From Lentisphaeria bacterium UBA1732 (GTDB taxonomy: Bacteria; Verrucomicrobiota; Lentisphaeria; Victivallales; UBA1829): a stretch of DNA of 64,000 bases. Below, piece by piece: positions 1 through 64,000 of this stretch. The notes under the pieces were generated by a model that was not told the DNA's origin, did no database searches, and was given only the letters and a program-made list of their open reading frames with translations. A program made the translations under genes and the position numbers. The first letter of the stretch is position 1; each line of letters starts with the position of its first letter. Location: positions 2,196 through 66,195 of the forward strand of contig DCIG01000045.1 of the NCBI GenBank assembly GCA_002315855.1. Direction: 5' to 3'.

Positions 1-1
1 T

Positions 2-895
2 ATGCAGCACCGCAGATTCAACCGCATGGCCGCAGGACATAACACCGTGGTAGTGAACGGGCTGGAAATCGGGACTCATGATGCCATGCCGCTGACCATT
101 CATGCCGCCGATCCCATGCCGCATCCGGGCGATTATGATGTGAAAGGAAAGTCGCAGAATCATCAATTCAGCGATATTTCCACGGTACTGCCGCTCAAAG
201 AGGTCAATGCCGATATGCGGCGCGTCAATGCCATCGTGAGAATCAATGATACCAGCGGATTCCTTGTGGATATTTTCCGCGTGAAAGTTACGAAAGGCGA
301 GGGGAAAACTTATGATTATCTGTATCACAACATGGGGACGGGGCTGACGCATAATCTGAAAGGAGAGAATACGGCAGAGTTCGATCAGGAAAGCGGCTAC
401 GGATACGACTACCTGACTCCGGTCGCAGGATTCCGGACAAAGAGCAATATCACAGTGGAAATCCCGTGCGGAAAAGATGAAATTGCCATGCTCTGCCATA
501 TCCCCGAAGAACAGTTTGAACGCGACTTTTTCGACTTGCGCTCCCCCGCAAATTTCCGGCACAATCTGACATTTCTGAAGAATACCCCGGTCCCGACATT
601 CCTGATACGAAGAACCGATCATGATTTGTGGAACAAGCCTTTTGTGGTCGTTTACGAGCCTGTCGGAAAACATGCACCGCCCCAGATTTCCCATGTGGAA
701 CTACTGGAAACGGAACCGGGATTATCGGCAGTTCAAGTTCATTTGAAAAATCACGATGTCATTACAATTTTGAGTTCAACGGAGCCTGAAACGACGTATC
801 AGGTCGGGAAAATCACATTTCGGGGGACATTCGGAATCGTTACGAATCAGGAATGCTATTCCGGGGACGGGACGGACCTGAACGTTTCCCGATAA
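2..895 (+). CDS. heparinase II/III-like polysaccharide lyase, C-terminal fragment (N-terminus outside window)
   Basis: The ORF is open to the left window edge. 'MAAGHNTVVVNG' resembles the conserved HNT-x-V-x-G block of the heparinase II/III C-terminal domain, followed by a beta-rich tail. This is a motif-level call only. Confidence 0.45.
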   Translation: MQHRRFNRMAAGHNTVVVNGLEIGTHDAMPLTIHAADPMPHPGDYDVKGKSQNHQFSDISTVLPLKEVNADMRRVNAIVRINDTSGFLVDIFRVKVTKGEGKTYDYLYHNMGTGLTHNLKGENTAEFDQESGYGYDYLTPVAGFRTKSNITVEIPCGKDEIAMLCHIPEEQFERDFFDLRSPANFRHNLTFLKNTPVPTFLIRRTDHDLWNKPFVVVYEPVGKHAPPQISHVELLETEPGLSAVQVHLKNHDVITILSSTEPETTYQVGKITFRGTFGIVTNQECYSGDGTDLNVSR

Positions 896-919
896 AAAAA
901 GCACATCTTGCGATGTGCT
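894..919 (-). terminator. rho-independent terminator of the 947-1585 gene
   Basis: Hairpin agcacatc-ttgc-gatgtgct (900-919). On the minus strand it is followed by a T-run, the complement of the A-run at 894-899. It lies 28 nt past the stop codon. Confidence 0.5.
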
Positions 920-946
920 CAAAATCGTTGGAAGAGGAAGAATTTA

Positions 947-1585
947 TTATCGCATGGCATCCACCTGCTTGTCCGTCAAACCGTACAGACCTGTTGCGGG
1001 AATCCTGGAGACAGATGAGAATTTCCGGTCGCCGCGGGCTCTGATTTTCAAGGGCAGGGGGGCAAGATTGGATTTGAAGTAGTTCAGCTGAAGATTCATG
1101 GTTGTGATGGCCGTTTCGTAGGGACGCGGCAGAATCGTCAATTCACTGGACTGGACGGGGAAGAGCATACGATAATATTTGAGGGAAGAGGGTTTGCGGA
1201 TGATCCATTTATCCTGATTGACGGAATACGGGCTGTTGCCCTCTGCAACCGCGAAGCAGGGATAGCTGCCGTTTGTGCCTTTCAGCACATAATCAAATCT
1301 GCTGATACTGCGTCCATTATCCAGTTTTACGATGATTTCAACCCAAGCGGGATTGCTGATTGCAGGAATATCATAAGGGGATTCCTCTTCAAAATCGGGT
1401 TTCACCGAAGAAATTTCCGCAGAATAAATCGTTCCGGCGCGGAACGTGGCGGTGGCATCCGCTTTTTTGACTTCAGGAGTCAGGGGGGATGCGGCACCGA
1501 TTTGCTGAGCGGTCAAAGGAAGAACGGAACACAGAATCAATGCGGAAAAAAGCGTTGTGAGGAATTTGCGGAATGTCATCATCAT
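947..1585 (-). CDS. secreted hypothetical protein
   Basis: 212-aa ORF with an N-terminal signal peptide (MMMTFRKFLTTLFSALILCSVLPLTAQQ). I recognise no family. Confidence 0.5.
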   Translation of the reverse strand: MMMTFRKFLTTLFSALILCSVLPLTAQQIGAASPLTPEVKKADATATFRAGTIYSAEISSVKPDFEEESPYDIPAISNPAWVEIIVKLDNGRSISRFDYVLKGTNGSYPCFAVAEGNSPYSVNQDKWIIRKPSSLKYYRMLFPVQSSELTILPRPYETAITTMNLQLNYFKSNLAPLPLKIRARGDRKFSSVSRIPATGLYGLTDKQVDAMR

Positions 1586-1927
1586 ATCTCTCCGGCGAAA
1601 ATGAATTGCATAAGACAGATCGGCTTCCCCGGTGCATGTCGGAAAGCCCGGAAAGCGTTTTCAGGAGACAGTGGAATCCCATGAAAACAATTTCTCAAAA
1701 TAGTATAGCATTTCCCATGAAAAAATCAAGTAAAAACGAAAAAAAAACAGCGATTTCCCAAAGAGGTATTTCAATGCGTGAGGATGACATTTGAAAACAG
1801 TGCAAAAAAAGTATGGGTGTTTTTTTGTTTCCCGCTTGTATTTTCTTCTGCGGAGATGTAATGTATTCGATATTTGATCTAATTTCAAAAAGGCTCTGCC
1901 TGTCGAAACTATTCAGAAAGGTCTCTC

Positions 1928-3040
1928 ATGTCAAAATCACCAGTTTATTTTACCGATTTTCGTACACAATTCGGGTTGACACAGTGCGATAAGCTCGTCA
2001 AGCTGATAAAAAAAGCAGGCATCGAAGATTTGCCGCTTCGGGACAGTTTTGCCGCAGTCAAAATTCATTTCGGCGAACCGGGCAACCTCGCCTATCTGCG
2101 TCCGGCGTATGCCGCGTCCGTAGTGGAAGTCCTGTCCAGTCGCGGAGCACGCCCCTATCTCACGGATTGCAATACGCTTTATCCGGGCGGACGCAAAAAT
2201 GCTTTGGAACATCTGGAAGCGGCCTATAAGAACGGTTTTACGCCCTATTCGATCGGCTGTCAGATTCTGATCGGCGACGGTTTGAAAGGCAATGACGATG
2301 TGGAACTCCCCGTTCCCAACGGCGAACTTCTCCAAAAAGCATACATCGGACGGGCGATTGCGGATTCGGATGTGCTGATTACGCTGAATCATTTCAAAGC
2401 GCACGAAATGACGGGGATGGGCGGCGCATTGAAAAATCTCGGCATGGGATGCGGGTCCCGTGCCGGGAAAAAAGCAATGCACAATGATGGTTTGACAAAG
2501 GTTTTGCAGGAATATTGCGTCGGATGCGGCCGCTGTACCAAAGCGTGTGCGCACGGGGCACCGCATGTGGAACACGGACATGCCTCAATCGATCTCACAA
2601 AGTGCGTCGGATGCGGCCGCTGCATCGGAGTATGTCCCCATGACGCAATCATGGCGATTGACGGGCAGGCGAACGGACTTCTGGATAAAAAAATCGCGGA
2701 ATATGCCGCCGCCGTGCTGAACAACCGTCCATCGTTCCATATTTCTCTGGTTCGAGATGTATCCCCGTATTGCGATTGCCATTCGGAAAATGATGCGGCA
2801 ATCGTGCCCGATATCGGCATGTTTGCATCGTTTGACCCAGTGGCACTGGATCAGGCGTGTTCCGATGCGGTTCTGAATGCACCGGTTCTGCCTCATACTG
2901 CGTTGGAAGAACGCCGCAATGCGGAATCGCCCTGCAACCATTTCACATCACTTTTTCCGGAAACCGACTGGGAAATCCAGCTGAATCATGCAGTGAAACT
3001 TGGTCTGGGGACACGAGAATACGAACTGATTCGCATTTGA
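1928..3040 (+). CDS. DUF362 domain protein with 4Fe-4S dicluster ferredoxin domain
   Basis: The N-terminal region 'AVKIHFGEPGNLAYLRP...YLTDCNTLY' is typical of DUF362. It carries two CxxCxxCxxxCP motifs (CVGCGRCTKACAHGA and CVGCGRCIGVCPHDA). Confidence 0.8.
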   Translation: MSKSPVYFTDFRTQFGLTQCDKLVKLIKKAGIEDLPLRDSFAAVKIHFGEPGNLAYLRPAYAASVVEVLSSRGARPYLTDCNTLYPGGRKNALEHLEAAYKNGFTPYSIGCQILIGDGLKGNDDVELPVPNGELLQKAYIGRAIADSDVLITLNHFKAHEMTGMGGALKNLGMGCGSRAGKKAMHNDGLTKVLQEYCVGCGRCTKACAHGAPHVEHGHASIDLTKCVGCGRCIGVCPHDAIMAIDGQANGLLDKKIAEYAAAVLNNRPSFHISLVRDVSPYCDCHSENDAAIVPDIGMFASFDPVALDQACSDAVLNAPVLPHTALEERRNAESPCNHFTSLFPETDWEIQLNHAVKLGLGTREYELIRI

Positions 3041-3071
3041 GAGGAGATACGTTCACATTCTTTGAACGGCG

Positions 3072-3109
3072 AAAAAAAGCACGCATTCCGACGGGTTTGC
3101 GTGCTTTTT
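3072..3109. terminator. bidirectional intrinsic terminator between convergent genes
   Basis: A-run (3072-3078), stem gcacgca (3079-3085) / tgcgtgc (3098-3104), then T-run (3105-3109). It sits between the DUF362 stop and the glnN stop. Confidence 0.6.
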
Positions 3110-3141
3110 CATGACCACAAAAGGAGATTTCGGAACTTGTT

Positions 3142-5286
3142 TCACGAGATAAACAAAATCTCACGATATTTGGGCAGCAGCCATAAATCATCCGGCACGA
3201 TGTGTTCCAGACGATCCGCCGCGACGCGCAATTCCGCCATTGCCGACAAAATGTTGCGTTCCGCGTTGTCCTCCTCCAATCGCAATTCCAGTTTTTCCGC
3301 CGCAGTAGTCAGTGCGTCCGCAAGGAATGCGACTTTGTTGTAATTTTCTTTTGCGAATGCGGGAGCATCCTGAGAGGATTTCAGCGGCAAGAGGATATTC
3401 AGATGCCGCAGAGCCGCAGGCAAAATAATCGTGCGGGCCATCAGCAAAGAAAGCGAACCTTCGATTCGGATGCGGTTGCGGTAATCATTCATCAGGATTT
3501 CATAACGAGAGCGGATTTCCGCACGTGTGAAAACACCCGTTTTTTCGATGAAAGTGATATTATCTTCTTTCTTGAGAGCTTCCAGCGCATCCAGTGTGTC
3601 CGGCGCATTCGGCAAGCCGCGTTTCGCCGCTTCCCGAATCCAGTCGGCATCATAACCGTTTCCGTTGAAAATCACGCGTTTGTGCTTATTGAAGACTTCG
3701 GCCAGAAGCGAATTGAGTTTGGCAGAAATATTCTGTTTGCCGCCAAACGATTCAATTTTTTCCGCCATGCAGTCCAGCGATTCCGCCGCAATCATGTTCA
3801 GTATGGTGCAGATACCGGCACAAGACTGACTGGAACCGGGAGCGCGAAATTCAAACTTGTTGCTTGTGAATGCAAACGGGCTTGTGCGGTTGCGGTCCGT
3901 GGCATCCAGCGGGAAGGGCGGCAACGCATCAACTCCGATGTGGAAAATACTCTTGCGGTCGCGTTTTTCGCCGTCATTTTCAGTTTCCGAACTCAACTGT
4001 TCCAGCACATTGACGAGCTGGGAACCAAGGAAGATCGAGATAATTGCCGGAGGCGCTTCATTTGCGCCCAAACGGAAATCGTTGCCTTGCGTCGCCGTCG
4101 CCGCGCGAAGCAAATCGCTGTGCATATCGACCGCGCGAATAATGGCACAGAGCGTGGTCAGGAAAATGGCATTCTGACGGGGGTTTTTACCCGGATTGAG
4201 GAGATTGACGCCATCGCAGGCCAAAGACCAGTTGTTGTGCTTGCCGGAACCATTGATGCCCGCGAACGGCTTTTCGTGGAGCAGGCAAACCAGCCCGTGT
4301 TCTTCCGCCGTCAAGCGCAGGATTTCCATAATCAGCATATTGTGATCGACAGCCAGATTAATATCTTCAAACAGCGGAGCCAGTTCAAACTGAGCGGGCG
4401 CGACTTCATTATGGCGTGTTTTGGCAGGGATGCCGAGATGCCACAAGCGGCGTTCCACATCAGCCATAAACGCCAGTACGCGGGGGTGAATCGCGCCATA
4501 ATAATGGTCGTCCAGCTGCTGATGCTTCGGGGGAGGCGCACCGAAGAGGGTGCGCCCCGTCTGAATCAAATCGGGGCGAGCCAGATAGAAATTGCGGTCA
4601 ATCAGGAAGTATTCCTGTTCTGCTCCCAGACTGATTTGCACATGGGCGTCTTCGCTGTTTTCGCCGAATGCGTTCATCAAGCGGTGAACCGCTTTCTTCA
4701 TGTACTGAATCGAGCGCAGAAGAGGAGTTTTCTTGTCCAGAGCTTCACAGTTGTAACTGCAAAATGCCGTGGGAATGCAAAGCGTGGCGCTGTTTGTGCC
4801 GCGCCGGATAAAAGCCGGACTGGTGGGGTCCCAAGCCGTGTAGCCGCGAGCTTCAAATGTGGAACGCAAACCGCCGGAGGGGAAACTTGAGGCATCCGAT
4901 TCGCCGACAATCAGGTTCTTTCCTGAAAACCTGGCGATAAAATTCTGGTCTTCATCAGGTTCCAAAAGTGCATCATGCTTTTCCGCAGTTGTCCCCGTGA
5001 GAGGCTGGAACCAGTGTGTGAAGTGGGTTGCGCCTCTGGAAATCGCCCAGTTTTTCATTGCGGTGGCCACATCATCGGCGATTGCAGGGTCGATGGCTGC
5101 GCCGTCACGGACCGTTTTAATCAGTTTCTGAAACGTTTCGTTCGGAAGCAATTTTTTCATTTGTCGCGTATTGAAGACATCTTCGGCGTAAGAGGATGTT
5201 ACTTCTTCCACAGAACACCCCTCACACTTCCGGGGGATTCCGTTTGCGGCGACGGATGAAACCGCGTTTTCTCTTGGTGTACTCAT
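3142..5286 (-). CDS. glnN: glutamine synthetase, type III
   Basis: 714 aa, the length class of GSIII. The N-terminal block '...AISRGATHFTHWFQPLTGTTAEKHDALL' and the catalytic-domain blocks (NGSGKHNNWS, FRAPGSS) match. Confidence 0.9.
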   Translation of the reverse strand: MSTPRENAVSSVAANGIPRKCEGCSVEEVTSSYAEDVFNTRQMKKLLPNETFQKLIKTVRDGAAIDPAIADDVATAMKNWAISRGATHFTHWFQPLTGTTAEKHDALLEPDEDQNFIARFSGKNLIVGESDASSFPSGGLRSTFEARGYTAWDPTSPAFIRRGTNSATLCIPTAFCSYNCEALDKKTPLLRSIQYMKKAVHRLMNAFGENSEDAHVQISLGAEQEYFLIDRNFYLARPDLIQTGRTLFGAPPPKHQQLDDHYYGAIHPRVLAFMADVERRLWHLGIPAKTRHNEVAPAQFELAPLFEDINLAVDHNMLIMEILRLTAEEHGLVCLLHEKPFAGINGSGKHNNWSLACDGVNLLNPGKNPRQNAIFLTTLCAIIRAVDMHSDLLRAATATQGNDFRLGANEAPPAIISIFLGSQLVNVLEQLSSETENDGEKRDRKSIFHIGVDALPPFPLDATDRNRTSPFAFTSNKFEFRAPGSSQSCAGICTILNMIAAESLDCMAEKIESFGGKQNISAKLNSLLAEVFNKHKRVIFNGNGYDADWIREAAKRGLPNAPDTLDALEALKKEDNITFIEKTGVFTRAEIRSRYEILMNDYRNRIRIEGSLSLLMARTIILPAALRHLNILLPLKSSQDAPAFAKENYNKVAFLADALTTAAEKLELRLEEDNAERNILSAMAELRVAADRLEHIVPDDLWLLPKYREILFIS

Positions 5287-5317
5287 GGAACGTTTCCTTA
5301 AAAAGAAAAGTTAAAGG

Positions 5318-5357
5318 AGTTCATTTCAAATATCCGGCAATGACTTTGAAACGAGCT
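5318..5357 (-). repeat. 13-bp-stem hairpin, a compact member of the intergenic inverted-repeat family; possible terminator/attenuator just upstream of glnN
   Basis: Arms agttcatttcaaa (5318-5330) and tttgaaacgagct (5345-5357) pair with 1 mismatch and 1 G-U, around the loop tatccggcaatgac. On the minus strand it is followed by a T-rich tract and then the glnN ATG 32 nt away. Confidence 0.45.
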
Positions 5358-5546
5358 TAAAGGGGGATGTGTCAAGCTGTTTTTCAAAAAAGTTGAGGAG
5401 CAAATCGCAAAGAGTTTTCTCATTGTCGAAGGACATTTACAATTCTTCAAAGAAAAAACTCTGCAAAATCACTCTGCTTATGTTTGGAAAAATACTCAAA
5501 AATGCAACTTTTGAAAGCAACGAAACCGCAGCTTTAAAAGAAGTTC

Positions 5547-5567
5547 GAGGGACAAAAAATGTCCCTC
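5547..5567 (-). terminator. candidate terminator after purE
   Basis: Hairpin gagggaca-aaaaa-tgtccctc. On the minus strand it is followed by gaacttctttt. It lies 26 nt past the purE stop. Confidence 0.35.
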
Positions 5568-5592
5568 ATAAAAGGTCAGACGAGTTATGCAG

Positions 5593-6090
5593 TCAAGCAA
5601 GCTGTGCCTGAAGAGCAGCATCATCCGCCAGAACCTTGGCTGCCTGTGCTTTGCGGAATTCCAGCAGCCTGGCGGCAAGAGCCTTGTCATTCATTGCCAG
5701 CATTTCGACAGCCAGCAGAGCGGCATTTTTTCCTCCGGCAGAACCAGCAGTTACCGTAGCGACGGGGATTCCGGGGGGCATTTGCACCATAGCGAGCAGA
5801 GAATCCAGCCCGTTAAAAGGCGCAGACGCCATCGGGATGCCGATTACAGGACAAATCGTATGTGCCGCAATCACTCCGGCGAGATGAGCCGCCATACCGG
5901 CAGCACAGATGAAGACGGAAGTGCCGTTTTTTTCTGCATTTTTCGCCACATCTGCGGCTTCATCGGGAGTGCGGTGTGCGGACAAAATGCGGGCGGTAAA
6001 AGATACATCGAACTGTTTCAGTGTATCAAATGCACCTTTCAGTGAGTCAAGATCGCTCTTGCTCCCCATGATAATCGTAACTTTTGCCAT
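5593..6090 (-). CDS. purE: 5-(carboxyamino)imidazole ribonucleotide mutase
   Basis: 165 aa. '[11 protein letters not shown]...SAHRTPD...[21 protein letters not shown]' are the hallmark PurE blocks. Confidence 0.9.
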
Positions 6091-6099
6091 AAGAACCGT

Positions 6100-6390
6100 T
6101 TATTCTCCGGGAATATCCAGCGGGTCAGCGGCGTTGTTTTTGGCATCGCGCAGGGCCGCGAGTTCATCAATAATCGTGTTGGAGCCGGCTTTCGGGAAAT
6201 CGGCAATGATGTGTCCTTCGGCGATTTCCAGCAGAGCGATGTCAAGGAAATTATCCATATCTTTATCAGATTTGATGGTGGCGCGGCTTTTGCCGCTTGC
6301 CAGATCAGCAGCGCGCTTGGAGGCAAGCACAATAAGCGTTTTTGCATCAGGAATGACCTGTTTTGCGCGTTCGAGATATTCGTTGTTCAT
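6100..6390 (-). CDS. rpoZ: DNA-directed RNA polymerase omega subunit-like protein
   Basis: 96 aa. 'LIVLASKRAADL' and 'IALLEIAEGHI' resemble the two conserved RpoZ helices. Confidence 0.6.
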   Translation of the reverse strand: MNNEYLERAKQVIPDAKTLIVLASKRAADLASGKSRATIKSDKDMDNFLDIALLEIAEGHIIADFPKAGSNTIIDELAALRDAKNNAADPLDIPGE

Positions 6391-6414
6391 GGGAACTCCT
6401 TAATATTGAAAAGA

Positions 6415-8127
6415 TTAATATGAAATAACTTCAGAGTGCTGCCGGATGACGCTGAAATCCCCGCTCATGACCAGCTCATGATTGCGGAGGAAATCAAATT
6501 TCGCATCACGGATGTAACGTTCCGCGACAGGCATACGAGAGGCATCTGCCTGAGCATTGCGCAGAAGCAGAAGACCAGCCAGAATAAACGTTTCATTTTC
6601 CACTAAATTGCGTGCACGGAGACTGTGGTATTCCTTCGAAAATTCTTTCAGGGAAGCCACATATTCCACTGCGGCAAGCTGCTGTTTCCGCATATCTGCG
6701 AGAATTGACTTCAACTCACCATCGGGAACTGCCGCGAAGAAATCATCAAACATCTTGTCCAAAGAACGTGCCATGACGCCGCCGATTGCCGCGACGACCT
6801 GCAACTGAGTTGTTCCTTCATAAATGTTTGTGATACGGGCATCACGGAAATAACGTTCCGCATCGAAATCGTGCATATAGCCTGCGCCGCCGTGAATCTG
6901 AATCGCATCGTAAGCGATTTTGTTTGCGGTTTCGGTGGAAAGAGCTTTGGAAATCGGGGTGAGAGTATCCGTGACTGCGGTATAATATTTCACTTTCGCA
7001 CGGATTTCCGGATCGGGTGTTTCCAGCTTGTCGCTGAGGTGCGTATAGCCGTTTCTCAGGTCGACATTGCGAGTGGTTTCATACAGCACGGCACGAGATG
7101 CGGCCAAAGATGCTTTCATGCGGGCCAGCATATCATAAACCGGGGGGAAATTGTCGATGCTCTGTTTGAACTGCATACGTTCCGAAGCGTATTTCCGGGC
7201 TTCGTTGTATGCCGCTTCAGCGATACCGACAGCCTGTGCGCTGATGGAGATTCTGGCCCCATTCATCAAAGACATAACATATTTGATTAAGCCGCGTTTA
7301 CGCATTCCGCAGAGTTCGGCGGGGACATGGTTGTACTGCAGTTCGCAGGTCGGAACGCCATGAATCCCCAGTTTGTGTTCGATGCGGCGCACAACCAGAT
7401 CCGGAGTTTTGGTGCAGATGAACATACTCAAGCCACGTCCATCGGTTGTGCCTTCTTCCGAACGAGCCAGAACGAGGTGAATTTTCGAGCATCCATTGGT
7501 GATAAAACGTTTTGCGCCATCGAGATACCAGTTTCCGTTCTCATCCTGCGCGGCTTTCAGTCTCACCGACTGCAAATCCGAGCCGGAATCCGGTTCCGTC
7601 AAATCCATGGACCCATCGGCCTCACCGGAAACAAACAACGGCAGATATTTTCTGCGCTGTTCTTCCGAGCCAAATTCGCAGATTGTCGCGGCGATGTCCT
7701 GCAACCCGAAGAGGTTCTGCAAACTGGCATCGGCACGGCTGACCATTTCGGTCATCATCGTGTAAATCGTCAGCGGGAAGTTCAGACCGCCGTATTCGCG
7801 GGGGAGAATCACGCCCAGAAGACCGGCGGCTTTCAAGTCATCGAGATTCTGCTGTGTCAGAGGATGATAAGCGACTTCATGGTTTTCAAAACGGGGACCT
7901 TCTTCATCGACCTGACGCGAACGGGGGGCGATCCGGTCGCCGGCAATTCCGCCCACGACTTCCAGAATGCGGCGGAAGCTGTCTTTGGCGTCTTCGAGAT
8001 TTTCCGGAGCTGTATCAAATTCCTTGCAGGCAGTATAATCTTTTTCAATCAGGCGCATCACCTCATCCAAATCGAGGCTGCCGAATGTGAACATCAGATC
8101 TGCATTATCAGTATAGAAATTAGACAT
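6415..8127 (-). CDS. acyl-CoA dehydrogenase (long form)
   Basis: 570 aa. ACAD middle and C-terminal blocks are present ('LTEPDSGSDL', 'ITNG', 'QIHGGAGY..DFDAERYFRDARITNIYEGT'). It lies directly downstream of etfBA. Confidence 0.85.
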   Translation of the reverse strand: MSNFYTDNADLMFTFGSLDLDEVMRLIEKDYTACKEFDTAPENLEDAKDSFRRILEVVGGIAGDRIAPRSRQVDEEGPRFENHEVAYHPLTQQNLDDLKAAGLLGVILPREYGGLNFPLTIYTMMTEMVSRADASLQNLFGLQDIAATICEFGSEEQRRKYLPLFVSGEADGSMDLTEPDSGSDLQSVRLKAAQDENGNWYLDGAKRFITNGCSKIHLVLARSEEGTTDGRGLSMFICTKTPDLVVRRIEHKLGIHGVPTCELQYNHVPAELCGMRKRGLIKYVMSLMNGARISISAQAVGIAEAAYNEARKYASERMQFKQSIDNFPPVYDMLARMKASLAASRAVLYETTRNVDLRNGYTHLSDKLETPDPEIRAKVKYYTAVTDTLTPISKALSTETANKIAYDAIQIHGGAGYMHDFDAERYFRDARITNIYEGTTQLQVVAAIGGVMARSLDKMFDDFFAAVPDGELKSILADMRKQQLAAVEYVASLKEFSKEYHSLRARNLVENETFILAGLLLLRNAQADASRMPVAERYIRDAKFDFLRNHELVMSGDFSVIRQHSEVISY

Positions 8128-8136
8128 GGCATCACC

Positions 8137-9174
8137 TCATGCTTTCGATTTGTAGGCTTTGATCATCATCGGGATGACCTGTTTCAGATCGCCGATAATC
8201 CCATAGTGGGCGATTGAGAAAATCGGGGCATGGGGGTCGCTGTTGATTGCGATGATTTTTTTGCTTTCCGCCATACCTGCGGTGTGCTGAACCGACCCGC
8301 TGATTCCGCAGGCGATATACAGTTTCGGGCGCACGGTTACGCCGGTCTGACCGACCTGATAATCGTGGTCAATCCATCCTGCATCAACCGCAGGACGCGA
8401 GGCCGCCACCTGACCGCCTAAAGCGTCCGCCAAATCGCGGATGAGCCGGAAATTTTCTGCGGAGCCAACCCCGTATCCGCCAGCCACAATGATTTGCGCG
8501 GCGTTCAGGTTGACCGTTTTTTCCTGCCGGATTCGTTCGATGACCTTGACGGCGGTTTCTTTTCCGGTCAAAGCCACGGGGCAGGGGATGATTCTGCCGG
8601 TACGCCCTGACACAGGTTCATCCATTTTCATAACGCCGGGGCGAACTGTAACCATTTGAGGATCGGCCCAGGTATTCACGATGGTCGCAATAATGTTTCC
8701 GCCGAAAGCCGGACGAATCTGCATCAGTTTATTGCGGAGCAGAACACCTTTCCGCTTGTCCTCGAAATCATCAATCCGCAAGTCGGTGCAGTCTGCGGTC
8801 AGGCCGCACAAATTCGCGGAGGCGATTCTCGGCGCGAGTTCGCGTCCTTTCATGGTTGCGCCGAAAAGCAGAATATTCGGACGGTGTTCGTGAATCAAAT
8901 CCGTGATGACTTTTGCAAACGGCAGCACGGTGAACGGTTCCAAGCGGTCGTCTTCGGCAAGCAGGACATTGTCTGCTCCGTATTCAAACAATTTTGCGCA
9001 GCATTCTTTGACGCCTGTCCCGCCCAAAAGCACGGCTTCGGTCAGCACACCAAGTTTTGCGGCGAGTTCGCGTCCGCGGGACAGCAGTTCCAAACTCACA
9101 TCTGCGATTTTCCCGGCTTCCTGTTCAACGAAAACCCATACATTTCCAATCTGTGTTTCACTCATGGCTATCAT
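8137..9174 (-). CDS. etfA: electron transfer flavoprotein alpha subunit
   Basis: The FAD-binding C-terminus 'LYIACGISGSVQHTAGMAESKKIIAINSDPHAPIF..A.YGIIGDL' matches. Its start overlaps the etfB stop by 4 nt. Confidence 0.9.
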   Translation of the reverse strand: MIAMSETQIGNVWVFVEQEAGKIADVSLELLSRGRELAAKLGVLTEAVLLGGTGVKECCAKLFEYGADNVLLAEDDRLEPFTVLPFAKVITDLIHEHRPNILLFGATMKGRELAPRIASANLCGLTADCTDLRIDDFEDKRKGVLLRNKLMQIRPAFGGNIIATIVNTWADPQMVTVRPGVMKMDEPVSGRTGRIIPCPVALTGKETAVKVIERIRQEKTVNLNAAQIIVAGGYGVGSAENFRLIRDLADALGGQVAASRPAVDAGWIDHDYQVGQTGVTVRPKLYIACGISGSVQHTAGMAESKKIIAINSDPHAPIFSIAHYGIIGDLKQVIPMMIKAYKSKA

Positions 9175-10055
9175 CCTAACGTGTGATCTTCGATAAGTTC
9201 ATGGACAAAGGTATTGATTCCCTCAGCAGTGGGAGCAATTTCCTTGAAATCGCCGCCTTTCAATACCACGCTCACGATTTCTTTTACGCTGGTCGGCGAT
9301 CCGCTGAACCCCAGACGGCTGAATTCCGCTTCCGGCACGGCATCTTTTGCAGTCCATTCCTGAATCAGCAAACCTTTTTTCTGCATTTCCGCAAGCTCAT
9401 CCTGCGTTGCCGCTTCGCCTTTATTCTTCGCGATTTCGGAGGCGGTTTTCGCTTTTTTGTATTTCAAAATGCGGAAAGCATTTTCGGGGCGAGGATCATT
9501 GGCGTCAATAACGGTCAAAAGTACCGGAGTCGGGGATTCCAATACCTCATATCCGCCTTCAATCGCGCGTTTTGCGCGTATTTTTCCGTCTTGAAGATCA
9601 AGCACTTCCTGAACGTAGGAAATCTGCGGAATATCAAGTTTTTCTGCAATCTGCGGTCCTACCTGCGCAGTGTCGCCATCGATGGCCTGACGACCGCAAA
9701 TGATAATATCCGCATCGGCGACTTTTTTCGCCACACGGCTGAGGGCGAAGCTGGTTGCCAAGGTATCCGATCCGGCAAACGCACGGTCGCTCAGCAGAAT
9801 CGTTTCGTCTGCGCCTCTGAACAACGCATCACGCAGGATATTGGCGGCATTGGGCGGTCCCATGGTTGCCGCAATCACTTTGGCGCCATAGCGGTCTTTC
9901 AGCTGGAGAGCCAGTTCCAAAGCGTTCAGGTCATCGGGGTTGAAAATGGCCGGCAATGCGGCCCGGTTCACTGTACCGTCCGGCTTCATGGCATCGCCGG
10001 TAATATTTTTTGTGTCCGGCACCTGCTTCACAAAAACGAGGATTGTGCAGCTCAT
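9171..10055 (-). CDS. etfB: electron transfer flavoprotein beta subunit
   Basis: 'ILVFVKQVPDT...NPDDLNALELAL' is the canonical EtfB N-terminus. Confidence 0.9.
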   Translation of the reverse strand: MSCTILVFVKQVPDTKNITGDAMKPDGTVNRAALPAIFNPDDLNALELALQLKDRYGAKVIAATMGPPNAANILRDALFRGADETILLSDRAFAGSDTLATSFALSRVAKKVADADIIICGRQAIDGDTAQVGPQIAEKLDIPQISYVQEVLDLQDGKIRAKRAIEGGYEVLESPTPVLLTVIDANDPRPENAFRILKYKKAKTASEIAKNKGEAATQDELAEMQKKGLLIQEWTAKDAVPEAEFSRLGFSGSPTSVKEIVSVVLKGGDFKEIAPTAEGINTFVHELIEDHTLG

Positions 10056-10432
10056 GATAAACTCCTTTTTGGGTGAAATATGGTAAGCCTTGAGGGTATC
10101 TCAGAAAATGAATCGTCGACAGTTTTCATTCATTGTCCAAGCATGGAACAATGTTTCATTGATCGTGATACCCTTGAATTTAATTCATTTGAATAGATAA
10201 TATAGCACATTTTTGCAGAAAGTCAATTTATTCCGCCTTTAAAATATGAAATACGGTCTGCCGATGAAATTCGCACAGGATTTGTCCGATGAAGCCAACT
10301 TGTGGCGACAGGAAAAACAGATTCGGCGATTTTATTCAGACATGTGACAGGCAGTACATGGAGCAATATGGAGCTTCAATTCCTGCGGCAAGCTATTGAG
10401 GGGATGTTAGAAAATGATGTGATTTTCTCGAG

Positions 10433-10473
10433 AAAAAAAACTGATTCTTCTTCCAGACCGAAAAAGAATCAGT
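10433..10473 (-). terminator. rho-independent terminator of the prepilin-like gene
   Basis: 10-bp stem (actgattctt / aagaatcagt). On the minus strand it is followed by T8, the complement of the A-run 10433-10440. It lies 38 nt past the stop. Confidence 0.7.
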
Positions 10474-10510
10474 ACATCATCTTTCAACAGAAAATGAAAG
10501 GGATTATGAA

Positions 10511-11386
10511 TCAATCATTTCCGCTTCCATCTTTTCTCCCGTTCCAAGTCCACATTTTATCACCATAACGGTCCGTGATTTTGCGGTAGGATACAGTATC
10601 CATCGGATGCAGACCGGCAGCATGACCATCGATGAATGAATAGTTCCATGTATCGCCAGTATGCCACGGGGGAAGCTGTTTGGAATCCGAGGTCGAGCCG
10701 CCCTGTGAATCCAGGAAGTAGATTGCCTGGTCGTATGGGTGGATTGTGAACTGAGAGTAGGACCCGTTGTTGTTATAGAACAGTTTGCCGTAACGAATCT
10801 TTGTGTCAATCGGCGAATTCATATATGTATCAGTCACATAAATCATGTAGGACGGACGCAGGAAATGCGTTACTTTCAACTGTTTGAGCGAACCGCTCTT
10901 AATGTCATTCGAGCTATGCCATTCGCCGTGTTTGACGCAGGCGAAACGATTGATGGCGTATGAGGTGTTCGGGAGATCGGATACGCCGGAATCATTGGCT
11001 TTTTTACTGCCTTCATCAGCGGGGCAAACGAAAAGTTTCTGTTTTTTGGCGACTTCTTTCCAGAGTGATTTACTGAAATTCGGGTCATTTTTTGTAATCG
11101 GCATAGTGGCAATTCCGTTCAGCTGATTCCAGAGGTGTCCCGACCAAACGCACATTTGGGAATCGTATTCCGACTTCGGAGTTACATACCCGTTGTAAGT
11201 TGTCGCGTATGACTGGTTCAGTACACCGATCTGCTTCAGATTTGCGATACACTGCACATTGGCTGCCGTTCTTTTCGCACTGTTCAAAGCAGGCAGCATC
11301 ATGGCTGCGAGAATTGCAATGATGGCGATTACGATCAGCAGTTCAATCAATGTGAAATGCCGGGTAATGTGACTGGTCGTTTTCAT
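10511..11386 (-). CDS. prepilin-type N-terminal cleavage/methylation domain protein (DUF1559 / H-X9-DG-like)
   Basis: The N-terminus 'FTLIELLIVIAIIAILAAMMLPAL' is the class III signal / methylation motif. The C-terminus 'WHTGDTWNYSFIDGHA' resembles the H-Xn-DG tail common in PVC-group paralog families. Confidence 0.8.
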   Translation of the reverse strand: MKTTSHITRHFTLIELLIVIAIIAILAAMMLPALNSAKRTAANVQCIANLKQIGVLNQSYATTYNGYVTPKSEYDSQMCVWSGHLWNQLNGIATMPITKNDPNFSKSLWKEVAKKQKLFVCPADEGSKKANDSGVSDLPNTSYAINRFACVKHGEWHSSNDIKSGSLKQLKVTHFLRPSYMIYVTDTYMNSPIDTKIRYGKLFYNNNGSYSQFTIHPYDQAIYFLDSQGGSTSDSKQLPPWHTGDTWNYSFIDGHAAGLHPMDTVSYRKITDRYGDKMWTWNGRKDGSGND

Positions 11387-11437
11387 AACTTTATGCTCCT
11401 TGTATAAATAAAGTTGCTGCTTTTGTTCGTAACGGTT

Positions 11438-12268
11438 TTATTTTTCTTCCATAGCCGGCATATTGGAAAACGGGTCATTCTCAATGATGGAGTAATAAGC
11501 TCCATAGAGACGACCGCCCATCATGGAAGCACCCATGGCATCGAAATGGATTTTGTCAGGTCCCACGAGCATTTCTCTGCACGAAGAATACTCCGCTTTT
11601 TCATCACTGTTTGCCACATCGCGGATACCTTTGTTGATGTCTTCCTGAACTTTTTTCATCGGGTCGACCAGGATTTCCGATACAACAAACGGGAGATTCG
11701 GAGCATTCAGCTCTTTGCGGAATGATTCCATAAGCCGCTGTAATTTTTCTCCATAACCGCTTCCCGAAGTTTCATTTTCGCCTTGAGCCCACACGATACA
11801 TTTGAGCGTTCCTTCCGCCTGAGCTTTTTTAGCCAGTTCGATGGCGTTGTCGAAAGGTTTAGTTCCGCTCTTTTTGCAGGTTGCGCCTTTGCTCCATTCC
11901 GAAATGAGCGAACCCGAACATGCGGCGGGAATAATTCCGATTTTGCATGTGGGGAAGTCATACACGGCATTCCGGCAGAATTCCAAGGCAGGTCCTTTTG
12001 CCGCCTCCGGCGAATCATACTGAACCGGTTCGACAGCGGGAACCCATTGTCCGTTTTTATCCAGCATCACGATATGGGCATCTTCCGGCTCTTTATCGTC
12101 GGGGGCGATTATCCCGCGTCCTGACATATTATCACCGCCGACAAAAAGATAAACATGGAAGTCTTCTTTTTTGTCAGACATTTTGGGGAAACCTTTCGAA
12201 TCGCAGGAGGCCATAATCAATGCCGCCGCCGATACGAACAGAACGGGCAGAAATTTTCGGAATTTCAT
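11438..12268 (-). CDS. SASA/CE6-like carbohydrate O-acetylesterase lipoprotein
   Basis: Lipobox 'IMASC'. 'LFVGGDNMSGRG' and 'IVWAQGENE' correspond to the GQSNMxG and WhQGE blocks of sialate O-acetylesterase (SGNH-like) domains. Confidence 0.65.
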   Translation of the reverse strand: MKFRKFLPVLFVSAAALIMASCDSKGFPKMSDKKEDFHVYLFVGGDNMSGRGIIAPDDKEPEDAHIVMLDKNGQWVPAVEPVQYDSPEAAKGPALEFCRNAVYDFPTCKIGIIPAACSGSLISEWSKGATCKKSGTKPFDNAIELAKKAQAEGTLKCIVWAQGENETSGSGYGEKLQRLMESFRKELNAPNLPFVVSEILVDPMKKVQEDINKGIRDVANSDEKAEYSSCREMLVGPDKIHFDAMGASMMGGRLYGAYYSIIENDPFSNMPAMEEK

Positions 12269-12910
12269 ATCATAAATCCTGTTTTCAGTTGAATTGTTAT
12301 CAGTTTCCTTGAGAAATGACGCGTCTGCACGGTTATTTCACAAAGCACTTCAAAAAATTCATCTGTTTTATCCTTTGAGCTGATTTCAAAAGCGGACTTC
12401 TGGAATCAACACCTTCACGAAAATGAAACCTGTGAAGCCAATCCGTTTCATCGACCGGAAACCCTGAATTACGTTTCTATCTTCCGAATCCATTGCATTC
12501 TGCACCCAAAAGGGCGACCTGCAATCCGGCATTGGTCTCCATGCAGTTTCATTCCACAAAGAATGGTTGTTTTTATTTTCTTCTCTCATAATATAATTGA
12601 AAGCGAATGACATTTCAAGTGTTTTTCTTCACGAAAATCAAAAAACTTTGAGTTAATTTCTTTAAATTGTGCAGGTTCGGTATTATTTTACGGAATGTTC
12701 TCTATTATTTGTCCGCTGATTTCAGGAAAAAGAAAAATATTCCTCATTTTTTTTGGAAGAATACCTTGCTGATTTGATTTGACTTTTCTGAAATTCTGTA
12801 GTATTGTTTAAGGGTGATTCCATGAAAATCCGGCAATCTGCAATCGGGCGAATATGACAGAAGTCCCATTTGTTTGATTCCGTTCAAGCTCATATCTTCC
12901 TCAATTGGCT

Positions 12911-14230
12911 ATGACAAAAAAAATTCCACACGAACCCGAAAGCATTTTGCAGAAGCAGTGGGGCAAAACGGCACCCGGAGCGGTATTTTCCCTCATGGAC
13001 GGGACCGTCGTGCGCGTGCTTTCTCCCGGTGTCCTGAACAAGCAAGCCGGTCCCGACTTTCTGAATGCGTGTTTGGAATTCAACGGCACGCTCAAACGAG
13101 GCTCCATTGAGATTCACCGGAAAACCAGCGACTGGATTTCTCACGGACACAGCGGCAACCCCGATTATGATAATGTCATACTGCATGTGGTGCGCCTGAA
13201 TGATTCTGCACCGTCGAATGTGCCGTTTCTGCCTGAAGTCCCTGTACTCTGTCTGCCTGAAAGCACCCCCGAAAATCCGCAACGTACCCTGCCGCATACG
13301 CTTTGCACATCTTTTTTCTCCGCAATGAGTTTGTCCGAAGCCGGGAATTTTCTTGAAGCAGCAGGGCTTGACCGACTGAAAATGCGTGCGTCTTTACGTC
13401 TTCCCGATATTATCACCCATGGTGCTGGCAAAGCATTTCTCTCCGCTCTTGCCGAACAGCTGGGTGTTCCCGACAACCGCGATCCTTTCCGCAAACTCGG
13501 TGAACGTCTTTTCGCATATCCCGATTCTATTCTGGAAGCGCATTGTGAGGCGATTGCCTGGGGGGAGTCAGGACTTCTCCCCGACCCCGCCGCCGAAAAA
13601 CGTCTCAATCCTGCGGGGCGAGTGCTTGTGGAACGTCTTTGGAATGAATGGTGGACACTTCGCCGCGAAGCCGGAGAAAAACTTGTGTTTTCCCGTCTTT
13701 GCCGACCGCTGAACAGTCCCGAACGCCGCCTCGCCATGTTTTCGGCCTGGGCGACCTCGTTTTTCAACAATATTCAGGTCAAACTGACGTCTCTCATTCT
13801 TGCTCACGACAAGCCGGAAGAGCTTCTCAAAGCCCTTGCCGAACAACTTGACGTCGACCCGTACTGGACGAATCATACCTCATTCCGTTCCTGCGAACTC
13901 AAACGCGGCGCCGGACTTTTCTCCTCCGCCCGCCTCGCGGAACTTCTTGTAGATGTGATACTCCCCTTTGTCTGTGCGCTTGCGAAAATCAACCGGGATG
14001 ATGCGCTGGAGGAGCGAACAGTCAGGCTTTTTCTGCAAATTCCACCGCTTCAGGCGAACACCACGACCAAACTGATGAGTTCCACATGTTTTGGCGGGCG
14101 TGCCGGACTTGTGAAAAACGCCGCTGTTCAGCAGGGCTTGATTCATCTTTACAAAGCCCATTGTGAACCCAATAGTTTTTACTGCCGTGTCTGTGCGGTT
14201 TACCGTTCTTTTCATACTCAGGATAATTGA
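12911..14230 (+). CDS. DUF2851 family protein
   Basis: 'EIHRKTSDWISHGHSGNPDYDNVILHVV' matches the conserved DUF2851 N-terminal block. I prefer the ATG at 12911 over the TTG at 12905. Confidence 0.65.
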   Translation: MTKKIPHEPESILQKQWGKTAPGAVFSLMDGTVVRVLSPGVLNKQAGPDFLNACLEFNGTLKRGSIEIHRKTSDWISHGHSGNPDYDNVILHVVRLNDSAPSNVPFLPEVPVLCLPESTPENPQRTLPHTLCTSFFSAMSLSEAGNFLEAAGLDRLKMRASLRLPDIITHGAGKAFLSALAEQLGVPDNRDPFRKLGERLFAYPDSILEAHCEAIAWGESGLLPDPAAEKRLNPAGRVLVERLWNEWWTLRREAGEKLVFSRLCRPLNSPERRLAMFSAWATSFFNNIQVKLTSLILAHDKPEELLKALAEQLDVDPYWTNHTSFRSCELKRGAGLFSSARLAELLVDVILPFVCALAKINRDDALEERTVRLFLQIPPLQANTTTKLMSSTCFGGRAGLVKNAAVQQGLIHLYKAHCEPNSFYCRVCAVYRSFHTQDN

Positions 14231-14233
14231 ATC

Positions 14234-14746
14234 ATGCCCTTGAAAAAATTGAAAATCGGCGTCAGTGCCTGCCTTTTGGGGATGCGTTTCCGTTATGACG
14301 GCAAATGCAAACTTGATCAGCGAGTCGTCGATATGCTTCTTGATAAAGTCGATTTCATTCCCGTCTGCCCCGAAGTCGAGTGCGGACTGCCCATTCCCCG
14401 TCCGAAAATGCACTTGGAGCATTCATCCGGGGGAACGCGTCTGAAAGTTACGGAGGACGGACGCGACCTTACGCTCACCATGGAGCAGTGGGCAGAAGGC
14501 AAGCTCGACCAGATTGAACGCCGTGATTTTGCGGCATTTCTCTGCAAATCAAAATCCCCCAGCTGTGCCCTGAAAAGTGCCGCGCTTCTGGATTCCCGCG
14601 GTCAGCTTATTCGACATGATGCCGCCGGGATTTTCGTCAAGCTGCTGAAACGCCGTTTCCCGAAGATGCTGATAGCGGAAGAAACCGAACTGGAAGATTT
14701 TGTCAAACACCTGAATCTCGACATTTTTACAGGTGAAAAACAATAG
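14234..14746 (+). CDS. DUF523 domain protein (YbbK-like)
   Basis: 'IGVSACLLG...RYDG......IPVCPEVECGLPIPR' is the DUF523 signature. It starts 3 nt after the DUF2851 stop. Confidence 0.75.
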   Translation: MPLKKLKIGVSACLLGMRFRYDGKCKLDQRVVDMLLDKVDFIPVCPEVECGLPIPRPKMHLEHSSGGTRLKVTEDGRDLTLTMEQWAEGKLDQIERRDFAAFLCKSKSPSCALKSAALLDSRGQLIRHDAAGIFVKLLKRRFPKMLIAEETELEDFVKHLNLDIFTGEKQ

Positions 14747-14919
14747 ACCTGCCTGCGATGACTGCGTATCAAGCGGGCGGAACCTGCAAAAAACTCTTCT
14801 TTTGAGCAATGGATTCCTTTTTGCCGCTTGCTTTTTCGGCAACATGATGTTACATTAAATAATCACCCTGAAATCACCCTGTATCCATCATCCTGTTTAC
14901 CGTTTCACGGAGCGACTGA

Positions 14920-15459
14920 ATGAAACAACTTTTTTCTCACATCCGCTTTTTCTTTCCCGCTTTGATCGGGGGATTGGTTTTATGCCTTGCGACCTCCTGC
15001 AAATCTGTTCAATACGAGGGGGAAGTACTTGCGCCTTTGCCTGCAAATGCAGAAATCACATTCATCTCAGACCCGAAAGAAGTCCCGGTCGGTGCGAAAG
15101 TCCTCGGCACAGCTGAATGCACCACACGTTTTTCCGAAAGCTCGGAAGAAGTACGCGAACTTTTCCGTTCAAAGGCCCGTGAAGTCGGAGCCAACGGGAT
15201 TCATCTGCTCAAGGTCAAAAAAGTTGCGGATGGTTCAGCCCGCACCGACCAGCTCCGCAATTCGAGTTCTCCCGGCTGGAATACCAAAGACACCAGCGAC
15301 GGCGCGTTTCTCAGTGCCAAATGGATGACCGGATATTTCCCCGATTCCGCCATTACGAAATCAGTTTACAAAACCCATATTCAGGCTGAATTTCTTTCAT
15401 TCCCCGATTCCACGAACAGCCGGACAGTGACGCCTGACCGCTCGCTTCCTTCCGAATAA
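14920..15459 (+). CDS. lipoprotein, unknown function
   Basis: Signal peptide plus lipobox 'LATSC'. 179 aa. No family recognised. Confidence 0.55.
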   Translation: MKQLFSHIRFFFPALIGGLVLCLATSCKSVQYEGEVLAPLPANAEITFISDPKEVPVGAKVLGTAECTTRFSESSEEVRELFRSKAREVGANGIHLLKVKKVADGSARTDQLRNSSSPGWNTKDTSDGAFLSAKWMTGYFPDSAITKSVYKTHIQAEFLSFPDSTNSRTVTPDRSLPSE

Positions 15460-15487
15460 GCTCAATTCCGTTTATTTTGTTTTAACT

Positions 15488-15529
15488 CCATCGTCTGCAA
15501 TTCATCATCTGCAAACGATGGATTTTTTT
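15488..15529 (+). terminator. candidate intrinsic terminator
   Basis: Stem ccatcgt (15488-15494) / acgatgg (15515-15521), followed by attttttt. The loop is large (20 nt). Confidence 0.45.
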
Positions 15530-15632
15530 ACATTTTGAAGTCAAATTCTGTCTTCAAAATCATTCCATATCCGGCTTTTTTGTTCCCGGATTATTTACGA
15601 ACGATTATTTCATCGATTTTTGCGATTTTGGT

Positions 15633-15660
15633 TTGAAAAAAAAATTTTTACACTTATATT
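15633..15660 (+). promoter_or_regulatory. sigma70-like promoter candidate for the ABC operon
   Basis: TTGAAA (15633-15638), 16-nt spacer, TATATT (15655-15660). About 40 nt upstream of the ATG at 15703. Confidence 0.35.
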
Positions 15661-15702
15661 TACAGAAAAACAAAAATCAATGTGCATAAGGAATCAAACA
15701 GC

Positions 15703-16452
15703 ATGAATCCGCTTTCGATTACAGGTCTTTTCAAAAGTTTTGAGCATGGACAAACTAAAAATGTTGTTCTTCGCGAAGTTTCTCTCACCGCGAAAAATGG
15801 AGAATTCATTGCGGTTATGGGGCCAAGCGGCTCCGGGAAAAGTACACTGCTTCACCTCATTGCAGGCTTGATTGCTCCTGATTCCGGTCAGATTCTTGTG
15901 AATGGCCTGGATATTTCCAAAATGAATGACAGGGAGCTTACCGAAATGCGCAGGACGCAGGTCGGAGTGGTTTTCCAGTCGTTCAATCTGATTCCTTCCC
16001 TGAATGTTCACGACAATATCGTTCTGCCCATTCTTGCCGGACATCGGAAAGTCGATGAAGCCCGTTTGTCCGACCTCGTGAAACGACTTGATATTGCCGA
16101 TAAACTGACCCGTTTCCCCGGCAATCTTTCCGGCGGGGAACAGCAGCGTGCTGCCATCGCCCGCGCACTTCTTCCTGAACCTGCGATTATCCTTGCGGAT
16201 GAACCGACGGGGAGCCTTGATACGACAGCAGGACAGCACCTTTGCCGTTCTCTCCGTTCGGTCTGCGACGATTACGGACGCACGATTCTGATGGTAACTC
16301 ACGAACCCGGAGTCGCGGCATGGGCCGATCGCACCCTTGTGCTTACGGACGGTCAGATTGCCGCGGAACTGCCGGGCAGCGGACACGAAAACGCACCGAA
16401 ACTTGCCGCCTCATATCAGCAGATTCTGGAATCCCGCCTGAAAGGTCTCTGA
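15703..16452 (+). CDS. ABC transporter ATP-binding protein (LolD/MacB-type)
   Basis: Walker A 'GPSGSGKST', signature 'LSGGEQQR' and Walker B '[11 protein letters not shown]' are present. I prefer the ATG at 15703; an in-frame GTG lies at 15682. Confidence 0.9.
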
Positions 16453-16454
16453 TT

Positions 16455-19382
16455 ATGCCTGTTTCTCTGAAATTGATGCTGGCTTTTGTGCGGAAAAGTC
16501 CCGTCCGCACCATTCTTGCCGCCCTCGCGATGATAGTCGCCTCCAGTATCGTGTCATGGATTGTCGCCGGATATGATGATATGTTTGCCGAGTTTGCCCG
16601 CAAGCAGACGTTTCTTTCCGGCACATTGGATGCCGTCCTCACGATTACAGCGGATTCTCCTGAAATCGACCCCGTAACGGTTACGAAAATCATCGCCGAC
16701 CCTGCAGTGAAAATCAGCAGAATCTATACCCCCGTTACCCGTGTCAACAGTGTCGTAAACCGCGCCAAAACGGAAAAAGCCGCAGCCAATATGGCGGAAC
16801 AGGCTTCCCGTCCTCGCGGCGGAGGCGGACGCGGAGGCATGGGCGGCGGATCTCGCGGAGGAGGCGGCGGACGCGGCGGCATGGGCGGCGGACAATTAGC
16901 CCCTGTCGTGTATGGCTTGCCCACGGGCGGCGGGATACCGCTTCAGGGAACTGATGCCGAACTTCCGCCTTTCCAGCTTGACAGCGGACGCTGGCTGACG
17001 GCGACCGCTCCCGGCGAAGGCATGACCGATATTCTGCCCGAAGCCGTCCTGACGGAAGCCGCGGCGGAACAGTCCCGCGCCGAACTCGGCGACACGCTGA
17101 CCGTTGTTTCCAATGCCGGATATTTCCAGCTTCAAGTCATCGGCATCATGAAAAATGGTCCCAGTTTCCGCAGTCTTGCAAAACTCTCCTCCACTCATCC
17201 CAATGCCACAATGAGCGGTTCCAGCGGTATTTTCACCACATGGGAAACCGCCGATCGTATTTCGGGAGGACGACAGAATGCAGTTACGATTCAATTCAAC
17301 TTCATTTCAGCGGACGCACAGAAAGAGTTTTTCTCGCGGTGGAGCGAGCAAGTCGACCGCGAAGGTCTTGTGCTGGCTGATTCCGCGCAGATTGATGCCG
17401 TGCTTCAGGAGCCTGATTCGGGGAGAAGCCGCAGTATGATGGAGGCATATTCTGCCACCGGACTTTCCATTCTTGCATCCTTTTTCATCATTTTCACCAC
17501 ACTGAGTATGGGGATTGATGAGCGTCTCCGTCAGTTCGCCATGCTTCGTATAGTGGCGTTGACGCGCCGTCAAACCGTTCTTTTGATTTTCTTTGAAAGC
17601 CTCATGCTCGGTCTGATCGGCTGGTGCGGCGGACTTGCTTCCGGCCTGCTTCTGCAGCATTTCGTCAATGCTGCGGAAGACATCAATCTTCCGCTTCACA
17701 TCGGGAAATGGACGATTCTTTTGACGGGGGTCTGCAGTATGCTCGGTTCTGCGGCGGCCGCCGTGTGGCCTATGATTCGAGTTTCGCGGATTCGTCCTGT
17801 TTCCGGGCTTGCTCCGGCTGTTCAGAGTGTTTCTCCGGCACTTCCCGCACGGGCCTCGCTGATTGGCGCGCTCTGTCTCCTCGCGGACCCTCTGATTTCC
17901 ATTGTGCCGGGGCTTGGCGATATGCCCAGAGTCCTTTTGTACAGTCTGCTTGGGGTGCCTCTGCTGGCAATCGGCTTTATCTGCCTTGCTCCCTTGTTCG
18001 TGAAAGTGTGCGGCATGATTCTCGTGAAACCCGTTTCCTGCCTGTTCGGTCTCGAACCTCTCTTCGCCGCATCACAGTTCCGCTCGAATTTCTGGCGCAT
18101 TACGGGGACAGTGGTGTCCCTGTCGGTCGGACTTGGATTTTACATGATGGTCCTGATTTGGAGTTCCTCCATGCTGATTCCCTACATTCCCGGAAAATGG
18201 ATGCCCGAACTTTTCCTTTCCGTGACTCCGGGCGGCATCAATGAAGAAACTGCACAGCTCGTTTCCGATTTGCCCGGAGTGAATCCGAAACAGTGCATGG
18301 CGGTCGCCGTGGAACAGGTCCTGCTTGGTTCTGATGTTACCGGTTCGGGGGAACGAGAAAGCGTAGTCCGGCAGAACAATATCGTGATGATCGGTGTGGA
18401 TGCTGTTCCTGCTTATACTGGCAAAGATGCTTTGTTCCCGTTCCGTTTTCTCACGGACAAGGATGCTGCGCTTGAGACGCTGAAAACGACTCCATACAGC
18501 TGTCTTCTGCCTCATTACTTCGTCAATGTCGCCACTAATCCCGCCACAGGCAAACGCTATGCCGTCGGTGATATGCTGGATGTGATTGCGCCCGGCGTAC
18601 ACGGCGAACATGTTCAATTCAAGGTCGCCGGCATCATCGAACAGAACGGCTGGCACTGGTTCTCCAAAATGTCCGGTACGCGCCGCAATCGCGGACGCAC
18701 TGCCGCCATGGTTTTCGCCAATCGCGCTGCGATGCAGGAGGCATTCCGTTTGGACCGATGCGAATATTTCTGGATGAATCTTCTGCCGGGTGCTGATGTG
18801 CAGTCAGTGGCGGACGGATTGTCCAATCTTGCCGTAACCAATATCGGGCAAACGTTCCATGTCGCGGGCATGAACGGAGCGTCCGCGGTTGGGCGACAGG
18901 TGGTCCGATCGACTACACGCGACGGCTTGACCGAGTCTCTTTTCAACCGCGCGAAAGGCATGATTGAGGGAATGCTGCAAATGCCTCTGCTGATTCTGCT
19001 TGTCGTCTCGATTTCGGTTGCGAATACAGCTTTGGCGTCCATCCGGGCCCGCCGTGTGGAAATCGGCATGATGCGTTCCATTGCTCTCAGTGCTTCCGGA
19101 CTTTTCCGGCTCGTTTTGACCGAAGCGATGATGATAGCCATCACATCCACGGTCATCAGTCTGCTGTTCGGCATCATTGCGGGGCTTTGCAGTGCCCAGA
19201 TGACGGCTCATTCCGATTTCTTCGGCGGGATGGGCTGGAGTTTCGATGTGCCTTGGCTCCGCGTCCTGTTCGGATTCGGTGCAACGACCGGTCTCTGCAT
19301 TCTTGCGTCTTTGATTCCCGCATGGATTTCCGGTCGCGCCAACCCGCTGAAACTGATTCGCGACGGTTCTTCCGGACTTTGA
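16455..19382 (+). CDS. FtsX/MacB-type ABC permease with two permease modules (about 975 aa)
   Basis: The ATG is 2 nt after the ATPase stop. The longer ORF from 16242 overlaps the ATPase gene and I treat it as an artefactual N-terminal extension. There is an N-terminal TM, a large extracytoplasmic domain, and two blocks of FtsX-like TM helices (about residues 390-520 and 850-975). Confidence 0.8.
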   Translation: MPVSLKLMLAFVRKSPVRTILAALAMIVASSIVSWIVAGYDDMFAEFARKQTFLSGTLDAVLTITADSPEIDPVTVTKIIADPAVKISRIYTPVTRVNSVVNRAKTEKAAANMAEQASRPRGGGGRGGMGGGSRGGGGGRGGMGGGQLAPVVYGLPTGGGIPLQGTDAELPPFQLDSGRWLTATAPGEGMTDILPEAVLTEAAAEQSRAELGDTLTVVSNAGYFQLQVIGIMKNGPSFRSLAKLSSTHPNATMSGSSGIFTTWETADRISGGRQNAVTIQFNFISADAQKEFFSRWSEQVDREGLVLADSAQIDAVLQEPDSGRSRSMMEAYSATGLSILASFFIIFTTLSMGIDERLRQFAMLRIVALTRRQTVLLIFFESLMLGLIGWCGGLASGLLLQHFVNAAEDINLPLHIGKWTILLTGVCSMLGSAAAAVWPMIRVSRIRPVSGLAPAVQSVSPALPARASLIGALCLLADPLISIVPGLGDMPRVLLYSLLGVPLLAIGFICLAPLFVKVCGMILVKPVSCLFGLEPLFAASQFRSNFWRITGTVVSLSVGLGFYMMVLIWSSSMLIPYIPGKWMPELFLSVTPGGINEETAQLVSDLPGVNPKQCMAVAVEQVLLGSDVTGSGERESVVRQNNIVMIGVDAVPAYTGKDALFPFRFLTDKDAALETLKTTPYSCLLPHYFVNVATNPATGKRYAVGDMLDVIAPGVHGEHVQFKVAGIIEQNGWHWFSKMSGTRRNRGRTAAMVFANRAAMQEAFRLDRCEYFWMNLLPGADVQSVADGLSNLAVTNIGQTFHVAGMNGASAVGRQVVRSTTRDGLTESLFNRAKGMIEGMLQMPLLILLVVSISVANTALASIRARRVEIGMMRSIALSASGLFRLVLTEAMMIAITSTVISLLFGIIAGLCSAQMTAHSDFFGGMGWSFDVPWLRVLFGFGATTGLCILASLIPAWISGRANPLKLIRDGSSGL
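16815..16895 (+). repeat. tandem 39/42-nt repeat encoding an RGG/Gly-rich insert (RGGGGRGGMGGGS / RGGGGGRGGMGGGQ)
   Basis: The two adjacent units cgc-(ggn)4-5-cgc-ggn-ggc-atg-ggc-ggc-gga were read directly from the sequence. They lie inside the first extracytoplasmic domain of the permease. Confidence 0.8.
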
Positions 19383-19411
19383 AATTTTCCCCGTTTACAT
19401 GAGGTTGTTTT

Positions 19412-20722
19412 ATGCACTCAATCCGTAAATTTTATCTTCCGCTTCTTTCTTCTGCGTTTCTCTGCTGTTCTCTGTACGGCACCGAATCTCTTCCCGCCGG
19501 CAAGAGTGAATCTCTGCCGAAAGAATCCGTCAAAAACGTCAAAATCGATGAATCATTCCGTCAGGAAGGTTCCGCCGCCGTTCGCCGCGGCGTGGAATAT
19601 CTTTTGTCGCGTCAGCTCCCCGATGGTTCCTGGGGCTCGGCTTCCCGCGGACGTGCGGTGGGAAATCCTGCCATTACGGCCCTTGCCGGCATGGCGATTT
19701 ACGGAAGCGGCAATGCCGTGGCTGAGGCTGTCCGCACGAAAGCAGTGGAGCAGGCTCGTTCATTCGTCCTGAAACACGTTCAGAAAGACGGATCGATTTA
19801 TCTTGCGACCGGTGCTTCCGGCGAATATCCCACCTACACCACGGCCATTGCCTTGACTTTCCTTGCAAGTCTCCGCAATCCGCAGGATGAACAGGTCATT
19901 CGTGCCGCCCGCAAATTTCTCATCGGTCTTCAGCTTGATGAGGACAATCCGATTCTTCCAACGCAGAAAGAAGACCCGAAATACGGCGGGTTCGGGTATG
20001 GTCCCGACAAAGACGGCATGAGCCATGCCGACCTTTCCAATACCGCATGGGTCGCCGAGGCGCTTCATGCTTCGGAATACATCACGAAAGAACCCTACGC
20101 CGCATCTCAGAGTGAGGCGAAAGAGGGCGATTTGGCGTGGGACAAACTCGCAGTTTTCCTGACGGGGATGCAGAATGCCCCCGAAACCAATCATGCCGTT
20201 TGGGTGATTGCAGATCAGTCCGATGATGCCTGCGGCGGTTTCGTGTATCAGGTGGAGAGCGCCCCCGAAGATGCCGCCGGGGAAAAAGCCGACGATAAAA
20301 CTGCCCGGAAGCCCACCTTGCGCACCTATGGCAGTATGACCTATGCCGGACTGAAAAGCATGATTTATGCCAAACTCAAGCCCGATGATTCACGTGTGAA
20401 GGCCGCCGTCGAATGGTCGGCGCGTCATTATACCCTGAATGAAAATCCCGGTGTCGGCGCCGCCGGTCTCTACTATTATATTCAGACGTTTGCCAAAACT
20501 CATGATGTCCTGAATGAGGAGACCGTGAAATCTTCGGATGGCAAGTCTCACAAATGGCGCGAAGATGTCATTGCAAAACTCCTTTCCGACCAGAAAGGCG
20601 GCGGCGAATGGCTGAACGACAATGGACGCTGGATGGAGTCCAGCAGTGAACTCGTTACAACCTATTCTCTGCTTTCCATGGAGCTGGCTCTCGGCCCTGC
20701 TTTGCAGACGAAAAAGCCATGA
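19412..20722 (+). CDS. secreted prenyltransferase/squalene-oxidase repeat protein
   Basis: Signal peptide. 'YLLSRQLPDGSWGS' and further QxxDGS/GG repeats are typical of alpha/alpha-toroid terpenoid-cyclase-like repeats. It starts 29 nt after the permease stop. Confidence 0.7.
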   Translation: MHSIRKFYLPLLSSAFLCCSLYGTESLPAGKSESLPKESVKNVKIDESFRQEGSAAVRRGVEYLLSRQLPDGSWGSASRGRAVGNPAITALAGMAIYGSGNAVAEAVRTKAVEQARSFVLKHVQKDGSIYLATGASGEYPTYTTAIALTFLASLRNPQDEQVIRAARKFLIGLQLDEDNPILPTQKEDPKYGGFGYGPDKDGMSHADLSNTAWVAEALHASEYITKEPYAASQSEAKEGDLAWDKLAVFLTGMQNAPETNHAVWVIADQSDDACGGFVYQVESAPEDAAGEKADDKTARKPTLRTYGSMTYAGLKSMIYAKLKPDDSRVKAAVEWSARHYTLNENPGVGAAGLYYYIQTFAKTHDVLNEETVKSSDGKSHKWREDVIAKLLSDQKGGGEWLNDNGRWMESSSELVTTYSLLSMELALGPALQTKKP

Positions 20723-20750
20723 TTGCTCATTGCATACATTTTCCCCTCAC

Positions 20751-20792
20751 AAAAAAGCCGGACACCTGATTCAGATGCCCGGCTTTTATTTT
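20751..20792. terminator. bidirectional terminator between convergent genes
   Basis: A6, stem gccggaca (20757-20764) / tgcccggc (20776-20783) with one mismatch, then ttttatttt. Confidence 0.55.
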
Positions 20793-20811
20793 GCTTTCCT
20801 GTCCGTAAAAG

Positions 20812-23388
20812 TTATTTCGCGGGGACAGCGATGGTATCGACTGCCACGCCCGGATCGACCGCCCGAATCGTAACAGTATTGACTTCATCCTGTTTGAGGT
20901 CTTTTACTGGAATCACGAAGCGGACATAATTGTCGTCCACCAGTGTGCCGCGCGGATCGCTGGAACCGTCGTATTTGCTTTCAGAACAAGTGATATTGAC
21001 CACCTGCACGGACTTCCCGTTCACCAGAATTTCAGCGCGGGCTTTCAGTGTCGGATAAAGCGCATGGAACGGCAGGAAGTTCACGAGGATATTGCTTTCC
21101 GTCTTGCCTGCCGTAAATTCAAACGTCATACTCGGTGCGGCTTCATCACCCGGCTCGAAGCAAGCCTCTCTGGTCAGCGGGAGCAGTGCCGCTGCGGAGC
21201 CGGAGCATCCCAGCCCGTTGAAAATCTTCCATTCTGTCCGGTTTTTGCCCGGTTTCAGCTTCGCGGATGCCGCCGTAAGGAATTTCAGACCATCTTGCCA
21301 GCCGTCTTTGTTGTGCGTGTTTGACCCGCGTTTGCGGTTCGGTTCATTCCACGGCCATTGCATGTGAGTCCACCAGTCGTTTTGTCCGGTGCGGCTGCGC
21401 AGGGTATCCGGCACGAAATGATCCCATTTCCCGTTTTTGATTTCCTTGTTGAGTCGGTTGCGTCCCGCATCAATTGCCGCCACATACGGGGCGACTTCGG
21501 GACTGTTGAGCGTCAGTTTCTGATTTGCCTTCACAGCATCCCGATCGGTCATGAAAATCAAACCGGCATTGCCGAAGAGATTGGTTGAGAATCCCACCAG
21601 CTCGAACCAAGCGTCCTTGGTTTCCTGATCTGGCATCATCGCTTCCACGGCCTTGCAGTCGTCCAGCAGTTTCTGATAAGCGTTTTTCAGTTCTGCGGCC
21701 TGTTCATCGCGCAGTGCGGTTGCCCAGCCTCTGTTCATGGTTTCGGGTTTGCGAATCATGCCCAGTCTGAAATAATCATCCATCACTTTCGCGGCTTTCG
21801 GTGCGATTGCATTGCCGAAATATTCCACGCAGAATGCGTTCAGATAATCCATCTGGTCATTGCTTCCCCGGTGCAGTTCGGGGTCCCAGGCCAGCTTTGA
21901 CCAGTAATCCATTCCGATTTCCATGGGTTTGCTGTCGCCCACGTTCAGAACCCACTGGTCGCGGGCGTTGTTGTCGTAAGCCTTCAGCATTTCATGCTGC
22001 ATCAGAGCCAGCGGTGTTGTGTTCAGTTCGCAGTAGGAGTGCACACCTCCGTAGTAGGAAATATGATAATAGACGCCCGACCCGCCGCTTCTCTTCTGTT
22101 CTTCGGGGGAGCTGAGACGGCGGATATAACCGTAGTTGTCGTCCACCCACATCAGTGTAACATCTTCCGGCACGTTCAGTCCTGCGTCATACACGGGCAG
22201 CACTTCCTTGTACGGGATGAATGTCTGCGGGATGCGTCCGAATTCCTTCGTAATCCCTTTGTTCAGCATGGCGCGCTGATTGGTCATGGCTTTTTCCACA
22301 AGAGCTTTTTTCTCGTCCATGGTATTTGCGCCCTGCATTGCCGAGTCGTGGATTCCCCGTATTCCCAGCGTCCACACATTTTCCATTTTGGCGCGCATAT
22401 CCACGCTTTCCTGCCAGTATGCGTCGATTTTTGCCTGATTGGTCGAATAATTCCATGCTCCGTTTGATTTCGGCCAGTGGCAGTTGTTGCGGAGCATGGG
22501 TTCGCAGTGGCTTGCGCCTGTTACGATGCCGTAACGGTCCGCCAGTGTAACGTTTTCGGGAATCGCGCAGAATTCCACGCTGATTTCGTGCATTGCAGGC
22601 CAGAAAAGATTCATTCTGGAACGCAGCATGTACTCGAAAATCTTTTCATTGGTACCCGGACCGATTCGCTTGGTCGTATCTTTTTCAAAGTTCTGTTTCG
22701 CCCATTCGTGAAGAGCCCAGTCTTCGTCATTGATGAAGATGCCGCGGTAACGCACTTTCGGTGCATCCACGGTTTTTCTGCCCAGAGCCGCTTCCACCTT
22801 TTGGGCTGTTTTGACAGGCACATCAGCCCACCAGTACCACGGTGAAACTCCCATCTTTTCCGAAAGTTCCATCAATCCGTATGCGGTCCCTCTCCGGTCG
22901 CTTCCCACGATGACCAGAGCCTTTTTGATGCCGTCGAACGGCTTGTCAACCATGAACCATCCGGTTGTTTCCCAGCCGCCCTTGATCTGTGAAACATCGA
23001 TTTTCCCAGCGTCAATCAGCTTCTGAATCGCATCGGAATGCCCCAGTGTTCCTGCCAGCAGAATTGCATCCGCCTGTTTCGGCAGTTCACTCTTGAAAAG
23101 TTCCGGTTTCGCATCCGCCACACGCTTGACGTCATCGCAAAAAAGATTTGCCGCGATTTTGACGCATTCATAATCCTTATCCGAGATGACAACCGGTATC
23201 GCTTTCCCGTTTTCCGCCAGTACAATCTCTTCGGCTCCGTTGAATGGATTGAGTTGTCCGACGGCTGAGTTACCGCCATCGCGCATGACCTTCAAATCGG
23301 TTTCCGCCTTCACTTCGCTTGCCGCAAAGAGCAGAATTGCCGGCAGCAGTCTTTTCCAGAGAGAAAGCATTCTCGAATGTTCTTTCAT
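20812..23388 (-). CDS. glycoside hydrolase family 115 (alpha-glucuronidase-like)
   Basis: 'GSDRRGTAYGLMELSEKMGVSPWYWWADVPV' is the highly conserved GH115 block. I chose the start at ATG 23388 (MKEHSRML...), which gives a signal peptide and an AAGGAA RBS. The track ORF extends 14 codons further. Confidence 0.85.
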   Translation of the reverse strand: MKEHSRMLSLWKRLLPAILLFAASEVKAETDLKVMRDGGNSAVGQLNPFNGAEEIVLAENGKAIPVVISDKDYECVKIAANLFCDDVKRVADAKPELFKSELPKQADAILLAGTLGHSDAIQKLIDAGKIDVSQIKGGWETTGWFMVDKPFDGIKKALVIVGSDRRGTAYGLMELSEKMGVSPWYWWADVPVKTAQKVEAALGRKTVDAPKVRYRGIFINDEDWALHEWAKQNFEKDTTKRIGPGTNEKIFEYMLRSRMNLFWPAMHEISVEFCAIPENVTLADRYGIVTGASHCEPMLRNNCHWPKSNGAWNYSTNQAKIDAYWQESVDMRAKMENVWTLGIRGIHDSAMQGANTMDEKKALVEKAMTNQRAMLNKGITKEFGRIPQTFIPYKEVLPVYDAGLNVPEDVTLMWVDDNYGYIRRLSSPEEQKRSGGSGVYYHISYYGGVHSYCELNTTPLALMQHEMLKAYDNNARDQWVLNVGDSKPMEIGMDYWSKLAWDPELHRGSNDQMDYLNAFCVEYFGNAIAPKAAKVMDDYFRLGMIRKPETMNRGWATALRDEQAAELKNAYQKLLDDCKAVEAMMPDQETKDAWFELVGFSTNLFGNAGLIFMTDRDAVKANQKLTLNSPEVAPYVAAIDAGRNRLNKEIKNGKWDHFVPDTLRSRTGQNDWWTHMQWPWNEPNRKRGSNTHNKDGWQDGLKFLTAASAKLKPGKNRTEWKIFNGLGCSGSAAALLPLTREACFEPGDEAAPSMTFEFTAGKTESNILVNFLPFHALYPTLKARAEILVNGKSVQVVNITCSESKYDGSSDPRGTLVDDNYVRFVIPVKDLKQDEVNTVTIRAVDPGVAVDTIAVPAK

Positions 23389-23609
23389 GGTTTGTTCCTT
23401 TTGTTGAATAGTAAAAATGTGTAAAATCATATTTTTATGAAAAATGAGAGCTGATTTACTCTTGCCGCACAGTCAGCTCAATCCCTATAAAATATAATGT
23501 TCCCTATGATTAATTCAAGCCTGCATTATCTTTTTTTTGAGTTTTTATCTTCCTTTTGTGAAATAATAACATAAATAAGACGTTTTATTCCATCTGTCTC
23601 TCTCTTGCA

Positions 23610-24317
23610 TTATGCCAGCCCGCATTCCATCAGCATTGCTTCATCTTTCAGCAGTTCTTCCGTTTTCCCTTCCGCAAAAACGCTTCCGTCTTTCAGAATC
23701 ACGCACTGCGGACACAATTTTTCCGCGAAAACCAAATCATGAGTTGCGATGAGTTTTGCCGCCGGAAATTTATTCAGACATTCCGATAATTCTCTGCATC
23801 CCCTCGGATCAAGCATTGCCGTCGGCTCATCCAGGAGCAGCAAGTCCGGCTGCATGGCAAGAATCCCTGCCAGCGACACTCTTCGTTTTTCGCCTCCCGA
23901 CAAACGGATAATATCGCGTTTCGCCAGAGCCGTTATTCCCATGACATCCATAGCATGATGAACTCGTTCTGCGACTTCCTCATCGGAAATTTGCAGGTGT
24001 GTCGGGCCGAAAGCCACATCTTCATATACGGTTTGCGAGAACAGCTGATCGTCTGCATTTTGGAAAATCATGCCGATTCGTCTCCGCAGTTCATGCGTTC
24101 TGATTTCCTGCAATCTTGTCCCGTCAATCTCGATTTCTCCTGATTTCAGCGGACACAGCCCCAGGATTGCGTTGAGAAAGGTTGATTTCCCCGCACCGTT
24201 TGCCCCCAGCAGAGCGATTGCTCCCTTGGCTCCGAACTCCAAATCGCAGGTTAACTGATTCAACGCGGGAATATGTCCCGTGCGTTCTACGGTTGCTTGT
24301 CGAAACGAAACTTTCAC
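23610..24317 (-). CDS. cbiO: ECF transporter ATPase (cobalt/nickel, CbiO-type)
   Basis: Walker A 'GANGAGKST', 'LSGGEKRR' and 'LLLDEPTAMLD' are present. The GTG start at 24317 overlaps the cbiQ stop (GTGA). The upstream part of the 339-aa track ORF is the out-of-frame overlap with cbiQ. Confidence 0.85.
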   Translation of the reverse strand: MKVSFRQATVERTGHIPALNQLTCDLEFGAKGAIALLGANGAGKSTFLNAILGLCPLKSGEIEIDGTRLQEIRTHELRRRIGMIFQNADDQLFSQTVYEDVAFGPTHLQISDEEVAERVHHAMDVMGITALAKRDIIRLSGGEKRRVSLAGILAMQPDLLLLDEPTAMLDPRGCRELSECLNKFPAAKLIATHDLVFAEKLCPQCVILKDGSVFAEGKTEELLKDEAMLMECGLA

Positions 24318-25075
24318 AGAAAACACCTCAAAAAAATCAAAAGAATTCCCGTACTGACTGCCATCATTCGTTCCGGTCCGCTTGCCGCCCTTGAACGGGG
24401 CAGGGGTGTTCCGGCGTGGAACAGTCTGCACTGCATGGCCCGGTAAACCGCTTCCGAACGTTCCACCGTCCTGAGAAACAAATGCCCCGTCAGGTGTCCC
24501 CAGTCCTGAACCGGGATATGACGGCATTCCGGATTTCTCAGGAAATACGCCGTTTTCATGGACGCGGCCTCGGTCATGACCAGCCCCAGATAACGGAACA
24601 TCAGCTGGATTTGCAGAATCAGTACGCACGGAATATGCAGAGATGCCATTGCTCCCGACAAGTCATTCATCGGCGTGCTTGCGGAAAGCAGCAGTACACA
24701 GCCCGCGGTCGCAAGTGTCTTGAATATCAGGACGAAAAGCGATACGAATCCCCCCGGCATCGTTCCTCCGAAAGGCATTGCCACTGCACTTCGGTCGAAG
24801 AAGCAGTTGGCAATCCCCGCACAAAGAATAAAGGGCAGTGCAATAAGCGTCCGCCTGAATAATCTCCCCGCATCATGTCCCGTAATCCATGCCAGACCGA
24901 ACGGTATTCCTGCGAAAATCAGTGTCCCTGTCCAGTCATATCGCTGAAACGATACGGTCAGAAAGAGGAAAAGCACCGTCAGCAGCATTTTGGGCAGCGG
25001 CGCAAATTCATTCAGCACGGAGCTTTTGCTCTCCGCATGGCTGTGTATGGATAATGTTGAAATCGGGTCAATCAT
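24314..25075 (-). CDS. cbiQ: ECF transporter transmembrane (T) component CbiQ
   Basis: 253-aa multi-TM protein positioned between cbiM and cbiO. It has the CbiQ-like C-terminal 'A..AY.LR.....' region. Confidence 0.8.
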   Translation of the reverse strand: MIDPISTLSIHSHAESKSSVLNEFAPLPKMLLTVLFLFLTVSFQRYDWTGTLIFAGIPFGLAWITGHDAGRLFRRTLIALPFILCAGIANCFFDRSAVAMPFGGTMPGGFVSLFVLIFKTLATAGCVLLLSASTPMNDLSGAMASLHIPCVLILQIQLMFRYLGLVMTEAASMKTAYFLRNPECRHIPVQDWGHLTGHLFLRTVERSEAVYRAMQCRLFHAGTPLPRSRAASGPERMMAVSTGILLIFLRCFL

Positions 25076-25133
25076 GAACCGTGCTTTGTTTCAGTTGTCT
25101 TGCATATCCGGAGGAATAACGTTTCTTGTCTGA

Positions 25134-26132
25134 TTACTTCCCCGCATGGCAGATTTCTTGTTTTTGCTTTCGGAACCGGATGATGCTCACGCACAGGCAA
25201 ATCAATGCCGCACAAAGAATTGCACCCGCTATCCCGCAGAAAATCGTCCCCGTCTGTTCATTTTTTCCGGGAATGACGTAGTCCGGCAGAAGTGCGAGTT
25301 TATCACTGAGCGATGCGAAAAATCCATGGACTGCGCTTCCGTTTTCGATTTCTGTTCCTGCGGTGCGTTCAATCGACCATTCCAGACCATCCGGCTTGCC
25401 CGATGCCAGCAGGGAGAATCCTCCGCCCAGCACCAATGCCGCCAGCGAGAAAGTCCATACCATGCCTGCCGCAGAGAACCGTTTCGCCTCCTGCTTGACC
25501 GATTCAAAATCCGGCAGGTTTTTCCGCACGAAAAGCAGGACAAACGAAGTTGCCAGTCCTTCCCCGATTGCGATTGCCGCATGAATCGGCATCATTGCCG
25601 CCGCAAATACTCCGAACGGCAGTTCTGTAATCCCTGAAACCAGTGTTTCGATGGTTACCGCGAATGCTCCGCACAGCAGTGCTGCCATGCTTGCCGCGAT
25701 TCCCGCCGTAAAAATCCGCCCCGGCTTCCCGTCTTTTCCCGCGATTGGATGGAATACAAAAGGATAGGACAGAAAGCATCCGAAAAATCCCATATTGAAC
25801 AGATTGCATCCGTAGGCGAGCAGACCCCCGTCCGCGAACAGTACCGCCTGAATCAATAGCACCCCCGCCATTACGATGAATGCCGGTGCAGGTCCCAGCA
25901 ATGCCGCCAGCAGAACTGCTCCTGCAATATGTCCGCTCGATCCGGTTCCCGGAATGGCGAAATTGATCATTTGTGCAGCGAAAACAAATGCGCCTGATAC
26001 TCCCATCAGCGGGATGCGGCTTTCCTTGAAGTCTTTGCGGATTGCCCTGACACTGTACCCGATGATTCCGGCAGACACCGCGAGCATGGCACCGCCGACT
26101 GCGGGTGAAATGAGTGCATCTGACATGTGCAT
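25134..26132 (-). CDS. cbiM: ECF substrate-capture component CbiM/NikM fused to a PDGLE (CbiN/NikN-like) domain
   Basis: 'MHMSDALISP...PGTGSSGHIAGAVLLAALLGP' is the CbiM N-terminus, including the metal-binding MH. The C-terminal 'GKPDGLEWSIERTAG' is the PDGLE motif. Confidence 0.85.
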   Translation of the reverse strand: MHMSDALISPAVGGAMLAVSAGIIGYSVRAIRKDFKESRIPLMGVSGAFVFAAQMINFAIPGTGSSGHIAGAVLLAALLGPAPAFIVMAGVLLIQAVLFADGGLLAYGCNLFNMGFFGCFLSYPFVFHPIAGKDGKPGRIFTAGIAASMAALLCGAFAVTIETLVSGITELPFGVFAAAMMPIHAAIAIGEGLATSFVLLFVRKNLPDFESVKQEAKRFSAAGMVWTFSLAALVLGGGFSLLASGKPDGLEWSIERTAGTEIENGSAVHGFFASLSDKLALLPDYVIPGKNEQTGTIFCGIAGAILCAALICLCVSIIRFRKQKQEICHAGK

Positions 26133-26364
26133 AAAAATGCTGTTCCTTTTTCCGTCGTTCGTTTTACTGCCGCAAATCCCTTGTGATTTCCGGATTCTGT
26201 CATTGCATTTTTTTCGGAAGGGTATCTCTGTCCCTTTTGAAATCAGTTCTCCAATGAATCAGGATGCCCTGATTGTACAATAACAGATGTATCATTTAAT
26301 ATACCTCTTTCAGGTAAAAAATCAATCAAAAACTTTTATTCTCCGTCATATATCGGGGAAAAAT

Positions 26365-26393
26365 TTGATATTGTTGTATTTGCGTGATATATT
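26365..26393 (+). promoter_or_regulatory. sigma70-like promoter candidate for the NSS transporter
   Basis: TTGATA (26365-26370), 17-nt spacer, TATATT (26388-26393). This leaves a leader of about 170 nt before the GTG at 26569. Confidence 0.4.
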
Positions 26394-26568
26394 AATAACA
26401 CTGCTGTTGACGTATTCACCGGAAGATTTTCCTCCGCGCTGCGTCTGAATCGTGTCTCTGTTTCATTTTATTCCGCGTTTTTGATTTTGAATCCCGGTCA
26501 GAAAACGTCGGAGCAGAGATTCTTCCCCGTTCCACTTTTGCTTCATCTCAAAAAGAAAGAGTTTCATC

Positions 26569-27960
26569 GTGAGTTCTTCCAGAGAGCACTTTTCCTCCCG
26601 TATCGGCTTCATTCTCATGACTGCCGGTTGTGCCATCGGACTTGGCAATGTATGGCGTTTCCCGTTTATTGCCGGACAGTATGGCGGCGGTCTTTTTGTC
26701 TGCCTCTATCTGTTCTTCCTGCTTATTCTCGGCTTCCCCGTGATGTGCATGGAGCTTGCTGTCGGTCGTGCGGGACAGAATGTCTATCCTCTTGATTTCA
26801 AAACTCTTCAGAATCCTGAAACAAAATTTCAGTGGAGCATTCCCGGTTTTATTCTCTTTTCCGGCAATTTGATTCTGCTGATGTTTTACACGGTCGTAAC
26901 CGGATGGATGCTTGCTTATACATGGTTCTATTGTTCCGGCGGAGCAAATAAGATTTACGAGTCTCAGCCCGACAAATTTTTCGGTGATTTTCTCGGTGCG
27001 CCCGGACTTCAGATTGTCTTCATGCTGATTGGGCTTGTGATTACGCTGGTTGTCTGCTTCGGCGGCATTCAGAAATCCATTGAGAAGGTCATCAAATTCA
27101 TGATGGCCGGTCTGTTCCTGATTCTCCTTGGTCTGGTGGTTCGCTCAGCCGTCTTGCCGAAAGCCGTTGACGGGTTCTCATTCTTCCTGTATCCTTCCAC
27201 GGAAAACTTTGTCAACAAAGGTCTTATGGAAACCATTCATGCCGCTATGGCACAGGCGTTCTTTACATTGAGTCTTGGTATCGGCAGTATCGCCATCTGC
27301 GGAAGCTACATTCAGCGTGAACGTTCTTTGGCGAACGAAGCCACATGGATTATCATTCTGGATACTCTTGTTGCCATTGCTTCAGGACTGATTATTTTCC
27401 CCTGCTGTTCTTCCTTTGACATCACGCCGAATGCCGGTCCTGCCCTGATTTTCATTACCCTCCCGAAGATTTTCCAAGGATTGCCCGGCGGTGCATTCTG
27501 GGGAAGCCTTTTCTTCCTGTTCATGTCCATTGCGGCTCTGTCCACGCTGATTGCCGTCTTTGAAAACCTTGTCGCGTTTGGCATGGATGTGTTCCACTGG
27601 AAACGCATCAAATCCTGCACGATTTTCGGTATTATACTTGGTATTGCTTCGTTCCCCTGCATTTTCGGCTTCAATATCTGGAGCAGTTTCCAGCCGCTGG
27701 GCGAAGGCACGGGCGTACTTGATTTGGAAGACTTCATTGTCAGCGATAACCTGCTTCCTTTGGGCGCATTGACTCTCGTCCTTTTCTGTACCATGAAGAA
27801 AGGATGGGGCAGTGAGAACTTCCTGAATGAAATCAATACCGGTGCCGGCTGGAAAGTCCGTCCGTTTATGATTCATTATTGCCGCTGGGGTCTCCCCGTG
27901 ATTGTCTTCCTGATTTGGGGAATCGGCATTGCCAAACGCTTCTTCCCCAATCTTTTCTGA
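26569..27960 (+). CDS. sodium-dependent transporter, neurotransmitter:sodium symporter (NSS/SNF) family
   Basis: 'GFILMTAGCAIGLGNVWRFPFIAGQYGGGLF' is the canonical NSS TM1 motif. About 12 TM helices. GTG start. Confidence 0.9.
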   Translation: MSSSREHFSSRIGFILMTAGCAIGLGNVWRFPFIAGQYGGGLFVCLYLFFLLILGFPVMCMELAVGRAGQNVYPLDFKTLQNPETKFQWSIPGFILFSGNLILLMFYTVVTGWMLAYTWFYCSGGANKIYESQPDKFFGDFLGAPGLQIVFMLIGLVITLVVCFGGIQKSIEKVIKFMMAGLFLILLGLVVRSAVLPKAVDGFSFFLYPSTENFVNKGLMETIHAAMAQAFFTLSLGIGSIAICGSYIQRERSLANEATWIIILDTLVAIASGLIIFPCCSSFDITPNAGPALIFITLPKIFQGLPGGAFWGSLFFLFMSIAALSTLIAVFENLVAFGMDVFHWKRIKSCTIFGIILGIASFPCIFGFNIWSSFQPLGEGTGVLDLEDFIVSDNLLPLGALTLVLFCTMKKGWGSENFLNEINTGAGWKVRPFMIHYCRWGLPVIVFLIWGIGIAKRFFPNLF

Positions 27961-28081
27961 CATCCTGTCAGGCAATCATGCAATCCTGCCCTTTCCTTTT
28001 TTCGATGGGGATGGGGCAGGGGGATATGCAGAGAATCGGTTCAGATATCCCGATTGATTTCGAGGTATTTTTTTGTGTCCG

Positions 28082-28117
28082 AAAAAAAGGTACCCCGGAA
28101 ACAATCCCGGAGTACCC
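28082..28117 (-). terminator. candidate terminator after ydbL
   Basis: Hairpin ggtaccccgg...ccgg-a-gtacc (28089-28117). On the minus strand it is followed by T7, the complement of the A-run 28082-28088. Confidence 0.5.
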
Positions 28118-28164
28118 TTGAGCATATCAGTCTGGATGATTTGACTCGGCAGAGAAATTTTCTC

Positions 28165-28635
28165 TTACTTTTTCTCTTCCTTTTTCGGTGCGGGAGCTTT
28201 CTCCCATTTGCCGTCTTTGCTTTGGATGAAGGTCCCTTCTTCTGCCGTAGAATAAATCTTCTTGGCGCGGAGTTCGCCCACCTTGCTTACGGTTGTGCTT
28301 TCTTTCTTTGCGATTTCCGCATAAATGAGCTTGCGTTCTTCGTTTTCATCCGCAATCTGCTTGGTTTCTTCGGCGCTGAGTTTTGCGTCTTTCATGGCTT
28401 CCAGAAAACCTCCGAGCGTTTCACCGATGGATCCTGCTTTTTTCAGCTTGTCCAGTTTCGGCTTGCGGGCGATCATATTTTTCTTGATGTCGTCCATAGT
28501 GATTTTTTTCTCGCTGGACTTTGCGGTTTCTGCGGCGGTCGCGGCGGCTTTCGGGGCTTCATCTGCGGCGGAAAGCATCGGTACGAACATCGTCATCGCG
28601 AGGCAGGCGGCTGTTGCAATCATTCTTTTATTCAT
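28165..28635 (-). CDS. ydbL: YdbL-like periplasmic protein (DUF1318)
   Basis: Signal peptide. 'GSIGETLGGFLE....ADENEERKLIYAEIAKK......V.....K......G.FIQSKDGKWEK' parallels E. coli YdbL block by block. Confidence 0.8.
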   Translation of the reverse strand: MNKRMIATAACLAMTMFVPMLSAADEAPKAAATAAETAKSSEKKITMDDIKKNMIARKPKLDKLKKAGSIGETLGGFLEAMKDAKLSAEETKQIADENEERKLIYAEIAKKESTTVSKVGELRAKKIYSTAEEGTFIQSKDGKWEKAPAPKKEEKK

Positions 28636-28647
28636 GTGGTAATCTCC

Positions 28648-28836
28648 TTAAATTGAATCAATGTCGTCGAAGAAGTCGTTCAGTTCCTTTTCAACGCGGA
28701 TGTTGATGTCGAGTGTGATGTGAACCGGTTTGATTTCGATGGGTTTGATCTCGCTTTGGGTTTTGATGCAGGACACCGGGAAAAACATCATTGCACCCCC
28801 GATGGCGAGAAATGCCGGAATAAATTTCATTCTCAT
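28648..28836 (-). CDS. ynbE: YnbE-like small lipoprotein
   Basis: 62 aa from ATG 28836. Lipobox 'PVSC'. 'PIEIKPVHITLDINIRVEKEL' parallels the E. coli YnbE 'PITINMNVKIEHEI' core. It sits between the ydbH-like and ydbL-like genes, as in E. coli. Confidence 0.7.
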   Translation of the reverse strand: MRMKFIPAFLAIGGAMMFFPVSCIKTQSEIKPIEIKPVHITLDINIRVEKELNDFFDDIDSI

Positions 28837-28850
28837 ACAGTGGATTCCTT

Positions 28851-31787
28851 TCATTGTTTGGAGAACATATTTTTGAGGTATTTGACTAAGTCCTGAATTT
28901 TCTCTGCTGTAATATTCACGTTCACATCCAGCCTGATTCCCTGGAATCGGCATGGCACGCTGGATTTGATAAACGAATTCTGCTGTCCGTCAAAGGAATA
29001 ATACAGCGGCTGATTGGGCTTCCCGTCCAGCGACAGTGTTATTTTCAGATGATCCATTTTTTCACCGCTGGTTGCCATGCTCATGCGCACCCATGAATAC
29101 GTGAAATCTTTCAGTGCATCCTTGGAGAGTTCCATGGTGATACCCCCGTTTTCGTTCATCAGGTTTTCATTCACTGTTCCGCGGATCAGCCCGTCTTCGC
29201 CCGGCGTGGAGTACAGAAATGCGTCATCGAAATAAATGCTGTCCGGTGTGATATACACGGGGATTGTTCCGTTGAGTGCGCCTTCTCCCTGAATATCGCC
29301 CACGCCTGTTTGCGTCAGAAATTCCGCCAAATCCAGCCGGTCGCAGTACATGATTGCTTCGGACAGCGGATATTCCTTGCTGAGCAGTAAACTCCCCAGC
29401 CTGATATGCCCGCCGCACCATTTCATTGATGCGTTTTCCACTTGCCATGTCGTGGGCGACTCCATTCGGAATGTTACGCGGCAGTTTTCCGTTTCGATTT
29501 TGTCGAATTTGATTTTCTGAATTGTCAGCAATTGTCCCGGTTCTGACTTCAGCGTTGCCAAATCACATACCTTGAATCCTAAATCGAGCCCCTTGACTTC
29601 CAGTTTCTTTTCGGGGAATGCCACATCCATCCCGTGCACATTGATTTCCGCGTTTCCGGTCGGCTTTTTCCCCGGCGTGAAACTGCAGTTGACCTTTCCT
29701 TTGACATTTCCCGTGCAGGAAATATTTTCAAACTGCGGGAAGAAGACACCGATGTCTTCGGTGAGATTGAGCTCCTGTTCAGGAATCTCAAAGATACCGT
29801 TCATCATGACACCGCCGAGCAAATCCAGGTCTGCTTTCAGATTTGTCTTGATTCCGCGCACATCGATCCCGGAATCGAGTTTCAGCCCCTTTCCGGTCCA
29901 GCCGATTTTTCCACCTGCTGCGGCAGTTTCAATCCCGTCGTAAATCACATTTTTGATGCCGATTTTTCCCTGCAATGGCTTTTCTGCTTCTGCGATGACC
30001 TCATTGTCCTCCGGCTTTTCAGTCTCCTCTTCCTCCGTTTTTTCCGACTTTGCAATCGTCTGTTCAAACGGCAGACTCCAATTGATTCCGATTGCCGCCG
30101 TCTTGAAATCCGGCATAAGCAAATCCGACACGGCACATTCCGCCTTGCCTGACACGGCCCCGCCGTTCAGTTGTGCGTTCAGCTTCACTTCCGGCGCGGT
30201 ATAGGTGAGATTCGGCGACTCCATCTTGACTTTCATGCCGGAAAGTATCGTTTCCGCTGCATATTTCTTGAAATCGTGCGTCTGGGCATACATATTCAAA
30301 CGCTCGAAATTTCCCTTGATGCCGTTGAAAGCCCCCTCGATTTCATTGCATCCCAGATTGGCCGTCATCATTTTTGAGGTCCCCTTGCCGGCGAATGTCC
30401 CCTCAAGCATGACATCCCCGATTTTCCCCGTGATTCCGTTCTGTTCTGCCGTCAGGTCTTTTGCCTTGAAAATTCCTGTAACATTCAGGCTTTCTTCTTC
30501 CCGGTTATGCTCGAACGCCACTTCCAGTTTTTCGGGGATGCACCCCGTCTGAATCCCCTGATAGTTCAGCCTGAATTTCGGACGGTTGCTGAGTGCCGCA
30601 GTAACTTTCGAGTAACCCGGCTCCGTTGTCCCCTCTATCTCGAAAAGTGCCGCCTCCGAATCTGCGATTTTCGTCTTGAAACTCCCCTTGACCGTATGGT
30701 TCGGCAGAGACAGCTCCCCCTCAATCCCGCTGACTTCCACAGGGATTCCCCCATATTCGGCGGCAAGCTCATCCAGCGAAAATGCGAAACATCCGTTTTC
30801 TTTTACCTGAAGCAGATACGGCGATTCCACTTTCAACTGATAGACCTTGTTCTGATCTCTCAGGCTGAAATTGAGTTTCCCGCTGACCGACGTCCCTTCC
30901 TGAATACTCAGCGTGTTCAGGTCCAGCTCCGCTTCCGAAGTCAGATTGATGCCTCCCCTCAGTCCGCGCGGCAGATAATTGCGTATCGTTCTCGACAGAG
31001 AATTGGTGGACACATTGATTTGACCGGGGCTGATTTTCAGCCGTTTGTCCTTGTGCCGGTATTCTGCCTGTACTCTTATGCTGTTGCTTGCGTTGTGGAT
31101 GGCAAGATCACATTTGAGCTTGTTCCACTTTTCTTCGGAATCGGTTTCTGCATGGACGCGGTAGGCGAAATACACCAAATCGACCGATTCCTCTTCAAGA
31201 ATCGTCAGAATGACATTCCCCGACACTATGATTTTCTCGACCTGCACAGGAATAACCTTGTTCAGGTCGCTGACAGGTTCATTCTTGCTTGTGCTTGTTT
31301 CCCCGCCGTCTTTCTTCATAAATCCTTTTACGAAAAGCTCATATATCGGAAACTTGAAAGACATTTCATCCGTTTGTGTACACAGAAAATCGCAGTTTTT
31401 CAGTTCGACGCTCTCGATTTTCCCTTTCATCAGCTCAAGTGGACGGTATTGGATTGTGATTGCCCCGATGCTGCCCACGCGGTGTGCTTGATTGGCATCC
31501 GCACTTTCCTCTTTGAACGTACATGCCACCTCTGCCGAATGAAAATTGATGTATTTGATTTGGAAATCCATTTTCCCTTTTTCGGACATCGAGTTTAACA
31601 GCTCATTGATTTTGTTTTCAATCAGCTGCGGTCCGAAATGTGCCACGGCTCCCGCTCCGGCCAGTGCGATGCACAGCAGTGTCAGCAGTACGATGATCAG
31701 CACGGCCCATATCTTAGCTCGTTTGGCCTTGCGTTCGATTGCTTCTGCCTTCAGCTTCATTTGGATGTTTTGCAATGTTTCCGACAT
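28851..31787 (-). CDS. ydbH: YdbH-like AsmA-family protein (intermembrane lipid-transport candidate)
   Basis: About 978 aa from ATG 31787. N-terminal TM anchor, a long beta-rich body, and a C-terminal region 'GEGALNGTIPVYI....FLYSTPGEDGLI' resembling the DctA-YdbH domain. The start is ambiguous; the track ORF begins at 31892. Confidence 0.7.
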   Translation of the reverse strand: MSETLQNIQMKLKAEAIERKAKRAKIWAVLIIVLLTLLCIALAGAGAVAHFGPQLIENKINELLNSMSEKGKMDFQIKYINFHSAEVACTFKEESADANQAHRVGSIGAITIQYRPLELMKGKIESVELKNCDFLCTQTDEMSFKFPIYELFVKGFMKKDGGETSTSKNEPVSDLNKVIPVQVEKIIVSGNVILTILEEESVDLVYFAYRVHAETDSEEKWNKLKCDLAIHNASNSIRVQAEYRHKDKRLKISPGQINVSTNSLSRTIRNYLPRGLRGGINLTSEAELDLNTLSIQEGTSVSGKLNFSLRDQNKVYQLKVESPYLLQVKENGCFAFSLDELAAEYGGIPVEVSGIEGELSLPNHTVKGSFKTKIADSEAALFEIEGTTEPGYSKVTAALSNRPKFRLNYQGIQTGCIPEKLEVAFEHNREEESLNVTGIFKAKDLTAEQNGITGKIGDVMLEGTFAGKGTSKMMTANLGCNEIEGAFNGIKGNFERLNMYAQTHDFKKYAAETILSGMKVKMESPNLTYTAPEVKLNAQLNGGAVSGKAECAVSDLLMPDFKTAAIGINWSLPFEQTIAKSEKTEEEETEKPEDNEVIAEAEKPLQGKIGIKNVIYDGIETAAAGGKIGWTGKGLKLDSGIDVRGIKTNLKADLDLLGGVMMNGIFEIPEQELNLTEDIGVFFPQFENISCTGNVKGKVNCSFTPGKKPTGNAEINVHGMDVAFPEKKLEVKGLDLGFKVCDLATLKSEPGQLLTIQKIKFDKIETENCRVTFRMESPTTWQVENASMKWCGGHIRLGSLLLSKEYPLSEAIMYCDRLDLAEFLTQTGVGDIQGEGALNGTIPVYITPDSIYFDDAFLYSTPGEDGLIRGTVNENLMNENGGITMELSKDALKDFTYSWVRMSMATSGEKMDHLKITLSLDGKPNQPLYYSFDGQQNSFIKSSVPCRFQGIRLDVNVNITAEKIQDLVKYLKNMFSKQ

Positions 31788-32036
31788 GCTTTCTTGACCT
31801 TGCTTTTTGCTTTTGTGGAAGATTTTTCCTGATTTGCATGTGTTCCCTTTGCAGATAGAATCTCTTGTCCCTCGCAAATCATTTCTTCGCACTATAATAT
31901 ATTCTGTTTTCTTGCGTATTTCAATTCTGAATCATGCGTTTTTCGCTTTTTTTGTGCCATTCTCTTCAATCCTTTACGTGATTTTCCCATGCCTCATTTT
32001 TTGCAGAAAAAAATCCGTTTACAGCATCTTTTTCCC

Positions 32037-32064
32037 TTGCATTTTCGTCCGCACATGTTATAGT
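32037..32064 (+). promoter_or_regulatory. sigma70-like promoter candidate for the membrane-protein cassette
   Basis: TTGCAT (32037-32042), 16-nt spacer, TATAGT (32059-32064). 37 nt upstream of the ATG at 32102. Confidence 0.45.
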
Positions 32065-32101
32065 ATCTCCGTAAAAACGAAAAAAATAAGGGTATTTCAA
32101 T

Positions 32102-32935
32102 ATGTTATCAAAATGTAAATCTCTCATCATCTTTCTTTTGCTTGCTCTGTGTCCGTATGTCTTTGCGGATATAATTAGCCCGGACATTCCTCCTCAACCG
32201 AATAATTCGTATCTGTTTTTATTGTCAGAAATGGTTGCTCCTTTTTGCATGTACAATGAACTTCTCTCCATGGGAGCTCCCAATACACTTCATAAGCTGA
32301 TTCCGTATCTTTTTTTTGGCTGGGGCATTCTTTTGTATGCGTTGGCTTTCACCATGATTGTCCGGCAGCCGCAGGATTTTACTCCGCCGGAGAAGCCTTC
32401 GCGTTCCGAACTCCTTTTGACGGTTTCCTTGCCGTGTCTGTCTGTTCTGATTTTGGTTCTGTCTGACAATTTTTTATCTTATCTGCCAGGTATGCTGACT
32501 TGTCTTTTCATCGCCTGTCTCACGAATTTGGCTTGGATTTTTCTGAAACAGCCTCATTTTTGCTCATTTCGCTCCTCTCTCAGCTGGCATCTTTTTGCCG
32601 AAGCCTGTACGATTCTTTCAGCATATCTGATGTATGACTGTCTGTTATGGATTTCTTGTGTTCCCGGAGTGCTATATAGCAATCTTCGTATCAGGGGCGA
32701 ATACGGCCCGGATCCTTCTTCTTCCTCTTTTCTTTTGAAGTTTTTGTCTCTGCCCCTTTTGCTGCTGCTTTTCGTCCTGATTCCGTTCATTCCTTTCATC
32801 TTTTTGCGCATTTCTCTTTATCTCAATAAAACTTCAAAGCGGCGGTCTGTCCTTTTGAAGATTTCGCTTGTTTCGTTCTTGCTGATGAGTCTGCTTTACG
32901 GGGCTTTCCTTTTTCAGATTAACTTCTTTTTTTAG
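32102..32935 (+). CDS. polytopic membrane protein, unknown family
   Basis: 277 aa with a signal-like N-terminus and 7 or more hydrophobic segments. It is Cys-, Phe- and Leu-rich. No motif recognised. Confidence 0.5.
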   Translation: MLSKCKSLIIFLLLALCPYVFADIISPDIPPQPNNSYLFLLSEMVAPFCMYNELLSMGAPNTLHKLIPYLFFGWGILLYALAFTMIVRQPQDFTPPEKPSRSELLLTVSLPCLSVLILVLSDNFLSYLPGMLTCLFIACLTNLAWIFLKQPHFCSFRSSLSWHLFAEACTILSAYLMYDCLLWISCVPGVLYSNLRIRGEYGPDPSSSSFLLKFLSLPLLLLLFVLIPFIPFIFLRISLYLNKTSKRRSVLLKISLVSFLLMSLLYGAFLFQINFFF

Positions 32936-32944
32936 GATAAACTG

Positions 32945-34051
32945 ATGAAACTTTCACATGATTTCGGGACATTTCCCCTTCAACTTCATCTTGGTATTCA
33001 GCATCTCCTTGTGGATGCTGTTTGTGCGGCGGCCATCTTTGCCCCTGCCTGCGAACGCCTTGCGCAGTACAATGGTGTTGTATTCATGGATGAGGATAAA
33101 TTTGTTTTCTTCGCCGGAATTGCCATTGCCGTTTACAATACCATGGCATTTTGCACCCAGTGGCTGACCGGGCTCTTCTGCGACTTTCTTGACCGCGACC
33201 GCTCCGTTCAGATTGCCTCGGTGGCACTGCTTCTTTCCGGTGTATTCCTGAGTATGTTGATTCCCATAAAAGCCGCCATTTTGCTGGGGATAGGCAATAG
33301 TCTTTTTCACGTATCCGGCGGACGCTGTGTCATTCGTGAAAGCGGCGGCAAGGCTTTTCCTCTGGGGGCATTTGTTGCTCCCGGCGCAATCGGGTTGTTT
33401 CTGGGAACTTCGCTGGGCGGCACGTTTTTCTGGCTTCTTCCGCTTCTCTGCATCTGTCTCATTGTGAATCTTGGGGTCTTGTGCTTCCTCATGAAAAAAA
33501 CTGCTCCCGCTGCCTCTCCCGCAGAAAATCTCTCCTCGCCGTTGCCTCTTTCTGCCGGAAAAATCTTGTTCATTGCCGTTCTTGTCCTGACTTGCATTGT
33601 CTGCCGTGCGGCTTCCGGCAGTGTTGCTCTTGATGGCGATGATTTTTCTCTTTCCTGGAAATGGGTTCCTGTCCTGTTTGTCTTCCTTGGCAAATTCTGG
33701 GGCGGTGCTTTCGGCGACTGTTTCGGCATAACTCCTGTTGGCGTTGTCGCCTTGATTGCCGGTACACTTCTCCTTTGTTTCGGACACAGCAGTGATACAT
33801 TCCTTGCCGCACAGTTTTGTATGAATTTCCTGATGGCATTGACCTTGTTTCTGTTGGCGCGGGCGTTGCCGCAGACGCCGGGACTTGCTTTCGGACTTGC
33901 CGCCTCGGTGCTGTATCCCGGCAGTCTGATTCGCCTGACCGGATCGCCTTATATGATTCTGGTTACTCTTTCCGCGTGCAGTGTTTTGTGCTTTTTTGTT
34001 GCATCCCGTCTTCTTCTGAATCACCCGCAAAAAGACAAGGAGGGTATTTGA
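32945..34051 (+). CDS. polytopic membrane protein, unknown family
   Basis: 368 aa with about 10 hydrophobic segments and many intramembrane Cys residues. It starts 9 nt after the previous stop. Confidence 0.5.
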   Translation: MKLSHDFGTFPLQLHLGIQHLLVDAVCAAAIFAPACERLAQYNGVVFMDEDKFVFFAGIAIAVYNTMAFCTQWLTGLFCDFLDRDRSVQIASVALLLSGVFLSMLIPIKAAILLGIGNSLFHVSGGRCVIRESGGKAFPLGAFVAPGAIGLFLGTSLGGTFFWLLPLLCICLIVNLGVLCFLMKKTAPAASPAENLSSPLPLSAGKILFIAVLVLTCIVCRAASGSVALDGDDFSLSWKWVPVLFVFLGKFWGGAFGDCFGITPVGVVALIAGTLLLCFGHSSDTFLAAQFCMNFLMALTLFLLARALPQTPGLAFGLAASVLYPGSLIRLTGSPYMILVTLSACSVLCFFVASRLLLNHPQKDKEGI

Positions 34052-34052
34052 T

Positions 34053-34406
34053 TTGAAAGACTTGCTGTCCTGTTTCTTTTATGCGGGGATAACCCTCGCG
34101 ATTGAATGCCTTTTCTGGTGTTTTTTCCCCCCGTATCGACGCATCCGCTTCCTTTTGTGGTGCGCCGTGGTGAATCTTTTTTCCAATATCACCCTGAATG
34201 TCTTCCTCGGATTTCACAGTTATGCAGTGAATAGTTTGTTGTCCCCCTTGGTTCTGGCAGGCGAAGTGGTGGTGGTCATCGTGGAGTTTGCGCTCCTTTA
34301 CATGCTGGAACGCTCTCAGGCGAAACGCCTTTTCCTGCTTACGTTCCTTGCCAACCTCATTACCTATTCATGCAGTTTTCTCTTCCTTCTGTTTGACGCC
34401 GCCTGA
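34053..34406 (+). CDS. small 4-TM membrane protein, unknown family
   Basis: 117 aa. The TTG start is 1 nt after the previous stop. It has four hydrophobic helices. Confidence 0.4.
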   Translation: MKDLLSCFFYAGITLAIECLFWCFFPPYRRIRFLLWCAVVNLFSNITLNVFLGFHSYAVNSLLSPLVLAGEVVVVIVEFALLYMLERSQAKRLFLLTFLANLITYSCSFLFLLFDAA

Positions 34407-34426
34407 TTTCCCCCTTTTGAAGGACA

Positions 34427-34462
34427 AAAAAAACACCCCGCCTCGTTTTGTATTCGGGGCAG
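34427..34462 (-). terminator. rho-independent terminator after ddc
   Basis: On the minus strand: stem gccccg / cggggt with a 14-nt loop, followed by T8 (complement of the A-run 34427-34434). It lies 31 nt past the ddc stop. Confidence 0.5.
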
Positions 34463-34492
34463 GGCGTTGAACTCGATTTTTGATCGCGTCCC

Positions 34493-35950
34493 TCATCGGA
34501 GCGACAGGATTAACTTCAACAGTTCATCAAGTCGTTCGTGCGTCAGTCGCGGATTCAGCAGGGTGAATTTCAGGCACACATGTCCGTGGCACACGGTTTG
34601 ACCGATGACCACGCCTTCGTGATGCATCAGGGCTCGGCGCACACGTTTGTTCAGCGTGTCGGCATCTTCCTTGCAGCCTTCCGGCGGGAGCAGACGGAAT
34701 ACGACCGAGCTGATTTCCGGCTCTGTAACGGTCTCGATTTCCCGGTTCGCTTTCAGCAGTCCATGGAAATACGCGGCATTGTCGATGCACGTTGTAATGA
34801 TTTTTGCCCAGCCGTCGCGTCCGCGCATACGGAACGACATCCACACTTTCAGCGCATCGAATCTGCGGGTCGTCTGCAATGACTTGTTGACCAAGTTGAT
34901 ATACCCGTCTCCTTCGTCCTCTTCCCGGTTCAGATAATCCGCATGGATGGTCAGCATGTCGAAATACTTCCCGTCCCGAATCAGAGAGGCACTGCAGCTG
35001 ATAGGCAGCAGGAACATCTTGTGAAAATCCACGGTGATGGAATCGCACTTGCTCAGTCCGTCCACCCGGCAGGCGTATTTGGGCGACAGAATCACGCCGC
35101 TTCCGTAAGCCGCGTCTGCATGAAGCCACATATTGTGTTCATCGCAGATGCTTCGCAGTTCTTTCAGCGGGTCGATGCTTCCGAAATCGGTTGTTCCCAC
35201 GGTCGCGGCGACGCAGAATGGCAGATTCCCCTCCGCAGCATCCTGTTCGACCAGTTCCCGCAGTTTCACGGCATCCATTTTCATGGCGTTGTCCACAGGC
35301 ACTTTCACGACGCATTCACAGCCAAGCCCCATGAGTTGTGCACTCTTTTCCATGGAGAAATGAGAAATTTCCGAGGTATACATGCGCAGCTTGCGGAAAT
35401 TTTCAGGCAGTCCGTGTTTCCGGATGTCCCGGTGCATGACCTCATTGCAGTAACGGTCTCTGGCAAGCAGCAGTCCGGAGAGATTCGACTGCGAGCCGCC
35501 GGATGTGAAAACTCCGTCGCTCGTCTTTTCGTCATACCCGTAGAGCTTGCACAGGTTGCGGATGACTTCCACCTCGATTTCCGTTGCGGCGGGCGACTGA
35601 TCCCACGAATCCATGGACTGATTGAATGTCGCTATCACCAGTTCGGCGGCGATGGACTCCAGCAGTGCCGGTCCGTGCAGATGTGCCATATAACACGTTG
35701 ACATCGGACGCACCAGATTGGGCAGGATTTTCGTCTGCGTTTCGTTCAGGATTTCGTCGAACCCCACTCCCGTTTCAGGAAGCAGTTCATCCGTATGCAG
35801 AAATTCCCGCAATTCTCGCGGCGGCATTCCTGCGTATGCTTTTTCATGCGTCATGGAGGCGGTGATTGCTCGAATCGCCGCTTCCATGATGGCTGTATAT
35901 TGTTCTTTGTCGGACTCGCAGGAAGTCAGAAAATAATCACTTTTTGACAT
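34493..35950 (-). CDS. ddc: L-2,4-diaminobutyrate decarboxylase (group II PLP decarboxylase)
   Basis: 'MAHLHGPALLESIAAELVIATFNQSMDSWDQSPAATEIE', the 'SGGSQSN' block and the PLP-Lys region 'DFHKMF' match. The start at ATG 35950 (MSKSDYF) overlaps the dat stop by 14 nt. Confidence 0.85.
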   Translation of the reverse strand: MSKSDYFLTSCESDKEQYTAIMEAAIRAITASMTHEKAYAGMPPRELREFLHTDELLPETGVGFDEILNETQTKILPNLVRPMSTCYMAHLHGPALLESIAAELVIATFNQSMDSWDQSPAATEIEVEVIRNLCKLYGYDEKTSDGVFTSGGSQSNLSGLLLARDRYCNEVMHRDIRKHGLPENFRKLRMYTSEISHFSMEKSAQLMGLGCECVVKVPVDNAMKMDAVKLRELVEQDAAEGNLPFCVAATVGTTDFGSIDPLKELRSICDEHNMWLHADAAYGSGVILSPKYACRVDGLSKCDSITVDFHKMFLLPISCSASLIRDGKYFDMLTIHADYLNREEDEGDGYINLVNKSLQTTRRFDALKVWMSFRMRGRDGWAKIITTCIDNAAYFHGLLKANREIETVTEPEISSVVFRLLPPEGCKEDADTLNKRVRRALMHHEGVVIGQTVCHGHVCLKFTLLNPRLTHERLDELLKLILSLR

Positions 35951-37331
35951 CTTTGTCCACCTCGACGACAACTTTTTCGAAGATGTCGAGCATGGTGTTG
36001 AGGTCTTCAAACGACACATTCAGGGCGCACAGACAGCGCATCACGGCTCCGTTGCGTCCGCCTTTTTCCATTACGAGTTTGTTCAGGAAGCATTCATGCT
36101 GGACACGGGCGGCGATTTCTCCGCTGGCGGGGAGCGAGCCCAGACAGTCGGGCTGTCCGTTCGGGTCTACAAACTCACAGCCGGACATCAGACCTTTGCC
36201 GCGAATATCGCCGATGATGGACACTTTTTCTTTCAGTTCATTCATCCGCTTGCGCAGAATTTCGCCTTTTTCGCGTACTTCCGCCAGAAATTCCGGCTTG
36301 GAAACCCGGTTCATGACCACGGTCCCGGCACGCATGGCGAGCTGGTTGCCGCGGAATGTCCCCGCATGTGCGCCCGGCTGCCATTTGTCGAGGGCGCTGT
36401 TGTAAACAACGACGGAGCACGGCTGGGATCCGCCGATTGCCTTCGAGACCAGAATCACATCCGGCACGATGTCGGCGTATTCAAATGCGAAGAAGCGGCC
36501 GGAACGTCCCACGCCGCACTGGATTTCGTCCACGATCATCGGAATATCCAGTTCTTTCGTCACTCTGCGCACGGTCTGTAGAAATTCCACAGGAGCAGGA
36601 ATCACGCCGCCTTCTCCCTGAATCGGTTCCAGAATGACTGCCGCAGGACGCGTAATCCCGCTTTCCGGGTCTTTCAGCACACGTTCAAAATACTGGCAGC
36701 AGGCGCGTGTACCCGCTTCTCCGCCCAGACCGAACGGGCAGCGGTAGGAATACGGATACGGCATGAAATGCACTTCCGGCATCAGCGCGGGTACTTTGGA
36801 TTTTGCGTTCAGATTGCCGGTCAGTGACATCGCTCCATGACCCATGCCATGGTAGCCGCCTGAAAAGGCAATCACGGAACTTCTTCCCGTCGCTGTTTTG
36901 CACAGTTTGATGGCTGCGTCTACGGCATCCGTGCCGGACGGACTGCAAAACTGTATCTTCGCAACAGGCTGCATTTCTTTCGGAAGCAGAGAAATTAATG
37001 TATGGACGAATTTGTCCTTTACGGGCGTCATCAGGTCCAGCGTATGCAGAGGAGCATCGTTCTGAAGCATTTCGATCATTGCTTCTTTGATTTCGGGATC
37101 GTTGTGTCCCAGTGCCAGGGTACCGGCTCCGCATAGGAAGTCCAAATATCGGTTCCCCTCGACGTCTTCAATCCATGAACCTTTCGCCTTGACTAACGAG
37201 AATGGAAATTTTCTGGGGTAACTTCTTGCGTTCGACTCGGTTTGTGCCTGCCGAACCATATAATCTGCATTCGTTACCGGTTTCCCGCCATAATCGGCGT
37301 TTTCGTCCTGAAATTCTTTTTTAAGTTCCAT
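35937..37331 (-). CDS. dat: diaminobutyrate--2-oxoglutarate aminotransferase (class III)
   Basis: 'ESNARSYPRKFPFSLVKAKGSWIEDVEGNRYLDFLCGAGTLALGHN' and the 'DEIQCGVGRSG' block match. I prefer the start at ATG 37331 (MELKKEF); a longer ORF reaches 37409. Confidence 0.85.
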   Translation of the reverse strand: MELKKEFQDENADYGGKPVTNADYMVRQAQTESNARSYPRKFPFSLVKAKGSWIEDVEGNRYLDFLCGAGTLALGHNDPEIKEAMIEMLQNDAPLHTLDLMTPVKDKFVHTLISLLPKEMQPVAKIQFCSPSGTDAVDAAIKLCKTATGRSSVIAFSGGYHGMGHGAMSLTGNLNAKSKVPALMPEVHFMPYPYSYRCPFGLGGEAGTRACCQYFERVLKDPESGITRPAAVILEPIQGEGGVIPAPVEFLQTVRRVTKELDIPMIVDEIQCGVGRSGRFFAFEYADIVPDVILVSKAIGGSQPCSVVVYNSALDKWQPGAHAGTFRGNQLAMRAGTVVMNRVSKPEFLAEVREKGEILRKRMNELKEKVSIIGDIRGKGLMSGCEFVDPNGQPDCLGSLPASGEIAARVQHECFLNKLVMEKGGRNGAVMRCLCALNVSFEDLNTMLDIFEKVVVEVDKDVKK

Positions 37332-37722
37332 TTTAATAGAACCCTTCTCTGTTCCGGAATTGAGCCTCGCTTCCGTGTTTCTTGTTAAAAAGTAACGGCT
37401 GAGTTCCATTGGACGGTGGAATATCAGCCTTTATGGATCACCCTGTTCTCATGTCCCGTCGTCCTCTCGCGGTCATCTTGATGTCGCGGACTTCATGCCG
37501 GCTATGAAAACAAAGCATGTTTAAATTACACCCTTTTTCGGAAATATCAAAAGAAATATTCAAAAAAAAGAGAAATATCTTCATTTTTCTTGATACTGCA
37601 TACTTTCACTCAAAATTTTGGGCAAAATCGTTGATTTGATTTGATTTTCACTGAAACAATGCTATTTTTACGGTGTTTTGCGGTGTGTGAAACATGAATC
37701 TCCTGAAGTGAAAGGCTTTCTG

Positions 37723-38695
37723 ATGAAAAAAAATAGCCCTGCTGTTTACCATATTCACTGTTTTGTTTTCTTTTGTTTTCACGCTGTATGCAGCCGATGA
37801 TTCCGAAAAAAAAGAAAAGGCTGTGGTTACTTCCGGTGTCTTAATCAATCGAATTGATTCGTTCGACATTAAAACGGGGGAGGCTTTGATTGATTTTTGG
37901 TACTGGTCTGTCGCCGAATTTGAGAATCAGCTTTCGACTCTTGAACTTTGCAATGGTCATTTGGAACCTCAGTTGATGGATACGGTCAGAATGGAAAAAG
38001 ACGGTTTGTATTATGAATCGCAGAGGTATCTTGCCACGGTTTACGGAGGAATTAATCTCAATCGTTTCCCGTTTGACCAACAAACTGTCTCTCTTGTTTT
38101 TGAGGATAGCAATCTTACCGAAGATGATATGATTTTTAAGCCGGACCATCTGAATAGCGGTTATGACAAACATTATCAGATGTGCGAGTGGGACATTAAA
38201 AAAATATCGTATTCGGTAAAATCCTGCCGCTGCGAGACCAGTTTCGGTTATTTGGACATCCCAAGCGGGCAGGGCAGCACTTATTCAAGACTATGCGTCG
38301 ATTTGGAATTGGACCGGCGAGGCTCCATTATGCAGAAAGTTTTCAAATATTTCTGGACAATCTTCGTTTCGGTTATCGTTGGTCTCCTTGCTATGTTTAT
38401 CAGTGTGAAAAATTTAGGCCCTCGTTTTTCCATGGCGATTGGTTCGCTCTTCGCCAATGTAGGATGTTCTTACACCCTGTCGGAGAAACTGCCGAAATCT
38501 CCCAGTCCTACTTGTGCCGAAATCATTTCCTATATCTCTTTGGGTATTATTTTTATCGTGCTGGCGGAATCTATTTTATCCCTCACTCTCTATAATCAAG
38601 GAAAAGAGCATTTGTCCAAAAAACTTGACCACGGAACTTTCTTTCTGGCTCTGATTGCCTACGGCGTTTCGTGCGCATGGATGATTTATGCGTAA
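37723..38695 (+). CDS. prokaryotic pentameric ligand-gated ion channel (GLIC/ELIC-type) homologue; the ATG and signal-peptide start are out of frame with the body at an A8 tract
   Basis: The beta-rich ectodomain carries the Cys-loop-equivalent motif 'FPFDQQTVSLVFEDS'. Pre-M1 'DRRG', four TM helices (M1-M4) with 'LPK' after M2, and a short M3-M4 loop are present. The continuous ORF starts only at TTG 37763. The ATG at 37723 has a GAAAGG RBS and would encode MKKIALLFTIFTVLFSFVFTLYA only if the A8 run (37726-37733) were A7. Confidence 0.7.
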
Positions 38696-39067
38696 GTACA
38701 CCTTTCATCCAGTTGAAACTCTGGATCACGCCTTTTCTTGCTTTCCGCAATTCTCTCCCTTCGTTTTCTCCCTCTTTCATTTGATTTTCTCCCTGAAAAA
38801 TGATATATTATGAATGTTGAGTTGATGAAGCAATCACCTCAACAGGGGATTCTGTGAACTTCTTGTTCATGAAAATAAGCCGGAGGACAATCAGTGTGGC
38901 TGCTTGTTGCTGATTGGCAGGATAATACCTGGAGACGCTTGTTTCCTGTGCGGATTTCATGGAGATTCCTTCCTGTTCAATCCTCAAAAAGCACGGCACA
39001 TTTTACCATGACTTGTCGTCTGTTTGGGATTTGAGTATCTTTAGCCATCCACAAACAAAGAACAAAC

Positions 39068-40009
39068 ATGAAAATCTCTGAATTTAACTCCAAACACAAC
39101 TTCATTGCCGGTCTCCTCGCTGCCATCCTTTGCGAAATCATCTTCGGTTTCAGCTTCTTTTTCACGCGGAGGACTGTTACTTCGGTTCACCCGTCGGATT
39201 TGCTCAGCTGGCGTTTTGTCCTTGCCTCTCTGATTTTTTCAGTCGGAGCCTTGACCCGTCTCATCCACATTGATTATCGCGGCAAAAAAGTTCTCCCGCT
39301 GTTTGGCATTGGACTTCTTTTTCCGGGCCTTTGTTTCCTCCTCGAAACAACCGGGACCAAACTCACCACTGCCTCCGAAACCGGCATTATCATTTCCACG
39401 TCATCCGTGATGACTCTTTTCCTTTCGCTCCTGATTCTCCATAGCAAACCTTCCAAATACCAGTGTTTCGGGATTGCCTGCGCATTCCTCGGCACAGCCT
39501 GTTGTGCCGTTGCGAAAGGCCTTGAACTGAGTTTCAGTCCGTTGGGCTATCTTCTTCTGTTCTGCGGGATTACCTGTTACAGCTTCTACAGTGTCCTTTC
39601 GGCTCGTCTTGACCCTCGTCTTTCTGCGGTGGAGCGTACTTATTGCATCGTCTCGATTGCCGCTGTGATTTACACGTCGATTGCCCTGACCCGCCACATT
39701 TCCGATGGAACGCTCAGTCAGTATCTTTCTTTGCCGTTCCGCGACCGTAATTTCCTGATTTCCGTTTTATATTTGGGCGGATGCAGTTCCGTATTCGCCC
39801 TTTTCCTCTGCAATTTTTCCATTGCCCGCATTGGTGCAATTCGCTTTTCCAGCTTCATCGGTATTGAAACGGTTACCTCCATCTTTGCCGGTGTCCTCAT
39901 TTTACACGAATCTTTCCCGTTGATGGAAGCTCTCGGCGCGGCTCTCGTCATTGCCGGTGTCTATCTGACGAACCGCCGTCCGGAACTCTTTCCTCACGGT
40001 GATAAATAA
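39068..40009 (+). CDS. DMT superfamily (EamA-type) transporter, paralog 1
   Basis: 313 aa with 10 TM helices and two EamA-like halves. Confidence 0.85.
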   Translation: MKISEFNSKHNFIAGLLAAILCEIIFGFSFFFTRRTVTSVHPSDLLSWRFVLASLIFSVGALTRLIHIDYRGKKVLPLFGIGLLFPGLCFLLETTGTKLTTASETGIIISTSSVMTLFLSLLILHSKPSKYQCFGIACAFLGTACCAVAKGLELSFSPLGYLLLFCGITCYSFYSVLSARLDPRLSAVERTYCIVSIAAVIYTSIALTRHISDGTLSQYLSLPFRDRNFLISVLYLGGCSSVFALFLCNFSIARIGAIRFSSFIGIETVTSIFAGVLILHESFPLMEALGAALVIAGVYLTNRRPELFPHGDK

Positions 40010-40018
40010 CATTTTTGT

Positions 40019-40969
40019 ATGAAACTCATCTCTTCAGCCTTTCTTTCTCAAAAACGCTTCCTTGCCGGTGTCCTCACTGCCATCCTTTGTGAAATCATCT
40101 TCGGCTTCAGCTTTTTCTTCACGAAAAAAACGGTTTCCGTTGTTTCTCCCATGGATTTGCTCAGCTGGCGTTTCCTGGTCGCCTCTCTGATATTCGGGAT
40201 TGGTGCTTTGACTCGCCTGATACGCATGGATTTCCGCGGCAAAAAAGTCCTCCCGCTGTTTGGAATCGGACTTGTTTTCCCCTGCCTTTACTTCCTGTTT
40301 GAAGTCCGCGGCGTAATCCTCACCACATCCTCGGAAACGGGCATTGTCATTGCCACTGCACCCGTCATGTCCATCTTGCTTTCCATGCTTTTCCTCCATG
40401 AGAAAACCGCCGGATTCCAGTGCATCGGCATTGCCTGTGCTGTCATCGGCACCATCCTTTGCGCCGTTTCAAAAGGCCTGGATTTGAGTTTCAGCCCACT
40501 TGGTTATTTCATGCTCCTGTGCGGAATCGTCTGTTATTGTTTTTACGGCGTCCTTTCGATGAAACTCGATCCCCGTCTTTCCTCTGTGGAACGCACCTGC
40601 TGCATCGTCGTAACTGCCGCCGTGATTTACTCCTCGTTCGTCTTGATTCGACATGCCTTCTCCGGTACGCTTTCTTCTTTCCTTACCTTGCCGTTCCGCA
40701 ATCGTGATTTCCTGATTGCCATTCTCTACCTTGGCGGTTGTTGTTCGTTCCTTGCCCTTTTCCTCTGCAATTTTTCCATTGCCCGCATTGGTGCCGTTCG
40801 TTTTGCCAGCTTCATTGGAGTGGAAACGGTCGTTTCCATTCTTGCCGGTGTCCTGATTCTCCACGAATCCTTCTCATGGATGGAAGCTGTCGGTGCTGTT
40901 TTGGTCATCAGCGGTGTCTATCTGACGAACAGCCGCCGCACTTCTCATCACAAAAATTCCGAATCCTGA
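40019..40969 (+). CDS. DMT superfamily (EamA-type) transporter, paralog 2
   Basis: 316 aa, roughly two-thirds identical to the upstream paralog by eye (for example 'ILCEIIFGFSFFFT', 'DLLSWRF', 'FRGKKVLPLFGIGL', 'FLCNFSIARIGA'). It starts 9 nt after the paralog 1 stop. Confidence 0.85.
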   Translation: MKLISSAFLSQKRFLAGVLTAILCEIIFGFSFFFTKKTVSVVSPMDLLSWRFLVASLIFGIGALTRLIRMDFRGKKVLPLFGIGLVFPCLYFLFEVRGVILTTSSETGIVIATAPVMSILLSMLFLHEKTAGFQCIGIACAVIGTILCAVSKGLDLSFSPLGYFMLLCGIVCYCFYGVLSMKLDPRLSSVERTCCIVVTAAVIYSSFVLIRHAFSGTLSSFLTLPFRNRDFLIAILYLGGCCSFLALFLCNFSIARIGAVRFASFIGVETVVSILAGVLILHESFSWMEAVGAVLVISGVYLTNSRRTSHHKNSES

Positions 40970-41039
40970 TTGCAAATACCGCATTTTGACAGTATATTGA
41001 TAAAACTTTAATCACTTTTCCTCCCGGAGTTTCAACGAT

Positions 41040-43367
41040 ATGACCGCTTTTTTCCATGAGAAAAAATCCCCCTTGCGGATTGCATGTGTCGGAGACAGCA
41101 TCACCGAGGGACACGGCTCCTCAAATCCTGTCGTATGTTCCTATCCTGCCCGGCTTCAGTCACTCCTTGGCGACTCCGTTCTGGTCCGCAACTTCGGCGT
41201 CGGTGCCCGTACCGGCATGAAACTCGGCTTCGAGGGCGATGGCACTCGCCGCGGCTATGTTTTGGAATCCGCCTATCGTGAAAGTCTTGACTTTGCCCCG
41301 GACATTGTTCTCATTATGTTCGGCACGAATGACACCAAGGAAATCAATGCGCCTCTTTTGCCCGTTCATTTCGAGCCTGACATGATGGAACTCGTCCGGA
41401 GCTATCAGCAGCTCCCCTCACATCCCGTAGTTTTTCTTGCCGCGCCCCCCATGGTCGAACATTCCAACTGGACCATCAACGAACCGTCCCTTGTTGGCGA
41501 AATCATTCCCCGCGTGAAAAATGCCGCCGCTGCCACTGATGCCGTCTTTGTCGATGTCCACGCCGCCACGCTTTCTCATCCCGAATTTTACACGCCCGAC
41601 GGTGTCCACCTGAACGACTTCGGCTACATCAATCTTGCCTCTTTTTTCGCTTCGGCTCTGTCCCCGTTCCTGAAAACAGGCGGCGATTCCCCCTCTTTTC
41701 CGCCTTCTTCCAATCCCCCGTCTCGTAAAAAATTACCATGGGGCGTGATTGGTTCTTTTCTGGTCCTGCTGTCGGTCGCTGCTCTCCTCTTTTGCATGAA
41801 TCGTTACAGCCCTGAAACATCCTGCATTGCCGTTGTCCCCGATTCCCTCGAAAACGTCCTTTGTCCCTGGTCCTTGTTGCAGGACGGTCGATATTCGATT
41901 TGGCTGAATAATGCCTGGTATCCTTCCCGTTATCTCCCTTGGTACTCTCTCATTTTTATTTTGCCGTTCCAGTATTTGACACATTCTCTGTTTGGTGCAT
42001 CCTGGGGTATTCTTTTTGCCTCATATCTGCTGGTTTCCCTGTTGTTTTTTGTCGGCTTCTGTTTGGGGTGCCGCCGTTTCACTGGTCTTTTGTCAGTCTT
42101 GCTGTTTCTGTCGTGTCCGTATTTGCTGCGCCTGCACGGCATTGCCATGACGGAATACCCGTATCTTGCATTCCTTTTGCTGATGCTTTGTACCCTCATG
42201 CGCATGTCTTCTTCCCCCCGCATTTCGTCGCGACAGGTGATTGTCTGCGGTATTTTCGGCGCATTGGCGGGGTTGATGCGTTCCAGCGGCTATGTGATGT
42301 TTCTTGTTCCGTCCGTCCTGATTCTTGTGCGTGAAAAAACATGGAGCCGCCGCATTCTCCTTCTTGCTTTGCTGGGATTTTGGGGCGTCCTTGCGGTTTG
42401 TGCCACCGGCACTTACAATTTCCTGACGTTTGGCACTCCGTTCCGCAGCGGCTATCATTTCTGGTGTCCCGTCCCCTACGAATTTCCCGGACTTACGTTT
42501 AATCTTGCCTGTATCCCCTCTAATCTTTCGCAGATGCTTTCGCAAAGCTGGCTCTGGTATCTCGTTGCAGAATTAATCCTTTGCGCATTATGGATTTTCC
42601 TTGTCCATGGAAAGAAACTCCCGTTTCGTCCTGCCCTGTTTTGTGCCGTCATTTTTTCTTTGTTTCATGCCGTTCTGATTCTGTCGCTTTATCTTGGCTA
42701 TTTCTTTTATGAAGGTCGCTTGTATGTTACGGCGGTGGCGGTTGCTTTGCCTGCGTCCTGTGCAGTCTTGGATGACATTTTGCATTTTGCTCTGCGGAAA
42801 CGCTTCTCTTCCCCGTTATGGCTTGGGGGCGGACGTGTTTTGGAAATCCTTTTGCTCCTTGCCTTGCTGTTCCGGTTTGCTTCCTGTGGTTCTCCTTCGT
42901 TCAAAAAGCATGATGCCGAACACCGTTGGATGCAGGAAATCAGCCGCGTTTTGCCGGAGAATGCCATTTTGCTTTCTCCGTTCTCTCCCGGTCTTGCAGA
43001 CTATTATTTGACAAAGGACTACCCTGATCGCCGTCTGATTCCATTCAGCCGTCAGATGGAGTATGCGGGCAAAATCGTTGCCGAACGTCCCTTTGATGTT
43101 TCGCAAATCACCCCCGCTCCTGTGAATGCCGTGAATCATCTTTGCCCCGGCTTGCTTCAATCCGATGCCTGCCGCCTTGTCTATCCTGACGTTTTGTCGG
43201 ATTCTCCTCAGACTTTGGATAAAATCTTGGCCGACGGTCGTCCCGTCTTTTTCTTGAGCGTTTATCCTCCGGGGATGACGGAAGAGCCTGCTTTCCTCAA
43301 GAACAGCAAATCCGTGAAAAGTTTGACTGCATTCAATTTAGCGGCGGGCATTTGGCAAATCAGGTAA
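41040..43367 (+). CDS. fusion protein: N-terminal SGNH/GDSL hydrolase + polytopic GT-C-like membrane domain + C-terminal soluble domain
   Basis: SGNH blocks are present: 'IACVGDSITEG' (block I), 'IMFGTNDT' (block III) and 'DGVHLN' (block V). A Pro/Ser linker follows, then about 10 TM helices resembling ArnT/PMT-type glycosyltransferases (assigned by architecture only), then an approximately 170-aa tail. Confidence 0.6.
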   Translation: MTAFFHEKKSPLRIACVGDSITEGHGSSNPVVCSYPARLQSLLGDSVLVRNFGVGARTGMKLGFEGDGTRRGYVLESAYRESLDFAPDIVLIMFGTNDTKEINAPLLPVHFEPDMMELVRSYQQLPSHPVVFLAAPPMVEHSNWTINEPSLVGEIIPRVKNAAAATDAVFVDVHAATLSHPEFYTPDGVHLNDFGYINLASFFASALSPFLKTGGDSPSFPPSSNPPSRKKLPWGVIGSFLVLLSVAALLFCMNRYSPETSCIAVVPDSLENVLCPWSLLQDGRYSIWLNNAWYPSRYLPWYSLIFILPFQYLTHSLFGASWGILFASYLLVSLLFFVGFCLGCRRFTGLLSVLLFLSCPYLLRLHGIAMTEYPYLAFLLLMLCTLMRMSSSPRISSRQVIVCGIFGALAGLMRSSGYVMFLVPSVLILVREKTWSRRILLLALLGFWGVLAVCATGTYNFLTFGTPFRSGYHFWCPVPYEFPGLTFNLACIPSNLSQMLSQSWLWYLVAELILCALWIFLVHGKKLPFRPALFCAVIFSLFHAVLILSLYLGYFFYEGRLYVTAVAVALPASCAVLDDILHFALRKRFSSPLWLGGGRVLEILLLLALLFRFASCGSPSFKKHDAEHRWMQEISRVLPENAILLSPFSPGLADYYLTKDYPDRRLIPFSRQMEYAGKIVAERPFDVSQITPAPVNAVNHLCPGLLQSDACRLVYPDVLSDSPQTLDKILADGRPVFFLSVYPPGMTEEPAFLKNSKSVKSLTAFNLAAGIWQIR

Positions 43368-43421
43368 TCTTGTTTGCCCTCATGCTTTTGCGCCTCTCCC
43401 TCCGTTTCCCTCATGCCATCC

Positions 43422-44249
43422 TTACGGGAATGGCGATGCCAGCCGGATTGTAACCGAATCCGTATTGGAGGCGTTCAGGAATCTTCGTGCGATGCGGTCG
43501 AATCCCGGTGTCAGGTCGGTTGCATAATACTGTGCGAATCCCGCCTGTTCCGGCGATGCTTCCATTTGGTTTTCTTTCAGCATTTGCGCCAGATACGCTG
43601 CGGTGGAGTGCGCACTGTCGATAATCGTCACGGTGGACGGCAGATAGTCCGCGATTGCCTCCCGGAACAATGGATAATGGGTGCATCCCAGCAGAACAAT
43701 ATCCGGCGGCGTTTGTTTGAGCGGCTTCAGATAGAGTTCCAGCACTCCCTGTACGATTGACCCGTTCGTGATGCCTTCCTCTGCCAGCGGCACGAAAAGC
43801 GGACACGCGATGCCCTGCATGAAATACGATGGATTTTCTCTTAATATCTCGATTTCGTATGCTTTGCTGTCGATGGTTCCCCGTGTCCCCAGCACTGCAA
43901 TGCGCTTCCCTTTTGCCGAAATCGCCGCATGGGCTCCCGGCAGGATGACTCCTGTCAGGGGACATCCTCCGATTCGTTCCCGTATGGTGTCCAGAGCCAG
44001 TGCCGACACGGTATTGCAGGCGGCCACGATTGCTTTCACGTTCCATTTCCGCAGGAACTCCACGTCGTCCAAAGCGAAAGCCCGCACGGTTTCCGGCGAT
44101 CGGTTTCCGTATGGTACGCGGGCTGTGTCGCCCAGATAAATGATGTTTTCGTGGGGCAGGGCCTTTTGGACGGCCCGCACCACGGTCAAGCCTCCCAGAC
44201 CGGAGTCGAATATCCCCACGGGGCGGTTGTCGCAGTTGTACGGCTTCAT
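43422..44249 (-). CDS. murI: glutamate racemase
   Basis: 'VGIFDSGLGGLTV', 'YLGDTARVPYG' and 'LGCTHYPL' match. The ATG at 44249 overlaps the stop of the upstream GNAT gene (ATGA). Confidence 0.9.
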   Translation of the reverse strand: MKPYNCDNRPVGIFDSGLGGLTVVRAVQKALPHENIIYLGDTARVPYGNRSPETVRAFALDDVEFLRKWNVKAIVAACNTVSALALDTIRERIGGCPLTGVILPGAHAAISAKGKRIAVLGTRGTIDSKAYEIEILRENPSYFMQGIACPLFVPLAEEGITNGSIVQGVLELYLKPLKQTPPDIVLLGCTHYPLFREAIADYLPSTVTIIDSAHSTAAYLAQMLKENQMEASPEQAGFAQYYATDLTPGFDRIARRFLNASNTDSVTIRLASPFP

Positions 44250-44731
44250 TCTTTTGACACTTCCATGGCGACTGCTGTTTCCCCGCATTGTTCCCTGTTC
44301 TTGCAGAATCTGCAATCTGCCCAGATTTTTTCGGGAAAACTCTGCTTGTCCACGATTTCAAAGCCCATCCGCGTGAAAAATGGGACGCGGTAGGTCAGTG
44401 CGAATACCCTTGCATGGTCAGCCTTGTTTTTTGCCCGCACGATCAGAGCTTTGATGAGTGCCGTCCCGATACCTTTGGCAATCAGTGCTTTGCGCACGGC
44501 CAATGACCGGATTTCATACAGCGAGTTCCCGAAGTCCCGCAGCGCGGCGCAGGCGATGACTTTGCCCTCTTCGTTCTCTGCCACCATGAAATTCCCGATC
44601 CTTTGGAGAATATCCTCCACCGGACGCGGCAGCAGCAGACCTTCCGGTACATATTCCGTTACAATTTCATGGATTGCCGTAACATCCTCCGGGGTTGCAT
44701 CCCGGAGCGTATATGCGGTTTCGTTAGTCAT
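44246..44731 (-). CDS. GNAT family N-acetyltransferase (short ArgA-like)
   Basis: 161 aa. The acetyl-CoA-binding motif region is '[20 protein letters not shown]'. The C-terminal Cys cluster is '[10 protein letters not shown]'. Confidence 0.7.
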
Positions 44732-45686
44732 TTTCCTGGAAAAAGCGTATGTTGCGGAATTTTTGGTAACGCTGTTCCTGAAGCTCTTCAGCTGTCATCG
44801 GACTCAGTTCTTCCAGCGCTTTTTTCAAGTCTCTCTTCAGATACGCCGCCGCCTTGGCATAATGATGATGTGCTCCGCCGATTGGTTCCGGGATGATTCC
44901 GTCGATGATGCCCAGTTTCAGCAGTTCGTCTGCGGTCAGTTTCAGGGCCGCCGCTGCTTGGGGGGCGTAGGCTCGGTCTTTCCACAGGATTGCGGCGCAT
45001 CCTTCCGGCGTGATGGCGGAATAATACGCATTTTCCAGCAGATACACTCTGTTTCCCACGCCCAGTGCCAGCGCTCCGCCGGACCCGCCTTCGCCGATGA
45101 CGATGCAGACCACGGGCACGTTCAGCGCGAACATTTCCCGCAGGTTTACGGCGATTGCTTCACCGATATGGCGTTCTTCTGCTCCCACTCCGGGATATGC
45201 GCCCGGCGTGTCGATGAATGTTACAATCGGAAAATGAGCCAGTTCTGCCAGCTTCATCAGCCTCAGGGCTTTGCGGTAGCCTTCAGGGTTGGGACTCCCG
45301 AAGTTCCGCCGGATATTGTCTTTGGTGTTGCGTCCTTTTTGGGTCCCGATGACCATGACAGGGCTTCCGTCCAGTTTCGCGAAGCCCCCCACGATTGCCG
45401 CGTCGTCCGCAAATCTCCGGTCCCCGTGAAATTCCATGAAATCCGTGAAAATTCGCCCGATGTAGTCCAGTGAATACGGGCGGCGCGGATGCCGTGCCAG
45501 CTGAATCCGCTGCCATGGCGTTAAGGATGAGTATATTTCTTTCTTCGCGGCGGTGAGTTCCCTCCGCAGATGTCGAATTTCCATCGCATGGTTGTTGACT
45601 CCGTTCAGTTCATCTTGACGAATCAGTTCCATGATGTGCTGTTCGATTACTTCGATTGGTTTTTCAAAATCAAGGGATGCAGGCAT
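44724..45686 (-). CDS. accA: acetyl-CoA carboxylase carboxyltransferase alpha subunit
   Basis: '[22 protein letters not shown]...[19 protein letters not shown]' and '[14 protein letters not shown]' are canonical AccA blocks. Confidence 0.9.
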
Positions 45687-45716
45687 AGAAGTTCCTGATG
45701 TTATGGTTCTTGCTGA

Positions 45717-46835
45717 TCAGAGCATCGGTATCGCGATTTCCACCGGTGTCCCTTTCGGAACAAGTTCGTATAGTTCGGTAACGTCATCGTTGGTCATGCG
45801 GAAATATCCCGGCGTTCCGCTGGTTGTATCGGGGATTCCCGATTGGTTGGTTCCGTGAATCGCTGTTGAGGGGCCGCTCCCTTCCACGGGATTCAGTGCC
45901 ATCCATCGTGCTCCGCAGATATTTTCCTGCGACCCGTAGGAATACTTTTGTCCGTTGACGGTCCAGACGGGGGCCGGTTCTTTGTTCACGATTTTGAATT
46001 TCCCTCCGAAGGTGTCGGAGATACTGCTGCCGGGATAGATGTTGTAGATTTTGAATAGCTTGTCGCCGGAAAAAAGCAGAAGTTTGTTGTAGTCTCTGCG
46101 GATGAAAATGGACCATGTGCTCCGCGGTATTTTGAGTTCCTGACCGATTTTCAGCCTTGTATTGTTGGTTGCCATGCTGTTGGCTCGCTGAATCGCTTCC
46201 ACGGTCGTCTGTGTGCGTTTCGCGATGCTGGACAGATTGTCTCCGCTGACGACTTTATACATCTCGAATGTTTCTGGATCGTCTCCCGAATGATAGATTT
46301 CGAGACTTGTTCGTCCCAGCAGTTTGGCCGCCTTGTCATAGACCGGGTCTTTCGGGGTCGCCGTGTCGAAAAGATTCCGCAATGTGGTTCTTGCCGTTGT
46401 ATATTCTTTGCGGGAAAATTCCACATACGCTTTTTCATACTGATCGTTCAACGCCTTTTGCCGTGTCGTCAGCTTTTGAGTTTCAGCCGTTTGATTGACA
46501 TTGGGGCGTTCCGTCGCAGGATTGGAAATCGGCGTCGTATCGGGGGCTTTTGATTTGCTGCCTGCATTGCCTTGTGTGCTTGCCGCCGCTTGAGTCTGTG
46601 TCGCGGGCGGATTTTCCCTGCGCGAGAACCAGTGGCGCACATAATCCCCGTATTTCCCCCAGAAAAAAACGGTACTCCATAGGATCCCTGCTGCTGTAAG
46701 CAGAATCAGTATGATGACAATTGGGGCTTTCGAACGTTTTTGGCGGAAACGTTGCGGGTCAGCGTACCTGATACCATGGGTACCTGTTCCCCCTCTCTGG
46801 TTGTATGAAAACCTGGACATATCCGACTCCGGCAT
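45717..46835 (-). CDS. membrane-anchored LysM + YkuD (L,D-transpeptidase)-like protein, catalytic Cys absent
   Basis: N-terminal TM. LysM domain ('YKVVSGDNLSSIAKRT...IQRAN......LKIGQELKIP'). The YkuD fold is present with 'IHGTN', but 'TPGYFRM' replaces the [ST]HGC[IV]R[LM] motif. Confidence 0.7.
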   Translation of the reverse strand: MPESDMSRFSYNQRGGTGTHGIRYADPQRFRQKRSKAPIVIILILLTAAGILWSTVFFWGKYGDYVRHWFSRRENPPATQTQAAASTQGNAGSKSKAPDTTPISNPATERPNVNQTAETQKLTTRQKALNDQYEKAYVEFSRKEYTTARTTLRNLFDTATPKDPVYDKAAKLLGRTSLEIYHSGDDPETFEMYKVVSGDNLSSIAKRTQTTVEAIQRANSMATNNTRLKIGQELKIPRSTWSIFIRRDYNKLLLFSGDKLFKIYNIYPGSSISDTFGGKFKIVNKEPAPVWTVNGQKYSYGSQENICGARWMALNPVEGSGPSTAIHGTNQSGIPDTTSGTPGYFRMTNDDVTELYELVPKGTPVEIAIPML

Positions 46836-46931
46836 GATGAATCCGATTTCCCGCCGATTCCATAACGCTTTGTTTGAATTGGCTTTCCATCAGATGGTAT
46901 GTGCGGCATTTTTCAGTACCGCGTTTGGAAA

Positions 46932-47125
46932 ATGCTGATTTCAAGAGAGTTGATTTCAAACGTTATTGACGGTAAGATTGAAAAAAATCTTCGCGCAGTT
47001 GCCGGGCGCAGTTTGAGGCGGCTGCTGGATAAGCAACCGCCGAAAACATTCTTCCGGCAAATGTCGTTGAGACTTCCAATGTCCCCGGCAGGACGTTTGA
47101 AATTAGCCCTGCTGACAAAAATATG
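46932..47125. repeat. intergenic inverted-repeat element, copy A
   Basis: Outer arms gatttcaaacgt (46951-46962) and acgtttgaaatt (47094-47105). The core 47011-47070 matches 57601-57660 at 50 of 60 positions. Internal hairpins are ggcggctgc/gcaaccgcc and gccgaaa/ttccggc. Confidence 0.6.
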
Positions 47126-47420
47126 ATTCCCAATGAATGGAGATACCCTTAATATAACACGTATCTTTGCTTTTTCCACTGTTTTACGAAAAAAAGAATG
47201 GAAATATCAGTTTTTTCCATCCTCTGATGCCTCTGACGGAATAAACAATCATCTTTTCTCTTCTTGCAAAAGTCAGCCCCTTGTCTTCTTTCTTCGATTG
47301 CGTCCTGTAACAGTAGTTCCGCTCTGCCGGTTACTTGGCTCTCCTGCTTGGCTCTTGCCTCGCAGAGGACGGCTCCGCCGGTTGCTCCGCGGGCAGCTCT
47401 AGAACTTTGTTCAGGACATC

Positions 47421-49163
47421 TCAGTTTTGACCTGGGGCAAGCGCGATGCGGAAGCCGAGGCCGAGGCTCGCGTTCGACGGGACGCCGCTGCTCCGGCACG
47501 CTGCACGGCAGCTCCTGGCGATGTTGCTCCAGCCGCCGCCACGGTACACGCGGTCCGACGAGCTGCTGTCTTTCCCCCGCGTAAACTCCGCTTTCGCTTT
47601 GCTGCTGTCATCAGTATAATCATCCAAACACCACTCCCACACGTTTCCGCTCATATCGTACAGTCCTAACTCATTCGCCTTTTTCGTTCCTGCTTCGTGT
47701 GTCTTACTGTTGTTCTTTAATAATTGTTCTACGTCCCATTTTGAGTCGTCCAGCTTTTTGTCTCCTGAATTTTCATAGTACCAGCCAACTTCGTCAAGCG
47801 TATCACTCCCGCTGTATTTGTATCCTTCACTCTTTTTCCCTCCCTTCGACGCATACTCCCACTGTGTTTCCGTCGGCAACGTGAAGTGATAACCACTTGG
47901 CGCTTTCCCGCTCTTATTCAGCTTTTCGCAGAAATCCATCGCATCATACCAGCTGACTTGCTCCACCGGCAGTTTATCACCCTTAAAATATGACGGATTA
48001 CTTCCCATCACTGAATCCCACTGTTCCTGCGTCACCTCATATTTCCCAATGTAATAATCTTGCGTCAAGGTCGCGGTGTGGGGTACCTCGTTTTCGTAGT
48101 TCTCCCCATCATTGGCACTCATCGTGTAACTCCCCGCTTCCACTTTTACAAGTTCCAGTGAAACCTTGTTATTCAGATTCAGCTCGATAACCTGAATATT
48201 TTCTTCATCTGTCTCATTTTCTGCCGTTTCCGATGGAGCCTCTGTAGATTGCTTTGATGGAGTTTGTTTTTCTTCAGCATTCCTGTATTCCACTGGGGCA
48301 AGCGCGACGCGGAAGCCGAGGAAGCTGATCGAGTCCGACGGGTCGCAGCAGCTCCGGTACGCTGCACGGCAGAACCTGGCGAAGCTGTCCCAGCTGCCGC
48401 CACGGCACACGCGGAACGACGAGCTGCTGTCTTTCCCCCGCGTAAACTCCGCTTTCGCTTCGCGACTGTCATCGGTCCAATCATCCAGACACCACTCCCA
48501 CACGTTTCCGCTCATATCGTACAGTCCTAACTCATTCGTCTTTTTCGTTCCTGCTTCGTGTGTCTTGTCTCCTGAATTTCCTTCGTACCACGCCACTTCT
48601 CCTACAGTATTACTCCCGCTGTATTTGTATCCTTTACTCTTCTTCCCTCCTCGTGCCGCATACTCCCACTGCGTTTCCGTCGGCAGCGTGAAGTGATAAC
48701 CAATCGGCGCTTTCCCGCTCTTATTCAGCTTTTCACAGAAATCCATTGCATCGTGCCAGCTGACACTCTCCACCGACAGTTTATCACCCTTAAAACATGA
48801 TGGATTACCTCCCATCACCGATTCCCATTGTTCCTGCGTTACCTCATATTTCCCGATGTAGAAGTCTTGCGTCAAGGTCGCGGTGTGCGATTTTTCATCA
48901 GAGAAGTTCTCTCCATCTTTGGCACTCATCGTGAAGCTCCCCGCTTCCACTTTCACAAGTTCCAGTGAAACCTTGTTATTCAGCTTGATTGACAGAATAT
49001 TTTCTGTAACAGACGGAATCTGATTATCATTTCCCTGAATGGAAGATATTTGCACATTTTCTTTCGTTTTGTTGTTGTTCTTGTCTTTTGAGTAGCTTAA
49101 AAAAAACAATATCGTTATACCGAGGATAAAGAATAAAATGGGGAATATGATATTTTTTTTCAT
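47421..49163 (-). CDS. membrane-anchored protein with two tandem FGE-sulfatase (SUMF1 / C-type-lectin-fold) domains; candidate DGR variable protein
   Basis: N-terminal TM. There are two 287-aa-period repeats, each with 'YIGKYEVTQEQW', 'VSW.DAMDFCEKLN', 'LPTETQWEYA', 'GNVWEWC' and 'RGG.W....R.CRAA.R......LGFR.ALAP'. Confidence 0.85.
   Translation of the reverse strand: MKKNIIFPILFFILGITILFFLSYSKDKNNNKTKENVQISSIQGNDNQIPSVTENILSIKLNNKVSLELVKVEAGSFTMSAKDGENFSDEKSHTATLTQDFYIGKYEVTQEQWESVMGGNPSCFKGDKLSVESVSWHDAMDFCEKLNKSGKAPIGYHFTLPTETQWEYAARGGKKSKGYKYSGSNTVGEVAWYEGNSGDKTHEAGTKKTNELGLYDMSGNVWEWCLDDWTDDSREAKAEFTRGKDSSSSFRVCRGGSWDSFARFCRAAYRSCCDPSDSISFLGFRVALAPVEYRNAEEKQTPSKQSTEAPSETAENETDEENIQVIELNLNNKVSLELVKVEAGSYTMSANDGENYENEVPHTATLTQDYYIGKYEVTQEQWDSVMGSNPSYFKGDKLPVEQVSWYDAMDFCEKLNKSGKAPSGYHFTLPTETQWEYASKGGKKSEGYKYSGSDTLDEVGWYYENSGDKKLDDSKWDVEQLLKNNSKTHEAGTKKANELGLYDMSGNVWEWCLDDYTDDSSKAKAEFTRGKDSSSSDRVYRGGGWSNIARSCRAACRSSGVPSNASLGLGFRIALAPGQN
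47445..47555 (-). other. candidate DGR variable region VR1 (C-terminus of domain 2)
   Basis: 37 codons. 17 of them differ from VR2, only at codon positions 1-2, and 16 of the 17 are NNC. The flanks are identical to those of VR2. Confidence 0.6.
48306..48416 (-). other. candidate DGR variable region VR2 (C-terminus of domain 1)
   Basis: This is the counterpart of VR1, 861 nt away, with the same invariant scaffold codons and the same set of variable codon positions. Confidence 0.6.
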
Positions 49164-49441
49164 TTCCGGCTCCTTGCTGTGTTTTGTTCACAATATTGTG
49201 TAAATCGTTGTTTTCTCCGATTGCTTGACAGCATTGGAAAATATAGCACAGTCTTCTTTTTTTTCAAATGATGGACTGCATCTTTTTCCTGCTGCTTCAT
49301 TGATAAGGAATAACTGCTTTGAAAACAGCTTCGCTTCATGTATAAATCACTGGAATGAATACCTGTATGGCGCGGTCTGCGAATCGGTGAAAGTCAATAT
49401 TCAGGAAAGCTGAAATTATCTCAAGGAATAAGAACTTCCCA

Positions 49442-51586
49442 TTACTTGATGTTGGGGTACAGCTGTTGAATATCATCCAGATTGCGGGCTGTTTTGGGCG
49501 TATTCGGCAATTTGTTGATCATATCAATGATTTTTTCCGGCAAGGTCGGAACTTTGCAGGTGTGCAGGGTGCGGATTGCCGAGAGCAGGCCGGCAGACAC
49601 GGCGTCTGCGGTTGCCGTGATTTCGGTTTCACCCGGCATCAGTTCTGCCGCCGTTTTCAGATTCCCGCTGAGAATTGCCGCCGCTCCGATCAGCGTGTCG
49701 TCGGGTATTGTGGAGGTCGGATAAGCCGTTCGGTACGAAGATACAATGATACTGGACGAAAGATACTCGATACTTCCGGCTACATCCAGAGATGGGGTCA
49801 GTGCCTTGTAGACATTTTCCAGCTGATCGATTTTTGCTGTCCCCTGCACAATCCATTCGATCAGTTCAGGCTGTTGCACGACTTGCGAGGACAGCAGTTG
49901 TCTTGCCCCGGAGAATCGCCCCGTGATCAGCAGTTGATAGAGCCTTTGACGCAGATTGTCTTTCAGTTCATTCAAATCTGCGCTGTTTTTTTCTGCAATT
50001 TCTTTTTTCAACTGTTCCGAACGGCTCTTTTCCTGCTTCAGTTCTTCCGTTGCGAGATACAATTCGTTTTCCAGAGATTCAATTTCCGTTAAATTCTCTT
50101 CGTTTTGGCTTTTCAGAAGCGGAATGTCGTTCGTTTGCAGATAATAAAGCTCGTTGGACAGTACGATGTAGTCATACTCCAGATCTTCGAGATAGCTGTT
50201 GTTGACGTTCGTGTCCTGATTTTGAATGCTCACGATGGGCGCGCGTCTGGCAAGCAGATAGTTGAGATGCGAGGAAATGTAACTCATGAGGCGTTCGTTT
50301 TGACGGTTTTCCTCTTCAAATGCCTTGTATGCCTTTTCCGCTTCTTCCACAAGTCTTGAATACGGAATGTTCGGATCGGAGGCAAGCCGTTCAAAGGAAT
50401 CAATCTTCGCGTAAGACGAATTTTCTCGCTTGATTTGGATGTTGTCCAGCAGCATGAAAATTAAGATTGCCACAACCAGTGTTACTGGCAGCAGGATAAA
50501 CATCAGATGCAGAAAAGCTCGGTTTCTCGTTGTCGCGTTTTTGCGTTGCAGTCGTTCCCGTCTTCGGATGGTTGCCGCATATTCATTCTGGATTTCGTAA
50601 TTCAGTCTTCGGATGGATATGGTGTGTACCGCCGGAATATAGGACTTGTTCGGGGCTGTGATTTGGCGCACTTTCCAAATCGCATTGAGCAGTTCTTCCA
50701 TATTGGCAAAACGGCGGCCAGGCTTTTTCGCAATCATCTTTTTGATGAGGGAGGCCACGGGATTCGGCAGTCCGTGCACTATGTTTTCCGGCGGTTCCGG
50801 TTTTTCCAGAATGTGCTGTCGGGCCAAATCGGGTATCGCGCTGGCGCGGAACGGCAGCATTCCCGTAATCATTTGATACAAGGTGATGCCCAGACTGTAA
50901 ATATCGGTGCGCGTGTCCAGCGGCTCCCCGGAAAACTGCTCCGGACTCATGTAGGATGGACTGCCCGAAATATCCATGTTTTTCCGCCAGTCCTGCTGGT
51001 ACATTGCCAGTCCCAGGTCGGTCAGTTTGGCTATCCCGTCATCCGTCAGCATGATGTTGTCCGGCTTCACGTCCCGGTGAATCAGACGGCTTGCTTCCCA
51101 CGCATAATACAGTGCTTCGGCAATCTGCTGCACGATATGCAGTGCCTCATCCACCGGAATCCGCTTCTCGCGGGACAGTCGCGATTTCAGCGTTTCGCCG
51201 CGAATGTACGTCAGTGCCATGTAGCTGAATCCGTCTTCTTCGCCCACGGCAATGGATTGCACCAGATTGGCGTGGCTCAGCTGCGCGGCGGCGCGGGCCT
51301 CGTTGAGAAAGATTGATTTGCCGGAATGGTCGTCTTTTTCGGTTGGGAAAAGTTTCAGTGCCACCTGTCGTTCCAGCGAAATCTGCTGCGCCAGAAAAAC
51401 CATCCCGCTTGTGCCTGACCCCAGATGGGCCAGAATCAGAAAGTCGCCGATGATGCACCCCACTTCAAAGCGCGAGGCCGGCACCACCACTGATTTCTTG
51501 CAGGCCGGACACAGAACTCGCTTGCCCGCTTCAGGGGCGTCTGTTTGAAGTTTATAATGGCAGAATGGACAGGCAAAGTGCATCAT
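49442..51586 (-). CDS. Ser/Thr protein kinase with N-terminal zinc ribbon, one TM helix and a coiled-coil-rich extracytoplasmic domain
   Basis: 'CPFCHYKL...CPACKK' is the zinc ribbon. Kinase subdomains are present: 'LGSGTSGMVFLA', 'VALKLF', 'HRDVKPDNIML', 'DLGLA', 'GSPSYMSPEQ'. The TM is 'FLHLMFILLPVTLVVAILIFMLL'. Confidence 0.85.
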   Translation of the reverse strand: MMHFACPFCHYKLQTDAPEAGKRVLCPACKKSVVVPASRFEVGCIIGDFLILAHLGSGTSGMVFLAQQISLERQVALKLFPTEKDDHSGKSIFLNEARAAAQLSHANLVQSIAVGEEDGFSYMALTYIRGETLKSRLSREKRIPVDEALHIVQQIAEALYYAWEASRLIHRDVKPDNIMLTDDGIAKLTDLGLAMYQQDWRKNMDISGSPSYMSPEQFSGEPLDTRTDIYSLGITLYQMITGMLPFRASAIPDLARQHILEKPEPPENIVHGLPNPVASLIKKMIAKKPGRRFANMEELLNAIWKVRQITAPNKSYIPAVHTISIRRLNYEIQNEYAATIRRRERLQRKNATTRNRAFLHLMFILLPVTLVVAILIFMLLDNIQIKRENSSYAKIDSFERLASDPNIPYSRLVEEAEKAYKAFEEENRQNERLMSYISSHLNYLLARRAPIVSIQNQDTNVNNSYLEDLEYDYIVLSNELYYLQTNDIPLLKSQNEENLTEIESLENELYLATEELKQEKSRSEQLKKEIAEKNSADLNELKDNLRQRLYQLLITGRFSGARQLLSSQVVQQPELIEWIVQGTAKIDQLENVYKALTPSLDVAGSIEYLSSSIIVSSYRTAYPTSTIPDDTLIGAAAILSGNLKTAAELMPGETEITATADAVSAGLLSAIRTLHTCKVPTLPEKIIDMINKLPNTPKTARNLDDIQQLYPNIK

Positions 51587-51888
51587 CGTTGTGAAATTTT
51601 CCCTTTCTTATGAGCTGATTTTCAAAGCCGTGTCAGGAAAAATCCTTTTCCCGGTCTCCCCTTGCAGCTTTTGTAATAAATACGAAAGAGTGTCTCTGTG
51701 AATGGCTCGCCGAAGCATCTTTCCCCGATGCCCGGCAAACAATTGACGGAAATACTCCCTCTTAAATTAACGTTTCGCATCCCCCGGAAATTGTGTCCCT
51801 CGCGAAATGATATGCAAAACTCTCCGGCGTACCCCCCTTTCGGGGAATACGTCGGAGCTGTATGGATTTTCTCTGTTGAAAATCCTGA

Positions 51889-53874
51889 TTACGCCTTCAG
51901 ATAGGCGCGAACGCTTGCCGCAACCTTGTCCGGCGTGAAACCGAATTCTTCGGCCAGTTTCTTGTACGGTGCAGATGCGCCGAAGTGATCCAGTCCGATT
52001 GCAAGACCGTCGAGACCGACCAGTGCATACCACATCGCCGTGCAGCCCGCTTCGATGGAGATGCGTTTGCGGCAGACCGCCGGGAGAATGCTTTCCTTGA
52101 ATGCCGCATCCTGCTTGAGGAACGTTTCCAGGGACGGCACGGAGACCACGCGGAGCTTGAGACCTTCGGCGCGCAGGATTGCCGCGGCGTCGAGTGCCAG
52201 ATTCACTTCGCTTCCGGATGCCATGATGACTGCCTCAAATCCTGCATCTTCGCTGAGAACGTATGCGCCGCGGGTAACATCAATCTTCGCGGACAGTTCT
52301 TCGGAGAACGGTTTCAGATCCTGGCGTGTGAGCATCATTGCCACAGGTCCCTGCTTCTTCAGGGCCGCTGCCCAGCAGTGCGCCACTTCGTGGGCTTCTG
52401 CCGGACGGAACACTGTCATATCGGGAATGGTGCGGAGCATCGTGAGCTGTTCAATCGGCTCATGCGTCGGTCCGTCTTCGCCCACATAGAACGAATCATG
52501 CGTGAAAATATACAGTTCATGCAGTTTCTGAATCGCCGCCAGACGGATTGCCGGCTTCATGTAATCGGAGAACACTGCGAACGTGGAGGTGTACGGGATT
52601 GCGGTGCCGTAAAGCGCCATGCCGTTGCCGGCCATCCCCATTTCCAGTTCGCGGATACCGAAATGCAGGTTGCGTCCGCTGCGGCATTCCGCATTGAAAT
52701 CCCCTGCGTCTTTCACGTTCGTCTTGGTGGACGGTGCCAGGTCTGCTGCTCCGCCGACCAGTGCCGGAACCAGTGCCGAGGCTTTCTGCAGGATTGTTCC
52801 GCTGGAGGCGCGGGAGGCAATCGGCTTCTCGACCGGTGCGGCCTTCAGGAGTTCTTCCAGCAGGTTTTCCGGTACGGTGCAGTTCAGGAGGCTGTCAATC
52901 AGACCTTTGTCTGCGCTTTCGAGGAATTTCGCAAATTCTTTGTTCCATGCGGCTGCTTCCGTCGCCAGTTCTGCGGTGCGGGCGGCGAGCATGTCTTTGA
53001 CGGACTGCGGCACGGTGAACGGTGCTTCTTCCCAGCCGAGAGCCTTCTTGGTGGCGGCGATTTCCTCATCGCCCAGCGGTTCGCCGTGGCAGCCGTGAGT
53101 TCCGGCCTTGTTCGGTGCGCCGAAACCGATTGTGGTTTTGCCGATCAGCAGGGTCGGACGTCCATCGGACTTGACGGCTTCTGCCAGTGCGGCGTCCACT
53201 TTTTCAATATCGTTGGCGTTGTCGCAGCGGAGTACGCGCCAGTTGTAGGCGGCGAAGCGGGCGGCCACGTCTTCCGTGAATGCCAGTCCGGTGTTTCCTT
53301 CGATGGTGATTCCGTTATCATCGTAGAAAACCACCAGATTGTCCAGCTTCATCGTCCCTGCCAGAGAGGCTGCTTCGGAGGTATTGCCTTCCATCATGCA
53401 CCCGTCGCCGGAAATCACGAAAATGCGGCTCTGCGGAATCTCCGTCTTGTCAAGCCCCGTTCTTGCCGCAAACTGCTTGGCTGCGATTGCCATGCCCACG
53501 GCTGACCCGAATCCGCTTCCCAGCGGTCCTGTCGTGATGTCGATGCCCTTGGTGTGCCCGAATTCCGGATGGCCCGGCGTCAGGCTTCCCCACTGACGGA
53601 AGTTCTGCAGTTCTTCCATCGGAAGTCCGTAGTTGAAAAGATGCAGCAGAGAGTAAATCAGCATGGACCCGTGTCCGGCGGAAAGCACGAAGCGGTCGCG
53701 GCCGATCCATTTCGGATCTGCGGGGTTATGACGGAGATATTTGGCCCAGAGGACCATGGCGAAATCAGCGTTGCCCATCGGCATACCCGGATGTCCGGAT
53801 TTTGCTTTCTGAATGGCTTCCGCAGAGAGAATGCGGACGGTGTCGGCTGCTTTGCGAAGTGTTTTGACATCCAT
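51889..53874 (-). CDS. tkt: transketolase
   Basis: 'SGHPGMPMGNADFAMVLW...RDRFVLSAGHGSMLIYSLLHL', 'GPLGSGFGSAVGMA' and 'GEDGPTHEPIEQL' match. Confidence 0.95.
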   Translation of the reverse strand: MDVKTLRKAADTVRILSAEAIQKAKSGHPGMPMGNADFAMVLWAKYLRHNPADPKWIGRDRFVLSAGHGSMLIYSLLHLFNYGLPMEELQNFRQWGSLTPGHPEFGHTKGIDITTGPLGSGFGSAVGMAIAAKQFAARTGLDKTEIPQSRIFVISGDGCMMEGNTSEAASLAGTMKLDNLVVFYDDNGITIEGNTGLAFTEDVAARFAAYNWRVLRCDNANDIEKVDAALAEAVKSDGRPTLLIGKTTIGFGAPNKAGTHGCHGEPLGDEEIAATKKALGWEEAPFTVPQSVKDMLAARTAELATEAAAWNKEFAKFLESADKGLIDSLLNCTVPENLLEELLKAAPVEKPIASRASSGTILQKASALVPALVGGAADLAPSTKTNVKDAGDFNAECRSGRNLHFGIRELEMGMAGNGMALYGTAIPYTSTFAVFSDYMKPAIRLAAIQKLHELYIFTHDSFYVGEDGPTHEPIEQLTMLRTIPDMTVFRPAEAHEVAHCWAAALKKQGPVAMMLTRQDLKPFSEELSAKIDVTRGAYVLSEDAGFEAVIMASGSEVNLALDAAAILRAEGLKLRVVSVPSLETFLKQDAAFKESILPAVCRKRISIEAGCTAMWYALVGLDGLAIGLDHFGASAPYKKLAEEFGFTPDKVAASVRAYLKA

Positions 53875-54144
53875 TGTTGTTATTTTACCTTGGATTTTGT
53901 TGGGTTGATATAGTTAATTACGGAAAAATACGTTAACATTAAAAAATATCACAATTTTAAAAAATTTCAATTGAAAATCATGAAAAAAAAGCTATTTTAA
54001 ATAATGGTAACGTGTTTCATCTCTTCTTTTGCAGCGCCTCTTGCCCCGGCAAAGAAACTGTTTTTTATCCCGAAATGAGAATCCCGTCAAACAACTTTCT
54101 CTTTTGCCTCCGTTTCTCTTTCCTCTCCCGAAATTAGGTTCTTT

Positions 54145-55845
54145 ATGACTCTTTTCCAGAAAATTCGCTCTTTCGCTGAAAATAGACCCGGTACATTTTG
54201 GTTTTTCTCCTTTACTGTCCTTTGTTCGTTAGCCCTGATTGGCTTGGAAGCCGTCAAACTGGATGTCCGTTTCATGTACATCGTGGAGGACATTTCCGAA
54301 TACGGCATTCGTGCCACCGCCACCATCAACGGCAATCCGTACCCCGACTATCCCTCCACTTGGATTGTATTTGCCTGGCTGACGTCTCTTTGCGGTCATT
54401 TCCTGAACCGCTGGACGATGTGTCTTCCCTCGATTTTGAGCGGTGCTTTGACTGCCGTTTTGATTTGCAGAACCGGCGAAAAAGTTCAGAAAGGCTTGGG
54501 GCATATCGCCGTCCTGATTGCCATTTCTTCGTTTGAGTTTATGAGCGTTTTCCTTGGATTTGGCTTGGATGCTCCGGTTTGTGCCTGTGGTGCCGCCATG
54601 CTTTATCTCCTTTTGGATGAAAAAAATCACATCTTCCGCACCCATCTCCTTTTTGCGCTTCTGCTGATCATCGGCTTTTCCATTCGCGGTCCCATTGGTG
54701 CGATTCTCATTGGCACCGGTACTGCCGCATGGCTTTTGGCGGAACGCCGCTGGATTGGCCTGGTTTCTTATGGCGCAGTGGGAGCAGTTTCCTTTTCTGC
54801 TTGCATCGGAGCGATTTATCTCATACTCCATTGGCAGGGCGGCGAGGATTTATGGAATCTTTGCCGCGAATGGCAGGTCGGCAACCGCATGGATACACGC
54901 GGCATTGACTACACGTTTTATCTGCTTCAAAGCTATACCATGTATTGCCCCGCCAGTCTTCCCTTGCTTTTTACGCTCCTGTTCGGTCGTCGCAGACTTT
55001 TCTCCCGCCCAGTCTTCGGATGGATTGCGTATCTCCTTGCCATTGAACTCCTTTTAACAATCCCCGGATGTCAGCATTTGCGCTATATGACGCTTGGTGT
55101 TCCGGCGATGGCTTTGATTGGCGCATGGGGCTTGCTGAATATCCGTTTCCCGCTTTCGCACAAAGTCCTTTCCGTGATGACCCTCACTGCATCCGTCATC
55201 GTCAGGATTGCCTGTTTTGTCCTGATTTTCGCTTGTCTGATTACTGCTGTTGTCTACTATGTACTTGGATTTGGTGTTTGTTATGTCATGCTGATTGGCG
55301 CGTTCCTTGCCATCCTGCTCACCTGTATGGTTTGGAAACTTGTCCCCTTGAAACTTTGGTACAGTTTCGCCTCGTTTGCGGTGGGTGGATGCCTTGCCAC
55401 GCTCTTTTTGGCGAATGCGATTATTTCAACCAATGAGCAGACTTCTCCCTCTGTGCGTGTCGTGGAGGACCTTGTCGGAAACGGCAGTGTTTATTTCTAT
55501 CACATCGATGCCGATCACGATGGAATTAAGTATTTGATTTTCATCGACCGCGACCGGGTGAAAAAAGTTTTCTTCGTGGACCCGGACTGCAGTGATTTGA
55601 CGCGCAATATGTATCAGGTGATTTACCATTTACCTTCTGATCTTTCAGATGCTTATGTCATTGTTCGTGATGGTGAAAACGGTTCGTCTCTCCCCGGCGA
55701 CCCCGATTGGAAAAATCCTGAAGATTATGATGCTTTGATGAACGAAGTTCACGATTCAGGGCTCTCGCTTCGCGGCGAAATCGTCCGCAAAATCCGTCTT
55801 GGACATAAGTCCTATGATTTAGTGCATTTATCTCCGGAAAAATAA
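54145..55845 (+). CDS. GT-C fold glycosyltransferase (ArnT/PMT family 39/83-like) membrane protein
   Basis: 566 aa with about 11 TM helices. The first loop 'VEDISEYGIRATATINGNPYPDYPSTW' resembles the ArnT-type acidic loop / PY..PP motif. There is a C-terminal soluble domain. Confidence 0.55.
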   Translation: MTLFQKIRSFAENRPGTFWFFSFTVLCSLALIGLEAVKLDVRFMYIVEDISEYGIRATATINGNPYPDYPSTWIVFAWLTSLCGHFLNRWTMCLPSILSGALTAVLICRTGEKVQKGLGHIAVLIAISSFEFMSVFLGFGLDAPVCACGAAMLYLLLDEKNHIFRTHLLFALLLIIGFSIRGPIGAILIGTGTAAWLLAERRWIGLVSYGAVGAVSFSACIGAIYLILHWQGGEDLWNLCREWQVGNRMDTRGIDYTFYLLQSYTMYCPASLPLLFTLLFGRRRLFSRPVFGWIAYLLAIELLLTIPGCQHLRYMTLGVPAMALIGAWGLLNIRFPLSHKVLSVMTLTASVIVRIACFVLIFACLITAVVYYVLGFGVCYVMLIGAFLAILLTCMVWKLVPLKLWYSFASFAVGGCLATLFLANAIISTNEQTSPSVRVVEDLVGNGSVYFYHIDADHDGIKYLIFIDRDRVKKVFFVDPDCSDLTRNMYQVIYHLPSDLSDAYVIVRDGENGSSLPGDPDWKNPEDYDALMNEVHDSGLSLRGEIVRKIRLGHKSYDLVHLSPEK

Positions 55846-55863
55846 TTTCCCGTTCCCTGCTGC

Positions 55864-57534
55864 CTATGCCTTTGTCTTGCGCTTTTTCAGCATGTCGGCG
55901 GCATGAGTGAGTGCGGATTCTCCGCCGCCCAGCATTCGTGCGATTTCCTTGACTCTTGCTGCGTCGTCCAGTCTTGCGATGCGCGACACCGTTGTATTGT
56001 CCTCCGCGCTTTTGACTACGCGGAAATGGGTGTCGGCGCAGACTGCCACCTGTGCCAGATGCGAGATGGAAATGATTTGTTTGCTCTTGCCCAGCAGGGC
56101 CAGTTCTTCTCCTACGCGGCACGCCGTTTCTCCGCCGATGTTGGCGTCGATTTCGTCGAAAACCAGCGTCGGAATATCGTCTGCATTGGCCAGTACGGTT
56201 TTGACGGCCAGCATGACACGCGCCACTTCACCGCTGCTTGCCACGTCGCGGAGCGGAATCAGCGGCATTCCCGGATTTGCCGAGAATAGAAATTCCACAT
56301 GGTCGAATCCGTTCGCACCGTCCTGTGCCGTTGAAAATTCAATATGATAGGATGCCTGCAAAAATCCCAGTTTGCGGGTCTCGCTGGACAGTACCTCTTC
56401 CAGTTCCCGCGCGGTCTGCCTGCGTTTTGCGGAAAGTTCCTCCGCCGCCTTGTGCCAGACCTCATACAGACCCTTTTCCTGCTTGTCGAATTCTGCTCTC
56501 TTCAGTGCCGCGTCGTCGAATGCGTTCAACCGTTCGCTGAGATTCTCCAGATGCTCCAGTACATCGTCCAGTGTTGGACCGTAACGCCGTTTCAGCGTTT
56601 GAATCAGCCTCATTCGGGCTTCCATTTCATTGAAATCGTTTTCGTTGATTTCCACGCTGTCCGCGAACGATGCCAAATCGCATGACAGTCCGTCGATGGA
56701 GTCCCGTATCCCGTCCAGTGCGGTCAGAAATTCTCCTGCTTTCACGGGTTCGATTCGGTCCAGCGAAAGCAGCATTCGTCGGCAGTCTGCCAGACGCGAA
56801 CTCAGGCTTTCTTCGCTTTCCGTCAGAGCCGAGCAGGTCGCCGATGCGATTTCCAGCACGGTGTGAGCGTTTGCGGCGAGTGTATGCCGGGCTTCCAGTT
56901 CGTCGTCTTCTCCTGCATGGAGTCCCGCCTGTTCGATTTCCACGCGGTCGCGGCGGAGTCGGTTTGCCTCTTCGGGGGAGGGCAGGTCTTCGGCGAATTG
57001 CTCCCGTTCTTTGCGGAGTGCGGCGAGTGCTTCCCAGGCGGTGCGGACTGCGTTGCATTCGTCATGCAGTCCGGCGAAACGGTCCAGTACGATCAGGTGA
57101 TTGGCGGAATCCAGAATCGACGCGTTTTCGTTCGCCGCGTGAACATCCACCAGATAGGACGAAATCGTCCTCAGCAGTGCCAGTGTTACCGATGCCCCGT
57201 TGATGAAATTACGGCTGGATGTTGCTGTCATCACGCGCCGCACCAGAATGGTGTCGGGACTGTCCGGCGAAATCAGCGAGTTTTCTTCCAGAATCGCGCG
57301 CAGGACCGGCTGTGTCCCCGGGGCAATGCTGAATTCTGCTGATATTTCACATTGACGCGCTCCGTTTCGGATGGCGGATTTGTCTGCTCTCGCTCCGAAA
57401 AGCAGCGACAAAGCTCCCATGAAAACCGATTTGCCTGCTCCGGTTTCCCCGGTAACTGCATTGAATGATGATCCGAATTCGACTTCGGCTTCTTGGACGA
57501 TTGCCAGATTTTGTACACTGAGCCAGTTTAGCAT
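55864..57534 (-). CDS. recN: DNA repair protein RecN
   Basis: The start at ATG 57534 gives 'MLNWLSVQNLAIVQEAEVEFGSSFNAVTGETGAGKSV' (Walker A). It has a coiled-coil middle, and C-terminal 'SGGE' and 'LVFDEIDANIGG' blocks. The track ORF adds 45 spurious N-terminal codons. Confidence 0.9.
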   Translation of the reverse strand: MLNWLSVQNLAIVQEAEVEFGSSFNAVTGETGAGKSVFMGALSLLFGARADKSAIRNGARQCEISAEFSIAPGTQPVLRAILEENSLISPDSPDTILVRRVMTATSSRNFINGASVTLALLRTISSYLVDVHAANENASILDSANHLIVLDRFAGLHDECNAVRTAWEALAALRKEREQFAEDLPSPEEANRLRRDRVEIEQAGLHAGEDDELEARHTLAANAHTVLEIASATCSALTESEESLSSRLADCRRMLLSLDRIEPVKAGEFLTALDGIRDSIDGLSCDLASFADSVEINENDFNEMEARMRLIQTLKRRYGPTLDDVLEHLENLSERLNAFDDAALKRAEFDKQEKGLYEVWHKAAEELSAKRRQTARELEEVLSSETRKLGFLQASYHIEFSTAQDGANGFDHVEFLFSANPGMPLIPLRDVASSGEVARVMLAVKTVLANADDIPTLVFDEIDANIGGETACRVGEELALLGKSKQIISISHLAQVAVCADTHFRVVKSAEDNTTVSRIARLDDAARVKEIARMLGGGESALTHAADMLKKRKTKA

Positions 57535-57568
57535 ATTGGATGATCCCCGTGAGGAATACTGTATTTTT

Positions 57569-57705
57569 TGAGCTGATTTCAAAAGTCGTTGGCGGGCATG
57601 GTTTGAGGCGGTTGCTGGGGAAGTAACCGCCGGAAACGCTCTTCCGGCAAATGCCGAAGAAAATTTCAAATCTCCCGCAGGACTTTGAAAATTTGTCCCC
57701 GCCTA
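57569..57705. repeat. intergenic inverted-repeat element, copy B
   Basis: The left arm tgagctgatttcaaaagtc (57569-57587) is complementary to the right arm gactttgaaaat (57681-57692). Internal hairpins are ggcggttgc/gtaaccgcc and gccggaa/ttccggc. The core matches copy A at 50 of 60 positions. Confidence 0.6.
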
Positions 57706-57959
57706 TGAAAAATACGGCTTTTTTCTGAAAAATCAACTGAATTTTATTGAAAAATATGAAAAAAAAGATGCCTCTGCTTGAAACACGCCCCCGATGAAAG
57801 TATATTTATCACCGAATCTGATTTCTATTCTTTAATTTTAAGAACTGATTTCTTTTTTTGAATTTGGCTCATGAGTCTTCTGAATTGAATTTCGCCCGGA
57901 TGCGTCCTTTCAATTCGGAGTCTTGCCTTGTATGTCCCCATTTGAAAAAACAGGTCTCA

Positions 57960-58673
57960 ATGAACGGAAAAAACAACAGAATCCGCCGGAAAGCGGAACT
58001 CATCTACGATACGCTGATGGCTCTTTATGGTCCTCAGAAATGCTGCCTTGAGCACAATACGCCTTTTCAGCTCCTCGTGGCCACCATTCTCTCTGCTCAG
58101 TGCACGGACAAAAAGGTGAACAGCATTACGCCCGCGTTGTTTGAACGCTGGCCCGATGCCAAAGCCTTTGCTTCCTGTTCTCAGACTGAACTGGAGGATG
58201 CAATTCATGTCTGCGGTTTTTTCCATGCGAAAGCGGAACACATTCGCGGCGCGGCAAAAATGCTCGTGGATCTGTATGGCGGTGAAGTCCCGCAGAATAT
58301 GGACGCTTTGACCAAACTCCCCGGTGTCGGTCGCAAAACGGCTAATGTCGTGCTCGGCGATGCCTTTGAAACGCCCGGTCTTCCCGTCGATACCCATGTG
58401 AAACGCCTCACCAATCTGATTGGTCTTGCGGATACGGATGACCCCGTCAGAATCGAACAGTTCCTTTGTTCGATTCTCCCTCCCGGAAAATGGGCGCAGT
58501 TCTCTCACTTGCTGATTCTTCACGGGCGTACCCGATGCCCCGCCCGCCGTCCTGATTGTGCCGGTTGTGAAATTTCCGAATTTTGTGATTTCATGCAGAA
58601 AGCATCCTCGAAGACACCCCAGAAAATGAAAACAAACGCCCCGAAGCCACGAAAGAAAAACAATCATGAATAA
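57960..58673 (+). CDS. nth: endonuclease III
   Basis: 'PFQLLVATILSAQCTDKKVN', HhH-GPD 'LPGVGRKTANVVL' and the 4Fe-4S cluster loop 'C.....C..C....C' match. I prefer the ATG at 57960 (MNGKNN...). Confidence 0.9.
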   Translation: MNGKNNRIRRKAELIYDTLMALYGPQKCCLEHNTPFQLLVATILSAQCTDKKVNSITPALFERWPDAKAFASCSQTELEDAIHVCGFFHAKAEHIRGAAKMLVDLYGGEVPQNMDALTKLPGVGRKTANVVLGDAFETPGLPVDTHVKRLTNLIGLADTDDPVRIEQFLCSILPPGKWAQFSHLLILHGRTRCPARRPDCAGCEISEFCDFMQKASSKTPQKMKTNAPKPRKKNNHE

Positions 58674-59370
58674 ATTCAAAAAAGCATTCCGGAAAATTCA
58701 CAAATTCCCGGACTGGCTGTACTGGTTCCCATCACGCATTATGCTGTTGTGGCGGCATTTGACGCCAACGGAAATTATTGACCCCAATGGCCTTTTGGAG
58801 GAGTATCTGCAAACTCCTTCCCGTGTCTGTGTGGTTACTCTTTGGCACAACCGCCTGTTGATGCTTCCCCCGGCGTTTCCCAAGTCCATTCGTCAGCGCA
58901 CGGTTGCCGTGATCAGTGCCTCCCGCGATGGTCAGTATATCGCTGATTTCGCCGCTCAGTTCGGCGTGAAGAGCATTCGCGGCTCCAGCCGCGGCGATGC
59001 CGTTTCCGTCCTGCGCAATGCCCTCAATACCGTGAAGGGCGGATGTCTTGTGGCATTCACCCCCGATGGCCCGCGCGGTCCCCGTTACCGCATGAGCAAA
59101 GGTCCCGTTCATGTCGCGTCCAAACTCGGCGCGCCTTTGATTGCCGTCGGCATTAACTATTCCGCTTACTGGTCAATCCGGAGCTGGGACGGGTTCCGCA
59201 TTCCGAAGCCCTGGTCGAAAATGAAAATCGTAATCGGGGATGAACTTCATGTCCCGCAGAACCTCAATGCCAATCAGATGGAGGAATGGCGTCTCAAAGC
59301 TCAGGATGAACTTGACCGGGTCTCTATGGTTACGTTGCAGGAAAGACAGTCGATTACATGGAAAAATTAG
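58666..59370 (+). CDS. DUF374 domain protein (lysophospholipid acyltransferase superfamily)
   Basis: 'LWHNRLL......AVISASRDGQYIADFAAQFGVKSIRGSS.....VL......V..G..VAFTPDGPRGPRY' matches the DUF374 pattern. It overlaps the nth stop by 8 nt. Confidence 0.75.
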   Translation: MNKFKKAFRKIHKFPDWLYWFPSRIMLLWRHLTPTEIIDPNGLLEEYLQTPSRVCVVTLWHNRLLMLPPAFPKSIRQRTVAVISASRDGQYIADFAAQFGVKSIRGSSRGDAVSVLRNALNTVKGGCLVAFTPDGPRGPRYRMSKGPVHVASKLGAPLIAVGINYSAYWSIRSWDGFRIPKPWSKMKIVIGDELHVPQNLNANQMEEWRLKAQDELDRVSMVTLQERQSITWKN

Positions 59371-60614
59371 CAGTCATTTGCATTGGCGATGAGCTTCTGA
59401 AAGGGGCCGTCGTAAACACCGGTTTAGCCGCAATCGGGCATTTCCTCCTCGAATACGGCATAATCCCCGAATTTGCCTGTGAAATCCCCGATACACGGGA
59501 GGCTATTGAGGAAGCTCTTGAGTTCGCCCTGAAAAAAGCCGATACGGTCATTACCAGCGGCGGCCTTGGCTCCACGGCGGATGATGTTACCAAGGAATTT
59601 ATCGCGGCCAGTCTCGGAATCCGTCTGGAGGAGAACGGCGAGGCCATGCGCAATGTTCAGGCTTTCTGGAGAATGAAGCATCCCGGCGAGGAAGTCCCTC
59701 ATCGGGTGTTCAATCAGGCTCTTGTTCCTGTTGGCGCTAAAGTCCTTCAGAATGACTGCGGCTCTGCTCCCGGTCTCATTCTGACCGTCCCTGAGTCTTC
59801 GGAAGAATTTGCGGGGAAGACCATTGTCATGCTCCCCGGTTCGCCCTCCGAACTTGAGCCAATGCTTGCCGGAAAACTTGCCGCATGGGTGCGCCGTGAA
59901 CTGAAAACTCAGGTCTTTACCCGCGAATTTCGCATTTGCGGACGGCGCGAGGGCGATGTCGAGGAGCGTATGCTTCCTGTTTTGAGCCGTCATCATGGTT
60001 CTCTGGATGCCGCTTACTGCGCCACAGCCCAGTTCGTGCGCCTGTTCATCCGTTCCCGCAATCCTGAAGTCATGGATGCTTCCATCTCCGAAATACGGGC
60101 GGAATTTGGCGATGATTTGCTCCGGGATGAGCACGTCAGCCTGCCCGAAGAAGTATTCGAGCTGCTCCGCGACAATGGCGGGACGCTTGCCGTCGCGGAA
60201 TCCTGTACAGGCGGTCTCGTTTCCAAGTGGATGACCGACATGCCGGGCAGTTCCGAGGTGTTCTGCGGCTCTGTCGTCAGCTACAGCAATGAGGTCAAAT
60301 CCTCCTTGCTTCAGGTCCCCGGTGAAATCCTGAAAAAATACGGTGCCGTGAGCAGGGAGACTGCCCGCGCCATGCTGGATGGACTGCGTACAGCCATACC
60401 TTCGGATGCCGCAATCGCTTTGACCGGCATTGCAGGTCCCGGAGGTGCTTCCGTCGGCAAGCCTGTCGGTCTCGTCTATGCCGCTGTCCGTTACCGGGAT
60501 ACAGTGGATGTGTGCGAGCTGCGCCTGCGCAGAAGCCGCGAACAGATTCGCGCCGGAGCCGCGGCGGAAGCGCTGGATCACCTGCGCCGCATGATTCTGC
60601 ATCCCGCTGAATGA
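59358..60614 (+). CDS. cinA: CinA family protein (MoCF-binding domain + nicotinamide-nucleotide amidase PncC domain)
   Basis: 'VICIGDELLKGAVVNTG......ADTVITSGGLGSTADDVT' and the C-terminal 'LAVAESCTGGL....T...GSS' match. Confidence 0.85.
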   Translation: MEKLAVICIGDELLKGAVVNTGLAAIGHFLLEYGIIPEFACEIPDTREAIEEALEFALKKADTVITSGGLGSTADDVTKEFIAASLGIRLEENGEAMRNVQAFWRMKHPGEEVPHRVFNQALVPVGAKVLQNDCGSAPGLILTVPESSEEFAGKTIVMLPGSPSELEPMLAGKLAAWVRRELKTQVFTREFRICGRREGDVEERMLPVLSRHHGSLDAAYCATAQFVRLFIRSRNPEVMDASISEIRAEFGDDLLRDEHVSLPEEVFELLRDNGGTLAVAESCTGGLVSKWMTDMPGSSEVFCGSVVSYSNEVKSSLLQVPGEILKKYGAVSRETARAMLDGLRTAIPSDAAIALTGIAGPGGASVGKPVGLVYAAVRYRDTVDVCELRLRRSREQIRAGAAAEALDHLRRMILHPAE

Positions 60615-62353
60615 AAACAAGCGGAATGATGAAGATGCTTCACGATAATCAACCTCGTACTGACGGTGTGCCGGACCGTATCAGTGCTTTGGCGTTCCTG
60701 CGCTATCTGCTGAACGCCGCATGGCCGTTCCGCTTCGTCTATTTGGGGATTCTGCTTCTGATGATTGCCTCGGCGGCCGCCGGGTACATCCAGCCCCTTT
60801 TGCAGAAGAAACTGATTAATATTCTCACCTCGGACGGAGCAGCGAAAGACGGCGTCTGGGCTGTCTTCATTTGGACGGGCATCCTGTATGGATTCATCCG
60901 CGTGGAAAACTCCATTCAGATGTATGCCGTCAACTCCACCGTGCAGAAGGTCATGTACCGCCTCAAATCGCGGATTATGGCGAAACTGCTGGAACTGCCC
61001 GTCGGTCTCCTCAATCAGCTCGGCGGCGGCTACCTCGCAGGTCGTCTGAACAGCGATTTGACACAGATTCAGCTCTTTTTCTCGAATATCCTGTTCTCCA
61101 TGATTCTGAACGTGCTTCAGGTCATTGGCGGGCTTGTTCTCCTCTTCATTCTGAACTGGAAAGTCGGTCTTGCCACACTCCTCATTTTCCCCCTTTACCT
61201 GCTGCTTCTGATGCACTTCCGCGGCAAACACTACCGCCTGTCGAAGCAGATGAGCGAGGAGCGGGCGAAAAATCAGCGCATGGTCTCCAACTCAATTGTG
61301 AGCATAAGCATGGTCAAAAGTCATGCGGCGGAGGACAAGGTCAACTCCAAAATACGAAGCGGATTTGCACGTGAAACGGTCTTTCGTCTTGAATCTGTTA
61401 AGGTTGCGAATATCTTTCTCTTCCTGTCGAACATGATTCCCATGCTCAGTCAGGGCATTCTGGCAACCGTCGGTGTTTACCTCATTCTGAGGGGAAACTG
61501 GACGCTTGGGATGCTTTGGGCTCTGCACTGCTACATGAACAATGTCTTTTCCCCGCTGGGAAGCCTTTGCAGTTCGTATCTTACTTATCAGACTGCACTT
61601 GCGGGGGCGGTGCGGCTGATTGAACTGGAACAGCACACCAGCGAACCTCATATCGAGGGGGGAATCTCCGATTTTGAGCTGAAAGGCAAGGTTGAAATCC
61701 GTGATTTGGACTTCGGCTACCACGGCAGAAACGATGTGCTGAAACAGGCAAATCTGAGGGTAAATCCGGGGGAACACCTCGTAATCATGGGGGCATCCGG
61801 ATCGGGGAAAAGCACGCTTTTCGCCCTGCTGCTGGGATTCTTCCGTCCGTCCGGCGGAAAAATCCTGATTGATGATATTGATTTAACTGACTACAATATG
61901 AAAGTGTTGCGCCGGAAAATCGGCTACATCGGCGCAACGGGCGACTTCATCCACGGCACCATCCGCGAAAACCTGCTGATCGGATGCCGGATACGCCCGG
62001 ATGACGCTCAGATCATGAAGGCGCTGAACGCCTCCGGCGCAGACTTCATTCAGGCTCTTCCTGAGGGGATTGATACGGTTTTGCAGGAGGCCCGCACCAA
62101 CTTTTCCTTCGGAGAACAGCTCCGTCTTTCCCTCGCCCGTGAGCTTCTGCGAGGGTGCGACCTGCTCCTGATTGATGAGGCGACCGCCAACCTCGACCGG
62201 GCAAACGAAACCAACTTCCTTGAGACCGTTTTCCGGGTTTTTGAGGGGAAAACGATCCTGATGATCCGTCATACTTCGCACCCGCTGACGGATTCTCTGC
62301 CGCATGTCGAGCTGAAAGACGGCAAATTCGAGCTCAAAAGCACTGCATTTTGA
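60611..62353 (+). CDS. ABC exporter, fused permease/ATPase (MsbA-like type I)
   Basis: 6-TM N-terminal half. Walker A 'GASGSGKST', signature-like 'FSFGEQLR' and Walker B 'LLLIDEATANLD' are present. The ATG overlaps the cinA stop (ATGA). Confidence 0.85.
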   Translation: MKTSGMMKMLHDNQPRTDGVPDRISALAFLRYLLNAAWPFRFVYLGILLLMIASAAAGYIQPLLQKKLINILTSDGAAKDGVWAVFIWTGILYGFIRVENSIQMYAVNSTVQKVMYRLKSRIMAKLLELPVGLLNQLGGGYLAGRLNSDLTQIQLFFSNILFSMILNVLQVIGGLVLLFILNWKVGLATLLIFPLYLLLLMHFRGKHYRLSKQMSEERAKNQRMVSNSIVSISMVKSHAAEDKVNSKIRSGFARETVFRLESVKVANIFLFLSNMIPMLSQGILATVGVYLILRGNWTLGMLWALHCYMNNVFSPLGSLCSSYLTYQTALAGAVRLIELEQHTSEPHIEGGISDFELKGKVEIRDLDFGYHGRNDVLKQANLRVNPGEHLVIMGASGSGKSTLFALLLGFFRPSGGKILIDDIDLTDYNMKVLRRKIGYIGATGDFIHGTIRENLLIGCRIRPDDAQIMKALNASGADFIQALPEGIDTVLQEARTNFSFGEQLRLSLARELLRGCDLLLIDEATANLDRANETNFLETVFRVFEGKTILMIRHTSHPLTDSLPHVELKDGKFELKSTAF

Positions 62354-62417
62354 ACTGAAAAAATTCCCCTCATGAAAATTCATGAGAGGAATTGTATCTT
62401 TCCGCAAACAGAATGGT

Positions 62418-63506
62418 TTACTTCTGCGGTTGAGTCTTCTGACCCGGTTTCGGCAGGTTATCCAGCACGATTTTGGGCGGTTTCCAGTATTCGTGGTACA
62501 TATTCGACCATTCACGCTGCAAATCCTGCGAGGGTTCGAGGCCCATGTTGCGGAGCGCAACCAGCTTCATATTGAACATCATACAGCGGACGGGCAGTGT
62601 GTAAGGGAGGCATCCCAAAGCCGACCGGTAGACATCCTCAATGAACTGAACATCGTTTCTGAGGTAGCTGAAGTAGATTTTGTGCTCCCATGCACCGAGG
62701 TCATCCGGGGCAATCTGAAGAGCCTTTTCGACCAGCCTGGTGGCAAGCACTTTGTTGCTCTGTTCGAGGAACATGGCGAGACCGAGGTAGCCAAGCACGA
62801 GGTGGCGGTTTTCGGGTGTCAGCGGAGGGGGATTGAGGTTGAGAACGCTCTGATACAGCTCAGGGTTGAGCTTAATCATCTGTTCCCCCATCCAGCGGAA
62901 CGGCTCCTGTGCGGCGGCATCCAGCAGACGCGAGTTCTGCTTGTCATGAACGCGGTAGAGAGTGCGCGGGGTATCGGCATCATAGTGGATGTCGGTATCT
63001 GCGGCAAGGCGCATCATGAGGTAAACATCGTCATTAATGCCGGAGTTCGCCACCGGCTCGAAGTAGTTATGAGCGGCGAGAGCCTCCGCCCGGATGACCA
63101 TGGCATTGATGTTGATTTTCGGGGTGAAGAAAGCATTGAACTCGGAGTATTCGCCGCCGTGGACTTCGCCCGTGAGGCCATTGTCATTGAACAGGAACTT
63201 GCGTGCATAACTGGCACTGTAGTTGGGGTGAGCATCCATCATGGCAATGACGGAAGCGAGGTCAAACGGGAGCATGATGTCATCCTGGTCGAAAGACAGG
63301 ATATAGCGACCTCGCGCCTGCTTGCACATTTCCGTTCTGGCACGCCCGACGCCGAGGTTCTTTTCGGAACGCATGGGACGGACGATGTCAGGATAACGCT
63401 GAGCATACTCGTCAATGATACTCTGAGAGTCATCGGGCGAGCAGTCGTTGAACATGATGATTTCACTGCTTCGGAGAGTTTTTACGACGCGGATAATCGA
63501 GTCCAC
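62418..63506 (-). CDS. family 2 glycosyltransferase with TPR-like C-terminal region; true 5' end unresolved
   Basis: 'FNDCSPDDS...', 'ILSFDQDD' (DxD) and 'RAEA' match GT2. The GTG at 63506 is the first ATG/GTG/TTG in frame. However, the conserved GT2 beta-1 segment 'ATFLLPVYKANPDYL' is encoded in the same frame upstream (63518-63562). Confidence 0.75.
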   Translation of the reverse strand: MDSIIRVVKTLRSSEIIMFNDCSPDDSQSIIDEYAQRYPDIVRPMRSEKNLGVGRARTEMCKQARGRYILSFDQDDIMLPFDLASVIAMMDAHPNYSASYARKFLFNDNGLTGEVHGGEYSEFNAFFTPKININAMVIRAEALAAHNYFEPVANSGINDDVYLMMRLAADTDIHYDADTPRTLYRVHDKQNSRLLDAAAQEPFRWMGEQMIKLNPELYQSVLNLNPPPLTPENRHLVLGYLGLAMFLEQSNKVLATRLVEKALQIAPDDLGAWEHKIYFSYLRNDVQFIEDVYRSALGCLPYTLPVRCMMFNMKLVALRNMGLEPSQDLQREWSNMYHEYWKPPKIVLDNLPKPGQKTQPQK

Positions 63507-63676
63507 AGTGAGGCGGAGATAGTCGGGATTCGCCTTGTAGACAGGAAGCAGGAACGTGGCTTCGCAACGGTCAGAATCAGCCGCCGCCGTGTCCGAAACG
63601 GACGGAGACGGCTGAAGTGCCTGCTGTGAAGCATCGGGATTTGCCGGAAGAGGTGCGGTTTCAGGAGCTGTTCCGG

Positions 63677-64000
63677 TTATTTTTTGCCCTTCCCCGCAAA
63701 AGGGCAGGGGGGAACCTCCGTGACCAGGCTGGATTTCGTCTGCTCAATGACCTGCAAATCGCAAATGTGCTGAAGCTGTTTCTGGAACTGAGGAATGCGC
63801 ATGACGGTGTCCTGAACCATTTTCGGGGAGATGGTCTTGGTACATTCAATTTCGCGGGGAGTACCGACGTGGCGCGGACACCAGACAGGAGCTTTGGTGT
63901 CGAAGAAGAAATTGGTGTCATTCCAGCAGCCGTGGCAGAACAGGAAGTTTGTAACGCGGTATGGGGTGGGGAACTCGCAGTTCGGCATCGTGAAGCCGGA
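63677..64000 (-). CDS. Cys-rich protein fragment (N-terminus may lie outside the window), possibly the N-terminal part of the GT2 protein
   Basis: The ORF is open to the right window edge. '...MPNCEFPTPYRVTNFLFCHGCWNDTNFFFDTKAPVWCPRH...' It ends at a TAA immediately after an A6 tract. No family recognised. Confidence 0.4.
   Translation of the reverse strand, partial: SGFTMPNCEFPTPYRVTNFLFCHGCWNDTNFFFDTKAPVWCPRHVGTPREIECTKTISPKMVQDTVMRIPQFQKQLQHICDLQVIEQTKSSLVTEVPPCPFAGKGKK

Follow-up and report, generated by a model that had tools for sequence, protein, structure and literature searches.

The window analyzed here is a stretch of 64,000 nucleotides from an uncultured, probably Lentisphaeria-type bacterium in Asian-elephant faeces. 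On its minus strand, a gene at 47421..49163 encodes a 580-aa protein that consists, according to the ORF list, the translation and Pfam, of an N-terminal membrane anchor, a first FGE/CLec domain, an acidic, Ser/Thr-rich linker and a second FGE/CLec domain. The product matches PF03781 in two stretches (E=6.8e-89), and the 580-aa gene is likewise called in the JGI assembly L001. The hydrophobic N-terminal segment (NIIFPILFFILGITILFFLS, 49095..49154, minus strand) has no lipobox cysteine and is, judging from the translation, probably a signal-anchor; both lectin domains would then be extracytoplasmic. An internal duplication alignment, together with Pfam and, for the second copy, comparison with the PDB, delimits two domains of the FGE-sulfatase/CLec fold on the minus strand, namely copy A (residues 61-291, 48291..48983) and copy B (residues 330-578, 47430..48176), the latter with an 18-residue insertion. 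Each copy ends in a variable region, designated VR2 in copy A and VR1 in copy B. Upstream of this target gene, 278 nt away and on the same strand, lies a kinase gene (49442..51586), which encodes a Zn-ribbon, a Hanks-type Ser/Thr kinase (Pfam Pkinase, E=2.6e-49), one TM helix and, from the translation, a coiled-coil-rich C-terminal part of ~320 aa.

The best sequence relative of the target in the PDB, found with domain copy B, is TvpA (2Y3C, E=7.7e-30), compared with E=8.5e-15 for the best catalytic FGE, and the alignment to 2Y3C crosses the VR and reaches the last residue of TvpA. A preliminary description of this DNA had assigned the tracts to the C-terminal ends of TvpA-like CLec/FGE-fold domains, and these data bear out the assignment. 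The catalytic cysteine pair of SUMF1-type FGE, which we take to be C336/C341 in the human enzyme, is not conserved in the target in an HMMER alignment to human FGE: only the first cysteine has a counterpart, in the invariant CRAA cysteine, while Ala stands in place of the second and three residues are missing. As far as its sequence tells, the target is closer to the variable proteins of diversity-generating retroelements (DGRs) than to catalytic FGE, and the predicted product would be a membrane-anchored, extracytoplasmic binding protein with a double C-type-lectin fold.

Compared codon by codon, the internal VR2 (48306..48416) and the C-terminal VR1 (47445..47555), both on the minus strand and 37 codons long, differ at 17 variable codons by 22 substitutions, distributed as 12, 10 and 0 over codon positions 1, 2 and 3. 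Sixteen of the variable codons have the form NNC in both VRs, and the remaining one is GCG/TCG. Apart from the split between positions 1 and 2, these counts had been given in the preliminary description and were reproduced; the identical flanks that it reported are also present, and the identity reaches further, over 42 nt on the upstream side and 13 nt on the downstream side (GCGCTTGCCCCAG). The homogeneous tract common to the 3' ends of both domains thus amounts to 166 nt (47432-47597 and 48293-48458), with 144 sites identical and 22 different. In the duplication alignment, the upstream blocks, at 48417..48458 for VR2 and 47556..47597 for VR1 (minus strand), are identical and contain 12 adenines, none of them changed; these blocks probably serve cDNA integration as 5' homology, or result from gene conversion, rather than being mutagenised tract. 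At the other end, sequence comparison places the GC-rich 3' boundary of VR2 at 48293..48305, a candidate IMH-type end, and that of VR1 at 47432..47444, with the stop codon 8 nt on (both minus strand). When the VRs are compared with each other rather than with a template repeat (TR), both end in CTCGGCTTCCGC(R)TCGCGCTTGCCCCAG, and the copies diverge right after. DNA folds of the 141 nt around each 3' end, set against shuffled sequences, gave no BPP-1-type hairpin or cruciform downstream of the VRs (z=-0.07 and +0.56). Such a structure is not universal among DGRs.

Outside the tracts, the duplicated domains have diverged in the ordinary manner, as had been claimed, with 19, 13 and 34 differences at positions 1, 2 and 3 of the 175 other aligned codons (12.6% overall, 19% at third positions). 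The distribution over codon positions differs between core and flank (Fisher p=5e-6). Furthermore, the 143 non-variable sites of the tract, 55 third positions among them, show 0 differences, an outcome with P=4.5e-9 at the flank rate. Adenine is found at 6.9% of the invariant core sites as against 32–33% in the flanks, and GC3 is 0.88 in the core versus 0.55 in the flanks; in terms of base composition, an adenine-depleted scaffold of this kind is typical of TR/VR pairs. Neither VR templated the other, since A is found at 9/22 (VR1) and 5/22 (VR2) of the differing sites.

A search with TR peptides led to a genuine DGR cassette in an ENA metagenome (L011), which comprises a caspase-FGE target, HRDC, RVT_1, a TR and an FGE target. 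The L011 TR encodes NRVNRGGSWNNNARNCRAANRNRNDPANTNNNLGFRVALAP and carries A at 21 of the 22 sites that vary between VR1 and VR2 (Fisher p=6e-15), and the adenine match extends to codons with a single varying position (AGT/AGG/GAC/ACG). L011 belongs to a different organism, its reverse transcriptase (RT) adjoins its targets, and its TR is ruled out as the cognate template: 87/120 nt (VR1) and 85/120 nt (VR2) are identical, and third positions differ. Taken together, the position-1/2-only changes, the A-poor scaffold, the match to the L011 TR and the relation to TvpA indicate that both tracts are VRs derived from one template. Indeed, both show every intrinsic property of DGR variable regions, in agreement with the DGR-type reading proposed at the outset. 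That proposal had included a template with AAC at all 16 NNC codons. AAC throughout is not the most parsimonious solution, because the VRs share non-A bases; parsimony gives AAC at eight codons, AGC at three, TAC at two, ATC at two (the I/V codon being one) and GAC at one, plus ACG, and some of the non-AAC codons could still be AAC. The parsimonious template allows about 15^8 x 4^9 = 7e14 variants per VR.

The reported absence of a TR, RT or avd from the window was confirmed, for the TR by three methods and for the RT by tblastn and Pfam. In an ungapped scan of the window, the best other match reached 55/125, no more than chance would give; gapped blastn, run with VR1, VR2 and the predicted TR as queries, turned up nothing there, and neither did a template-agnostic scan for AAC density, which detected the TRs of three control DGRs. 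With six DGR RTs and two accessory proteins as tblastn queries, nothing better than E=0.1 was obtained, and Pfam assigned the neighbouring genes to housekeeping families only, with no RT. The cassette search covered the first 72.9 kb of the 82.6-kb contig; on the left it reached the contig end (L002), and on the right a Logan contig with 99.8% identity (L004) added 6.6 kb. Counted from the VRs, this range extends over 49.7 kb in one direction and 22 kb in the other, and the searches found within it no TR and no gene for a DGR RT, Avd or HRDC. Three nearby candidates were rejected: the 372-aa gene just downstream, considered as an RT, is a LysM-YkuD L,D-transpeptidase by Pfam; an 88-aa ORF, considered as Avd, has no Pfam family match; and a Mu-type portal gene ~18 kb away, considered as the sign of a DGR prophage, is isolated among non-phage genes with no RT.

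Beyond the contig, pattern scans of genome, metagenome and viral contigs with the scaffold (N at variable codons) gave 0 matches, the VRs themselves included; these collections lack the source genome, which makes the scans uninformative on the TR. From 5.8 billion proteins, a profile that combined VR1 and VR2 with two predicted TR peptides retrieved TR-encoded ORFs of other DGRs, none of them with the scaffold of the target. An exhaustive HMMER search with the VR1/VR2 profile, covering 1.84 billion representatives, yielded 11,280 matches, many of which carry 2–21 VR-like stretches and none of which has the KDSSSS...CRAA.RS...PS scaffold. A domain-2 search for a paralogous DGR-adjacent target or a strain variant found nothing above 67% identity, the protein cluster of the 580-aa product is a singleton, and a family-alignment scan of GTDB found no orthologue, the best relative being 41% identical. 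A DGR RT was located within 10 kb in only 5 of 80 related loci, and RT and TR stand beside FGE targets in the related loci L067 and L081. Homologues have scrambled residues in the same columns as the variable codons of the target. In one of them (P0003), the scaffolds of two VR-like tracts show third-position drift and an indel, and in another (P0002) the NNC layout is lost in the last tract. Compared with this decay, the pristine tracts described here point to comparatively recent homing.

We consider it fairly likely, though well short of certain, that the cognate cassette lies elsewhere in the same genome and that the 580-aa protein is a remote two-VR target of that DGR. One template repeat, situated away from the examined stretch, would be transcribed and then reverse-transcribed, with misincorporation opposite template adenines during reverse transcription, and the cDNA would have replaced the last ~111–125 nt of each lectin-fold domain. 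The cassette of RT, TR and accessory genes would accordingly be expected elsewhere in the genome of the target, and the VRs, which are identical in a second assembly, may still be subject to diversification. Retrohoming from a single template would explain why the non-A sites are letter-perfect despite the 12.6% drift of the surrounding duplicated domains, and why differences occur only at positions 1 and 2 of template AAC, ACG, AGC, TAC, ATC and GAC codons; with no local cassette, it would also make the gene a non-adjacent DGR target with two VRs.

A possible alternative, which we regard as serious but not as the probable one, is that the target is orphaned or quiescent, i.e., that a DGR wrote the tracts, that its cassette was later lost or inactivated, and that the VRs are now frozen alleles that evolve like any other sequence. 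The lack of a cassette in the 72.9 kb examined would be expected in this case, and the decaying tracts of P0003 and P0002 imply that loss of diversifying input does occur in the family. Moreover, when the assembly IMG 3300020112 is compared with the window, three stretches show 13, 38 and 88 SNPs and the interval between 44571 and 50283 shows 0, so that both VRs are identical amid SNPs elsewhere, although the two assemblies possibly come from the same animal or study and the comparison has little power. In the closest Lentisphaeria homologue clusters, with 12–14 members each, variation of the VR-like tracts between samples is almost nil. The gene was also bridged unbroken by both metagenome assemblers, a further point in favour of frozen alleles. 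However, targets with a TR present have also been reported to be static. The lack of any change at the non-variable sites of the tract further implies that drift since the last homing has been far below the 19% seen at flank third positions, and neither the reading frame nor any structural residue is disrupted.

Ordinary paralogue divergence, in which positive selection acts on ligand-binding residues and purifying selection or gene conversion acts elsewhere, would be consistent with the location of the variable residues at the expected binding face of CLec/FGE-fold proteins, and the identical, A-containing 42-nt upstream block could reflect gene conversion. Selection on the protein would nevertheless allow synonymous third-position change, of which there is none in 55 codons, and gene conversion would wipe out the 22 differences. 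Divergence of this kind also leaves unexplained that C is the last base of every variable codon (or the codon is NCG), that the scaffold is poor in adenine, and that the variable sites coincide with the adenines of a real DGR template. On the strength of the codon-position statistics and the L011 TR match, we regard it as effectively refuted and give it very little credence. An assembly artefact, with a heterogeneous population collapsed or fused into a chimeric consensus in place of real haplotypes, is hardly credible either: the contigs of the Logan k-mer assemblies SRR5323927 and SRR1221442 do stop inside the gene before the VRs, at window position 48509, but a 58-nt near-exact intragenic repeat at the break is a sufficient explanation, two JGI assemblies yield the identical 580-aa product, and the reading frame is intact and the scaffold perfect.

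Returning to the remote-target reading, the neighbouring kinase gene suggests what the diversified protein might do. In the homologues P0010, P0012 and P0013, a Zn-ribbon, a kinase, a TM segment and two FGE domains are fused in one chain, which suggests a variable sensor-kinase module, and a kinase gene is located nearby in L009 as well. The adjacent Ser/Thr kinase is thus probably the signalling partner of the target, and the double lectin would most likely pass ligand recognition to this transmembrane kinase; the coupling is predicted from gene context.

How does this locus compare with known DGR targets? TvpA of Treponema denticola (2Y3C) resembles the target in its FGE-sulfatase CLec subtype, its C-terminal VR and the lack of a catalytic cysteine pair. 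TvpA is an extracytoplasmic lipoprotein, and the target is predicted to be extracytoplasmic too, although it is probably anchored by a hydrophobic N-terminus that has no lipobox; TvpA also has one domain and one VR, whereas the target has two of each. The Treponema DGR has seven remote targets, far from the RT, and in this respect is similar to the arrangement proposed here, but the cognate TR and RT are identified there, whereas none was found for the target in 72.9 kb. The claim in the preliminary description that the locus is unusual was overstated, as multi-VR, remote and kinase-linked targets have already been published, including three tandem diversified FGE domains, targets >100 kb remote, multi-VR targets served in trans and kinase-linked CLec proteins (PMC5758913, PMC10907252, PMC7517822). 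The gene with three tandem FGE-sulfatase domains, all of them diversified (Wu et al., 2018, NAR, PMC5758913), likewise joins several FGE domains in a single polypeptide, with a VR at the end of each that is fed there by one TR; its DGR has been identified, whereas the target has two domains and no cassette in the stretch searched. In Thiohalocapsa PB-PSB1, multi-VR targets are known (15 proteins, 21 VRs), and some targets have kinase domains; a TR that is identical at all non-adenine sites acts in trans on loci that have no RT and TR of their own, and one TR-matching target is static in nature (Dore et al., 2024, PNAS, PMC10907252). The target shares with these the multiple VRs, the lack of its own RT and TR at the locus and the kinase association. 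However, the Thiohalocapsa proteins belong to a multicellular phototroph, and most are cytoplasmic and of the STAND/conflict-system type, whereas the target comes from a gut anaerobe and is a membrane-anchored double lectin whose gene neighbours that of a transmembrane Hanks kinase. Cyanobacterial STK-CLec variable proteins, reported together with many remote variable proteins dispersed in the genome (Vallota-Eastman et al., 2020, PMC7517822), also combine a Ser/Thr kinase with a CLec domain that is DGR-diversified, but in one chain that is mostly cytosolic and has a single VR, as opposed to two adjacent genes (fused in P0010, P0012 and P0013), a TM segment in each, and two VRs in the target. 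In summary, the target is a clean new example of a documented layout, with several VRs and a probably remote template, and not a new kind of system.

Two bolder proposals, that a DGR on another replicon or mobile element (a phage or plasmid) serves the VRs in trans, or that the split double lectin and transmembrane kinase form an undescribed hypervariable extracytoplasmic sensing module of non-multicellular gut anaerobes, strike us as improbable; if the former were true, a mobile retroelement would reprogramme a Ser/Thr-kinase sensor of its host. A practical rule does follow from the locus, namely that an intragenic pair of VRs can be recognised without its template by scaffold homogenisation and position-1/2-only differences. 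As many homologues have decayed or static versions, VR-like tracts alone are no sign of ongoing hypermutation. The locus adds a well-defined, probably remote two-VR DGR target, linked to a transmembrane Ser/Thr kinase, from a gut lineage that has been little studied and is probably Lentisphaeria. Should its cognate DGR exist and be active, target and kinase together would constitute a programmable extracellular sensor, with binding-site variants numbering about 1e29 in combination, and could help to find out what gut anaerobes perceive via hypervariable receptors.

The two variable regions lie on the minus strand of one gene (47421-49163), which encodes a 580-aa protein, VR1 at 47445-47555 and VR2 at 48306-48416. 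Codon-level alignment of the domain copies reproduced the pattern reported in the preliminary description: the 37-codon cores differ by 22 substitutions in 17 codons, with 12 at position 1, 10 at position 2 and none at position 3, and 16 of the 17 variable codons have the form NNC in each copy, the remaining one being GCG/TCG. The identical tract edges noted there reach beyond the core by 42 nt on its upstream and 13 nt on its downstream side, and the homogeneous tract (47432-47597 and 48293-48458, minus strand) covers 166 nt with 144 identical sites. Third positions do differ elsewhere in the duplication, as had been stated, since the other 175 aligned codons carry 19, 13 and 34 differences at positions 1, 2 and 3 (12.6% overall, 19% at third positions). 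The codon-position contrast between core and flanks is pronounced (Fisher test, p=5e-6), and given the flank rate the probability of zero change at the 143 non-variable sites is 4.5e-9. Adenine occupies 6.9% of invariant core sites vs 32-33% in the flanks, and GC3 rises from 0.55 in the flanks to 0.88 in the core.

PF03781 (FGE-sulfatase) matches two stretches of the protein (E=6.8e-89). A hydrophobic N-terminal segment, NIIFPILFFILGITILFFLS, without a lipobox cysteine, is followed by two homologous domains of ~230-250 residues each, separated by an acidic, Ser/Thr-rich linker. The domain copies are 86-87% identical across ~0.6 kb in a repeat search, and are, judging from this alignment, an old internal duplication. 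The TvpA-type CLec/FGE fold proposed earlier held up, as among solved structures TvpA (2Y3C, E=7.7e-30), a DGR (diversity-generating retroelement) variable protein of Treponema denticola, is nearest in sequence. Catalytic FGEs match far more weakly (E~1e-14), and in alignment to human FGE a single active-site cysteine position, the first of the pair, is conserved, with three intervening residues deleted. With an incomplete cysteine pair and TvpA as nearest structure, the protein is therefore a predicted binding module rather than an enzyme.

The homogenised, adenine-poor scaffold with position-1/2 scrambling of NNC/NCG codons fits templated adenine mutagenesis; neither selection nor gene conversion yields such a perfect scaffold together with scrambling confined to those positions. 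Neither VR can have templated the other, because among the 22 differing sites only 9 (VR1) and 5 (VR2) carry A. Searching with a profile built from both VR peptides plus two predicted template peptides yielded short ORFs, which are template repeats (TRs) of other DGRs. One of these, P0127, belongs to a complete cassette found on several ENA contigs, in the order caspase-FGE target, HRDC gene, RVT_1 reverse transcriptase (RT), TR and FGE target. Its TR is not the cognate template because it matches VR1 at only 87 and VR2 at only 85 of 120 nt. It has A at 21 of the 22 variable sites and non-A at 88 of the 98 invariant sites (p=6e-15), and the agreement extends to codons variable at one position (AGT, AGG, GAC, ACG). 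Three independent lines, the intrinsic pattern, the adenines of this foreign TR and the relationship to TvpA, strongly support the original identification of both tracts as DGR variable regions. The parsimonious template would contain eight AAC, one ACG, three AGC, two TAC, two ATC and one GAC codon, and would give each VR a coding capacity of about 15^8 x 4^9 = 7e14 sequences.

The window is part of contig EMG_10000288 (82,642 bp; IMG metagenome 3300001598) and starts 2,269 nt in from one of its ends; the metagenome comes from the faeces of an Asian elephant aged six years (PMC4160196). On the far side L004, a contig of a different sample with 99.8% identity, adds 6.6 kb past the window edge, so that we covered 72.9 kb, from -49.7 kb to +22 kb relative to the VRs, and all but the last 9.7 kb of EMG_10000288. 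In these 72.9 kb an ungapped scan found no TR (best other match 55/125), VR1, VR2 and the predicted TR had no match in gapped blastn, and no tract exceeded six in-frame AAC codons per 120 nt. The densest tract, with six, lies within a kinase gene (50198-50317); the same scan detected the TRs of three control DGRs at 12, 10 and 9. Likewise, tblastn of the 72.9 kb with six DGR RTs, one Avd-position accessory and one HRDC protein returned nothing better than E=0.1, confirming that TR and RT are missing from the window. The neighboring genes are housekeeping genes (transketolase, recN, accA, LysM-YkuD transpeptidase, acetyltransferase). Two tandem EamA-family transporter paralogues (39068-40009 and 40019-40969, plus strand; DNA identity 70-77%) are an ordinary tandem duplication. 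A ~100-nt intergenic repeat occurs at 46985-47095, at 57575-57685 and, in opposite orientation about 2 kb left of the window, at L002:212-325 on the same contig, upstream of the LysM-YkuD gene, recN and a heparinase/ulvan-lyase-like gene. Its mean column identity is 77%, its two predicted hairpins are backed by one compensatory pair only, it has no Rfam match, and either a REP/MITE-like element or a common leader is conceivable. Beyond the window, at about 66.9-68.1 kb (L004:17523-18779), a Mu-type portal gene (PF06074; phrog_113, E=3e-63) sits between glycosyltransferase/PqqD-like and ABC-transporter genes, with no further phage genes and no RT nearby, and is probably a prophage remnant.

Protein searches found no TR-derived ORF or paralogous target with this scaffold. 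An exhaustive search with a 67-residue FGE C-terminal profile gave 11,280 proteins at E<=0.001; among the best 150, many contain at least two such stretches, with a maximum of 21. Six proteins from this search (P0385, P0406, P0409, P0416, P0417, P0449; 96-188 aa) consist solely of 2-4 tandem ~45-residue modules (RGGSW..A..CRSA.R...P......GFRV) without the rest of the FGE domain.

We lean toward the view that the tracts are a remote target whose DGR persists elsewhere in the same genome; an orphaned or quiescent target is less likely. The perfect scaffold shows that both VRs were last overwritten from one template at a time that is recent compared with the duplication's age; with all 55 third positions unchanged, drift since then is, as a back-of-envelope value, roughly <5% vs 19% in the flanks. 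By contrast, decay is seen in P0003, a 61%-identical homologue whose two VR-like tracts have third-position drift and an indel, and in P0002, which has lost the NNC layout in its last domain. These two closest multi-domain homologues have in common a conserved group of four genes beside the FGE gene that match no Pfam family (L008:403-2982, 5337-6086; L009:1201-3846, 4645-5346; about 500, 115-120, 240-246 and 233-249 aa; 51-67% identical between loci), none of them in the window.

Consistent with quiescence, a second assembly (IMG 3300020112) shows 13 SNPs/16.2 kb, 38/14.6 kb and 88/12.3 kb against the window and zero differences at 44571-50283, both VRs being the same, though the assemblies may not be independent samples. 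Between the two JGI assemblies SNPs are markedly denser at 60.2-63.5 kb than across 44.6-58 kb, a hint of a recombined segment, and a 29-nt indel separates the window (~60.6 kb) from L004 (11254-11278) at an ABC-transporter gene start (580 vs 572 aa calls). VR-like tracts among FGE/CLec homologues are often static: in the closest single-domain clusters (P0195, P0182, P0240; Lentisphaeria wherever named) they are almost invariant across 12-14 members each from different samples. Near P0195, whose surroundings hold tRNA-synthetase and NifU/NifS genes, ~11 kb retrieved (L096) contained no RT, on a contig that ends ~360 nt from the gene. Two independent Logan assemblies of the organism (SRR5323927_13, the source of L004, and L007) end at the same base, 48509, inside the FGE gene, in a 58-nt near-exact repeat common to both domains; this break is a k-mer repeat effect rather than VR heterogeneity.

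All unusual-looking aspects of the locus have precedent. Non-adjacent targets occur in 45 of 372 DGRs, >100 kb away in ten (Wu et al., 2018; PMC5758913). One study described 15 targets with 21 VRs, including multi-VR and kinase-bearing targets, loci diversified in trans and one static target still matching a TR (Dore et al., 2024; PMC10907252), and another cyanobacterial Ser/Thr kinase-CLec fusions with 76 remote targets (Vallota-Eastman et al., 2020; PMC7517822). The present locus differs in having kinase and receptor split, a double lectin predicted to lie outside the cytoplasm and a gut host that is probably a member of the Lentisphaeria. The kinase gene (49442-51586, minus strand), 278 nt upstream of the FGE gene on the same strand, encodes a Zn-ribbon, a Hanks-type Ser/Thr kinase, one TM helix and a ~320-residue coiled-coil-rich C-terminal part; a kinase gene is also present at L009, the locus of another homologue. 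The homologues P0010, P0012 and P0013 combine in one chain a Zn-ribbon, a kinase, a TM helix and a pair of FGE domains that end in VR-like tracts. Because homologues fuse kinase and FGE domains, we infer that the membrane-anchored double lectin may expose a pair of diversified binding faces on the extracytoplasmic side and would pass its signal via the adjacent kinase.
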